Shown: positions 1 to 64,000 of the stretch, piece by piece
Numbering within the stretch: position 1 is the stretch's first letter
How the letters are laid out: every line of letters begins with the position of its first letter
Source: Dromaius novaehollandiae
Lineage: Eukaryota
DNA: 64,000 nucleotides
Assembly (NCBI RefSeq): GCF_036370855.1
Contig: NC_088098.1
Location: forward strand, 199,991,336-200,055,335
Direction: 5' to 3'
Notes under the pieces: generated by a model
Told to the model about the DNA's origin: nothing
Seen by the model: the letters and a program-made list of their open reading frames with translations, nothing else
The model's database searches: none
Made by a program: the position numbers and the translations under genes

Positions 1-334
1 ATAAGCTTCATTTTGGAATATTGCTTTAAGGTTACCTTTGATAAATGTGCCTCTACTCTTCAATACCTCTTTCTCCATTCAGACCACATTTAAAGACACT
101 CTTTGCTCCTAAGGTGTTCTCTCCTTTACAGTGTTCTGAAATTTTTCAGTCTCCCGCACAGATTGTGCAGTGGACCTTGCCTTTCTTTTATCTTTCTCAT
201 AAACTTTCCAATTTGTATTGTTCTCTTTGCCATCAGAAACAGTAGCCTTTTGAAGTATTTATGCCCCTCAAATATCTGCCTGATCTAAACATCCTCCTTT
301 CTTCCCCCCACCCCAATGCACTAACATTGCTTAC

Positions 335-1189
335 CTCCCCAGTTGAATCAGTTGACTTGCGCCCTCTTTCATCAGTGCCCAATTTTAAACCCTTCTGCAC
401 CGGTACAGGAACAGGTGACACTTTCTCCAAGTCTGCAGTAACTATTTTTACTTTTTCTTGACTTTTTTGCCTTTTGTGTATACTTTTCTTATCTAGATAG
501 GTATCCTTAGTCTCCACTTTTCTACCTTCGTCTTTATAATCTTCAGCTTTCTGAAGTTTTTTCTTCTTTCTTTTAACCTTAACTTCAATATTATCATCTT
601 CATTACTAGCTGATCCATCAAGATGCCTATCAGAAACAGAATCTTTTTCAGCAATTTCTTGTTCCAACCTCTCCTTTCCACTTTTTACCTTTTGCTTCTC
701 CTCCTTATTTTCAGAATATAAGTCTGAATTTTCATTATCAGCTCCCTGGGAAAATGCATCATCTAAAGCACTTGATTCTGAGTCAAACTGAAAGTCTCCA
801 TGCTTCTCCTTCCGTGATTTTTTATTTTCTTTAGAGTCCTCTTTAGATTTTATTTTTAAGTCTTTAGATTCTCCTTTCTTTTTCTTGACTTCCTTAGTAT
901 CTTCTTTCTTTTGCTTCTTTGGATCTTTAGAATCCTCCCTGGTTTCTGAAGTCCTTTTTTTTGGTTTTGAATCTGAAACCAAACTATCTGAAGAATTTTC
1001 ACGTTCTATTTTGGGTTTTTCTTTGAATTTTGCAGACTTAGACTTTTTCTTCCTCAGATCATCTGGGCTTCTATCCCCTCCATCTTTCGACTTTTTCTTT
1101 TTCTTCTTTGGTGAAACATCTTCTTTTGTTTCACTTTGCCAGTCACTGTCAGATTCTGCTTCAAACACATCATCATTTAGAGAAAGTTT
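335..1189 (-). CDS. MPHOSPH8: MPHOSPH8 coding exon 3 (Lys/Ser/Glu-rich linker region)
   Basis: Acceptor ttatag then KLSLNDDVFEAESDSDWQSETKEDVSPKKKKKK..., which matches recalled human MPP8 (RLSLNNDIFEANSDSDQQSETKEDTSPKKKKKK). Minus-strand donor GGGGAG|gtaagc at about 335. Length 855 nt, in frame with exon 2. The ORF 233-1168 runs on into the intron. Confidence 0.7.
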
Positions 1190-2091
1190 CTATAATGTAG
1201 GGGGGAAAAAACAGTAAGATTTCTTTCCCCATTAAGCTGTATAACTTAGGTATAAACTATACAAAAATGAAACCCAAGGAGAAGAAGAGTGCAGGCAGTG
1301 ATGGGAAAAATTGTACAATCTGTAAACATTACAATTTTACCTTACTTATCTAAATCATATTACTGCTTGAAACAGAATCAACACAAACAAGCTAAACCAA
1401 TCAGACACCCAGAGCCAGATCCTAGAACGGAACTAAATCTGACTCTCTTCTATATCAAAACCAATTAACCTGACTTTGCAAAAATGTATCTACAGCTTTC
1501 CCGGAAGCAGAGTACAAGCTTTCAAAAAAGATTCTTAATCATGATTTTGAAGCTAACTAAACAGTTAAAAAAAAAGATACATGTCTTATTCTTGCAATTA
1601 ATTTTTCTTCCTTTATTTCTGCCTCATCTGTTTCAAGGTTTAACAAGCAAAAACCCATCAATTTTCTTTGACATGAAGCAGGAAGGGGAAGTGAGCAAAG
1701 TGCCCAGCTTCAGTAACACAACAATGTGAGCATTGGCAGAGAAAGGGGGCTGCTTACACTGTCACTTTAAAATGGGACTATGTAAATAATACGCAGTCCT
1801 TTTAATTAGTGTTCCAACAGTGTATCATTTACATAGTCCCATTAAACACTGAAATAAAGGTGAGAGGGATTTAGAGTCTACAAGTGAACTCATCAATACA
1901 AACAAATTCCCTAAAAATATAACAGCAACAATGTTCAGCTTCACCTGAAGCACAAAACAGTTTGAGATGAAGAGATTCTTTAAATCTTCTTTAATTCCAT
2001 ATCCAACGCCTTTCCTTCTCCCTGCCCCCCCTTACTAGAGCCTAGATGTGGAAGATGTCTTCAATACACAATACTAAGAGGTGAAACACAC

Positions 2092-2247
2092 CTGTATGTC
2101 TTTTTTAACAGGTTTAGGCTTATTGTCCACAATTTTTTTTCTGAATTCAAGAAGCACTTCTTTGCAGTCTTCCAAATGAATCTCTGGTTCCCAGGTATCA
2201 TCGTCAGAGGTATACCCCTTCCATCGCACTTTGTAGAGAATTTTACC
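2092..2247 (-). CDS. MPHOSPH8: MPHOSPH8 coding exon 2 (chromodomain core)
   Basis: Acceptor ttttacag then GKILYKVRWKGYTSDDDTWEPEIHLEDCKEVLLEFRKKIVDNKPKPVKKDIQ, followed by donor CAG|gtgtgt. This is near-identical to the human MPP8 chromodomain (GKVLYKVRWKGYTSDDDTWEPEIHLEDCKEVLLEFRKKI). Confidence 0.9.
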
Positions 2248-3819
2248 CTGTAAAAACAACAACAACAACAAAATCATTTCATACATATAACAGAGCACAG
2301 TATTTGTCTGTCTGCTCATTCTTGTGGATCTCAGTGGATAAATCACTTATATATATGAGAATGAATTTTAATGGAAGTTCAACCTGCAGTTGACATATGA
2401 ATTGCTTCAATTATTTCCATCAACATCATGTACTGAACTAAAGAGGTGTTAAAACACTTCAGAAGCCGGAGTGCTTTTATCCAAAACGTGCAACATCTAA
2501 AATTTCTTCAGAAAAGCAGCAAAATGCACAGATCATATAATCCCAGTTATTTTACCAAAACAGATTTTCTGACAGCTACAAAACTAAACACTAATATATT
2601 TTTAACATTACAGCTATAAAAATGTCAAGATTGAATTGCTTCTTTTTGCTGAAAAAGCTATGCAAAACCTTAAGATCAATAATGAAGTAACATCATTCAC
2701 TTGATTTTATATTGGAATTTACAACTTATGCCAGATTTGTAGTCAATGTAGCTCCTGAAAAAATCAGAAAAATAACAGAGTCTTTCAATTCAATCTAGAT
2801 GAAACCCGAGTTTTTGTTTCAACAGAGTTGCTCTTGATGATTTCAGTAACGATTACATACCGTAGCCCTAGGCCAGTTGTTTCAATGGTATTTAACCTCA
2901 CTATAGGAAAAATATGTAACTTTTAGTTGTATCTCGTAAGTTTTTTCACTAGTTTAAAAAGGGTTTTACCATTAAAAAACAAAAGAAAACAAAACCCAAA
3001 ACTTTCCACCAAATCACCTCTTGCCCTTCTCCCAAATAAATTAAGTAGTCTGAATTCTTAAGTCTCTCGACACAGACTCTTTTTCCTGCTGAGAGGCAAT
3101 TCTTACCAGCTTGGACTCGGCATAATGTTAACATAGCCAGACAAGTGGCAACTCACAGCCTTCTGAACCAAGCTGGACTGAAAAGCACAGGCATGTCCTA
3201 CAAAATCAGTGTGGTCATCCTTATTGATTAAACCTGCAGGTATGACAAAAACCAGTACCAAAGTTAACAAAACCCACTTTCCATATAAACACATACTGAA
3301 TACCAGGCAGCGTAACCCTTTCTTATTTTTTGAAAGGAAGTCTATACTCAGCAAACGTACTAAGCAAAGCACCTTTGGAGAGGCAAAACAGCAGTATTTC
3401 TTTCTTTCGGAAACAGATTGAAATGCTCCCGAAGATCCTATGCTGTTAATCAAGCTTGGCGAAGGGAATCTTCAGAAACACTGCCATTTAACATTTACTA
3501 TTAAATGTATTTCCACAATTTTACATTTTTGCCAGAGCACCACTAACCATTTTCCAAGGTCATATATATGCTACTCAACTTCAGTAAGCAAAACTGATTA
3601 TAATCTTTATCAGTATTTTGCTTCACAGCCACATAAATAATTAGCCTATATTCAAACACAGCAGTATACTTCCCCTCTTGCAATTTAGCTTAACCATCAA
3701 CTTCTGATTCAGGAATGTGTTTTCAAAACCACATTCATTTGTCTCCCTTTCTTTCTTTTCATGGGGTCCCTCATCAAATAAGCAACTAGCATCCCTTTTA
3801 CTACAATCGCAGAACAATT

Positions 3820-4400
3820 TCAGTTGCAAGGGATCTCTGGAAGTCAACAAGTACAATCCACTGCTCAAAGCAGGTCCAACTGCATTAGGCTGCTCAGCAA
3901 TTTGCCCAGGCAAGTTTTAAGGATCTCCAAGGATGGACACTGCACAGCTCCTCCAGACCACCCTTACAGCAAGAAATCTCTTCTTTTATCTAATCAGATT
4001 TCCCTATGTTCCAGCTTGTGTCTGCTGTCTCTTACTCTTTCAGTGTGCACCCCTGAGAAGGGTCTGACTCCGTCTGCTCTACACCCTCCCACTGAGCAGG
4101 GTAGGCAGTGCTACGATCAGCCCTCAGCCTCCTCTTCTTAAGGCAAACAAACCCAGCTCTCTCAACCCCTCCTTGTATGTCTTCGGCTCTAGCTTCCTTA
4201 TCACCTCCATGGCCCTTTGCTGGACTCACTCCAGTAGGTCCATACCTTGTCCTGGAGAGACCAAAACTGGACGCAGCACTCCAGACACTGTCTCACTAGT
4301 GCTAAGCAGAGGAGAAAAAACATTTCCCTTGATCTGCTAGCTACACTCTTGGATGTGGCTGAAAAACATCTCTGCTGCAAGAACTGCTGACTCGTGTTAA
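3820..4400. repeat. avian interspersed-repeat fragment (family not assigned)
   Basis: The segment ...ctggacgcagcactccagacactgtctcactagtgctaagcagaggagaa...cttgatctgctagctacactcttgg resembles a very abundant avian repeat that I recall as ggacgcagcactccagatgtggtctcaccagtgctgagtagagggg...cctgctggccacactctt. It lies in MPHOSPH8 intron 2. The spurious ORFs at 3824-4299 fall inside it. Confidence 0.45.
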
Positions 4401-6159
4401 ACTAGCTTGTTCTTGGGGAACTAAACATGTTCATTGGAATGTAAATATAAGTCTTTAAGTTTACATTATGTTTAAGAAACCAAAGTGAGACTAGTCAGCT
4501 GTTGAATAACTCTGTGTTCAGTACATACTTGAATAATACAAAATTGCAGCTTGTCAAAGTGAATTAAATGAAGACAAGAGATTGATGTTCATCGTACTAA
4601 AGATGCAGAGATTTGCACTCATCTAACAGAATTATTTTACTTGTATTATTTGTTCTGCTACTTATGAATAATGGAATATTTTAAAACGTTTTTATACTGC
4701 TGTAGTTTCTGCAGGAGCTAGTCATGGACCAAAACCAACTCCTATGGTATGGGATATCACCATGTAATTAAAGAGCAAAATTAAGATAACCTGCTTATAG
4801 GTTACGCCACAATTTGTCTTGGAGCCTGGTATTTTAGAAGAATTTTTGAACAGCAGAAGCAGCTTTCTAGGTATACAAAAGAGAAACATTCCCAAGCTTT
4901 GGTTGACAACTGTCTTAAGTAGGACACCTCAACATTTCACTTATCAGTGGGTCTGACTCCCCAGCCCCATCCCATTCTGGGAGTGCTGCCTCTCTCCACC
5001 AGCTCCAGCAGTGTCAGGGACAGGGAGTGACAAGAGCTTCTCCTGGCAGCACTCGACTGGCCATACACTGAGCTAGCCCCTGTCCAGCACAGCCAACCTG
5101 CTCAGGCCACAAATTGTGCTTGGGAACCTCTTGTCGAACGCGAACTACATTAAATATACGCCACTGAATAAAATGTACAGCTTTTTTTTCAGTTCTGTAT
5201 ACCCAACAGAATACAGCTCAGAACCTGCCACAGAATAAGCTGTTTAGAAGAAGAAGGAGGCAGAAAAAAAGGCGGTGGGAGATGCCTTTCAGTCAGCACA
5301 TACATTTTTTTTTTTTAAAAAAAGGAGAGACTGTACTCCACATACACTGATGTTCTTCAGAAGCGTGTGGAGGGGTATGACTCTCCAATACGTAAGTTTT
5401 ACATCCCACCCTTGTAATGGAAGGGTGCTCTTACATTTAAGCCTCACTTACTATTTAGACCAATGACTCTCATAGGCAAAACTACAAATATCTCTGAAGC
5501 ATAACATTCTTAAGAAATCAAGACACAATCTAACTGTGGCAGCATCATGAACATATAAAAAAAATTCTTGGTCCAAAGGTTCTCTCACCTAAGATTTTCA
5601 AAATCTTGATACACTAAGCAGGCACACTTCTATACCACCACGTGTTTGACCAAAGCCTAAAGTCAAACTTATAAATTAGTTAAAATAAACAACTTGCAAA
5701 CACAAAATCATTTTAAAAAGTTGTGTTCATTATTTTTTGCTTTTGAAATTTATGAAGTTTTAGAAACATTTCAACCAATTCAGGCTGCTTTCAAAGAAGA
5801 AATATATGATCTTTCTCTCTAAACAAAGAAAAGGGCACTACAGTTAGTTATTTTAATTGAAAAGAGTCCCTCTATTTAAAAGGCTTTCGCACATTTTACA
5901 TGGCAGTAGTGTTTCTCAGTAAATATACTCTGAAACTACTTGAAGTTCTCCATTATATTCAGTCCTGCACATTTTGGCACTCTTAAGTTCACACTGAAAC
6001 GCAATCATAGGTCAGGCAGAAGAGTAGAGTAACTAAACATGGCAGGGAAAAAAAATAAGGAAAAATATTCCAGATATATCTTACATCAACTTAAAAAAAA
6101 AAAAAAAAGTAGAACAGCTTCCCTGCAAAGCTACTACTGTTTTAAACTGCAATTATAGT

Positions 6160-7260
6160 GGAACTACAGTTTTTGTGCGTTTCTCGTGCAAGTAAAGAAA
6201 AGATGGGCAAGAAAAGCTGCATGAAACACCAGTCTCTACCTGTGCAGTCTGCAAAGCCTGCGTGCAGAGAAAGCGAGGGAGGGCACCACGCGACCAAGCC
6301 CACCCAGGCCGCCCCGCTGCCAGCGCCGGCGGCCGCCCCTGGTCGCCTGCACCTTCCCGGGCGCAGCGGGAGCCCGGCCGCCGGGGAGCCGCCGGCCCCG
6401 CCGGGGGAAGGGGCGGCCAAGCTGCGCGCCAGCCCGCCGGAGCACCGGGCGCCGCCGCCCGCGCGGGCCCCGCCGGAGGGCGGCCGCTGACAGGCGGCGG
6501 CGGCGCCGCGCACTCACCCCCTCGGTCTTCACGTCCAGGATCTTCTCCACCTCGAACACGTCCTCCTCCTCCTCCTCCTCCTCGCTCTCGCCGCCGCCGC
6601 CCTCCCCGCCGGCCGCCGCCCCCGCCGCCTTGCCAGACCCGCCGCCGCCGTCTTCCTCCTCGTCTTCCTCGTCCTCGGCCGCGGCCGCCGTCTCCTCCTC
6701 TTCCGCCGCCCCCTCCAGCCTGGCCGCCGCCGCCTCAGCACCGCTCCCAGCCGCCGCCGCCATCTTGGGCCGAATTTCAAACGACAACGGGGAAAAGCGG
6801 CTGCGACATCCACCGCCGGGCGAGGAGGCGGCGGGGCGGCCGCCGCGGCCAATCGGCGCCCCGCCAGCGCGTGACGCACGAGGCGGGGCCCAAGCCTAGA
6901 GGCCTCCGTGCCCTCAGCGTGGCAGCCGCCCGCAGCGAATGAGCGGCGCTCGCGGCGGGAGGCCGCCGGGGGCTGCGGCGGGGCCGTGACAGGAGCTGGC
7001 GGCTGCGCCGGCATGGCCGGGTTGTTCCCGCCGCTGCGCTGGCCTGGGGCGGCCGTGTCTCCAGCGGGGCCCCGCGCCGCGGCTCCGGGAGGGCCTGGGG
7101 CGGCCTTCCTGGCTGCGAGCTGGCGGTGGCGGGCGGCCCGAAGCGGCGGGGCTCTGTGCTCGCGGCGGCGCTCCTTGCGCAGCAGGCTCTGAGCGGGGTT
7201 CCCTCTGGGGCCAGATACCCCATCCTGGCTGCGGCCCTTCCCCAGAGAAAGGAGGGCAGT
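6160..7260. promoter_or_regulatory. MPHOSPH8: CpG island / MPHOSPH8 promoter and 5'UTR region
   Basis: There is an abrupt shift to more than 70% GC with dense CpG and GCC/GGC repeats. It surrounds the MPHOSPH8 first exon. The long Arg/Pro/Ala-rich ORFs on both strands here are GC-composition artefacts. Confidence 0.75.
6518..6763 (-). CDS. MPHOSPH8: MPHOSPH8 coding exon 1 (ATG, poly-Ala/Glu/Gly low-complexity N-terminus, start of chromodomain)
   Basis: ATG is the reverse complement of cat at 6761-6763. The exon reads MAAAAGSGAEAAAARLEGAAEEEETAAAAEDEEDEEEDGGGGSGKAAGAAAGGEGGGGESEEEEEEEDVFEVEKILDVKTEG. Donor is ACCGAGGGG|gtgagt at 6518. It splices in frame to exon 2, giving VEKILDVKTEGGKILYKVRW. 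The upstream 'M' at 6787 in the ORF track is a TTG codon. Confidence 0.8.
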
Positions 7261-8913
7261 TACCCTAACTAGGGGTGCTGAAAGGAGGTTTTCGTATTCA
7301 TGGTATTCACCTTTCTGCGTGGAGATGAAGTGCCCAGATGAGATTGCCTTGCCCAAATAAAAAGTCAGGAGGTGCTCGATTATCCAGGTACAAAGATGAT
7401 GCTTCAGCCCCAGATGCATGAGGTTTTGGGGAAATGCACAAAAAGATATATATAACACCTCAGGAAGAGCTAGATGGTCCCACTGGGGAACAGGGTTTCT
7501 CACTAGGAAAACAACAAAAAAACCCTTTAAATGCTATACTGTTTTGCATCTTAAAATAATTGCCCATAAGCAAGCACACCTGTTTTTATGTAACACACAA
7601 GGGTGAAAGAAAAAAAAAACCCTTTTTTGTGAGAGAAAGCGAAGAAACTCCATCCTACTTGCTTGTTTAACTGCCTTTCCTAGTGCCGGAGTGTTCACCT
7701 ATCCCAGAAACAGTTTATCACAGAATGCACATCACTTAAATGAAAGTCAGGCTTTAGCATGAATGTATACACTGTAAAAGTGCCTGTACAAGATGCATCA
7801 TTACAACAGTGGAAATACAAGGTGTTACTATTTAAGTAATTAACTGCAATGAAGGAAAAAAAATTAATCCTTTATTCATATTTTTGCCAATGATCCCTTT
7901 CTAAGATGACTCCATCATCAATTGACCAAATATTTAGCAGCAGATTTAGAAGTTGTTTATAATTGTTTAAGTTAAGGGGTCTTTCTAGACTTTATGACAC
8001 CATATGACACACATTTTTTTCTTTTCAGATAAAATGCAGCATAACTCTTTCCTTTGTATTATTTACTAAAAAGAGCGAGAATCTTACAGATGTGAAAACA
8101 AGGATTCATAGCATCTTAGAATAGAGGATCTCAAGACATCTTCTTAACAACTGCCTGCACTTCACAGGATGAAGTTAATCTGCTCCACCAGTGGCAGATC
8201 CTTGCTTAGCTTCTCATGAAAACACCTATGAAGGAGACTGCACAGTTTGTTTCTCTATTATTGCCAGAACACACTTTATGTTTCCTAGGGCATGGTAACA
8301 TGCTACCTATGGTGGCTGTTGAATCTGCTGCTTCTGAGTATTTTCAAGACATTTTCAAGACAAACAACAGAAGAGTATGCTCTGTACACACTTGATCCAG
8401 CCTCAGCGCATGCAATTGTACCAAGTCCCTAGCTAAAGTTCCTCAGACCACAAAGTACCAGGCTGTGATTCTGCACAACTGCTTGATGTAGAAGTAGTAA
8501 TGTGTTCATTTAAACACCTCTGAAAAGTACCTTAAATTAAGATAAATCATGTGTACTCTGGTTTTGTTACCAGGCTTCAGTGTTTGGTCTGGTTTGAAAT
8601 AACATTAGTCAGCTTTTTCACAGGATAAAATCAGAATACTGAGTAACAGCAGAATAAAAAGGGTCTCCATTCATTCTCAAAAAACTGACCTATATATTCA
8701 CAAATTGACCTATGACTGATAAGAAAAGCGGTGCAGGAGAAAAGTAACTGTACTGCTATTTGTATTTCAAGGCATCCTGAAGGAGTTACAAAACTACCCA
8801 ATTGAAAACTCTGATATGTTACAATATTTATTAGTTCTTCCTTAAACACATTCTAATATCTGTCAAAACATACACTGCAGTATTTTTTAATTGAGTTGGT
8901 ATCACGTTACACT

Positions 8914-8919
8914 TTATTT
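8914..8919 (-). terminator. PARP4: candidate PARP4 polyadenylation signal (AATAAA on minus strand)
   Basis: Plus-strand tttatt lies about 385 nt downstream of the PARP4 stop codon. The exact 3' end was not determined. Confidence 0.3.
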
Positions 8920-9303
8920 ACACAGTACCATTAATAAAGTATATGAATTTGAAAGAAATCGAGACATCAAAGACATTATTAAAGCACTAATAATGTGCAA
9001 TGAACCAGAGAGATGTCAAATAATTAATTACTTAAGGTATTTAACAGAGTTACGCCTTACCTTACAGGTAAGTTTATGCCTAGTAAAATACTACATATGT
9101 AAAATTAAGACTTATTAGAAAATCCCGTATCTCCATGCCTTTAATTGAAGCCTATCACTATGAAAACTATTATTCAAGAATAATAGAGGATCAAATGTCC
9201 TAATTTAAAACATTTTACATAAAATTGCAAGGAAAGCTAACTCGGCTGTTATCTTAAAGAATTACGATGTGATTACATATTTTAATTAGAAAGAGAATTG
9301 ATG

Positions 9304-9454
9304 CTAGTTAAACTTGATACCCAGTATCTTCCTGGTGGCAGAATCCCAGTCCTTGCCAAGTTCAAGTCGATAGCAAATAGCTGGAAATCGTCTCTCAACT
9401 CTTCTTACCCACTCTACTGCTTTCTTGATCAACTCAAAAGCCCAATGAACAGTG
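9304..9454 (-). CDS. PARP4: PARP4 last coding exon (C-terminus and stop)
   Basis: Acceptor ccccacag then (S)TVHWAFELIKKAVEWVRRVERRFPAICYRLELGKDWDSATRKILGIKFN, ending in TAG. It matches recalled human PARP4 (NIPWAFEAIKQASEWVRRTEGQYPSICPRLELGNDWDSATKQLLGL). Phase-2 entry is consistent with the exon at 10905-11037. Confidence 0.8.
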
Positions 9455-10449
9455 CTGTGGGGACAAATAAAGCTTTATTATAATAAAATCTTGTAAATCC
9501 TGAAAAGAAGCAAGAAGAAAACATTTTCTTCTAACTATAATCATTTGAAAGAGAAAATTACCTATAGCACAATGACCCAACCTGTATACAGTATCATCTA
9601 ATACAGAAAAATGCATCATCTGTGTCCCCCCCAAGATCTTTTCAGAAACTTCCACATGGACAGTATGTAGACTCATAATCATCACTTGCACTCATTCACA
9701 TTACTACAATCACCTCAGTGAAGCAAAACTGATCTGTACGATGTACTTACAAAGACAAACTTGACTCCTCAGTACATTCACATATTTCAGAATTCTTTCA
9801 CTCTTTTGGTCTACTCAGTCTGCTTTCATCCAGCAGTCAATTTGACTTTATTTTTATTCCTGATTGGAGTAGCCAATGTTATAAAACAAACCAATTTATC
9901 CCTCTGTCAAGGAATTTCAAGAGACGGAGGAAGACTTTGCAGGGTTCTCCTGGCAGCTACTTTTTCCTGTCCTTATATGCCCTATAAGCATGAAGGGTGT
10001 AAGCTCCCCTACTTGGCACAGAGTCTGTTGGTAGCTGGGACAAGCTGGATTTACTGGAGACCTAACCCTTCATGCCTGCTCTTAGACCTTTGTCTTCCCT
10101 CTATATCAAAAAAGTTTCCAAGCTGACAATTGTTCACCACACTACAAAAGAAAGGGAATTTCCAGATGCACTGGGACATACTGAAATGAGGGGCCCTTGT
10201 CAGAGTGAGCCAGCATTAGCATCCCCTGGGGCTAGTAGAAAGAGCGGAAGCTGTACTGTGAAGAATCATCTGCCCTAGTAATTTCAAAAGTCTTGTCTAG
10301 AATATTTCATGGTCTATGTTTGTGAACAACATCAAGCCACAAATATAATGCTAAAAATATTCATATTCCAAAGACTACAAAGGGTAAGGGCCAACAGACT
10401 CAAGTTACATTAAGGAAAAGTCTGATAGATTTTTTTTTTTTTAATCCTA

Positions 10450-10650
10450 ATTTCCAAAATGAGTGTGGTTAAACACTGGCACAAGTTGCCCAGAAAAGTA
10501 GTGGAATCTCCATCCTTAAAAATATCCTATACTCAACTGCGCAAGATCCTGAGCAACCTTTCTAACATCAAAGTTGGCCCTGCTTTAAGCAAGGGGTTTG
10601 GAAAAGATGACTTCCAGAGGTTGCTTCCAACTCAGATTATTCAATGACTC
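10450..10650 (+). mobile_element. CR1 LINE 3'-terminal fragment (ORF2 C-terminus)
   Basis: ORF 10459-10647 reads VVKHWHKLPRKVVESPSLKISYTQLRKILSNLSNIKVGPALSKGFGKDDFQRLLPTQIIQ. This matches the conserved CR1 ORF2 C-terminal peptide (TEHWNRLPREVVESPSLEIFKTRLD..LSNL) and the DNA motif ggttggactagatgatctccagaggtcccttccaac. It is antisense to PARP4, within an intron. Confidence 0.75.
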
Positions 10651-10904
10651 TAGTAAGAGATATAAATATCTTTTATTATTACAATACATTGTTTGTATAT
10701 TTATCAATTTTTGTATCACATTTTGCAAAGTATTCCCTCCTTCATGCATCCTCTAAAGCCATATACCACCAATATCGTTAATCTTTTCCATTCCCTTTTC
10801 TAAGCGATATGCAGTAGCATAGTCATTCATTTTCCATAATAAAATTGATGTTGAAAGAGTTTACATTAGTACACTAAATTACGAGACTGTATTTAAAGGC
10901 ACAC

Positions 10905-11037
10905 CTTGAAGTTGATAAATCATCCAGTTTCATCAGTGATTTGAAGACTATCCCTTTCAGTTGCTGTGTGCAGCGTATGAACTGTAGCACAAGAAGAGTA
11001 GCAATCAACTGCAGTATCTTTTCTTTTCCATTTTTAC
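10905..11037 (-). CDS. PARP4: PARP4 coding exon (C-terminal MVP-interaction region)
   Basis: Acceptor ttccttag then (G)KNGKEKILQLIATLLVLQFIRCTQQLKGIVFKSLMKLDDLSTS, followed by donor AG|gtgtgc. Human has GRECLLDLIATMLVLQFIRTRLEKEGIVFKSLMKMDDPSIS. Confidence 0.7.
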
Positions 11038-12246
11038 CTAAGGAACAAGAGAAGGGAAGTAGTATTCCTATTTAAAGATCTCTTGTCATCAGAAAAAGTA
11101 CTTTCTGCAAAGAACTCTATAACACTTTAAAACAGTAATTGTCCTGATGCTGTTTAATTGTTTCACTATACAATCAGCACTATCAACAGTATTCATGTTA
11201 GTGATTTGACAAACATGCTCTTGGCTTTCAAACTTTAATTTGGTAATGCTTTTGGGGGATTTCTGCAGTTTGTGTTTGCTTTAGTTGTAATCTCATTTGA
11301 TTTTAATGCATACAATAGGGGGAAACTTGCATGATTTTTGTATTTTGGTGAAGCATTGCATCCTCTAATAACTCTGAAAAGTGTTTTTTTTTGTTTTGTT
11401 TTTTTAAAAGTTTCCTGTCTGCTGACAGCAAAGAGCAACAACTGACAGAATGAAACAGCAGAGCAGACAAAGTGTGTATAAGCAGAATGTATACTGCATG
11501 CTGGAGAGAGTGTGGGGGGAAAGAATTATATAAATGTTATTCATATTATTTGAAGTGTGAAAAGCAGAAGCCGTCTCAGTCTCTCTCCCAGGAGAGACTT
11601 TCTTCCTTTTTCCCCCCAATTAGACGTTAATACTTTAATATAGCAGATACAATAACGGAGATAAAAGAACCTCTGCTGCTATGCCAGTTATTTCACATCC
11701 TCCCCATATTCCTACAGGTGATGCCCTCAGCAATCAGGACACTACCTTGTCAGAGAAGTTGAGAAGAAATTGTATTATTAAAATCAGACCCTTGTGGAAC
11801 AAATTAAGTTAAGAGATCCATTTAAATTCTGGGCATACCTTAATGAAAGTTCTACTAGACATACAGAGTAATTACATTTAAAAATATGAAATATGATGCA
11901 ATTTACTGATTTTTAATGAGAGAAAATTATTTACCAAGTGACTGAATGCCTTTTCCAATAAGGAAATCATTAATTAAATAATCAACGTCAAATTTTAAGA
12001 TTTTTCCCAACTGTGGACTGAGATTCCAAGAGCCGTCCTGTGGAATAAGCAAAGATATGGATAAGCCTAAGATTCAAGACACTGAAAATAAATTTGATAA
12101 GAACAAAGTAACACACAGGAAAATCACTTAAAAATAATCAAAAAGGTTACAAAAACTCTCAAGCTGAAATGCACATGATCAACTTAGGTGCTTCAAATAT
12201 TAAACTTTAAAAGCATTTGATATATCATCAAATGTCTGCAACTGAC

Positions 12247-12282
12247 CTGGGTTGTTATAGCTAGCCTGTCTTGTAAAGAACA
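12247..12282 (-). CDS. PARP4: candidate PARP4 36-nt micro-exon
   Basis: Strong acceptor ctttgttgttgcttaag|TG and strong donor CAG|gtcagt. Phase 1 in and out joins (x)FFTRQASYNNP(G) to KNGKEK, which aligns with human SFLKQKGIQSLGVKG. One further upstream exon is still missing. Confidence 0.3.
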
Positions 12283-13134
12283 CTTAAGCAACAACAAAGC
12301 CATTCAGAAATCACTCGTATACCAAGTAAGCACATTAACAATATTAACCTAGTCAAAATTCATTTCAAGCAAATTCCTTCTGAAAACTATTTTTAAAGGT
12401 GCTCCGAAATGAGCATTCCTCTAACACCAGATGAACAGTAAAAGATCTCTGCTGGAATGCAGAGTCTCTATGAAATTATTAAATTTACTATTTATGTTCT
12501 TAAATACAACATTAACAGAACCAATACTATTTTAGCTGATTTCCCCTTTCAAAAATCAGAAAACTCTGATGGATTCAAATTATCTGCCAACCAGTTTGCT
12601 AATGCATATTTAGGTATTATACATCTAATTATGTAAAAAGTGAGATTCTGTTGGAATATTATACTTAGTGTAAAAAACTATAGCTTATTAGATTTTTTTT
12701 TCTTTCTAAAGCTTGAAAATTGGCAATTCTGCTGAAAAAGAAAAGAAATCTTGAAGTGCACTTTGGGAGTTGAATCTCACAGTAGTTAATCACAAGAATA
12801 TTACTTAATATCCTTCTGTCTGTGTGGCATGTGTTAATAGTTCAATGTTTAGAAATTATTTGAGAATCTTCTGTCAGAAATACAAGACAAATATGTACAT
12901 CTTCTTGATGCTTACGCTGGCAGTAATTTCCTACTTTCACATACAAACCTTAAATGAAAAATAAAGCAAAGTTAATTACTAACAGAGGGAGCAGAACATT
13001 GCTTTAAAAAAAATACTAAAAAAGAAAAGCAAGAAAGTCATGATGATGCACATACTAGGTGGCCTCTGTTGCACAAAGGTACTTGAAGATGAGGCAGCTG
13101 GAAGCCTTTACTGGATCTTGTGCATAGGGTATAC

Positions 13135-13227
13135 TTGCAGCAAAAGGGAATTCAACGAACCACTAGGCGCCTTTGCCCAGAAATGACAGGAGTCTCCACT
13201 GAAGGCATCCCATGGTGGCTTCTTCAG
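13135..13227 (-). CDS. PARP4: candidate PARP4 coding exon (C-terminal region)
   Basis: Acceptor acccag then LKKPPWDAFSGDSCHFWAKAPSGSLNSLLLQ, followed by donor CAA|gtatac. There is weak similarity to human (C)TQHWQDAVPWTELLSLQTEDGFWKLTPELGLILNL. The region is divergent and the frame was chosen by similarity only. Confidence 0.4.
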
Positions 13228-13315
13228 CTGGGTCAGGTAATATTCCCCCAAACCTCCTTCTGTTTATTACTTAGAGATACTTACTGTATTAACCTACAAT
13301 CTGATTGTTGCTCAC

Positions 13316-13442
13316 CTCCTCACTGCGTAGCCCTAATTTGGTGAGCTTTACAAACTGGCAGTTATCAGCTGTGCAAAACTGGGACTTCTCCTTCGACAAA
13401 GGAGCACATCGAAACAGCAAAATTTTGCTTGCTAACATTACC
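13316..13442 (-). CDS. PARP4: candidate PARP4 coding exon (Cys-containing C-terminal segment)
   Basis: Frame reads ...KILLFRCAPLSKEKSQFCTADNCQFVKLTKLGLRSEE, followed by donor GAG|gtgagc at 13316. Human has VLQDSCFLQIKCDTKDDSIPCFLELKEEDE. The 5' boundary (candidate acceptor ccaagcag at about 13443) is uncertain and its hand-measured length is one nt off a multiple of 3, so coordinates are approximate. Confidence 0.3.
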
Positions 13443-14586
13443 TGCTTGGCCCATGCACACATTCATGCTATGGCTTCTACCTGCAGGATTCTTCATCATA
13501 TTGTTTAATTCAGGTTTCCTAACAGCTGATTGGACTATCCACTGCAAGGAAAGTCCTGCTGCAACATCACTCAGTCCAGTCATCTAAAGCCCAGCTACTT
13601 CTTCTTTTCTTGCATAATGTGCATTATTTGCTATCAGTCAGTAATGAAATCTTGTAGATGCATTTCTGAAGTACCTCTCTCCATCTTATTCCTAGCTTCC
13701 ACTAAGTGTTCTTATACTTGCCTCAGGAAGTTCTCAAGCTCCAAACTGATGGAGGCTGTAAGAAGGTTCTGGAGATATATCGCACTACATGTTGGCCCTG
13801 ATTTTCCTTAAGCATCCATTGTTGGGTTGCCAATAAGAGCAACAAAAATTAGCATGACTGATCTCATCATGCACTTTGCAAAATCAGTTTATAAAGCACA
13901 GAAAACAAATGCATTTACAAAATGTTTATCTCAGGACAGGACTTTAATAGTTTTCCTTCTACTCATATCTTATTTTTAAGTAATGCACAAATGGGTACTG
14001 TACCTGATTTTGAAGGTCAAAAATTTCATTCCAGTTTACAGAAGTCAACGATTTTTGTTTAATGATCTCTTTCTGTGCTGTCAAAAAACACTGTACAAAC
14101 AGCGTAAGAAAATTATTTATAAATCTTTATTTGTAAGTTATATTAAACAGCTATATATTATCTATACATTATAAAATACTATATTTATATATTTTAATAA
14201 ATAATAAAATCTAATTCTATCATTACCCATGCAGCTACTACTTCATGATACAAAGTAATTCCCATTTAAAAGCTGCCTATTAAGATTAGTATTTTCCTGT
14301 TAGTAAGGAACAAGTGGCAGAATTCAGACCATACGGTTATCACTTTAAAAAAGAGAACAGCTAAAAAAAGAACCCTAAACAAACAACCCCCTCCTCCCCA
14401 TATTTCAAGTTCAGAATTCTTGAATTGGAAAACACCCTCACTACCAGCCTTTGTGTTCCTTTTCTGGCTGTATATCCATGAATCTTGAAACACAAACATT
14501 TAAGGCACCTCTTAGCTTAACGTAAACTAGGTTTCAGTACAACACGTAGCATCCTCCATATAAAAGACTCCTAATGAAAGACTTAC

Positions 14587-15258
14587 GACATTCTTAACTC
14601 CTTCAGTAAATCCTCTCTCAGAAGCCATAACACCATTCCGAACTACTGCACTTGGTAAACTCCCTGCTAGAGGTGGTGCACTTGGTAATGCTGCTCTTTG
14701 ACAAGCTTGGAAACCAGGCAATCTGGGAGTAACTAGTTTTTCAAAATTATTCTTTTCAGAAGTTGCGCCTAGAGGAGTAGGTGAACCAAACAATCCAGAA
14801 TGCTGTATCTGAGCAACAGGAGCATGACCAAGCTGTCCACAAACTGGAGGAAGACATGGAAGAGGAGAGAGACAGGGAAGTTCAGGAACATCTGCACAAG
14901 TGCCTAACTTTCGAAATGCAGACATCTGACGTGATTTTCTACGAGTGTGAGTGAATCTTGCTTTGGCCTCAGGTTTAGAACCAAATAAGGAACCTTCATC
15001 AGTGTGCAGCAGAGGAAGCTCATCTGGTGAAGATGACCTTGTTCCCAAAGATGTCTCCTTCGTGAAGTCAGTATAAAAACTCAAATTTAATTTGAGACTA
15101 TCAAGTTCAGGAGCCTCTGTAAAGCCTTGTCCCATATATTTTGGCAAGATGCTCTTTTGAGTAACAGAAACAACTTCTTCAGGTTGAAAGCTTTTAGGTT
15201 CATCTCTCCCATTTATAAAAGCATTTGAACAAACACCACCTGCTGGTGCAGAATCTAA
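14587..15258 (-). CDS. PARP4: PARP4 large exon (Pro/Ser-rich linker)
   Basis: Acceptor ccctaaacag then LDSAPAGG...PLPCLPPVCGQLGHAPVAQIQHSGLFGSPTPLG...ERGFTEGVKNV, followed by perfect donor GTC|gtaagt at 14587. Length is 672 nt (224 codons, phase 0 at both ends). It corresponds to the proline-rich region of human PARP4, with low identity. The ORF-track 'M' start is a TTG codon. Confidence 0.65.
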
Positions 15259-16386
15259 CTGTTTAGGGAATTTACAAGGAAACAAAATAATTCTAGAGTT
15301 AGTGCGACATTTTTCTCTTTTTAATCAAAACTGTATTTCTTATATTATGCACAGTATCATTATACTGTCATTCATATATTCAGAAAGAAAGTAAAATACT
15401 TACCAGTTAAACTAAAAAATTCTTATCCCATTCTACTTTACATTGGGCAAATTCAGAGTAAAATTTGACTGACAAAATATGAGCAGGGAGTTATTTTACA
15501 TTATTAACATAAAAATGATGAAAATGACGATCATCAGCATCATGATGATCAGGAGTGAAAGAAGTTCCATTGTACAGTGCTGTCAAGAGCGGTCATAACC
15601 AGCAAACATCCTAGTTCCTTTATTCAACTTTCTCTTATTGCCCTCCCCTGCCTCTTCCTACCTGATCCCTTCAATGTTCTTTGTAATTCGTCCTTTCCCC
15701 AAAGTAAGCCTATCTTTCCATATTTCTTCTACTTTGCACTACATAATCTCAAGGGAGACCGTCCCACTGCACATCAGCAATATTTCCTCTTCTTTCAGTC
15801 ATGCTTACCCCCCATATCCAGTTATCTCTTTCCTCTGGCTGCACCCCTCTGCTACTGCAGGTAAGAGTACATACAGACAGCAAACTACAGGGGATTGCAA
15901 GCTAAGAATAATATGACAGCTGGCATCCCAGTCAGTTTTTAGGTAGCATCAGCAAGAATGGAGCCATAAGCCTACTGCTATCTCCTGATGGTCCTGTGGA
16001 CTGTTGAGAGTAGCTCAATCAGGACAACAAGACTGTTAGAGCATGTCCTCATAACAATGTACTAGTGTAGACAAAGCCTTACATTTGAGAGGTATTAGAG
16101 AGTTTCCATTGGAAGTAAGAAGAGGACTATGTAATCACATTCTCTCTCAAAACCCCTGCTGCAGTCATGATACTTTTTAAAAAGCGTACTTTATTTGGGG
16201 GGAAGAGGGGTATCCTCCAATTTTTACTGTTTATATCAACTTGTGTGAATTAATTACATTCGAAGTAATTAAAAATTGAATGGACTTCATGAACGACTAC
16301 TGAATGTTGTCACGTACAGTACAGCACCACAACTGGATAACATACCAAAAATATTACCAATAAGAACATAAATTAAATGTAGTTAC

Positions 16387-16536
16387 CTGGATGTCAAGGT
16401 CAGATCCTTCAGAAAATAAGAAGCCAGATTCGGTTGACTTTTCCTCCCAGTCCATGTAAGGTAAAAAATCTACATCTTCTTGAGCTATAATTTCCAAGAT
16501 GTTTGGAACATCAGCAGAACAAATTTCATTAGCATC
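16387..16536 (-). CDS. PARP4: PARP4 coding exon
   Basis: Acceptor ttaatttag then DANEICSADVPNILEIIAQEDVDFLPYMDWEEKSTESGFLFSEGSDLDIQ, followed by donor CAG|gtaact. Human has DENESPFPDIPKVSELIAKEDVDFLPYMSWQGE. Confidence 0.8.
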
Positions 16537-18652
16537 CTAAATTAAAACAGATCAAAGTTACTAACTAGAAAACTCTTCAGTTTTTAATTCTTAGATGTGA
16601 ATAGCTGTTATACCAGAAATTTCCTCTTTGTGAGGTGGTGTATTTTTTCCTTTGTAAGTTGGAAATGGGTTGAAAACAAAGTATAAACAGCTGAAGCAGT
16701 ACATTAAAAATACTCAGTGTATGCAAATATACAGTACATGCAACTTTATACTTTTGACTGTACTGAGGGAGAACTTATTGTTGGTAAATAGATTCACATG
16801 AAATAGGAAGGTGGATCTTAATGTCAAGGATACAGACTTGCACATACAATTTGTTCAAATTCTCATCAGTAATACTCAAAATAAAATCTAAATCTTACAC
16901 AGTACTTTTTGTCAGTATCCTATTAGTACACTTTAAAAGAAAGCAAACGTAAGCATTATTATAGTTGTGCTTAAAATACATTGCATTCTGTAAAATCACA
17001 GAAGACGACACATTACACAGCATAATACAGTACCATGCTGAACGGGCCACTTTGGATATTTCTCCGTATCATGTGTAGATTCTTTTGCCCTAAAAACTTT
17101 ACAATGTTTTGTCATATTGTATCATAAAGGTCATCCTAGATTAGAGGTGAGATTACAGCTATTATATTTACGGACATAACTCAAATATAGAAGATCTACA
17201 GAAGTCTGTTCTCTGAGACACATCATATATCTAAGGGGAAAACTAAATTTTCTAAGTAATTTACAAAAACATATCTAAAAATCAGAATGACAAATAATCA
17301 TCTGTTGACAATGGTAAACAACTACTTTATGAACTCACACAAATATTCTCTTGTGCAAGATTTTTATCATTCTGAATATTCCTTGTGGTACATTACAGCT
17401 AGGATATTTAAATCGACTCAGCTAGGTTCCCTTCTTTTCACTAGTGTGAATGCTCTGAAAGTGCCACTGAAATTCACTATTACTAAGCAAGTGCCATGTA
17501 TGTCAATTTTGTAAAAACTGGCAGGTAACTATGGAAGTGATCTTTGCTTTATTTATCCTAGTTGTCTATTATAGCACTCTAAATGTAACATTCGGATACT
17601 GTGATTTAAATTTTTCTTGGAAAGCAATGTTATTCATTAGTTTTTGAGTGGTTATATAGGTAACTGTATCTGAAATAATGACTATAGGTCCCCCTATAGT
17701 CAGTGCTGAGAAAAAGATCTTTCGAGAATCTTTGAGCATCTGAACTCTTTTAGATATCTAACTTCAGGATGAGATGAATCAAGCTCTCGAAACATGTATT
17801 TATTTCCAATAACTATGAAAGGAAGTCAAACATGACTAATTTATTGCTAAACGTACACACATACAGATTTGGACAGATCCCATTGGAATTACCATTCTCT
17901 GTGCCACATTTAATGTTTACTCTAACTGATACCATCTTGCTCATTATGATACTGCTTTCCATTTGAAAACTCTTTTTGCAACCTCTGGAATTTCAAAATT
18001 ATTATTTACACATATTTCTTTCCTTTTGCTGCAAAGCTTATGTTTTTCCTACCACTGTTCTAATGATGAAAACAAAACAAAAAGTTCCACAGTTTACTGC
18101 AGTATTAGAAAAGACATTTTTCAGGTCTTGATTTCCTTGTGACTTCTGCCCTGACACAGGCTTCCTCAGAATGACTTTTGCCAATAACAAAATCCATTTC
18201 TCCAGCAATCCACGACCAGAGTAGCTACTTTGCTATATTTTGGAATCCTTACTTTTTATGAGGAAGAGTTGTTCTGTGGCTCATGCACCAAGGAAGATCA
18301 AAGACTATGGCCTTGCCTTGACCCGTCTGACTTCTACAGTGCTATCAGGAAATATAAACCCCTACGGAAATCACAACTGGAACACACAGATTGGCAAGGT
18401 TTGATTGTAACATGAGAACAAGCAAGATAAGAGATGGAAAAGACATTTCAAAAGGAAAATAACTTGCTGTATTGCAAAAGAAAAAAAACCAAAAAAAACC
18501 ACTGCAAAAATCGTAATTTCAGCTCTATTGTAAAAGAATGAACATTGTTCAGCAAAAGGAAAGACTGGTTTCGATGTTTATATGGTTACAGAATTTAGAA
18601 TCTTTTGAAAGAGAAGCCAGTGGGAACAAGATATTTTAAAGAACACACATAC

Positions 18653-18748
18653 CCTTCTCTCAACTGCAACAAAGCTTGTAAACTGGGTTATAACTGAGTT
18701 CTCCAAGCTGAGACGAATAATCATGTTTTTCAAGATTTGCTTCTTCAT
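18653..18748 (-). CDS. PARP4: PARP4 coding exon
   Basis: Acceptor atctag then MKKQILKNMIIRLSLENSVITQFTSFVAVERR, followed by donor AGG|gtatgt. Human has MKKQTLKSLIIKLSKENSLITQFTSFVAVEKR. Confidence 0.8.
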
Positions 18749-19560
18749 CTAGATTGTTAAATGAAAAAAAAAATACGATCAGCTAAAAGAAACATTGATG
18801 TCAAAACTGAACACATACCTATAAACATATGCACTCTAAACAGGGAGATATAAAAGGAAGAACTTGTGCTGGCTTGCCAAACATTCTACTCCCTCTAACT
18901 TTCCCTGCTCTCTCACTCGGCTTTGCACAGGAACAGGCATTTTCCCTTATCATAGGCTTTTTTTCTGGTTCTACGCTTCTTCCAGTGTAAGAGGAAGCTG
19001 TACTAACAATTCTTATAAGAAGAACTGGTCTAAAGTCTCAAATAAGCTAAGATGGCAAAAAAGTTAATTCTGTAAGTTTTCAGCTAGCTAAAAGCCTATT
19101 TTTAGAGATTATCAGATCCTTAAGGTGATCTGTAAAACAGAGGTCATTATCTTCAACCTTATATAAAAACTGAGAACTCTGGTTGGACTAACACTTTTCA
19201 ATCTTCAAGAAACTAAAATGTTAACATGCCACAGGCAAAGAAGAAGAGCCAACAAAAGCCTGCGATGACAGGGTGCAGATTAGGAAAAATACGCACACAT
19301 TATCCCAATAGAGCACATTCTTATAATGGGAAGGAAGACAGACTGACCCCAATTTCTTCCAAATCATACTTGGCAGGGAAAAAATGTTACTATATGGTAA
19401 ATTTACCCTTAAAATGGTATTGCAACTTTCTAGTTATGTTTAACAAAGCAAAAAAACCCAGAAAACCCAACCAAACAAAAAAGCCACACCTTCTGTATTG
19501 CACTGAACCATTTGCTATTTCACATTTTAAATGTATACTTTTTCTTTCAGATCAACAAAC

Positions 19561-19641
19561 CTCATGTTCTGTTTCATTCTCATGAAGAATCCCATCTTCA
19601 TAGTCTCTAATGAAAGCTCTTGCTGTGAGTTTGTGCAGCAC
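19561..19641 (-). CDS. PARP4: PARP4 coding exon
   Basis: Acceptor ctttctag then VLHKLTARAFIRDYEDGILHENETEHE, followed by donor GAG|gtttgt. Human has MIHKLAARALIRDYEDGILHENETSHE. Confidence 0.8.
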
Positions 19642-19923
19642 CTAGAAAGACAACAAAGGTGATGTTAACAGAGTAGCATTTTTTTTAAATCTTCCTTTTA
19701 TTTACGAGGTCTAGCCTCATGCAGTTAGCTTCTATATTTACACAGCATCTCATTTTCTAAGTGTCAAGCTACATTTTCCATTTATAAAACAATCACGACC
19801 TGCACCTAAGGTCATTTTAATTTACTTAACTTTAGCTAACTAAAAGATACTCACGTCTTCACTTGTGCAGATTTTCTCTAGAGCCAAGGGATAGATAGAG
19901 ATGGAGGAAACCAACCAACCACC

Positions 19924-19946
19924 AAAAAAAAAAAAAAAAAAAAAAA
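19924..19946. repeat. poly(A) tract (about 23 nt)
   Basis: The mononucleotide run is followed by a C-rich stretch. It could be the tail of a retroposed element, but this was not resolved. Confidence 0.6.
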
Positions 19947-20123
19947 TCCCCGAACAAAAAAACCCCCACCTGCCCACAACCCTCTACCAGGCAATTCAGC
20001 CCATCTAAGTCTGAGCTGCTGAAAACAGGGATACTCGATCCTTTCAGAAATGCACAGAAGTATGCAGTAGTTTAAAGCAGCTTGTCTCAATATGGCATGT
20101 AAAATAATGCTGGCCAAACTCAC

Positions 20124-20204
20124 TGTTCCTGTCGTCTTCTGTAGTTCAGTAGTTGACACCATTGTTTGTAGTTCTTGGTCATTTATTACTGTGCTTAAAG
20201 TGGC
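20124..20204 (-). CDS. PARP4: PARP4 coding exon
   Basis: Acceptor cttttag then ATLSTVINDQELQTMVSTTELQKTTGT, followed by donor ACA|gtgagt. Human has ATLCALIQEKEFCTMVSTTELQKTTGT. Confidence 0.8.
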
Positions 20205-20438
20205 CTAAAAGGGGGGGAACAAAAAATAACAAAAAACCCCCCACATTGTTTCCTTCTCTCTCCCCTCCTACCCCCACTCTGCATTATTAGCACATATGCA
20301 TGTTATTCTGTTTCCAAAAAGGTGACTATAACTCAAATCTGTGAGTCTCTGGATGTCTAGGTTTAAAAACATTTTCCTTTAGGGCAAGGGGACAGTCACA
20401 AATAAAGGAATCCTGTATTTACCAAAGCACAAATGGAC

Positions 20439-20487
20439 ATTGATATATCTGATATATTGATAATGATCACATATTGAAGATATTCCT
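20439..20487. repeat. AT-rich local duplicated segment, copy 1
   Basis: attgatatatctgatatattgataatgatcacatattgaagatattcc is about 85% identical to the segment at 22018-22070. Confidence 0.6.
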
Positions 20488-20655
20488 CCTCTAGTGAGGA
20501 CCAATAATGGCATTTAAACAGTTACTTAATTAGATTTAGCAATTAAAAGAAGTAAGCCCCCGTAAACGGTACTTAATATAATTTAAGCGGTCTTTTGCAA
20601 TCTTTTTATATGCAAATTTCTATCCAGTTAAGTGAATGTGTACCCCAGTCTTTAC

Positions 20656-20826
20656 CTGAGTACAGTGAGGGATGAATCCATAGACAAGAAGCCTCTCATT
20701 GTTAAATAAAGACTGTATTTGAGCAGGAGCCTGCATTGGCTCTGGTGCATTTTTATCAAACTGTTGCCATTTAATAGAAACAGAACTGCATCCTGGAGAA
20801 AATATTCTAGATACCTGGCTCTGTAT
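20656..20826 (-). CDS. PARP4: PARP4 coding exon
   Basis: Acceptor ctttacacag then IQSQVSRIFSPGCSSVSIKWQQFDKNAPEPMQAPAQIQSLFNNERLLVYGFIPHCTQ, followed by donor CAG|gtaaag. Human has IEDQMTRLCSPSCHSVSVKWQQLNPDAPEALQAPAQVPSLFRNDRLLVYGFIPHCTQ. Confidence 0.85.
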
Positions 20827-22003
20827 CTGTGTAAAGACACAAAACAAATTAACTCAGCTTGTTACTAAGCTTTCAAAAGAAAACAATCTTTCATTACACA
20901 AATAATGTATTTTGCTATGTGAATGGAACTATTTTTTTTCTCTTTTTTCTTGCAAGTAAAACAAACCAGATATCTAACGTTTGGAAGTAATTCACTCAGC
21001 CATTATTGCACTGGCTTCTGAAATAACAAGATTCCTTTTAAGTGAAAGCTGAAACTTGAAATAAAGGGTATTCATCAGGCCTGCCAAGCAGGCTAGGGAA
21101 TAGGGCATACCATACAGCACCATCTCCTAAGTGTGAACTCAGATACGTGAACAGTACTGCACATCTCCACAGCCTGCTCTGGCTAGTTCTGCATACATCA
21201 CTCAAATGACAGCCAGAATAGGAAGAGGGAAAAATCTATGCTCTCATCCTTCCCCCTAGCCAAAAACGAATCTACAGGACAGATACCAGCCCACTGCTGC
21301 TCATTCTCTACTGACATTCAGACTCAATGCACGACGTAGAGCTGTTGAACTATACAGAGAGCCTGAAAAGCATTACGCATGGGGTCCTGGATTATTTGAA
21401 AATCACAGATGCATCAAAAGTTAACCATCAGAAGTTACAGAATACAATTGCTATAGGCTTCATCACTATAACAAGGGCAATGTTGTAGATGGACTGTGAG
21501 CCATGACCGAAGTGAAGCACTATTTTTCCATTCAGGTACAATTTATATATAATATATTTTAACAGTTCACAGTCTTTTTCCAAGTTGGTGTTACCACACT
21601 AATCAAGAGAAGTACAGGAGATCTCTCATTAAGAATAGAAAAATAAAATAAGTCATGGCTTCCTTGCTTTAACACACTTAGTGCCCATTCTGAATGAGAA
21701 GGTGGGGCAACTGCAGTGGCAAATTCCCTGCCTTATCACAGAACCGAGGGTGTTCTACAGCTCTCATATCCCTTCTTAGCAACATGTGTTTCTGCTGAAA
21801 ACAAGGAACAAACTTGAGACCTTATTAATACTCAGGCTAAATATTTCCCATTCTCACTTCAGATGCATTTACATTTAAAATAAAACTTAAAGACAAGCAT
21901 CTTTCTTTCCACCTTCTATCAAATGCATCTTCTTAAATTATGTTAATGCAATACCAAAACCATATGATCCCATGAAAAGCAGTAATTCCCATTTTGGGTT
22001 TTT

Positions 22004-22072
22004 GAAGATATTCCGTATCAGATATTGATATATCTCATATATTGATAACAATTACATATTGAATATATTCAG
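22004..22072. repeat. AT-rich local duplicated segment, copy 2 (about 1.3 units)
   Basis: gaagatattccgtatcagatattgatatatctcatatattgataacaattacatattgaatatattc has the same orientation as copy 1. It ends 16 nt before the donor of the PARP4 exon at 22088. Confidence 0.6.
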
Positions 22073-22087
22073 GATTTATAAATGTAC

Positions 22088-22187
22088 CTTTTCCTCCCAG
22101 TTATACTTTGATTTCGGGTCAAAGTATTCAAATGCTCCAGCACCATACTGGGACAAAGATCTCAGCATATGACGATTTGCTGTGGAA
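22088..22187 (-). CDS. PARP4: PARP4 coding exon (vWA C-terminal part)
   Basis: Acceptor tgtgttgttag then (G)STANRHMLRSLSQYGAGAFEYFDPKSKYNWEEK, followed by donor AAG|gtacat. Human has STANRHVLRILSQCGAGVFEYFNAKSKHSWRKQ. Phase 2 in, phase 0 out. Confidence 0.8.
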
Positions 22188-23999
22188 CTAACAACACAAA
22201 AAATTTTCTTCATGCAGTTACTGAATTAAATTTGTCATCTGATACCATTTCCAAATATTTTACTTTTGAACTTTCTAAATTCCATCCCCTTTTCAGGATA
22301 CAGACCAAGCAAAAGCAACTGGGCCAATGAATTGGCCTGCTGTGTTACTGATTTCCTAACAACATTTGAGGGAATTACACGGCATAAGAGTTTTTATATG
22401 GCATAGCAGAGTTGTGCAGATAAATTAACTTAGGTTCAGACACCTATAAGGCTGCATCGACATGATTCTAATCTTGAATTAATTAACCTCAATCTCAGCA
22501 GAACTATTTAGTGAGAACATAGTTAAGTCCAGTGTCAACTAGAGAATGTTACTGTCTGGGCAATACGGATATAAGCGTTATCATATCAGTTATTAGCCTG
22601 ATAGAACAGTAGGCTCTGCTCACTAACAGTCTGACCACTATCAAACTATTTGGGGGGGGGGTATAAAGACAAATGAGAGTTTTACAGAGGATTTAAAGGA
22701 GAACAATTAAGCAGATGAGAATTCTTGTGGGTGAGAAACAACCCAGTACACCTCAAATCTTTCTCAAACAGGTAACGGATGTACTCCTGGCAAGGGTCAC
22801 ACTACTGTCTTAGCGAAACCTTGGGAAACTCTCCCCACTAAAATCCCTCAAGGCAAAATAAATACAATGCAATTGTATTTATTCTAAGAACACATAACGT
22901 CCCAGGCTAAAAAGGTTTACTGCCCTCTTAAAAATCTTTTTCCAGATTTTGCTGCTTTGTACAACACTGTAAAGTGCAAGTCTTGCACTATTTAAAGATT
23001 TTTTTTTCATTTACCCACAAAGAATTATTACAGATAAAACAGAATTTCAGTGAGGTTTTACCTGTTCCTCTGATCTTCAAGGAGAAGTCATAGTAACACA
23101 GATAACATCTTATACCCATATACCAGAGTTACCCATATAGTAGAGTTTATATCAGATGTTCCCAGACTTCATTCCCTCTAATACTGCCATCACAGTGGCA
23201 GCTGCTCCTGCTCCCCCTCTCTGGGCAGGCAGTGCACATGTAAAGCAGAAATCATGCTTCCCTTCTGCTGTCTCCACTTGAGAGGAAAAAGTGTGAAGTT
23301 GGCTGTTCAAGAAGGTATTGACTGTACAACAGTCACACCCTGTCTTGCCTGGTGAAAAGCAAAGACTGTTTGGAGGTAGAAGAGGTACTTCATTTTGAAG
23401 TAGGCTGTATTCTAGTAGTGACACATATACCACAGGTTTGGGAATCTCTACAGATATCTAGTGCTTACATTGGTAAGCTATTGTCATTTCTCTTTAAATC
23501 ATTACCTTACAAAACAAATATAGAATTGTATAATTTTATAATTTAATTTGTCATTATAGTAAAATTAAGATATAATTATTACAATAAATATCATAAATTT
23601 ATATTATGCAACTATCTTAATGTTATACTGAAATTGTACTTTTAAAATAAGACTATCCCAAAACATGAAATTCAAAGTTCTAAAATACTTACTCAGATAC
23701 TTTCCAATTATATTCTTTAAAAAGTAAAGTTGTTATCATAAAGAAAGATATGAGTAGGTAAGACTACTTCCGCACAAAATTGACTTTAATGTAGGCATCT
23801 TTCCTTTGAAATACCTAATGTATTTTTCGTTTCAGTTATAAAATGTATACAAACATTTCTGCATTTAATCTAAGCATACATGTATATTTAATACAGCATA
23901 CACTGGCATCTGACAGTTCTCAACTCATTAACCTCTTGCTCCAAATAAATTATCAGTGATTTTAAACACAACGCAATTGCCAGCTAACTTTGTACTTAC

Positions 24000-24187
24000 C
24001 CAACCCCACAAGTAAATAACCTGGTATGTTGGACATTATCTTTCACAATCTGGAAGGTCACACTCTCATTCTGAATGTGTCCATCAGATATAACAAGAAT
24101 GTTACGTTGCCCTTGAGAAGGAAAAAGCAGACTAAAGTAACGTAAGGCCTTCCATAACTCAGTGTTTCCCAATGTTGCAGTGGCAGA
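24000..24187 (-). CDS. PARP4: PARP4 coding exon (vWA domain)
   Basis: Acceptor catttcag then SATATLGNTELWKALRYFSLLFPSQGQRNILVISDGHIQNESVTFQIVKDNVQHTRLFTCGVG, followed by donor GG|gtaagt. Human has SATPTMGNTDFWKTLRYLSLLYPARGSRNILLVSDGHLQDESLTLQLVKRSRPHTRLFACGIG. Confidence 0.85.
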
Positions 24188-24329
24188 CTGAAATGTAAAG
24201 TAATACAATTTTAGTCTGAACTTCATTACCTTTTCTAAAAAATCATATAACGCATAATTTAATCTTTGTTTTCTGGTTTCCAAATACAAATGATTAAATA
24301 ATTCTTAAATTTTATTCTCTTCCTGCTCT

Positions 24330-24351
24330 TTTATTATTATTATTATTATTA
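24330..24351. repeat. (TTA)7 microsatellite
   Basis: ttattattattattattatt lies just downstream of the PARP4 exon acceptor at 24187, in the intron. Confidence 0.8.
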
Positions 24352-25644
24352 GAGATAGAGCTTAAGGTCCATCTAGTCCTGTATCTTCTCTGGCTTAGGC
24401 AAAAGGATGCTTAGGCAAAAATATATAAGAAACATGCTAAATTATTTTTGTGAAATATTCTCAGAGCTTTCAGTAATCAGTGGTTTAGGGACTTCTTGAA
24501 CTGGAGTTTTCATCCAGACTATCATGTCTAAGAGCTACTTAAGCTCTGTTTTCTAATAGCCCTAACCTACTTTCTGAACTCAATTACAGTTCTAGCTTCA
24601 ACATCATCACATGCCAAGAAGGTCCATTACTTACTGAATGCATGAAGAAAACTGTTTCATTTTTGGTTTTTAATCTGCTGCCTGATCTCACTGCACATCC
24701 TATGATCCTTATGATGTGAGAAACAGTAAATAACCATCCCTATTCTCCTTTTCCTCTCTGTTTATCCTGGCAAAGAGACAACTGAGTAAGGACGCAATAA
24801 AAGCTTAAAAATCTATGAAGTGTCCTTTCCTCGCACAGCAGGTCTTCCGTATCTCCAGTCCTCTTTGTTTTCTAAGTCTACTCTCTGAGATGGAGTGACT
24901 GGAAAAGCTTACAGTATTCAAGACACCAGAGCAACACAGATTTATGCAGCTACCTAACTGTTTACCTTTTTTACTGCTGCTGAATATTAGGCCACTGTTC
25001 AAAAAAGAACTATCCACAGTAACTCCAATATCTTTCCTGGATGAAGCCCTATGTTTTATATGTATAATTAGTGTTGTTTGCCCCTTTGTGTTACTTTGCA
25101 TTGAACACTATCTGCCATCTTACCATCCCATTTTCAGGATATCCATTATGTTAGTATTTTAAGTGTTATGCTAGCATCAAGAAGCTTTAGCTGCAGATGA
25201 GGAGCCTGTATTTGGCAATAAAATACAGTACTAACCAAAAACTGCTGTCCTAAACAGTTCATATCTGATCTTTTGGAGTCAAAAGCATTTTTCTTTTCAC
25301 TAGAAGTGTTCCTTCTCTTCTGCTGTAAGCAGGCAATGGAGAGGCATGAAACTCAAAAAGGTAAATTTAAGGGGAAACACTGAAAAATGTCCAAACACTA
25401 ATATCTACTAAGCTTCAAAATAACCACTTAAGCATTCACTTAAAATCAAACTGGAATTAATATTCAGATATGCCTATGATGGTTGCTAAGGCAAACAGAT
25501 TTCAAATAGACTAAATTTTAGAAGAAATTCAAGATGTTGGCCTAGAAAAAAAATAAAAAAAGAGGAAAATTTGTGTGTTTTACAATCACGAGTATTCCTT
25601 GCAAAGAAGTGTTCATTAAAATACAGCCAAACTAATTTACTTAC

Positions 25645-25715
25645 TGTAATAAACTCCTTCAGTGATGCCAAATCATCCAAGATGTTCTTCGAAAATGAAG
25701 AAAATTCTGTGAAAT
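25645..25715 (-). CDS. PARP4: PARP4 coding exon (vWA domain)
   Basis: Acceptor ttattcacag then (N)FTEFSSFSKNILDDLASLKEFIT, followed by donor ACA|gtaagt. Human has GYKELFSYPKHITSNTMAAEFIMS. Phase 1 in, phase 0 out. Confidence 0.65.
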
Positions 25716-25910
25716 CTGTGAATAAAGATTGATATTAAGAGCATTAAAATATTAAGCACGTGGCAACATTATGGAAATAAAAGTTTAAGTTTTATGACTA
25801 GAATATCAGAGTAGAAGTATTCCATATTACTAAGTGTTCCAGACTACAGTTTAGCCATGACAAGAAAGTAAAAGGTGGCTCTCATTTAAAAAGGAAACAA
25901 AGAAACTCAC

Positions 25911-26106
25911 TTGTGCCAAATTTGACAACATTCACTCTTTGTCTTAAAGAAAACTGTTCCAAAGCATGTAAAGCAATCTGCTTTGCCTGCTGCAGGGCTG
26001 AACCTGCCATGGAGTTGGAGCAATCTAAGCAAATAATAATTTCATTGGACAGCTGCACTTCTTCAGATGCTGTTACAAACTCTGGTTGGAATACAAGCAT
26101 GCAAGC
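25911..26106 (-). CDS. PARP4: PARP4 coding exon (start of vWA domain, DxSxS MIDAS motif)
   Basis: Acceptor ctcctcag then ACMLVFQPEFVTASEEVQLSNEIIICLDCSNSMAGSALQQAKQIALHALEQFSLRQRVNVVKFGT, followed by donor CAA|gtgagt. Human has ACMLVFQPDLDVDLPDLASESEVIICLDCSSSMEGVTFLQAKQIALHAL. Confidence 0.85.
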
Positions 26107-28485
26107 CTGAGGAGAGAGAAGCAATATCATCATTGCAGTGGACCAATGTTACTTCATTCGAAGTATACTCAAATTTCCTTATTATGGAATGAGAGCAGAA
26201 TATAACCATATAGCAAAGTTTTAGCAAATTTATTTCATTTATTCTTAATACTTGAAAAGCACAACCTCCCTACCTTTTATGAAAGACTGCAGAGGGAATT
26301 TTGTGGGTTTTTTGTTCCTATCCAATTCATTCTTATGCAATCAGCACTGGATTCACTTCTCCAAGTTAAAAAGTCCCAGACACTATGTTTCACAATCATC
26401 ACTGCCACCATCAGCTTGTGAGAAGGTACTAAAATTAAAAAATATGTGAAGCAGAAAACTGCATATTGCCCTCTTTATGAACAGAGGGGATACAAAAAAA
26501 ACCAAATGCTTTGAAAAGTGGAACAATAAAATGCTTGAAGGAGTGAAAAGGTCTCCAATAGCAAGGAAAGCTTTGCAGTCTAGAAACACAAAAAGGAATT
26601 TCTTTCTTTCTCCTCACCTCAGGGGAACATCAATATTATTATAGTCATCAGAAAGTAATCCCTGAACTAATCCCTTTAAACAAGCAACTCTGATTAAAAC
26701 AGCAAAAACACAGAAGGCATAACTATACATAACTATCAAAGAAAACAATCTAATCTGTCATTTTACTTGTTTTCATCAATTTCAACACTGGATTAACAGG
26801 CTTGGTAACAAGACTTTACACGTCACCTCTGCAGCATTTTGTCTTATTTAAGAAAAGCTTTGATAAGAAGCAGCTGAAAACCGCTAAAAGTGACAGGGGC
26901 TCCACTCTTATCCTTGTGGTCACACAAAAATGCAGGGGAATGAGATAGTTTGTAATAACCTGGAATCATATATTTAAAGATATACTCTTAAGCTTTAAAC
27001 TTCTTCCTCAGGCAAGGAGTTACTGCCAGTAAAGACAAGAGAGGTTGAACCAATCCATCCTTTTCTCCCTAACCTTTCATTAATGTCTCCCAGGGCTGAT
27101 GATGGGCTCTTCATGACATGGTCACAGCTGCATCCACATCTGCTTCCAGGTAACCTGAAGCTGTGGAACTGTTATCTATTTCTCTTTTACTTATTCGTGA
27201 AAAAGATTAGATTTAAATGCCTTTGCAAATAATCACTGCAACAGTAAGAACTACACCAGAATGTGAAATCATATATGAAGGCCAAGCCCCTTAAAATACA
27301 GATTCTATAAACACTTGTGTGTGTTGCAAATGCAGCCCTACAAATTTAAATTTTGAATCTACTTTTTTTTTTCCTTTTTTGCTGATCTCTTAAACATTTT
27401 CTATATAATGGCCTGGAGAATAAAATAGCTTAAAATGCTGCTTATTTTTAAATCAATATAGTGACTGCATGACACTGAAGCTACTTCATTCCAGCCTCAG
27501 CCATGGAACATCTGTATCAAACACAGTAGTTGCATTTCTATGAAATACCAACTGCAGCACAACAGTTAGAGGGGAAAAAAAGTGTTTTAACAGAAATATG
27601 ACTAGACACAGAGTGTTCAAAATGCACCTCAACATTTACTCTATTACAAGACAAAGGATAAAACAAAAGGAACAAGATTATAAGTAACTGAAATTAAAAA
27701 CTCATTTTTGGGGAATACTCGGCTTGGGGGTGGGGGGAATTGAACATTGTCTGTGATGTGAAATTATTCATCTTTTACCCATCAAAAAGAAACTGTTTCT
27801 GTCTATTATATTTTAGCATTGTCAGTGCTACCTCAGGAACAGTATAATAGTATGTGCTTTTAATCTGGGAACTTGGGTCATGCCCGCAATTACTATACCT
27901 CACTCCTTTTGTTGGGATGCTTCTCTACCCACATTCGGGGTAGATAGACTTGTGAAATCCAGACTTCTAGAGCAAAGCCACTAACATCCAAGGAGCTGTT
28001 CTCCAGAGTCTTAACTACAGCCTTGCAATCTGTTTTCTAGAAAAGAAAAAAAAGTCATTTAAATATTTATTTAGCAATAATAGTATGATAAATGGTAATT
28101 ACTTGTACCAAACAGCATGTTTTAAAACAAACTTGTGATTTGTGAGGACAGGCAACAAAGACAGCACATTTAATGAGTAGTCCCAAAGGTTTTTGCTAAA
28201 AAGGTTATATAAAGTTTACAAGGTGCAGTTTCTATTTGTGTAATACATTCTTTAAAATACCATTCACTTTCTTGAATGTATTTTAAAATACAAGTTTTTA
28301 AGGTATTTTAAAGCTACAAGCACAAGAGAAGTTTTCATCTGCGACAGGAACAACCAGTCTGCAGAATTAACTCTCTGTACAAACCAGACAGATCTAGTAC
28401 ACACACTTCCTAGCATAAAATGTCCTTTTTAAGTACACAGCAGAATTGCTAAGGCAGAGGCACAGCTATAGTGAAATTAAATTAC

Positions 28486-28567
28486 CTTTATTTTAAGTTC
28501 ATGTGTCCAACTATGTATGCATTCAATACTATATGGCATCTCAATAGACATGTCCAAGGAAAACTCA
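28486..28567 (-). CDS. PARP4: PARP4 coding exon (VIT domain C-terminal part)
   Basis: Acceptor ttatctag then (x)EFSLDMSIEMPYSIECIHSWTHELKIK, followed by donor AAG|gtaatt. Human has SFSLTMSIEMPYVIEFIFSDTHELKQK. Phase 2 in, phase 0 out. Confidence 0.7.
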
Positions 28568-30324
28568 CTAGATAAAGAGAAAGGAAGTGATCAAATGGCA
28601 TTCTAGAGAGAAGATATTTAATCTGTATGCCATGACATCTCTGTGAGAATGAGCTATGTTTCCTGTCCTTTTTAACTCTTCGGATAGAAGTGTAGAATAG
28701 TGAACTACTTAGACAAGTTTCTGTCCCCAGGATACTTAAAAAATAACCTTGCTGATTCACCTTCAAAGGCTGGAAGGGATCAACAGGTCATTTGACATGA
28801 TCTCTGTAACACACTAGCATTTTAACCAATTTTCTCTTCATTTAGCCTAATGTTTTACTTGTCTAAAGCATAACTTCCTAATAGACAACCAATCTGGATT
28901 TCAGAGAAAGCAAGTTCATCATTTCCTTTAGCTAACTGTTCCAGTCCTCGCTGTTAAAGTGCACACCTTTTTCTCTCATTCAGATTTCAGTCATTAGTTC
29001 TTGTTTATTTTTTAGCCAGCTTAAAAAGCAGTATGGTATTTTATGTCCCTGAGATACCTGATCTTTCCCACACTATCTATTCTTAAGTGTTTCTCAGTTT
29101 TTCCAGTTGAATTTTTGCTTCATATCAATTTAAAATTATATTATAATTTTAAATACCTTTTCTACAGCTAGATGCCTATTATATGAACTGGTTAATTTAT
29201 TCTATTATGGCAGAAACAGCATCAAACCTTTTGTAGAGCAGTACAATATTTCTGTTAACAAGTAGTAAATATACTGAACAAAATCAAGATAATAGGAAAC
29301 ACCATCTCAAGATTAAGTAAAACTTCAGAAAATTTTAACAGATGTAGTTTTGTGCCTGCTTTACACATAGAAGAGAAAGACTAGGACATGCTCATGAGAA
29401 GCCCTTTTCTTTTTCTTTTTTTTTTTTAACTGAAAAGTTTAAAATTTTTTGAAGAGTAACTGTCTCTTTGGCATATTTACTGTTATTGCTACCTGCACAG
29501 CTTTTGGGTTTGGTTGAGAACAGCCATCTGTGAAGAGTTACAGGAAACAAGATTATAATAATCAGTTTTCAAGAAGTATTACTTTATCAGTAACATCATA
29601 GTTTCAAATGATTGTGAATTTTTATTTAAAATGCAAACGCAAAGAAAGGCTAAAGTACAAAGTGCAATGGTACTGAAAATATGAAGATCATGCAGGCTCA
29701 CTAGGTTATGTGATTTGGGAGTATATATAAAATCCTTAGTAAAAGAAACTAAATGAAATATTTAGTGAAGAAAAAAATGAATGATGCTTAATTAAAAATT
29801 ATTCCTCTATGATAATAGCTAAGGATAACAATAGATGAGAATGAGAAGTGAAATTACTTTAATCTCTTGATAATGCAACCTAACATCATAATTTACATAC
29901 AAAAAGTTAATTTTAAATGATGTTTTGATTTAATGATCTAAATTACTGACAATAAAGCAGACTAATATTAATGAAAGCAACTTACTTCTTTCGTGTATCT
30001 ACTTGTTTAACACAAATCTTTTTTACTGTATCCTACAAAATAAAAAAGAAGAACTTTTAAACTGTATCACTTACAAAGTACTTGTATGCTACTCTACTTT
30101 CTCTTATTATATTGCTAAGCCCGGATTGCATGGAACCCTCTCTACTTCATTTATTCATATAGATGTTGTTATATGAGCATAACAGTAGCTAAAATTCAGA
30201 TGAACCTGCATATGCTTCCCTCCCACAACTAAACTGCAGAACTCAGTATAATACAGCTTTGAAGCAGAAGGCATGACTGTTGAACAGTCAGAAATCTGAT
30301 ACAGCTGTATGATTTCACAGGAGC

Positions 30325-30442
30325 TAGCATCACAAAGAACCATCTCTGGCTCTTTGCCAGCATTTAAACACAGAGATGACCTCCCCTCCCTCTCGGAGAA
30401 CTCTGGAGCCATCACGGGCATCCAAGGAAACAGACGGGCAAC
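30325..30442 (-). CDS. PARP4: candidate PARP4 VIT-domain exon (3' boundary unresolved)
   Basis: Good acceptor gtccttctctgcttcgtggacaag|GTT. The open frame reads VARLFPWMPVMAPEFSEREGRSSLCLNAGKEPEMVLCDASS, which is loosely similar to human VGVFFMPATVAPWQQDKALNENLQDTVEKICIKE. I found no convincing GT donor with the right phase, so the low coordinate is a guess. Confidence 0.25.
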
Positions 30443-31584
30443 CTTGTCCACGAAGCAGAGAAGGACAATATCAGAGTGTTTAGCAGATATTCAACTGTTG
30501 TTTCATGATGGAGATAGTGTCTTTCTTGCAAACAAATGCATTCTGTGTGTCTGCAAACATCTTGTGAAGGAGGAACAGCAGCACAGAGACACCAGATAAT
30601 GCAAAACAAAATATGACATCTAACTATAACATGTTTCAACTCAAGTCAGCTTTATGAGTATTGCAGGTGTAAATAAATCCTCAGAGACAGGTAGAGGCTT
30701 TCTACCAATTGCAGCACTCCTGCCTGAGTTTGTGCTCACATTGCTTTTCGACACCCTTGTTATGACAAGAAAGGTTACAAGCAATCATCTTTTAATAAGA
30801 GATTAGAAGGAAAATAATCATGATTGTACAGAAGCCTCTTGAGTAACTACAATCTGCTAGGCACAGAACTTCTCCTTCAAAACAAAAAGACGCGGAAGAC
30901 GCTATTTTAGGGCTTTTAACAAACCTGTGTGTTCTCATTTAATGCTTTGTCCTGTTGCCATGGTGACACAGAAGCAGGCAAATGAAAGGAGATACAGCCA
31001 TTATGAAAACTCAGTTCAGTGATATAGGAGATTTTGATGAGAACTGTAGAGTTGGGAGGTAAGTTTCCAACACTTATTACAAAAATATCCTAAAAAAGGA
31101 AGGGGGGGAGGAGGGGAAAAGGAGAGGCTAGGTTTAATGACATTGTTAAAGCCTGCATTTTGCCCCCCCAAAATCAACTGTTGTTTACGTCACTGAGACC
31201 AAATGCTAGCACAGAAAATACTACTTGAAATGACAAACCTTTAAAGAGTTCTTTAATATTTCTGGGCAAAACTGATCAATAATAACTAAAATAAATAAAT
31301 AAAATTCTTTTACCAAAAAAGTTTGGATTTCTTTACAAAGAAAAGCTCCAGAAAGAGAAATATCTTATATAAGCTGTAGGACATACTGAAAGAAAAAAAT
31401 ACTAGTTTTTAAAAGTGATCACATGTACAGTCTAAATAAGCTCCAATAAAAAGCAACTTCCCAATAAAGACATGATTCTGTAAAGATTCCAATGGGAATA
31501 TTCACTCATGTCCAGATAATCTGTTTGTAATCTGACCATTATAAAATTTTCATATAGGTAAACAAACCACCATATTCAACACAC

Positions 31585-31671
31585 CGGTGCATCCTGGTCC
31601 ATTAGATAAGCTCCATCACCCTGACTGATAGCTTTGCTATATTCCCAATGTGCTTGTTTCTTTTCTTTAAC
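31585..31671 (-). CDS. PARP4: PARP4 coding exon (VIT domain)
   Basis: Acceptor ctttcgtag then VKEKKQAHWEYSKAISQGDGAYLMDQDAP, followed by donor CCG|gtgtgt. Human has IKEKEEAQQEYLEAVTQGHGAYLMSQDAP. Confidence 0.75.
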
Positions 31672-31856
31672 CTACGAAAGATTGTTCCAAAATAAGTTAT
31701 TTTATTTAGATATATAGTACACTTGGCCAATATTATTTCAAATGAATGACTACCTTGAAATCCAGCCAACTGGTAACAACAAAGAACTTCAGAAAAAACA
31801 AAACTAAGTGCTTTCAAATCTTGAGATTGGATGCATCAAGTGCAATAACATTTTAC

Positions 31857-31988
31857 CTCTCCAATGATGTGTTTTCCATTGATAAAAGCTTCAAATCCAC
31901 ACACAGCAGCTTTATCATCCAAAGGAAAGACATATTTAGCTTCAATCGGACCACTGTTTTGATTGGTGTAAGTCTGAAACATCACTAC
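31857..31988 (-). CDS. PARP4: PARP4 coding exon (VIT domain start)
   Basis: Acceptor atttcag then VVMFQTYTNQNSGPIEAKYVFPLDDKAAVCGFEAFINGKHIIGE, followed by donor GAG|gtaaaa. Human has VIVFQTYTNKSHVPIEAKYIFPLDDKAAVCGFEAFINGKHIVGE. Confidence 0.85.
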
Positions 31989-33675
31989 CTGAAATGAATA
32001 TTTCTTTCATAACTCTGTAACATTAAATTATGATCAAAACAGCAATACTTGAAGCATAACAGCATAACTGATTTGTACTGCAAAATGTCAATAAGTATGC
32101 CCTAACTGGAAGACTTCTGTGTAGATTAGAAATGAATGTAAGACATTCACCAGTGCCTGAGGAATAGGTACATCCAGAAACATGCAAGGAGCTGTGGAAC
32201 TTTTAATCTCTAAATCATTAATCAAATCTCTTCCAGAAGAAAAGTAAACCATGGCCTTCTAAAGGTTATTTGGTGTACTGGCAGAGCTAGAGCTGTCAAG
32301 CTACTCTTTACAGAAGAAAAGTCCACATTAAAAAGCCACCATTGCAATACGTCTAAAATAGTTTCAAAAGCCCATAAAGACTAAACAAGAAGGAAGAGTA
32401 AACCTCCACAAAAAATTGGTCTATTTTTAAGATATACTGGAAGGGATGTTTGGAAAAGCCAATACTGCTTCTACATGTATAGTATCTATCTTCTAATGAC
32501 AGAATTTCCTCTCTCTGAGGTGGCAGATTATCTGACTTTCTTCCTACATCTGTTCTTCTGTTCACTTCTTGTGTCCTAACAAGATCCCAGGAATTCCTCA
32601 TCTCCCTTTGCTGGCTCATTTGTTGTCCCTTGTCATCTGATGATTTCTGATTTATGCTCTGTTCCTCCACCTTAGAGACTATTTTCTGCTTTGGCAGACT
32701 GGGTCATAGAACAGATGCTACTGGATAGTAATTCATTTCTGTAGAAAAACAGACTAAAAAAAGACATTCTCTCATGAGAAGAACAGTTGCTCAAAGGAAT
32801 CAGACTAACCAGGCAACAGTTGCAAGTGTCAGAATAATATAAGCACAGGCTCATCTGAAAACAACTCTTTAAAATCTTTTTTTTCCTGTTTTTTCCCTGT
32901 TTTCCTTACTAAGGCTTTAGCAACAAATAACAACACAATTTGCTTTTAAGAAGCTACTTTGGCACTGGAAAATCCTGAAAACAGATTCTTGTGCAGTGAG
33001 ACACACATGCCAGAGTTCAGTAGAACCAGGCTTTAGCGTGACTGAGACCACTCTAAACAGAACTCAGTTGCAGGGGAGAATTGTGGAATTATACTGCAGG
33101 ATAGGAAAACATCCATGACTTCATGTGACAAAAAATTTTGGAGGCCATATGTATTAAAAAAATAAGGTGAGCCTTTAACTTTGCTTGGCTAACTTTTATT
33201 AGCAAATTTTCAGGTTAGAATAGAAAGTTCTTTTTACTCGAGACAGCTAATTTAGGTTGTCTAACCGAAGTTAAAAACAAACCAGAGAAATAAAATTCCA
33301 GAGACTTTTAATCATACCACACATTTCTTAGTGGTTTCTAATTCAGTTAGCCAATAGATTATCAAGAAAGTCTTCAACAGAGAAGAGAACGTGCAAGCTG
33401 CTGCAAAACGTTTCTTTTCAGTGGTGACCAGATGAAATAGAGGCCAAAAAACCTCTGAAAAATAAAGCCAAGCCCTTCACTGACCAAAGTGTTTTTGGCA
33501 TTTGTTTGATTATGCTTCTCTAAGAATAAAATATGCTTTCTCTCAGTTCAGAACTTACGTTCATTTGGAGACTGAATTGCCTTTTTTTTTTTTTAATAAC
33601 TAAAGCACTATATAACAATTGGAATAATATTTCAGGCCTCCATAATGGAAAAAGACAGTAAGTAGGGTACTCTAC

Positions 33676-33800
33676 CTGTGCTACAAAGTCTATTATCTTT
33701 CCCTTGATGTTAACACTTTTTAGAGGGACAGGATTTCCCAATCTGTCCTGAAGACCAGTTTTTACAGCATTCAGAAGATTCACACTTGGTAGGGCATAGC
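33676..33800 (-). CDS. PARP4: PARP4 coding exon
   Basis: Acceptor tttgtttag then (S)YALPSVNLLNAVKTGLQDRLGNPVPLKSVNIKGKIIDFVAQ, followed by donor CAG|gtagag. Human has SSTKAGLQDASGNLVPLEDVHIKGRIIDTVAQ. Phase 1 in. Confidence 0.75.
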
Positions 33801-34322
33801 CTAAACAAAGAGTTTAAGAAAGAGTAGAAAGTTAGCTTTTGAAATATATATCTGGGAAGGAGGTTTGAAAATAATCCTATCCATCAATGGGCCATGTTTA
33901 TCTATGCAATTTGGAACACACAAAAGTAATACTCAATTTCTGTTAGGAATACTTGTGTTTTATTGCTACCTAAGCATGATAGATCTTTAAGGTCTTATAA
34001 AGTCTTTGTTTAGAATCTTGCATTTGAATTATTTAAGACCATCTGATGATTTATGCAAAAGCATTTACTGCTAGGTCTCTTGAAACACACTCTGACAGAG
34101 GGAGTTGCAACTGCTGTCAGTAATTGTGCCCATAGGAAATCTGTTAAACAGATGCTACACAGATGCCACATGGTCATGTCTAATTTGGCAACATCTGCAA
34201 ATCAACTGCTAAGTATTTTTTATTAAAATGTTAGTTTCACACAGGTACTCTAGAAAGGGTTCTGATAAATATTTAGGGTATTCTTGAAGCAAACCAAGTT
34301 ACAAACAGAAAACATTTCTTAC

Positions 34323-34479
34323 TCTCATGCTGTAAAGGATGTTGTGACACTGGCTGATCTTGCTCCAGTCCCACCCTACTTCCAGGCTGAAATCGTTTTA
34401 TTTGGTCTTCAGCAACACAAAACTTAACAACAAATCTAATTTTAACCTGATTGGTTTTATACACAACAAATTCATCATC
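34323..34479 (-). CDS. PARP4: PARP4 coding exon (end of PARP catalytic domain)
   Basis: Acceptor ccaccag then DDEFVVYKTNQVKIRFVVKFCVAEDQIKRFQPGSRVGLEQDQPVSQHPLQHE, followed by donor GAGA|gtaaga. Human has DDEFVVYKTNQVKMKYIIKFSMPGDQIKDFHPSD. Confidence 0.8.
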
Positions 34480-35241
34480 CTGGTGGAAAAAGAAAGACAT
34501 TTTACAAGAAAAAAAAAGTCATAGGTATTATTTCAAAAAAACCTGCAAACTGATGAAGAGGTGAACCTAAATGGCACATCACCTTGGATAAATAATAAAA
34601 ATCTGCCAGTCTTTTGCACTCCCCTAAGCACTCTAACACCCACATTTGCATCTCTTCTATCTTCTTATTTTGTATTCTCCATAGTCTCTCTTCTCTCTAA
34701 AGTACAACATTTCCTCAAAAGAATTAACAAAAACCACCCAGAATCCAAACTTCGATGGATACCTAGACAGCAACTGTATTTGTGTACTGGTATAACTATC
34801 ATCCCTGCCTTAGAGCATAAACCATAAGGACAGGGACTATAGTAGTTGGGTTCACTTACAAAAAATGAACCTTCCATGGTGATTACTTCTTATTCCATAC
34901 AAGGTAGAATATAATTTCCAAATAACAATTCCAATGTCAAATCTCAGATACTTACACAATAATTCAGATATAATAAAAAAGAATATTAGCTTTTTTCATT
35001 TATTTATTTTTTCTTGCAAGAATTTTAAATCTCTTTATAAATAGTAATAAAAAGAGAAAGAGCCTTAGAAGTTTTATATGCACTTTACAGATAGTAAGAG
35101 AGAGAGTCATTTTACTGATTACTGTCTGGTGATTTAGTGTCTGAACTGAAACATAGGTTACATTCCTTTTATTATCTATCACTGGTACAATACATCCAAA
35201 CTTGGTGTCTTTTCAAGTGCCCAGTACTGTAGGATCAGTAC

Positions 35242-35425
35242 CTCAAAATCTGAAGAGACATCTGCTGCTTTACGGACTCCATGCACACTGTCATAACCTG
35301 ATGGTGCACTATTTAATGAAAAATTTCGTTGATACAAATCCAAGCAGGAGCCAAGTGCCACATCACAAACTGCCAGAAGTCGAGTTCCATCCATCACACT
35401 GGGTGAAGAATACTTAATACTAGCA
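35242..35425 (-). CDS. PARP4: PARP4 coding exon (PARP catalytic domain)
   Basis: Acceptor acatatag then (S)ASIKYSSPSVMDGTRLLAVCDVALGSCLDLYQRNFSLNSAPSGYDSVHGVRKAADVSSDFE, followed by donor GAG|gtactg. Human has TSIKYSHPGETDGTRLLLICDVALGKCMDLHEKDFSLTEAPPGYDSVHGVSQTASVTTDFE. Confidence 0.85.
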
Positions 35426-35642
35426 CTATATGTAAAGAAAGATCATAGACATTTTATTAAAATTGATATAAATATAAATGTCATAAAAGCTGAAGAATTC
35501 ACAAGTATTTCTGGAAAAATGGACAGGAATAAATTTTATGATTAAATTACTTTGTAAGTATTAAACATTGTATCTACTTAACTTGGAAAGCCAAAAGAAT
35601 ACAGAAAAGACAAAATAAAAAAGATACCATGGTCATTCAGAC

Positions 35643-35741
35643 CTAATAGAATCACTGAAGTAAATGCCACTGCCCAGATTCCCAGTGTCAGTTCTTTTGA
35701 GGCCATGATCTTCAACGACCACTTTTGGCATAAGCAGTCCT
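35643..35741 (-). CDS. PARP4: PARP4 coding exon (PARP catalytic domain)
   Basis: Acceptor ctctag then (R)GLLMPKVVVEDHGLKRTDTGNLGSGIYFSDSI(S), followed by donor AG|gtctga. Human has RGLLLPKVVEDRGVQRTDVGNLGSGIYFSDSLS. Phase 2 in and out. Confidence 0.75.
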
Positions 35742-36921
35742 CTAGAGTGGGGGGAAAACATACAAGTGAAGCTCAGGATATTTGATGTTTTTTGTATATA
35801 GTATTTGAGCTAATTCGCATTGTGCAATAACAAATCACAGAGGATTAAAACAAAATACATTTTACAGAAACCACTCATAGTGTCTCAAGGAAGCCTATTC
35901 ATCAAAAAAATAATCCCCAAGGCAATATTAGTCATCAACACTAATTATATAAGCAATAAAGACTGTTTGCTTTTTCTATGTTTAGCAGAATGCATCTAAG
36001 TAAAATAAGAAGTTTTAAAGGGAGAATGGGGAGGAATGACACTTGGAAACTTATTCATTGTTTGATATGCAAACATATTAGTGTAGAGATACCATCCTTA
36101 CACTTTTTATAAGACATTTGATTTATTACTGATGGGTGCCCACATAAACCTTTTACATAAAAGGAATGTAAAAAGACAAAACATTTAAGTAAGTTCAACA
36201 GTTTTGTAACCTACAGTTAAAGTCTGCAGTATAAGGAAAATAGAATGCTAATATGACTTTTGAAATAAGTTTAGTTTTGATGGCATTATACATCAGACAC
36301 GGTCTTTTCAAAATCCTTAAGTTTTCAGTATCTGGTATTGATCACACACACGCTATGATGGGGATTTAAATATAATTTAAGCTGTATTAGGTTATATTAT
36401 TTTCGCCATGAACATTATTGCCATGTTAGAGAGAACCCATGGAATCTGGTCATAGAACAAGACATTAGGTTACTCCAGAAAGTTAGTTAGCATATTTTTA
36501 AATGATCATGAAGTGGTCATGGAGAAATAATGTACAGAGGTAGAAGGAGGACATCATCAATGGAATTCTTTCCTGAAACACAGGATAAATTATCCACACA
36601 GCCATTATTCTCCCTACTCTCTCCATTTTGTCATCTTTCATGCGGATTTAAACTATGCTCCTCACCATCATATCCAAATACTTGCATCTCAAGTCTAACC
36701 CACTTGGAGAGTAATTAAATTCAACATTACAGAAGACTGATTTTCCTTTTAGAGGTCTGTAGAAGTATATGGACATATCTATATAAATGTTAACAGTAAA
36801 CAATTAGGTTAAACATAATGTAAAAGGGCTTTATAAAAAGCAACTTGTAAAGTCAAAATATACTTAAGAAAATAATTAATCCTGATTCAGCTTCATAAAA
36901 AAAGGGAATGTAAATTTGTAC

Positions 36922-37059
36922 CTGCAAAGAATTCCCACAAAGTTGTGTACAGGTGACGCATGGAACAGTGACTGAGTATTTCCAAGACTGCTCAGAAATT
37001 CTGCTGTTTCACCTATTCTGCCGACCCTATATACTTCTAAAATTCTCACTGGACAGTCA
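36922..37059 (-). CDS. PARP4: PARP4 coding exon (PARP catalytic domain)
   Basis: Acceptor ttgcag then (N)DCPVRILEVYRVGRIGETAEFLSSLGNTQSLFHASPVHNFVGILC(R), followed by donor AG|gtacaa. Human has SPVDVLQIFRVGRVNETTEFLSKLGNVRPLLHGSPVQNIVGILCRG. Confidence 0.8.
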
Positions 37060-39073
37060 CTGCAAGAAATTTGAAATTATCTTTGAGATCATATGACTCA
37101 GAAAGTGCATTCAAGATCAATCTACTACTAAGAGATAAAGGCTGATTGTAAATCTCAAATTAACATTCAAATTTTTTTTTGCAACTGTTAGAGGAAAAAA
37201 AGGTAACAGAGCATTTACTCAAATCACTAGAGATACTAAAAACCTAGTGACTAAAATCAAGTGCTATTTAGACATTTAGAGATAAACCAAAAATGTTTTT
37301 TCATGCTTAAATTCAGATGAAATTATCTCATTTGACATTTTGGGACCTAAATTCAAAGATGTGACATACAAAACTCCACGCATCTCTATGTGGCTCAGAG
37401 TTTGTTAGCACCTGATTTTTTTTACAGGCAGACTTATCTTGCACTAAAAATTCTGAGAACACTCACATAATGCACTATCTTGGCTGAACTAAACATCTTG
37501 ACATCATAGCTCAAGTTATTTGGAAGTAGTAACTTAGACCTCCCAAATAAAAAATACACCTAAGAGGAGAAAAGTTTGGGTTGCAATCCCACCTTCAACA
37601 AGATGTGTGCATTTTACATACCATAGTTACTGGACTGAGTAGTCACTGGGATTCACGTCCTTCCCTTCTCGTGATTACACTAAGCACCAGAGCCAGATTC
37701 TTTCTCTCTCTTATCTTTATCCTTGCCAGCTGAATGCTCTTCTTAGCTATGCTGTAAAGGCCTGGGTGGGGAACAGCATGCTCACCACTTTCCCTTTGGT
37801 TAAACAGTCTGGCATGTACACAGCCTTGGAACGTACTTCCTCAGGTGACAGACTGTGGACTAAGAACTGAGCTGCTTAACAGTGTCAGTACAGCCATACC
37901 TTAAGAAATACTCTGAAGATGATTTTTAGGGATTCCTGACTGTGACAAGGTAATGTACTTTGGGATTTACAAAGCAATTTAGAAAAGGGCTTATGGATCA
38001 CAATGATTAGATACCAAAAGTAGGTATTAATTGGAAATTAAAAGCATAAATCAAACAGTTATGCTTTTATGGCCCAGTGAACTTCAGTCAGATTTGAGTT
38101 CCTGAGCGCTAAAATAGTATCGGTAACTGGGACTTGCACTTTTCTATATGCTTGAATACTTCACTCAAACTATGTGGCTTCTGTTGTTAAGGACTGTAAG
38201 TATTTTATGTCCTAATTCATGAAGCTGCTATATAAAGGTTTTTTTTTTTTTTAACTGCTTAGACTCTGATCCTTCAATACGTTTCTACTGCACTTGATTT
38301 TTTTTTCCCAAAACAATTGTTTGACAAAAAATAGAATTGCAAATGCAGAGACTGAAAGGGACTAAATATGCTCAAGTTCTTGCAATGTATTTACGCTTTT
38401 TCATCTGCTGTTTAAAAGTAAAGTCAAAACTTTCTGGGAAAAATCCTGTGCTTATTAGTTGGATGACTTATATAGGACACAGAATAGTCTCAAGGCCTAA
38501 GCTACCTAAGATAGGTATCTGCTATGCACAAAGAGTAGTTCGGATAACAGCTAGTTCACAAAAAGCTTATTCAATTGGTTCTATCAAAAAAAGAACCAAA
38601 AGATGGAATTGAATCACAAACTATTGTTCTATTAATTTTAAATGACTTAAGTATAAACAAAATGTCATCAACTGCTCACAACTACTGAACTTTACTGAAG
38701 CCAAACAGAAGCTTTCATGTTCCAAGCACAGTGCTCTTTCCATACTTGACCAATAAACATTTGGGTGCAACTGGTTAGCACCCAGTATTTGCTAGGTAGG
38801 TTTAGGCCCAAGCAAAGGCCCGAGCTGCTTAACCATGTAATTACTCAGTAGGAACAAACCTGAAGTGACTACGTAAGTGTAACTGAAGGCCATATTGTTC
38901 TCTGTATTAACGATCTAGTCATTGATTATTTCATTTCTAGAGCCATTTATCTCATATTCACATCAATCAACGCTGCACTATAACAAAATCTGATAATTCA
39001 GTCCATTTCAGAGCTATATTGTGCACTATCCCTTGAATGGTATAGAACCGTTGTATAACTACTAAACACTCAC

Positions 39074-39234
39074 TTGTGATTGTTTTTTAACAGTTGCTCT
39101 TCAACATTGAGAAATTCATAACTCTCTGCATCAACGGCTTCAATCTTGCACCTTAGAGCCTGGTATTTGGCCAAAGATGATGGGTTTGGGCATGACATAT
39201 TTGTTTCACGTATATTAAGCATGTCTCGGATTAG
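39074..39234 (-). CDS. PARP4: PARP4 coding exon (PARP regulatory/catalytic region)
   Basis: Acceptor ttctag then LIRDMLNIRETNMSCPNPSSLAKYQALRCKIEAVDAESYEFLNVEEQLLKNNH, followed by donor AA|gtgagt. Human has LIRDMVNVCETNLSKPNPPSLAKYRALRCKIEHVEQNTEEFLRVRKEVLQNHH. Confidence 0.8.
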
Positions 39235-41401
39235 CTAGAAAATAATGATAGAAATTACAATTGTTGCATGATTAACACATATGAACAAATGATAAACGTT
39301 AAGTTTTTTCAGTGAATTCTGTTGCAAATGAATACTTGGTAGAATTTTAATTAAGGAAACACTCAGACTGAACACAAAACTCAGACTGAATTATATGAAG
39401 TTACACTGTAACATCACTGAAGTGGAATACGCAAAAGAACATTTCCACTTGTCAGATATAGTAAGGAATACAACCAAAATAGCTATTCCATCCCATGAAA
39501 ACAAATCAGAGAAAAAGGCATATGAGAAATAGTTAAATTGCTTTTGTACAACTACAAATCAAGTTCCGGATGGAGCCTGCTCATAAAAGCTCCACAAATC
39601 AGAATTCATGGTTGACTATCATTTTCATTTTGCTTGCAAGGCAATCCTTACTTATTAGAATCTGTCATATACTGTCACTCGTGCCACTATCTAGTTAGGG
39701 CAATAGAACAAGGCATTCATGTAATTTTCACAGACCAGGAGAAAAGAGGACAGTTAATTTAATAAAATTTTAGTAATTTTAATTTTAATAATATGTTTTA
39801 CTAAGTCATGGGAAAGGTGTACAAGACATAATAATTTCTGTTATCAGGAATATTTCAAGGTTACAGACACTATTAACATTTACTCTTTTATCCCAATAGG
39901 GAGCCTTCCTCCCTTTACCTTTCCCCCTTTTTACTTTGTAACTCACCAAAGACTGACATTTGGATACCTTTTTGTTTTTGCAAAGAATATCTCTAGCAGA
40001 ATCTATGCAATTCATGTTATAATTGTGATAAAAGGAAGAAATTCAAGTTTGTTCTATAGTTAGAAGTGTGATATAGCTGACAGGGCCCTAAGTGTATCTC
40101 ACTTCACCTGAGGGTATAGTTGCTTGGGCTTGGGGCTAGCTTTGATAATGCAGCTGCCACACCTTGAAAAAGCTGTGAGAAGCCCCTGCAGGGGCATGAC
40201 CCATCTTCACTCAGGAGCTGCCTTTAAGCTCAGGCTCTTGTTCTTGGTCTCTGGCTGAGCTATGTTGCAGATATGTCTGCACACGGCCTGGTACCTCCCC
40301 AATTCTGACTCTGATCCTGCAGACTTGACTTTCTGGCTTGACCTTGGACCTGCCAGACAAGACCATAGTGATGAGGTGATCTGGACTGTTGTCTGCCCCT
40401 GGTTACTGCCACAGGCAGTTACTGTCACCTGTTCTACTCTTCTTCGGCACTGTGGGACTGTGCCCTTGCTGGTGAGGTAACTGTCCTGGCCTTTCTCATC
40501 TTCACTCCTGGCTCACTTGCCCTTACAGATCAGCTTGCCCTTGCTGCTCCCCGACAGCCACTGGGTGTGAGGGCTCTGCCTGTGTGCACACTCTGCACAT
40601 GTTGTCACCTACTCCCCAGACAGTCTGAGAATTTCCCAGCTAGTCCCTGTGAAGATGAGACAGAGGACTGATTTGCAACAGAGCAACTGAACTCCTAGCC
40701 AGCTTAAAAATGAACTAATTAACACAGGAGACCTAAGGGGGAGTGGTGGTGGGAGATTTTCCTAGGCAGGTCAGCTGTGCTTACACCAACTGACAAAACA
40801 CTCTTTGTATGTTTAGACATGCTGATTAACTACTTGCACAGAGAATCCAGGCAGTCTGGGAGGCTACCCCCCCCCAACCCCCGCAGTTTGTGCTGTAGAT
40901 GTAGGAACTGACCAAGCTCTACATAGATAGATAATTTCAAACAGCTTATTGAAACTGTTCCTGCATACGTAGTAGAGGTCACACAGAACAGTCTTCTGTA
41001 CACTAATAAAATGGTTAAGATATGATTTGTATTAGTTTAAGTTGATCAATAGAAACTGATTATGTGTACGCTGGAATGGTTACTAAGGCCAGCTGGACTA
41101 TAACAATTCACCAGAAAAACAGTTTTATGCATCTCATTTGATCCAGCTGAAGACGCCATCATTAAAATTGCAAGGGAGACTCCTGTCAGCATCCATACCT
41201 TGACTGGTCTTCCTGTTCAACATGTTCAATTCCCCACCATGAGCGTTACTCTGTGCAAGAGGTCCCAATAAATTAGTTTTTTAAACTAACACTGCCTGCG
41301 ACTGGCTGCACAAAATACCCTGTCAACTTATCTAGTCAGCATGTTTAAAACTTATACAGCACAGTGCAGACCAGGAATTACCAGCAATCTGGAGAAGTTA
41401 C

Positions 41402-41575
41402 CTGACAAAGGTCCTGTTTACTAGATAACAGCTTTTTGGAAACATTATAGTCTGTTTCAGTTTTGTGATGTATAACTTGATAAAATTCCTTTATCATCAC
41501 TTGCAGTGCCACCTTATCTGCTCCCTCATCCAGTGCATTCTTTATCTGGAGTAAAATACCTTCTGCTTTGCTCAC
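41402..41575 (-). CDS. PARP4: PARP4 coding exon (PARP alpha-helical domain)
   Basis: Acceptor ttttatag then VSKAEGILLQIKNALDEGADKVALQVMIKEFYQVIHHKTETDYNVSKKLLSSKQDLCQ, followed by donor CAG|gtaact. Human has VSKAEGILLLVKAALKNGETAEQLQKMMTEFYRLIPHKGTMPKEVNLGLLAKKADLCQ. Length is 174 nt (58 codons). Confidence 0.85.
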
Positions 41576-43585
41576 CTATAAAAGAAGAGATTATTAAACT
41601 GGAAACCATCACAAAATTGCAGAAAAAGCACAAAGAAATAAATATTGAAAATGGATCATTTAATTCCACATTGATATTCCACTTCAACTTTTTGTTAGTG
41701 CAATAGCAACAAAATATTTTCCTATACTAGGATATGAAATTTGAAACTTGGATATTATTCTGCCCTTATACTTGGCTACTTGCAAAGTACCTCAGTAGGG
41801 CTAAGAGCCAGTAAAATAACCTCCAAAAAATAATATGGAATATGAATTAGATTGAAAGATAATGCTCTTTAACTTCTTATTGATTCACATTGTCAGCTCT
41901 AGTGCATTGATGAAATAACCACAGAAATTAGTTTAATATGTTTCTTATGAAATTTCTAAGTGCACTAATTTATCCTAAAACACATAAAGCAGAGCAGAAG
42001 TCCTGTTTATAACATGCAGCCTCCAGATCACATTAAAGTAATGATTCATTAAATACTTTGTCCAGACAGACAGGACATAAATTTCTTTTTATTTGTACAT
42101 TGCCTCTCAGTTGGAAATTTTTCACAGAATACTTGTTATTTGATCTTCTCAGGGCAGGAGGGAAAAGGCAAAGTGGCTTTAATTTACATGAACCATAGGC
42201 AGCAGGCAGTAAAGTGCTGATATTAGAGGCTGCATAACAAAGTCGTACTGCAGTTCCAATACTGACCCAAGGCTGGTCTCTGTCTTGCAAAACCCTTTGG
42301 AAAAAGAATGCAGAGTTAATCTAACTGAACAGGAATTCACTTAATTATTGTGTTTCAAAAATCCGGAGATTTTTTTCTTCCTGGACAAAAGCTATTTCTC
42401 TTAAAATTAATTATTAATGGGAAAAGTTAGTGAAAATGGTTTTATCATATCCTTACAGATATGTGCTTTGGAATACAGAATCTTTTAGGTCTATGATTCA
42501 GCTCTTGCAAAAGCTGTCCATGATTGAACATTATCAAATTTGGTTTGTTCAACTACCTGAAATATGTTAGGAATCTTCATATCCAAACAATTGCACCTCA
42601 TAAAAAGCATTTACTACAAAAAGCATTTTATTTTTGTCCTTGCTGATTTATGAAATGCACTCATTACTATCTCTGAGTACATACATAAAATATTAGTAAT
42701 GTACTACTTACTGGCCAGTGCCTAGGCAAATGTATATTCCACTTCAAAAAGTGAAAGGGATATTCTCCTACCATACATCTACTGCTGAAGAACATCAAAA
42801 CCGAGTTTTATATAATAAGATAAGGGCAAGGACATTCCACAATTGAGGAACTTTTGCTGGCAAAGCTCTTCCAATTTAAAACTAACACATTCTCCAACTA
42901 ACTTTGCTTTCAGTGGTGACAGAGATGAGAAAAAGTGCCTTCTTAAACAGCCAGGCCTTAATCATACGAATAAATGTTAACTTCTCAGGTGTCTAGGGAG
43001 TAAAGCAAAACTACTGAAGTACATGGAAAAGTGTGATTAAATCAACCCTAGAGTTAACATAAGGATGGATAGGCAGTTAGTCTCAATAACAGCTGTAATA
43101 CTCAAAGGCCTTCAAGAGTAGCCATGTGTTAATTACATGTCTCATCTGATAATACAAACGGACTATAATTTGAACTATTTTTGCATTACTAGATAATGCC
43201 TGGCTGAAATATGATCGAAACATATTGGCAGGGGACAATAACCTACTATTTACGCACACTTCTAGCATATAAAAGTAAAGGACTGTTTTCTTATGTGCCT
43301 CAATTTATCTCACAGAAGGGTTCCTCCCCTAAGAATTGTGTAAATTGCTATAAAATGTAAAGGACAACCATCTGCTCTAGGGAGCACTGCATCTTTTCAG
43401 TGTTGTGATTTTCAAAATTTGATATCAAAATTTCTGAAGCATGAATATGCTTAAGTACGGTATTATCAAGTGTAATTCCAATCCCAATATATGAAACAAC
43501 ATATTTGTTTGCTGGGAAAAAAAAGAAACTTCCTTATAGTAGTTTTTATCTATTTGTTCCCACAGAGTAACAAGAATTAACTTAC

Positions 43586-43723
43586 ATCATTGAGGCTTAT
43601 GTTTTTTATTGGTTCAAGCAGTAAACTATCCAGGTGGCCGAGAGCTTCTGCCCAGATCAATTCCACAAAATTGCTAACTTCCTGACATAAAGCACTTGGA
43701 TTTATGGCTTCTTCTAGAAGTAA
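43586..43723 (-). CDS. PARP4: PARP4 coding exon
   Basis: Acceptor ttttactacag then LLLEEAINPSALCQEVSNFVELIWAEALGHLDSLLLEPIKNISLND, followed by donor GAT|gtaagt. Human has LLLEEVMNSSTLSQEVSDLVEMIWAEALGHLEHMLLKPVNRISLND. Confidence 0.8.
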
Positions 43724-45041
43724 CTGTAGTAAAACAAGCACAATTCAGTGGAAAGACAAAGATGCAAATCCCTTAAGTTCTCACACAGATAAAGAAGTTT
43801 TCCTATAAGCAACACAGTATACAATACACATTCAGGCTTAGTATGATTTCTTCAGTCCCATCAACTGAAGGGGAAGATTTGTCTTCTGAGTGGAGAGCAT
43901 GGCAGGCAGGTGGCCATGGCCAGTTGAAAGATGAGATGTAATGTCTTGGTGAAGACAGAAGTTGATTTGCTTGAGGTATCTTTATCAGTACCCTGTAGTA
44001 TCACAGGTACAGACATAGCAGTCTACAGATCTCAACCATTTTCTTTTTTGCACAGCTGGTAATAGAACAGATGGATTCAAATGGCCATTCTTTTGTACCA
44101 TCTGTAACAGATGACTGTTGTATCTGTAGTTCAGAAAGCCCCAGTGGAAAGATACTACTTTTGTGAAAATAAAAATTGAACCAGCAAAGCTATAGGAGAA
44201 TAGAAAGGCCATGAAAATCAGTACAATCCATACATCCAAAAGAGTTGTGAAAACACAGATTTTCTCATGTATATTTGAGGAACACTTAAAGTTGAACACT
44301 TCAGTTTTTTCTCACTGTTATTCAACCCCAGCAACTACCATTAAACTTGATATTTCCAATAGTTATCATACTAGTTTGGACACTCTACATTACTTGTCCA
44401 TATGGCATCAACCACAGGGCTTCTGAGCTCACTAGAGGATGTATATAGGCTGGATATAATCTAGGTGCCAGTTGTGCTCTAAAATGAAAGTTAAACACGG
44501 TAGAAGAGAAGTAGATAGCTTATAGTGAGAAAGGTTTTTCCCATTTACTTTCTGTGACACTACAACCAGTTTAAATAGCAGTAAAATGTCTGAAATATAC
44601 TTCTAGGACCAGAAGTATATTGGTGGGAGTTCTGGTACTGATTTCACTAAGATCTGCATCAAGCCTCTAAAGCCTTGCATACGTGCAAAATAATTATGAC
44701 AGTCCAAGTTACACATGACACAACAGTTCCGGTTGCTATATTAGAACATCACTGTTTAGGCATCACATTCATTTTGATAAGGCACCTACTGAGAATATAT
44801 GCTATGAGAATATATGCTATAACAAAAAATGACTACATATGCTTTTAATGTGGTTACATATGTGCACTCAATGTTCAAGAAAAAAAACAAAACAACCCCC
44901 CCCCGAACATTTACATACAATGTTTCCTTTAACCTATGATTGTATCACTGCAATCCAGACAATGTTTACCACATTCAGAAAGCTGAAAACAAAAATAAAT
45001 AACAAAGGACAAAAAAGCATAAACGTGGAAGTTGTACTAGC

Positions 45042-45191
45042 CTTTTGCAATTTTGTAGAAGCTAAAGATTCTGCTTCGGGTGGAAAAGTTTCTCTTAATA
45101 GGAAATCCTGGCTCTTCAGGTCTGCAATGAAAGTCTCATAGTTTTCTCTTATTTCTTCAGCAGTCTTAGTTATTATGAATTGTTTATTGCT
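45042..45191 (-). CDS. PARP4: PARP4 coding exon with putative GC (non-GT) splice donor
   Basis: Acceptor aattacag then SNKQFIITKTAEEIRENYETFIADLKSQDFLLRETFPPEAESLASTKLQK. Human has RRQFAIKKTSEDASEYFENYIEELKKQGFLLREHFTPEATQLASEQLQA. The only phase-0 junction that joins to the next exon (LLLEE...) is AAG|gctagt. This exon is exactly 50 codons. Confidence 0.6.
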
Positions 45192-45998
45192 CTGTAATTT
45201 AAGAGAGTAAAATTAGTCAGAGAAACTGTACAGGGATGTACAGAGTTAATTCTACAGCCCACTGCTCTAACAGCTGACAAATCCACACTTAACTTCAGGG
45301 TTTTGATTTAACAGGCTTCCAGTAAGGCAGTGCTTTTGTGAGGGTTTGTGGGACAAGAAGAACAAGCACAAGGCTCTACTCACAAACCCCATAGTGACAA
45401 GACAGGTTCTTCTAAATGCATGCTGGAATAAATTATTCTACCAACTGAGCTAGAACTCATAAATAAATGATTCAAATCTATAAATCATGATTTCTTGTCC
45501 AAATTCATCCCCGATTCAGCTCCTTTGACTTGAGCCTAACATTGCTACAATGACACAGACTGGTACTGTGCTATACCAGATTGTACACATAACTCTTATT
45601 TAGAGAAATATGTTCAGGCTGCCCTCAAGAACAGCCTTGCTGTCTGTCAAAAGTATGTCCAGAATATAATTCTCTATAGCATTTTATCCCTTAAGTATGC
45701 CATTATACAGTTTAGATATTACCAGGAACATGTATGTGAATATATGAAGCAGGTACATCCAGAACCATACTGTACTGCTGCCTAGCACTAAACCAGCTCT
45801 TCTGAGAGTGTTGTAAACATACACAGAGGAGTTAACTTTGAATCAAATTTATTATGATAAAGCTAGCAGAATGACTTCCCATTATCTCTATGTAAGAATC
45901 AGACTACAAATAAGAATGAAATGTATCTGGAGCTCTGGGATAGGTGTGTTCAATGTGCATAAAGAAACAAACACCTAATGTCAATGAGTGGCTCATAC

Positions 45999-46112
45999 CT
46001 TGGATCCATTTGATGCACTAAAGTGTGCACACACTCGAAACGGAAACTCACAACGTTCTTTGGAACACTGTAATTCAATAACCACAATATCTTTGCTCTC
46101 CTTGGAGTAAAT
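45999..46112 (-). CDS. PARP4: PARP4 coding exon
   Basis: Acceptor ccattcag then IYSKESKDIVVIELQCSKERCEFPFRVCAHFSASNGSK, followed by donor AAG|gtatga. Human has EGGQEAVVVELQCSRDSRDCPFLISSHFLLDDGMETRR. Confidence 0.7.
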
Positions 46113-46691
46113 CTGAATGGAGAGAGAAACAAAGCCACATCCCCCCGTTTACTGTTTCAGTATGTTGCATTCACATGATGCTGCACCATATATTTCCCCT
46201 CGCTCTACTCATTTTCCATCTGTTTAGAACCACCACACTCTATGACTAGCTATGAAAACAAACAAAATAATTCATTATTTGTATCACAATAATAAGCAGA
46301 AGCTCCTCTCAGGCTTCACTGTACTTATTGCTGTACAATTCCATCTATTTTGGTGTTTTGATAGTTTTCTTTTTAATAAAAATGTTCTAGGCATTAAATG
46401 TAATTTAAATATAACAGCCATGATAACAATATACATTGTCAGAAGCACATATGTATTATTCTACTGCAGTGCTTTGGCTGGAACATGACAGTAAACAGAA
46501 GAGTTTTGTCTGGGTTGAATTATGCTGCACTGAAAGACATAATATTAAAGTACTTTTCAATCCTTCTCTTTGCATTGTGGTACATGGTAACATAAAAGAG
46601 TTCCTGATGCGTATAAAACTGTAAACCTTTTATTCATCTACTGATCCTTCTACATTCTCCCACATTTTCTCACAGTAAGAGAAAGGCTTAC

Positions 46692-46759
46692 TTTTTCAAG
46701 CACATTGTATTTTGCAACTTCAAAATCTTGAGGAAAAAAAGGAATATCTTGATCATCTT
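46692..46759 (-). CDS. PARP4: PARP4 coding exon
   Basis: Acceptor ttttacacag then (K)DDQDIPFFPQDFEVAKYNVLEK, followed by donor AAA|gtaagc. Human has EIPHLPQDFEVAKYNTLEK. Phase 1 in, phase 0 out. Confidence 0.65.
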
Positions 46760-47965
46760 CTGTGTAAAATCTGGAATCAGAGCAATTAGTTTCCTTTCAT
46801 ACTTAAAAACACCCATCACCAGTAAAAACAGTACTGTCATAGGCTGCAGCAGCATACTAAAATATGAACTAATATAAGAAGATTTATATATTTTTCAGCA
46901 ACAAAACAACAAAAAAAGCTTTGAGAAATAAAATCCCACCCAGACAAGCTCCTGACCTGCACTAGTAAGCCAAACCATCTAGTGTGAACCTGAAGATGAA
47001 GACTACGTTTCAATCTTCATCCTCTAGAAAAACTATGGAAGCAACAAAATTAATGGATTTTCATTGCCTGTTTGCACATTAATTTTCTAGCTGCTGCTTC
47101 TAGTTTTGGTCAGCTAGCTGTGCTGTCCTAGGCTAATCCCTCTTTCATTCCTGACTTCATATTAGAATATACACTTGTAGTTATGTCCTTCAGCATTAGG
47201 ACTTTTAAATGAGATAAGTACACCTTCTAGTATATGTATTCCCAGAGAATAATTAAATGCCTATCCTTTCCCTGACAGCAGTCTCTGAAAGCAGAAGTTG
47301 CATTGTATTACTACATTAAAAAAACATACATCAGTGTTGGAGCTCATTTTGTTCCTTTAATTCAATAATAAGTAAGTTATAACAGTACTCTTTCCCTATT
47401 AGGTAAGAGCAGTCTCAATGATCCTCATTTTCAGCTCTCCTAGCAGTTTAGTGGGAGAGATATGTGCTCAGCACTTCTAAAAATAATGAACCAAACTGGC
47501 CTGCAAACAAAAATCTATATGAACAACTAAAAGAAAAAAGACTGTGATCATAAACAATGCTCCAACCATAAATCCAGGAAGCCTGAGCAATGCCTATTGC
47601 CTGCTCAATTGGTAGAAGCTCTGCACATACTAGGGATCTGCCCTGTAGGTGTACACTAATGGAAAAAGGTAAAAACAATTTCCACAGTCAGATTCAAAGG
47701 GAAAATAAATCAGAAGCTGGTATAAACTCATACACACAGAGTACAGAAAATGGAGAAAGGATAACTTTTTCCTCCACTATAGTATTCTTAAGATAATGAA
47801 CCATCTCCATAGGTCACAATTGGACAATTCCACAATTTGGAGACAGATTCCAAAGGGGATTTCTGTTCTTTTACAGAAATATCAACATAGATATATCAAA
47901 ATACACCTTTAATTTTATCTTATTTTACCTGAGAATCCCTGCTTCGGACTCAGTTCTGCTCTTAC

Positions 47966-48052
47966 TTTCTTCAGTAATAATGGGATTTAAGTCATTGTTT
48001 TCATTTTTCTCAGTAGCATTTTTATTCTCAGAAGATGACAGGTCTTCCATAC
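47966..48052 (-). CDS. PARP4: PARP4 coding exon (acidic linker after BRCT)
   Basis: Acceptor gattgcag then (G)MEDLSSSENKNATEKNENNDLNPIITEE. Donor GAAGAAA|gtaaga was chosen because it keeps phase with the flanking exons. An alternative donor 37 nt further on, CTCAG|gtaaaa at 47929, breaks frame. Confidence 0.55.
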
Positions 48053-49054
48053 CTGCAATCAAAATCTTTATTCACTTGGCATAACATCTGGTTTCTTTGA
48101 TTTAACATACGAATAGTTAAAAAAAAAAAAAAAGCCTAACACAGCTACTTAACCTTCAAAAATATTTTACACATTCAAACAAGTCCACAGCTACTGAGGC
48201 CACACTGTATTCAGACATAAAACTGAGCAGGACACGGAGTCAACTGTTGGAGGGTAACTGCCCCAATTGCTTCACTGCTGGAGTGCTTCCTGGAGGTTTG
48301 CTCCTTGCCAAATAATACTTCTGTAAGCAATGCCAGAGCCTATTCCCACCAGGCACTCTGTATGCAGCCACCCTGATTTTTGTGACAGAGAGAGGAGAAA
48401 GAATTTTGGTATGTAGCTGAAACCTGCTCTGTACCACTTGGCCCTAGTGCCAGAGAATAATCCACAGCTAGTTTTTTGTTTTGTACTGCTTTAAAAACAA
48501 CCCCCTCCCCAACTTATCTAGATATGGCCTATGGAGGCAGCTTCACTTTTAGCTTAAAACTGTTTTGGACTGCTAGAAAAAGGAACTAACCAGTTTCAGC
48601 AACGCATGCCCATGGCCTCTATTGTGCAAAAAAAAGTATGTCTATCCAGTGCTGGGTTCCTGATTCTCATTCTTCTGTTTAGTTCAGAAAACTGTACCAA
48701 TTCATGACATGAGCATGTTCATACAATACAGTGTTTTGTGTCAAAAGGAATTACTTTTTAAAATACTTAAAGGAAAGGCTAGCACTCCATGAAACTCAAG
48801 AGACGGCACTCCACTAAGAGATGCAGAAGTCAACAGAAATAAAAAGGACAGTTACTAGAAAAAGACAAGAATTAAAACATGATTAATTTTCGGATGATAA
48901 CTTCTTTTCAGAAAATTTCTTATTTATATCAACTTTGTGGCCAGTATACATGGTTGCTGATTTCTTAAAAGCTAATTCTAAATATTCACCTTCTAAAACA
49001 TTCTTTTCCAAAAGAACTGATATATGAATAAATCATGCCAATACATAAACTTAC

Positions 49055-49250
49055 CATGACTATCTAGCTCTTGGTTAAAAGTGTTGTCTTGTAATTTATT
49101 ATCCTCATAGGCATCAATTTGTAGAAGTTTCCCCCTTTCAACTGATTTCCATACAAAATCTACACATGCAACAGGGAGCTGGTACTTCCGAATAACTTTT
49201 ATATGACGAGAGCTGAGGGCATTAACAGTATCCACAACAACATGTGTACA
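49055..49250 (-). CDS. PARP4: PARP4 coding exon (BRCT domain)
   Basis: Acceptor cttttag then CTHVVVDTVNALSSRHIKVIRKYQLPVACVDFVWKSVERGKLLQIDAYEDNKLQDNTFNQELDSH, followed by donor CATG|gtaagt. Human has CTHIILDNADVLSQYQLNSIQKNHVHIANPDFIWKSIREKRLLDVKNYDP. Confidence 0.8.
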
Positions 49251-51929
49251 CTAAAAGACAAGTTACAAATATGGTCATTATGCACACATAACTACAGTAT
49301 TCACACAAATAACGTTTATTTGTAATTCATCCTAGTAAAATCCCACAGTCCAAACAAAACATTTAAAAAAATACACAACCTTTTTGGGCTATATTTGAAT
49401 TGAAACATCTAATTTAGGAACATGCTACCTCTTCTCTTCCTCCATTGTCAACAGTGAGAGCTGGACTCCTTCAGATGTTCACAGTTCAGCCCAGCTAAAG
49501 TAAGGATAACTTCAGAGTGAGTTAATCCCTCTACAGTGACTACAGAACTATGAGGGTGACCAGCTGCCCAGAGCTCTTAGCAGCACACAGGAGGGCCAAT
49601 AATGGGCCAGGCTGTACTGCGGCAAATATGGTACAAATCCAGACCAAAGACTTCCCTTACCTCGAAGGGTAAGGAAGAATGTACAAAAAAATGGGGAAGA
49701 GGGCTGAATAATGGTAATATATTTTGGCAGACTCATACGGATCTTATACTGTTTTACTGGAATCATACGCACGTTGTAAGTTAAAGCTTTCCTCACAAGT
49801 CAAAATAGAGATGTTAAGAGCAGTCAAGTCATATAAAATGGTTGCAAGTAAGAAGCAGTGAATTTTGTACCTCTAACAGTTAAAATTAAGCATACAAAAA
49901 CTGACTGATCCAGATCAATGCATGGTCATAACATTAGAATATTAGATCTATTTCACTTGAAAACAAGATAATAAATGGATATACTTTCATTTGTCACATA
50001 TAACAAAATATAGCTTTAGAAAAAAAGAGTTCTTCCCTGATACAGTGTTTCTCAGCACTGAGCCCAGATTTATTCTGAGATTCCCATCTGGAGATAGGAT
50101 GAAACACTTGCTTAATCATAATTTAATTTCTAAAGTTTGGGTAAGGTCCATTCCGAACAGGCCAGCCACTTGTTAGTGGTTCTCGGTATCTTAGAGCTCA
50201 CAATTTCTAGGTACTGAAATTCTAACTTTGCACTGTATTTATAAATACTTTTCGAGACAGGTATTTCAATTAAGACATGTTTGTACTGCATTATCTCTTA
50301 ATTCACTTGCTATATTCAGGAATTCATTTTTTAGCATTTTTTTCCAAGTTCATTTTTTAATGAGGGAATTTCCTTCGCTCTTCTTTTTCCCCAGCTCATA
50401 TTTACAGGTCAGCAGTCTGAAGGGATGAATGAGAACCTTATTTATTGTCTAGCCCATGGTTCTTTACATCACCAGAGCCATAGCACAGTGAGGTGTCAAA
50501 AAAACTCAGACCATACTGAATTTACAGTGCAAAACAAAAATACTCTTCCTAAACTGGGTATGTTATTTCTCACTTTCTCTCCTAAACAGAGGTGCATTGT
50601 CAGAGTTGCCAGGAAACAGCTGTGCTCTGGGTAAGGTGATGATGCACCTACAATATTCCTTTTCTTTACATATTCCTTTTCTTTTGTTCAATGTCAGTTT
50701 CTTTTGTTATGCACAATTTAAACTGGAGACTCTTGAGGACAGCATCTACAGTTTTTGCTGTAAAATGACAATCATCCACAGAAGCTCTATGTAACACAGT
50801 AGGCTTTAAAGTAACATGTTTAATGTTATATTAGGAAAAGTTGCACGTAAGTGAGAGGGAGAAATTAGCTCACTTAATCATATTCTTCTTGAAACTAAAA
50901 AAAAAAAAAACCAACAAATAAACTGGCAAAACAAAAAATAAAATCATAACATAATGCATTACCTTCTCCCCAAGGGGGATCAGAAGCAAGTACTCTAATA
51001 TGACAATATAGACGAGCTTGTCATAATTTATGAGTTATGGGGGAAAAAATAACTGTTGCTTTCAATTGCCAGAAGTACTAAGATGTGGAGTATCTTTATG
51101 CTATACCTTCGCTAATAAGTTACATAATCCATTCCCTGTCACAGGCACGTGAATATCTATATTGTTAAGGCATTGGCATATTCCTTGGTGTACTTCTGGC
51201 CTCCACCAATGTGCACCCCCCCAGTTTCCAGCAGGCTTTGGGAGACAGAACATCACCCTGACCATTCCCAATAGGCAGTCTGGATATGAGCGCTCGATCC
51301 CGAGGGCCAAGAGAGTTCACTAGCACAGATGTGGGCCAAGCCATGCTACAGGCACAGACATGGCCACAGTCCCTGGAACCATTCCTAGTCATGTTTAATA
51401 TACTAATATAAACATAGCCGACTGGTTTTGTTGTTGTACACATCATGCAAGCAGGCTCCTTGATTTACCTATGCTGCATGTTCAGTATGTATTTAAAATT
51501 TAAAGCTGGATTTAAAATAAAAAGCTGCAATATGACAGCCATCTATTTTCACTCAGTAATCAAATGTTTTCATTAACATAAACAATAACATAATTGAAGC
51601 CCAATTCATGATGCAGCTCCTTATTGAGCGTTTCCCCTACCTGATGACGAGAGAAGAAAAACAGCCTGGCAGTTTTATCCAGGAAAGAAACTTCCTGGCT
51701 CTTTTGTGGAGAGAGAATATTGCTCTTAATTTTTTATGTGATATTTCAACACTACTAAGCCAGATGCATTAAAAATGTAAACAGAATTATTTTTACTGAA
51801 ATATTAAACAGAGAAATAATCTCTACAGTTCTTATGACTTCTCTAGAAGAGGTAAGACTAACACTCCACAACACTTAACAGCATTTGATATTTCCCTACA
51901 GAGATCTCAGAAATGAATCTGAAACATAC

Positions 51930-52062
51930 CTTGCGATCAAGCACAAAATGAATTACTCCACCATTTTCTTTAATGCATGTTTTCAGCCTATTCTTCTCCT
52001 GAATAGGTAAGTGCTTCACTTTAAAAAAAAACACACAGTTTGCAAAGATTGTCATCGTCCTC
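51930..52062 (-). CDS. PARP4: PARP4 first coding exon (ATG at 52055, reverse complement of cat 52053-52055)
   Basis: Acceptor ttttttaacag, then 7 nt of 5'UTR, then MTIFANCVFFFKVKHLPIQEKNRLKTCIKENGGVIHFVLDRK, followed by donor AAG|gtatgt. Human PARP4 N-terminus is MVMGIFANCIFCLKVKYLPQQQKKKLQTDIKENGGKFSFSL. The ORF-track ORF 51858-52181 extends upstream with no biological meaning. Confidence 0.8.
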
Positions 52063-54719
52063 CTGTTAAAAAAGGAAATAGGGTTTTTGGCTGAAAAAAT
52101 GTTCATTCCTATTATCCATCTAAGTAATCTCCCACCAAATATACTCTTTTCAACTCTAGAAAATACTAAAACAAATGCCATTTTATTAGCATGGTAATCA
52201 AATCCACCAAGAATAGTTCTTAATCAGTTTCATTCATTTTTTTAAATGATGTGGAAAATTTAGTGTGACCTACATTTTCAGTAAAGTCATGGCGTCAACT
52301 AATTGTCAAAGTCCTGTCTTGATCTCTTGCTGCTAATACCCATTGTTACTAATGTGGCATTATCTTATTTTAGACTAGAGCAATCTTTCTGTTCCCCTTT
52401 CAGACAATGCCACTATAAAACAACTCTCTTTTTCAAGCATGTAAACTGTTTCTTATGTTCCTACTCACGGATGTATAGAATCTAAACATACAAAAAACAA
52501 CATTCAAAAAGAACTTTGTAAAAATGATTCAGATTCAACCTAACAGAGCAGAAAACAACAGAACACGAGTTTAGTTTTAATCTGGATCTGTTTTCTGATT
52601 TAATTCACCCTGTGGCCTAGGGCAAAGGTTTACATTGGAACATGGGAGGGGTAGTGTAGCAGTGGAAGCATAGTCAGGGAGGAATGAAGGTAGGCAAACA
52701 GCTTCTTTTCTTAGCAGTGCCTGCCTACAATGTCTGTAAAACAACTTCAATGAAAATTGGCTGTGTGCTATTTGTGACAAACTACACTAAGATATGGGAG
52801 GCTGGGAAAGTTTTACTTAATCAGGAATAGAGTTTATGACAACTAAATGTAAAGACAGTGTCTGACTTAAGTCATTAAAATGTATCCTCAGTATACACCT
52901 ATTTTCCTAGCCACTTGTGTGTGCAAAGTTATTATTATTTTAAAAACTGATGGGAATGATAAAGAGAATTATAACGTGAATGAGAACACTTCACAACCAC
53001 AGAGCTCTTTATATCACTTGAGCTCCTCAGCATGTCACAGGGGATTTCCAGGAGAGCCTTCGAGTGGCACAGGAGTGGTAAGTGCAAACTAGAGGGCCTT
53101 AGCTTGGGCCCACCCTTAGCTCCCTACCTATATTTGAAGTACAGTGCTCAGTTTAGATTTCTCTGAAAGGCATTCAGATTGTACATCTCAAAACCACTTT
53201 GAGACCTTAATCAACATAGGGCAACTGGCGACAAGCAAAAGATTTGGCTTAAAACTGTATTTCTGCTCCAAGCCAAACTGTTAATGCAGACGCACCCTAC
53301 AGCAATGAGTATGAACAGGACGTATGCCTGTAAAATAAAATATTCCAGACAGAAAATTCTTTTCACTGGTAATTCTTTGGCTAACCATTGTATTGTATCG
53401 CAGCCAGAGGGTTAGTATCAATGTTACTTGTAAAGACCCTGTGTTCAACTCTTTAACTTTTCATACTTCTGGAAGAGTTACTTGGTGATAGAAATTTTTC
53501 ACCATGACTTAAGACAAAATATTTCTAACTGTGAGATGACTGGACAAAAGTGACAATCCAGAATATCTGCCTTCTCCAAATTCATCCTGGACCCACAAGA
53601 TGAGGCAGAACAAATAAGAAATTGCTCCTCGAAAAGCAAAGACAATGTGAAAGGAAAGTAATTCTTGTGCTGGCCAAAAATGCCTGACATTAAGTGCCCT
53701 CTCTTTTGGACGGGCCATTCGGAGGAAAAAAAAAGAGTTTTTTCCAACTTGATGAGAGATCCCACATGCACTGCAAATTCTGAGCAAGCCTCTACGCTCT
53801 GAATCCTAGAAATAAATATTTTCTGAACTGTAAAACTTTCAAACTTTAAAATCAGAATAGGAGATTGTTCTATTGAACCTGCGTGTTGAAAATTAATTAG
53901 CAGCTGACAGACACTTAAAACTGGTAACTGTGTTGTGGCAGCACCAGATAAGGAAGTTATTTAAAGGAAAACTGCTGACAATCACTGCTGGCTTAATTCC
54001 TACAATTTTATTTTGTGTTGGTGAAGATCATTAGGGCCTATTTGCCTCAAAGGAATTGTGAGCTTGTACTTGCTGATCAAACTGTGAGCTTGGGACCACC
54101 ACGAGCAACAGATTACATTTTTAGCATGTAGAGGGAGCGGTGACACCAGAGGGAGCTGGGGGATGAAGTTTTTATCACCCCAAAATAGTCCATGAATAAT
54201 ATGGAGTCCTGTAAGGCCTTCACCATACAGAAATATTGAAAACAAATCTCTACCGTGCTTTCCTAATAAAGATGTCAAAGGAATTCAACGTGATGCTGTG
54301 CCTTAAAAAGGCATAGGTAGAAATCCTCATCTTTCCTATCACAGTAGCTTCATGCTGTTAAGGCAGAACCCAGTTTGAGGACAATCATGTAGAAAATATA
54401 TTCGTAACTGGCAAAGTGAAAGTGCAAGGAAGATGATGGAAAGTTTAGGAGAAAGAACCAGGTGGAATTACAGAAAGAAGAAAGAGCTGAAATTAAAATG
54501 AGTATTCGGCCATTGGAAGGGCTGACACGGGTCCACACAGCCTAGTGCACAGTTCTGTAGCTGCCCACGAGAGGAAAGGACAAAACCAGGTCACAACCTG
54601 CAACGCACCGTGAGCTTTTAGTAAACGGCTAATTTTCGAAGAGAAAAAAAAAGAAGTTCAGCGAGACGGAGCAGACCTAAAACGCAAAATGTCAGAAAGA
54701 CAAGGCGTGCTCTTCGCCC

Positions 54720-54800
54720 GTTTGTCACTTACTGCGGCTATTTAAAGATTAAAACGGCGTAAGAAACGGCTGCAGAAGCAAACAGCATCCCCCAGAAAAC
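54720..54800 (-). other. PARP4: candidate 3' end of PARP4 non-coding exon 1 (donor CA|gtaagt near 54733)
   Basis: The first coding exon begins at an acceptor 7 nt before the ATG, so an upstream non-coding exon is required. Minus-strand TAGCCGCA|gtaagtgac sits at the edge of the CpG island. The TSS was not determined. Confidence 0.3.
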
Positions 54801-55269
54801 GCCACCCTGGAAGGCCTGCGGGCCGCTCACTACCCGGCAGTTTCCTCGTACACCTCTCACTGCAGTTGTCAACGGCTACTGCGCGGAAGCGGCCGTTAAC
54901 CTGCACGGTTTTCCCGGCCGCCTTGGGGTGCCGGGGCGCGGCGAGCTGCGCGCCGCGGCTCCGGGGCGACGCCTGCGAGCCGCGATCCCACAGGGCCGCG
55001 AGCGGCGACAGCGGAGAGAGCCGGGGGGAAAAGCGAGCCGCTTCTACCTGCAAGGCGGCCCCGGGAACGAGGAGCAGCGCGAGGTGCCGGAAAGAAACCG
55101 CCGCAGACCGATCGCCGCCGCCTCCAACAGCCCCGAGCAGGAACAGGAGCGGGGGGCGGTAGCTACCGTTGAAGCCCATCAACGGCCTTTGGCTGCTGAG
55201 GCTCGTGGGAGCTGTAGTTCGAACGCTGCAGGGCCCCTCGCAGCTGGGCTGGGAGGGCGGAGGCTTGGG

Positions 55270-55289
55270 ACTACAACTCCCAGCATGCC
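55270..55289 (+). promoter_or_regulatory. ZNF143/THAP11 (SBS-type) motif ACTACAACTCCCAGCATGCC
   Basis: There is a near-exact match to the consensus ACTACAAYTCCCAGCAATGC, which is typical of CpG-island and bidirectional promoters. A partial ACTACA-like element on the opposite strand lies at 55213-55222 (gctgtagttc). Confidence 0.55.
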
Positions 55290-57202
55290 TCGCGCGGGGC
55301 GTTGTTCAGCCTGTGGCGCTAGGAGGCTGTGCGATGGCGGCAGGTTTGTAAGAGCCGGGGAGGGCGGGCGGCCGGAGCGGTGCGGCGGCGGCGAGCGGCG
55401 GTGCGAGGAGCGGGGCTCTCGCTGCCGCCTCGGCACCTGCGAGGGGCAGGGGTCGAAGCTGCCCCGGGGCTGGGGGGCGGCGGGGGCCGGCCGCCCTCGG
55501 GCCGCGCTCTGTGAGGGCGTCGCGGTGCTGGGGGCTGGTGTGTCCCCGGGGGAAGGGCGATGCCGCCTGGCCTTGGCGCCCCGGCTCTGCTTCGGAGCAG
55601 GGAGAAAGGCTGCGCTCGTTTCCTCGCCGCCGAGGAGGGCCCTGCCGGCTTTTGGGGGGTCCTTCCCCCTCGCCCACCTTCTCTCCCCTGGAAGGTTACA
55701 GTTCAGCTTCGGCGCTGCCAGCCCTTTTGGTCTGTGCAGAGGAGCTGCTGCCCTTAAGCTTTAGGAGAAGCTTTAAATAGACCGCAATTTTATCAGACAG
55801 TTCATATAAATTTTAGGAGGGTGTTTTTTGGGGGGTCTCAAAACCTGGTGGGCAATGATCAATGAGTTTTCGGTGTGTTGTCTATCTTCTGGCATCTGCT
55901 TGTGAACTGACAGGCTGCTCTGAAGGGATCTCCAAAAGGTCACACGAAAAAAAGTGTAAATTCAGCAGGTTTAAATTTGCTTATGCAGGAATCTGCACCT
56001 TGCAGGGGAAGTTCCAGTGGTGTCTGAAAACAGAATGATGTTGAAAACCATTCGTTTAAGGGAATCTTGCTGTCTCCCCTAGTTATAGGCCAGTCTGCTG
56101 CTTCTCCTGTTGTTGCCTCTGTGAAACTTCGGTTAAAAGCTTAAGCGCTTCTACAGCTTCTGCATATGTGCAGAATTAAACAAGAGCTGGCATGGACTGA
56201 TCTCTTGGGAATGAGGAAACTTTAAAATGCTGCTTCCTGATCAGCAGGACTGTTGATGAATGGTTTCCTATAGTTGAATGTCCTTTGTTCCCTACCCCTT
56301 CTTCTGTCTGTATTCCTTAGGATGTGCCATATGCACAGGCAGAGAGTTAGTTGTTCTCGGACTTGCTTGAGGTAGCAGTGCTGAGTGGCCAGACTGTTGT
56401 TGCCATATGAGCAGTGGCGGTTCTGCCTCTGGCCTTAGTGGGGACATCACACCAGGCTTCTTAGCTACCTGAATTCATTACTGCTTCATGAAGCTTGTGG
56501 CAATTTGATCATCACTGATGCTTTTATAGTCTTCAAACTCTTTCTGAGTTAAAAAAAAAAAAAAAAAAGAAAGACAGGAGGAGGACGAGGTTAACAGGCA
56601 GCATCGTTGTAGAGTTCCCATGAGAAACCAAGGAACGCATGAAAATGATGATAAGTGCTGCACTGACATATGCACAGTAAAATGATTGTATGTAGACAGA
56701 CTTTAAAAATTATACTAATATGAAGGTCCTGTGAGGGAAGTATCTTTTTCAGCTCCTCAAAAGATTTCTCTCTCCTTTTGTTGTGAATGCTTTCTAAAAG
56801 CTCTGAAGCTGTCCCTGTGCTATCAAATAGAATATTGTGTATTGCTTTATAACATTTGAGATGTTATTTATTTGAATGCAGTTAATATTAAAGTTTAAAA
56901 GTTAGATTGTGTTGACTTCCTGTATGTTCGTTACTAGTGGTCCAAATTGATTTTATTGCCTAGGGAAAAATACATAGTGACTCAGTTTTATAAATATATT
57001 GCTGGGTATAAGAGAATAAATTTCTGTTTGAGGATCTATTATTGTAGACTTCTCATTCTGTTTATTTGTTTAATTTCTAGGCGCGAAAAGATAATCATCC
57101 ATACCAAACACTTGAAACTTTTTGATAATTTTACTATTTTAACAATAGATAATGTTATATTATTATGTTATTTGCTGATGCAACATTAAATTGGAATACA
57201 AG

Positions 57203-57589
57203 ATGCCAACTGTTGAAGATCTAAGTAGTGAACCGAACTTCATTGCACCTTGGATGTCTGACACTTCCCGTGCTGGAGTCTTATTAGATCCTAATTTTCC
57301 TGGGTTGAAAAGCAATGAAGAACGTCTGTTATCTGGACATGAAAACATCACAGCTTTCCCTGAAGTGCTGCATCTTTCAAACAGCTGCTCTATAAGTGAG
57401 GACTCCTTGTGTGAAGAAGAAATACTGGAATCCAGCAGCTCTTGTAGACTTCAGCAACATACCACTGAAACATCTTTTCCAGCAGCAGCATATAATTTAG
57501 AAGCCTCTGAAACAGAGTTTGTCCGTGGTGAAGTGGATGGTCAGAATAAATCAGACTACAATGATCCACTCTTACAAAAGCTTGAACAG
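57203..57589 (+). CDS. CENPJ: CENPJ first coding exon
   Basis: ATG at 57203 then MPTVEDLSSEPNFIAPWMSDTSRAGVLLDPNFPGL...DPLLQKLEQ, followed by donor CAG|gtaaaa. Human CENPJ has [36 protein letters not shown]...DPLFKKLEQ. The ORF-track start at 57191 is a TTG codon. Confidence 0.8.
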
Positions 57590-58381
57590 GTAAAAGTTAT
57601 AAAATTCTTGACATAACACCAACTAGGAGTTATTTTGTTCCTGCACGTGATTTGTCATACTTGAAAGCAGGCAAACCTTTGCAGTATAGAACAGACCATG
57701 CTTAAAGGGCAAGTCTCTACACATGAATAAAGGTTATTGTCCTCCTTCGCAAAAGTTATTGAAGATCTAATTAATGTCTGTTGTTTCTAGCTGGCACAGG
57801 TTCCAGTTCAGAAATGAAAGTGCATTCAGTGGCAGAGTGTTTGTTGTCAATTTTTTTAAACTGAAAAGATGCACTTTGTTTTAGAGTAATCCATTACTAC
57901 TTCACTTCAAGCTGTGGAAACAGAGTGCTAGTGCTGGTCGTTACAATGGTAGTACTTCAGTCCAAATATTCCAGTACGTTGGAAAATCACAAAAGAAGAC
58001 AGTAAAGTTGTATGTTCTTGCAACATAGCAAGGAACATTTTCTATTAGTTCTCAAAATAGGTATACACACCCATATACCAGGCTCTGTTTAGGTGATGAG
58101 AGGTTTTAGTGTTGAATATGATGAAGTATCCAAGACTTTGGGACCAAAAAGCATGGATTTATGACCCTATGATTGATTTCCTTCCCTCCCTCCCCCCCAC
58201 CCGGCCTCTTGAAGTGACCTTGCTAGTTAAGCCACTGTAACTGGCTGTACGTCTGCTTGTAGCTCTCCTCAGTTGCCAGATATAAAATGTTAGCTGAAAA
58301 TGTTAAGAGACACTTTAATAAATCTTGCTGTTAGGGATCAAGAACTAACCTCCTTGTCCCCTTTGTTAGAAGTTGTTGCCG

Positions 58382-58402
58382 TTTTTTTTTTTTTTTTTTT
58401 TT
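58382..58402. repeat. poly(T) tract (about 21 nt) in CENPJ intron 1
   Basis: mononucleotide run. Confidence 0.6.
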
Positions 58403-58761
58403 CCCCTCTGTTTTACATGTTAGGAAAATATATTCACTTTTCCAGTAATGTCAGCAGTATCTAACAGTTGCTAAATAATGAGTAATAGCTGGTTCTAATG
58501 TTGAAATCTGAAGGGGAATTGTTAAGTATTAAGACTAGTAGTATTGTTAGGCAAGCTGGAAATAGTATATACATTCACAGATAGGAAAAATGGCAGTTTT
58601 GTTCAGGATAGCACTTCATAATTTTTAGATTTTTTTTCATGTTTTACTTACCTAATAGAACATCTTTAAAACAGCAAATACTTGTTGTTTTGATAACACT
58701 TATTCTGAGATATATTCTAAGTAAAATTACCTTCAAACACATTTATTTTTTGCTTGAAAAG

Positions 58762-58885
58762 CTGAAGGAATTGCAACAACAGAAACAGGAACAGCTAAAG
58801 AAACAACAGATGGAACAACTTCAAAGGCTCATGGAAGAGCAGCAGAAGCTACTCAGCATGGTATCTGGCCAGACAGCAGTTCTTG
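58762..58885 (+). CDS. CENPJ: CENPJ coding exon (coiled-coil)
   Basis: Acceptor ttgaaaag then [42 protein letters not shown], followed by donor G|gtaagc. Human has [37 protein letters not shown]. Phase 0 in, phase 1 out. Confidence 0.8.
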
Positions 58886-59347
58886 GTAAGCTGAGAAATA
58901 AAGCAGATGACGTACCTTGAGTAAACTCAGGAGTTTGAATACACTTTCACATTTTAACTGGAAAATGAAGTCAATGTTCTTCCTCTTAAAACTACTTAAT
59001 TAGTCAAAGATAAGCACCGCATCATTTCAGTGTTTGATAATATTCCTTCTGCAGTAGCACCCAAATATCCTGTTGTTATAAAATTTGTAACTTAATATAT
59101 TTGTATATATAATTGTAACTTAATCAACATGCATTATGATGGGAACCCTTGTTTCAAAGAGCATAGTCTAAATATAAAAGACAGTATAAAACAATTACTT
59201 TCATCTCCGATTAGCTGTTTCTAACAGTATTTTTGATTGCTTTAAGCTGGCACTGTATCCAAAAGAAGTGGTCCTTCCTTGTTTGTGATTGTGCAGCACG
59301 AATTGTTCAGATGGTGAACTGGACAGGGAAGGTGATCACTGTTTTTA

Positions 59348-59408
59348 AAAACAAACAAACAAACAAACAAACAAAAAAACCAACCCAGCCAACCAACCAA
59401 AACCAAAC
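59348..59408. repeat. (AAAC)n / (CCAA)n microsatellite in a CENPJ intron
   Basis: aaacaaacaaacaaacaaacaaacaaaaaaaccaacccagccaaccaaccaaaaccaaac. Confidence 0.8.
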
Positions 59409-59763
59409 ATTTGTAACCAGGATCAGTATTCCAGTCCAATTTGTTATGTGCAAAGGGAGGGGACAGCACGGGAGTGAAAAAAAGTCAGCTGAGCAGGGGC
59501 ACTTCCTTTTGCTGGCAGTATCAGTCCATGCCGACTTAAATGACTACCTTTCTTTCACTCTGCATACCTGAGAAAGTTAGCTTAGGGATTAGTCTTAAGT
59601 GGGGAAAAAAACCCAGATTGCCTCATGGCTTATTCTTGATCAGGAGTGTAAGGATGAAGTCTGGATGATCAGTCTTGCTCTTCAGTGCCACTTCTTTTCT
59701 TTTCGGAACAGTAGTGATACAATAATACAAATACAATGACACCTTTTTTCTTTTTCTTTCAAG

Positions 59764-60066
59764 GCTCTGCTCTAGTAGCTGAAGGTCAAAACCTAAGATC
59801 TGAACATTCAGTGGGCTTGACAGCTTTACACCAGTTTCCATCATCTGTATATCAGAACCACAATGAAGACAGAGCTTTTGCTCTCAATAACGTTTCTTCG
59901 CATACACAGGACAGTGGATTTTTACAAAAGTTAAACAACAAGGAATGCATCTCAGCCTTGAAGAGCAGTCTTTCAGCAGTCTCTGCCTGTGAGAAACAAA
60001 GTCTGGGTGTGCCTCTGAAAATGCAGAATTGCTTGAAAAACAATGAGGAAGACAAATATACCACTG
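59764..60066 (+). CDS. CENPJ: CENPJ coding exon
   Basis: Acceptor tttctttcaag then (G)SALVAEGQNLRSEHSVGLTALHQFPSSVYQNHNEDRAFALNNVSSHTQDSGFLQKLNNKECISALKSSLSAVSACEKQSLGVPLKMQNCLKNNEEDKYTT, followed by donor ACTG|gttagt. It is phase-consistent with its neighbours. Confidence 0.7.
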
Positions 60067-61161
60067 GTTAGTCATTTGTTGAAAGAAACACCTTTTTAAG
60101 ATAAGTTGATGTGTGTGGTGTTTTTTTTCCTCCATATTTACTGAACATAATAATTTGCTACCATTTATTGTGTCTTTTTAGGTAAATACTGGTTTACTTT
60201 GGTAAATACTTCATCAGTTGACATACTATCAGCTTGTAGGCCTTAGAGAGTTCCTGTTGATGTCCATTTGAGTTTTGTTAAAAGCAGCGTGCAGAAAAAT
60301 CAGGTTCTTTTGTCTGTATAAAATGTTTGTCTGTTTTAGGAAAAACTATAATCATTACTGTTAAAGCCTATATATGATAAAGACTGGGAAAATGATAAAT
60401 AATGACAAATCTTGGATAGCTGGATTGTTGGTAAGTTGGGCTGAATTGAACCCATATTTTCATATGGTGAATGGAAAATAACGATCTATCGAGAAATACA
60501 GAATGTCTTCCTACCAGCCCTATTGTGAGGATTAGTAACTGAACTGGAACTAGGGGTCAAGATGGCTGTGAGTTGACAAAGAGATCCCACTGTATAACCA
60601 GAAGTTATTTATACATCAGAAACAATGCGCTAGAGTTTCTCACCTTTCCTGTTCTCCTCAGTTTTACCATTGGCACCAGTGTGACTACTGTGATGCTCTG
60701 GCTGGAAAACTAATTCTGTTTTAATTTAGCAATTTAATATGGTTGCTGAAAACTGTTGGTTGGTTAAAAGGATGTAAAAGGAGCAATTGATCTTAATTTA
60801 TATGTATGTACATGGGAAACAAGCTTGATAAGAGAGCTCTTCTGTACAGCAAAGGTAAAGTAACTGAACAAATTTGGATTTAAGTCATAAATTAACAACA
60901 GCAAAGAAGATGAACAATTAAAATGAGGTACAAAGATCTGTGGAAAATGTAAATGCAGAATTGGATGTTCCCCTAAAAAGAGAGCTTCAATTCAAATAAG
61001 AATTAATTTGGGGAAATCTTAGGACTATGTTGTGTGGGAATTCAGACTACATGATCACAGTGCTCCCTTCTGCTTTTAATCTCATCTGAATGCTTTGTAA
61101 AAGTAGAGCCAAAAACTGATTTTTATGTTAGAAAAAAATACAGTTTTCTGTCATTTCACAG

Positions 61162-61309
61162 GAAAAAGCATGTGGTGTCCAGAACAAAAGATGGAAAAAT
61201 CAGTGAAGAGCAAAGACTGTCACATTGATCATGCATGTGTTGGAAGTGCAGATTTCTCAGAAAATTCCAATGCAGAAAAACACTTATGGGTGACTAATAC
61301 AGAGGAAAG
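61162..61309 (+). CDS. CENPJ: CENPJ coding exon
   Basis: Acceptor tcatttcacag then (G)KSMWCPEQKMEKSVKSKDCHIDHACVGSADFSENSNAEKHLWVTNTEE, followed by donor AG|gtaatt. Phase 1 in, phase 2 out. Confidence 0.7.
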
Positions 61310-62297
61310 GTAATTAAGACCATTGTTATGCATATTTTTATCGAATAGCTAACTCTGGTTTGACTGATTTAGGAGTCCTGATTGAAAGAGTCTAATATTC
61401 TCAATTTGTATAGCTTTCCCAACCAAGGATTTCATTTTGCTAGATACTGTAGAGACCAGCGGTAAGAGAGGCTCTAGCTTGAAATTGCTTGTGCTGTGAA
61501 AGACATGGCATAAAGTGTGTGCAGCATGAGGTAATGACAGTTTAGAAGCACATTTTGGTATAGGCTTAGTATATAAACAGTTATAATTACTGCTCCCAAC
61601 TTGATTAATTACAACCTCCACCGCCACTGTTAGGTGGCAAAAGAAGTAATGTGAAAGAGGAGTGTAAGGCCCCTTCTATTACCAGGAGTTATGTTGTAAG
61701 CATCTGTGGATGGCCAAGAAGTAATAATAGTGCTTGTGGGAGAAGCCTTCTCATGTATGGTAATAGCTTTGTTCCTGGAGTTGGTGGAATAAAAATAGTG
61801 GTTGGAATTGTTTTAAAGCTCTACCTTAGCTGCCTGGTCATCACAAAGCCAAGAAATAGTTGTTCCAGACAGTGAAGGAGTAGGAGTCTCTAATCAAAGG
61901 GAGAGAGAAGGAACATTATTTCAATGGCATTACTGTGAATCAGCATTAGGACTATGTTGTATAAATAGGCAGTATGACTAGAATCTGAGTGAAAGCTTGG
62001 TTCAGGCAGAAGAATGGATCACTGAGAAAAGTAGTGAAAGAAGAAACAGCAGAACTTGCATACGGTATCTTCTGTATATATGTTGTTCGTTATAGCAGGG
62101 ATTTGATAAACCATTTCTCAAAAGATAAACAACAAGTGGTATAATGTATTCCTTGGGTTAACTTTGCCACTTAATGACTGAAATACTTCATAATTTGTCA
62201 TCTTTTGTGCAATTAGATCTTAGGTCTTTGAATAGCAATGATGTTAAACACAGTTATTTTATATAAAAATGTAAGACTTGGTTCTGAATTACACCAG

Positions 62298-62403
62298 ACC
62301 TATTAAAGCTGGGATTCAGGAGAAGAAACAGACATTTGAAGAATTCCTGGAAGAACAGATACAACTAGAACAGCGGCGTCTGAAGCAAAACCAAGAGTTA
62401 CAG
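62298..62403 (+). CDS. CENPJ: CENPJ coding exon
   Basis: Acceptor acaccag then (R)[35 protein letters not shown], followed by donor CAG|gttctt. Acceptor acaccag at 62297 was chosen over ttaaag at 62308 because only the former preserves phase. Confidence 0.6.
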
Positions 62404-62694
62404 GTTCTTTTATTTTTTAACTTTATTGTTCTTTATATATTGTGACAAAATATTATAGGTATCTTACAAATGTATGAGGCAGATTCTAGTGTCTAAAAGC
62501 TAACACTGAATGCAATGTTAAAATTTTTTAAAACAACAAACCCCAATTATTTCATTTGTTTAAGTGGTCTTTAGAAATCCAGTAGAGACATCCTATATAA
62601 ATTCCTACTCATGTGGCATTATTTGAAGAAATCTTAAACTGTATAAGGAGCTTTTAACATTTTGCATTTGCTTCTTTTCCTTACCCCCTTACAG

Positions 62695-64000
62695 GAGACA
62701 AGTAGATCAACCATTCAAAAACCAGTGATCAAACGACCCTTCCTGAAAAGAGGAGAAGGCTTAACAAGGTTTACTAATGCCAAATCTAAGATAACAAAGC
62801 TTAGGGAAAACAAACTAAAACCTCAACAAAGTGCTTCAGAGGACAGAAATGTTAAAATTGACAGATCACAAATACAGAAAAAAACTGTGCCTCTTGGCAA
62901 AGAACTGGTTTCTGAGAACTCTTTTGCACCATGTAAAAAATATAACCAGTCTGATAAAGCAAAGCATGGTCCTGTTCAGAAAACCCTGGTACTCAGGAAT
63001 CACAATGGAAAAAATACCTTCCCATTAGAAACAAGAGTGCAAATAGGAAAGAATCTTCATGGACAGATGAGAGATTCTTTCCCATCAGAAATTAACAACG
63101 AAATAGAAAATAAAGAGAACATCATGGAATTTGCTAAATCCGTTAACACTGGTAGCAGAGTCAGAAACAAATTACCTGACACAGAAGAGCCTCAGTTGTC
63201 TCATGAGCTGACCGGTGCCTTTTCTAATTCTAAATGTTCTATAAGTCACTCTGTAAAAGGCCCAGAGCTGTCTTTTGAAGTTTCATTTCAGAATAAGCTG
63301 GAAAACTGGGAAAAAGAAAAGGAAAAAGAAAATCTAGAATTAGATGAGTTCTTGTTTCTAGAACAAGCTGCAGATGAAATATCTTTCTCAAGTAATTCCT
63401 CATTTGTGCAAAGGATCTTAGATCAAGATCAGCGGACTTTAAAAGGACGGAGAATGTCTTCTACCCCTATCAAGGCAAAACAACAGCAAGTAAATGCACT
63501 GGCTATTACACTTGAAAATAAGAAAAATAAAAGGGCAAACTCTGACACACAGGGAAATAAAAATGACAGAGCAGTTATATATACAGTATCAACTTCAGGA
63601 ACAGCTTTTAGACTGAAGGATCAGTTCAATAAAACAGATAGAACAGATAGTATAATGTTTTCAGCTTCTTCCATGACAGCAGCCCCTGCTTTAAAAAGTA
63701 CTCAATGGATTGTAACTGAAGATAAGGATGAAGGAAACAGTGATATTACTACAGATTCTGAGAAAGAATCTGAGACCACGTTAAAATGTGAAAGTGAAGA
63801 TACTAATGCATCCTTTATGAGCCATAGAGAGAGTGATCCAGAATTTTTTGCTTATGGAGGTTGTGTTACAGACATTAGCAGAGAAAGAAAAAATGGAGAT
63901 GCTGACCTTGACTTATCAGACAAAGATTGCAGTGCACTGTCAAAGCAAAGCAAAGCTTCAGACCATCAGAGAAGCCTGTCTTGTATAAATAGGAGTAAGT
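62695..64000 (+). CDS. CENPJ: CENPJ large coding exon (partial, continues beyond window end)
   Basis: Acceptor ccccttacag then an uninterrupted open frame of about 435 codons to the window end: ETSRSTIQKPVIKRPFLKRGEGLTRFTNAKSKITKLRENKLKPQQSASEDRNVKID...SDHQRSLSCINRSK. It corresponds to the large central exon of CENPJ. The ORF track misses it because it has no internal start or stop. Confidence 0.85.

Follow-up and report, generated by a model that had tools for sequence, protein, structure and literature searches.

A conserved pair of back-to-back SBS2 (M4/TAM) motifs in the CpG island between PARP4 and CENPJ of birds

Between two genes of the emu (Dromaius novaehollandiae) that are transcribed away from each other lies a sequence resembling the SBS, the binding site of ZNF143 (Staf), joined to an ACTACA module of the THAP11 type. 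This raises the question whether it is a genuine regulatory element, which factors would read it and which of the two genes it would serve. We addressed this question in a window of 64,000 nucleotides, the whole stretch of DNA that was analysed, and in orthologous loci of other birds. In our judgement the element very probably comprises two SBS2 (M4/TAM) promoter motifs that point away from each other in the middle of a CpG island common to PARP4 and CENPJ.

The identity of the two genes follows from their coding exons. Minus strand exons match Pfam families in the order BRCT (52.0 kb), PARP catalytic domain (~34.3 kb) and VWA (~25.9 kb). PARP4 has its domains in this order, which identifies the gene. 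The translation of its first coding exon, MTIFANCVFFFKVKHLP..., matches Pfam BRCT with E = 1.9e-5. On the plus strand, the exon at 57203-57589 and the next one retrieved 18 homologues, the single named one being a 'centromere protein J-like' protein. Between the exon at 57203-57589 and its counterparts in loci with PF25779 and PF07202, identity is 62-78%, and the loci orthologous to the plus strand gene encode these domains (Tubulin-bind_CPAP and Tcp10_C, respectively) farther downstream. The main features of the layout are:

51930 to 52062, minus strand: first coding exon of PARP4, with the AG acceptor at 52064-52063, the ATG at 52055-52053 and the donor after 51930; it starts the BRCT domain.
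54701 to 55700, no strand assigned: CpG island spanning the divergent promoter (GC 0.70, CpG observed/expected 0.93, 113 CpG).
57203 to 57589, plus strand: first coding exon of CENPJ, with the ATG at 57203 and the donor GT at 57590.

PARP4 (minus strand) and CENPJ (plus strand) are arranged head to head, with their start codons in first coding exons 5.1 kb apart. The window has a GC content of 37.5% and a CpG observed/expected ratio of 0.28, and it contains CpG islands at 6151-7300 and 54701-55700. The second of these is centred on the motif pair and is the only one between PARP4 and CENPJ. The preliminary description of this DNA had proposed a divergent PARP4/CENPJ arrangement with the motif at its centre, and the domain hits, the opposite strands and the single island around the motif pair bear this out. 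The island at 6151-7300 holds an acidic exon 1 that, together with a chromodomain exon at 2074-2346, looks like MPHOSPH8. In goat, the gene order is ATP12A, RNF17, CENPJ, PARP4, MPHOSPH8 (PMC11874128). In the hawfinch, the motif pair lies between PARP4 exon 2 on one strand and CENPJ exon 2 on the other, and an exon 64% identical to the first coding exon of emu PARP4 lies on the same side of the promoter. The gene neighbourhood of the window therefore seems to be old.

At the centre of the island, the 20-mer ACTACAACTCCCAGCATGCC occupies positions 55270-55289 of the plus strand and occurs only once in the 64 kb window. It belongs to the first of two motifs (sites A and B) that stand back to back:

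55268 to 55294, plus strand: site A, a complete SBS2 element consisting of GG (RR), ACTACAA (the THAP11/ACTACA module) and CTCCCAGCATGCCTCGCG (the 18-bp SBS).
55221 to 55267, no strand assigned: GC-rich and poorly conserved spacer of 47 bp between the motifs.
55194 to 55220, minus strand: site B, GAACTACAGCTCCCACGAGCCTCAGCA, which fits M4/TBS exactly and whose SBS 3' half is weaker (14/18).

Site A, which is oriented toward CENPJ, agrees over its 27 bp with RRACTAYRN followed by YWCCCRNMATSCMYYRCR at 27 of 27 positions. All nine positions of 55268-55276 (GG-ACTACA-A) fit RRACTAYRN (PMC3082894), and CTCCCAGCATGCCTCGCG at 55277-55294 fits the degenerate Staf/ZNF143 consensus YWCCCRNMATSCMYYRCR at 18 of 18 (PMC5006282). 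The site equally conforms to the SBS2 described by Ngondo-Mbongo et al., which is 25 bp long and composed of ACTACAN plus SBS (PMC3627581). Site B is oriented toward PARP4. Its M4/THAP11 motif ACTACAGCTCCCA (55206-55218, minus strand, preceded by GA) fits M4, ACTAYRNNNCCCR, exactly, and likewise the TBS (THAP11-binding site), ACTACANNTCCCA. Its SBS part, CTCCCACGAGCCTCAGCA, agrees with YWCCCRNMATSCMYYRCR at 14 of 18 positions and is devoid of ATGC. CCCR at SBS positions 3-6 and C at position 12, the highly conserved positions of the SBS (PMC3082894), are present in both sites (CTCCCAGCATGC and CTCCCACGAGCC). The two ACTACA modules start 52 bp apart, and apart from sites A and B neither strand of the window has an exact M4/TBS match. 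Judged by every sequence-level criterion tested, the element is a member of the SBS2/M4/TAM class.

Some of these results correct or sharpen what had been said of the motif before. The preliminary description counted 18 of 20 matching positions. An ungapped comparison with the consensus that it used, CCCAGCAATGC, gives 17 of 20, and the higher figure arose because this consensus carried one extra A. The assignment of 55270-55289 to the ZNF143 SBS motif itself was upheld by the full match to the published consensuses and by a position weight matrix (PWM) derived from ChIP-bound sites. The ACTACA-like site that had been placed about 55 bp away on the opposite strand turned out to be the exact minus strand M4/TBS of site B, at 52 bp.

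Chance occurrence was assessed with dinucleotide-preserving shuffles, 300 of the window and 5000 of the CpG island at 54701-55700. From the shuffles, 0.003 SBS and 0.04 TBS matches are expected per 64 kb window. The 5000 island shuffles contained no SBS and no TBS match. M4 appeared in 0.4% of them (expectation 0.004) and never twice, and two TBS matches together were found neither in the 300 window shuffles nor in the 5000 island shuffles. No shuffle contained ACTACAACTCCCAGCATGCC with up to three mismatches, and the other, MPHOSPH8-like CpG island (6151-7300) carries no such motif. For the PWM, we built a 22-column log-odds matrix from 34 motif instances under human THAP11 ChIP-seq peaks (PMC6944463 S1 Table) and scanned both strands of the window. 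Site A reached 31.6 bits out of a possible maximum of 32.8 and site B 22.8 bits. In leave-one-out scoring, the 34 bound human sites range from 12.7 to 29.1 bits with a median of 20.7, so that site A exceeds all of them and site B exceeds their median. Elsewhere in the window no position exceeds 12.1 bits, less than the weakest bound human site. The formal scan that had been proposed as a check on the motif, and in which a score below threshold would have counted against it, thus placed site A above the range of bound sites and site B within it.

Conservation was examined in nine orthologous loci from birds, one of which belongs to the hawfinch chromosome assembly GCA_965649865.1. The loci were recovered through contigs with the CENPJ exon-2 open reading frame and through spurious open reading frames called across the GC-rich promoter. 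They form two clearly diverged groups, L004, L035 and L036 being nearer to the window and L029 and L031-L034 falling with the hawfinch. Both motifs are present in the same back-to-back arrangement in nine of nine loci, and SBS positions 3-6 (CCCR) and 12 (C) vary little or not at all among them. M4 itself was originally defined by its conservation in orthologous promoters. In the nine-way alignment, pairwise identity is 0.97 for the M4 core of site B, where 11 of 13 columns are invariant, and 0.92 for that of site A. The spacer has a pairwise identity of 0.50, with 3 of 48 columns invariant, and its indels shift the ACTA-to-ACTA spacing between 41 and 53 bp among the loci. Because the cores stand at 0.92-0.97 versus 0.50 plus indels in the spacer, we read the pattern as a classic phylogenetic footprint, pointing to selection on the two motifs and not on the whole region. 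Departures from the consensus occur as well: locus L004 has ACTACC in place of ACTACA, and SBS positions 13-15 of site A are unconserved in the passerine loci, which have GGG, not CTC. Translations of promoter pseudo-ORFs from about six more species encode both motifs. The corresponding peptides read, for example, HAGSCS or MLGVVV at site A and SNYSSQEPQ or TTAPKSL at site B.

These data bear on the view that the motif is a functionless chance or repeat-derived sequence, for instance the relic of an SBS2-carrying transposable element. MLT1J retroelements do spread SBS2 copies in mammals (PMC3627581), but ACTACAACTCCCAGCATGCC has neither a second copy in the window nor a repeat structure around it, and Rfam, tandem-repeat and local repeat scans revealed nothing relevant. 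Moreover, the motifs are syntenic in nine bird loci with conservation specific to them, and no shuffle produced such matches. We regard this explanation as effectively refuted.

A different question is which protein reads the conserved cores. THAP11/HCFC1 alone, Ikaros or NF-kB1 on CCCRRNRNRC, or RBPJ on TTCCCA could act on the ACTACA..CCCA cores and render ZNF143 dispensable. M4 is indeed bound by THAP11/HCF-1, Ikaros and NFKB1 (PMC5006282), and RBPJ binds SBS1 and SBS2 in vitro (PMC3627581). The SBS 3' half of site B is poor, and in site A the SBS positions 13-18 (pairwise identity 0.72 over the nine loci) are less conserved than the M4 cores (0.92-0.97). However, outside M4 the terminal GCG is invariant, and GCATGC, at SBS positions 7-12 of site A, has a pairwise identity of 0.96. 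THAP11 sites were furthermore reported to be always linked genome-wide to an overlapping ZNF143 site (PMC3627581). As for RBPJ, both sites read CTCCCA and not the preferred TTCCCA, and an RBPJ site was rejected on these grounds. Dispensability of ZNF143 thus appears quite improbable to us. A Pol III type-3 SBS was also considered and discarded, as PSE/TATA context is lacking and the CpG island lies between two protein-coding genes.

The promoter around the pair, which we inspected for transcription start sites (TSSs) as well, contains further conserved blocks:

54739 to 54756, PARP4 strand: block TTTTAATCTTTAAATAGC, conserved, AT-rich and TATA-like, at a distance of ~460 bp from site B.
55174 to 55186, no strand assigned: conserved block GCCCATCAACGG, situated beyond site B toward PARP4 (pairwise identity 0.92, 9 of 13 columns invariant).
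55322 to 55351, plus strand: conserved block GGGAGGCTGTGCGATGGCGGCAG/GTTTGTAA (27 of 30 columns invariant in nine loci).

The block at 55322-55351 probably combines a YY1-like core, GATGGCGGC, with the candidate donor of a short non-coding CENPJ exon 1 ending at 55343. The TATA-like block TTTTAATCTTTAAATAGC could provide PARP4 with a core promoter of its own. Two candidate donors for a PARP4 exon 1, CAG/GTAGAA (~55051) and GCA/GTAAGT (~54735), were dismissed, being unconserved in passerines. The search for spliced transcripts by which TSSs might be placed yielded genomic sequence, with 17 of 17 homologous CENPJ N-terminal open reading frames running into the intron. A hawfinch 'unnamed protein product' was likewise rejected as a transcript: its open reading frame was read across the CpG island and leaves out PARP4 exon 2, and the model looks ab initio. 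A scan of metagenome DNA with the conserved exon-1 block ATGGCGGCAGGTTTGTAA gave 20 loci, all of them chance matches without orthologues.

For CENPJ, there are published human data. In HEK-293 cells, THAP11 ChIP-seq peak 1149 (hg19 chr13:25496815-25497369; PMC6944463 S1 Table) is bound by wild-type and F80L THAP11 alike, and only 7 bp separate the peak maximum from the motif GCGTCACTGGGAGTTGTAGTTT at hg19 chr13:25497080-25497102 (PMC6944463). CENPJ is the sole gene listed at this peak, with its TSS 74 bp away and five motifs within 1 kb on either side, and it is assigned to the categories 'G2/M transition' and 'cell division' among THAP11-bound genes (PMC6944463). The 14-bp core of the human site, CTGGGAGTTGTAGT, is the reverse complement of the site A core; the table prints all motifs in one orientation and gives no strand relative to CENPJ. 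PARP4 was not found among the matches listed in the human THAP11 table (PMC6944463), and Cenpj and Parp4 were not found in the supplements of a mouse ZNF143-depletion study.

The motif pair could belong to the promoter of CENPJ only, PARP4 starting from its own core promoter several hundred base pairs away as a mere neighbour. The block GGGAGGCTGTGCGATGGCGGCAG/GTTTGTAA always lies 63-65 bp downstream of the site A ACTACA in the nine loci, the human peak lists CENPJ alone, and the conserved TATA-like block stands on the PARP4 strand. On the other hand, site B points to PARP4 and has the better conserved core of the two, and the SBS was bidirectional in most cases tested, mutations affecting both directions in 17 of 22 instances and a single SBS being enough for bidirectional activity (Anno et al., 2011; PMC3082894). 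These authors also found the SBS enriched 2.4-fold in bidirectional promoters, so that the enrichment asserted in the preliminary description has a published basis. Even with a PARP4 TSS at ~54.7 kb, moreover, the distance to CENPJ exon 1 would stay below 1 kb. Bidirectional promoters are usually defined by just this, namely TSSs less than 1 kb apart. The single 1-kb island and the candidate CENPJ exon-1 donor at 55343 are indirect signs of such a spacing. We treat service to CENPJ alone as a serious but not the probable outcome. Of the two genes, CENPJ has the better support as a target, owing to the human ChIP peak and to the fixed distance between site A and the exon-1 block. PARP4 may plausibly be a second one, given that site B faces it, that the site B core is better conserved and that the SBS acts bidirectionally.

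If the preferred reading of a divergent SBS2 pair common to both genes is correct, ZNF143 would bind the 18-bp SBS of site A strongly and that of site B less so, and the ACTACA module would recruit THAP11 together with its co-factor HCFC1. ZNF143 and THAP11/HCFC1 would then keep the island active and stimulate initiation by RNA polymerase II, probably with help from the YY1-like element and a GC box just downstream. Rapid degradation of ZNF143 has shown that the factor stimulates initiation (PMC11754675). Binding of ZNF143 and THAP11 to SBS2 was described as exclusive (PMC3627581). The contrary view, that both proteins form a complex with HCF-1 (Parker, 2014; Vinckevicius, 2015, as cited in PMC7154149), makes this a matter of debate. 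Site A would most directly serve CENPJ because it lies 40-75 bp upstream of the end of the short CENPJ exon 1, and site B, facing PARP4, probably contributes to both genes because the SBS acts in both directions.

The sequences show two motifs that are statistically unique and selectively conserved, and two genes arranged head to head; factor binding in the emu, the positions of the TSSs, the co-regulation of PARP4 and the link to the cell cycle are inferred. Of the ZNF143/HCFC1/THAP11-driven, cell-cycle-linked co-regulation that had been predicted, only half, on the CENPJ side, is backed, by the human THAP11 peak at CENPJ, by the same 14-bp core and by the listing of CENPJ among THAP11-bound G2/M genes. 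Against it stands that CENPJ mRNA was unchanged in human cells with the THAP11 F80L mutant (log2FC 0.14, padj 0.48; PMC6944463).

Taken together, the pair is a real, ordinary regulatory element and an unsurprising extension of a known class. The motif class, its role in promoters and its enrichment in divergent promoters are already known, and the orthologous human site stands in a published peak table. In the literature searched, we found no description of the avian instance, of the paired back-to-back layout or of its conservation; ZNF143 and CENPJ were only incidentally mentioned together, and a PARP4/CENPJ bidirectional promoter was not mentioned. The analysis provides the avian PARP4/CENPJ promoter with a confident annotation of a conserved cis-element and suggests that at CENPJ birds employ, without change, the ZNF143/THAP11 promoter code described in mammals. 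Such an annotation is of use in promoter annotation and in the design of reporter or CRISPR experiments. It opens no new question, because the motif class and its enrichment in divergent CpG-island promoters are textbook knowledge. A more far-reaching idea is that the back-to-back pair is an ancient amniote module coupling the expression of the vault PARP (PARP4) with that of CENPJ, a factor of centriole duplication, and that the THAP11-bound CTGGGAGTTGTAGT at human CENPJ is a relic left after a rearrangement separated the genes in the human lineage. We consider this unlikely; if true, the locus would be a natural experiment on the splitting of a common ZNF143/THAP11 promoter.

Among known systems, the human THAP11 site at CENPJ concerns the orthologous gene and has the 14-bp core CTGGGAGTTGTAGT in common with site A. 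It differs in its flank, GCGTCAC, which is without the SBS ATGC that is present in site A. Human BUB1B and the bidirectional promoters of Anno et al. (PMC3082894) likewise contain two SBS with RRACTACAN motifs, an SBS is sufficient for both directions in them, and one target here, CENPJ, is a cell-division gene as well. The PARP4/CENPJ pair is outside the 13 promoters of that study because the two genes are not head to head in human, and whereas Anno et al. tested theirs with ChIP and dual-luciferase assays, the avian promoter is read from its sequence. The closest relative is the mammalian SBS2, also termed TAM, Ronin-binding motif or M4 (ACTAYRNNNCCCR), which is the same composite of ACTACAN followed by an 18-bp SBS. 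Unlike it, the element described here resides in a bird genome, comprises two copies placed back to back 41-53 bp apart and is known from DNA sequence. Like it, the avian pair occupies a CpG island near a first exon, is conserved across species and matches M4 exactly at both sites.

Within the PARP4/CENPJ promoter, conservation among the nine bird loci compared was highest on the CENPJ side, in the first of the following elements, which are listed by their position relative to the two ZNF143/THAP11 M4 motifs, site A in the CENPJ direction and site B in the PARP4 direction.

55322-55351, CENPJ side: conserved block, GGGAGGCTGTGCGATGGCGGCAG followed by GTTTGTAA, with 27 of 30 columns invariant in the nine loci
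55295-55305, immediately 3' of site A: GC box (GGGGCGG), kept in seven of nine loci
55174-55186, adjoining site B on the PARP4 side: conserved block GCCCATCAACGG, pairwise identity 0.92
54739-54756, minus strand: AT-rich, TATA-like block TTTTAATCTTTAAATAGC, kept in five loci

As read from its sequence, block 55322-55351 includes a YY1-like core, GATGGCGGC, together with a candidate splice donor for exon 1. A short upstream open reading frame would start from the ATG at 55334, which is replaced by ATA in one locus. At the position of the GC box, the sequence of the window itself is GGGGCGTTG.

On the PARP4 side, the CAACGG in block 55174-55186 resembles a Myb site, yet is broken in two passerine loci. 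The TATA-like block, some 460 bp away from site B towards PARP4 and within an island that is otherwise GC-rich, could be a core promoter element of PARP4.

In hawfinch (OZ287903.1), an "unnamed protein product" of 240 aa (P0023) is annotated at 6001-18338 of the orthologous locus L031. Its beginning is an open reading frame through the CENPJ/PARP4 CpG island that includes both motifs, and after this start the model skips the PARP4 BRCT exon at 12304-12429, which argues that P0023 is probably a mis-annotated 5' end of PARP4.

Two further regions of the window lie outside this promoter. Within a PARP4 intron, GC content is raised (about 0.5-0.56) at 40100-40900, where CpG is nearly absent and no long open reading frame was found; this stretch is probably an old repeat. 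The other region comprises two features.

6151-7300: second CpG island (GC 0.74, CpG observed/expected 0.95), with an acidic exon 1 on the minus strand inside it
2074-2346: chromodomain exon downstream of the acidic exon (Pfam Chromo, E = 3e-11)

Judged by these exons, the gene looks like MPHOSPH8, arranged in tandem downstream of PARP4. Neither an SBS nor an M4 motif was found in island 6151-7300.

In human, ATP12A and RNF17 presumably lie between PARP4 and CENPJ, and this separation would imply a rearrangement through or beside the promoter in the human lineage. For the human THAP11 peak at CENPJ, a second gene is absent from the listing (PMC6944463). The goat order is ATP12A, RNF17, CENPJ, PARP4, MPHOSPH8 (PMC11874128), and the neighbours match those in the window.
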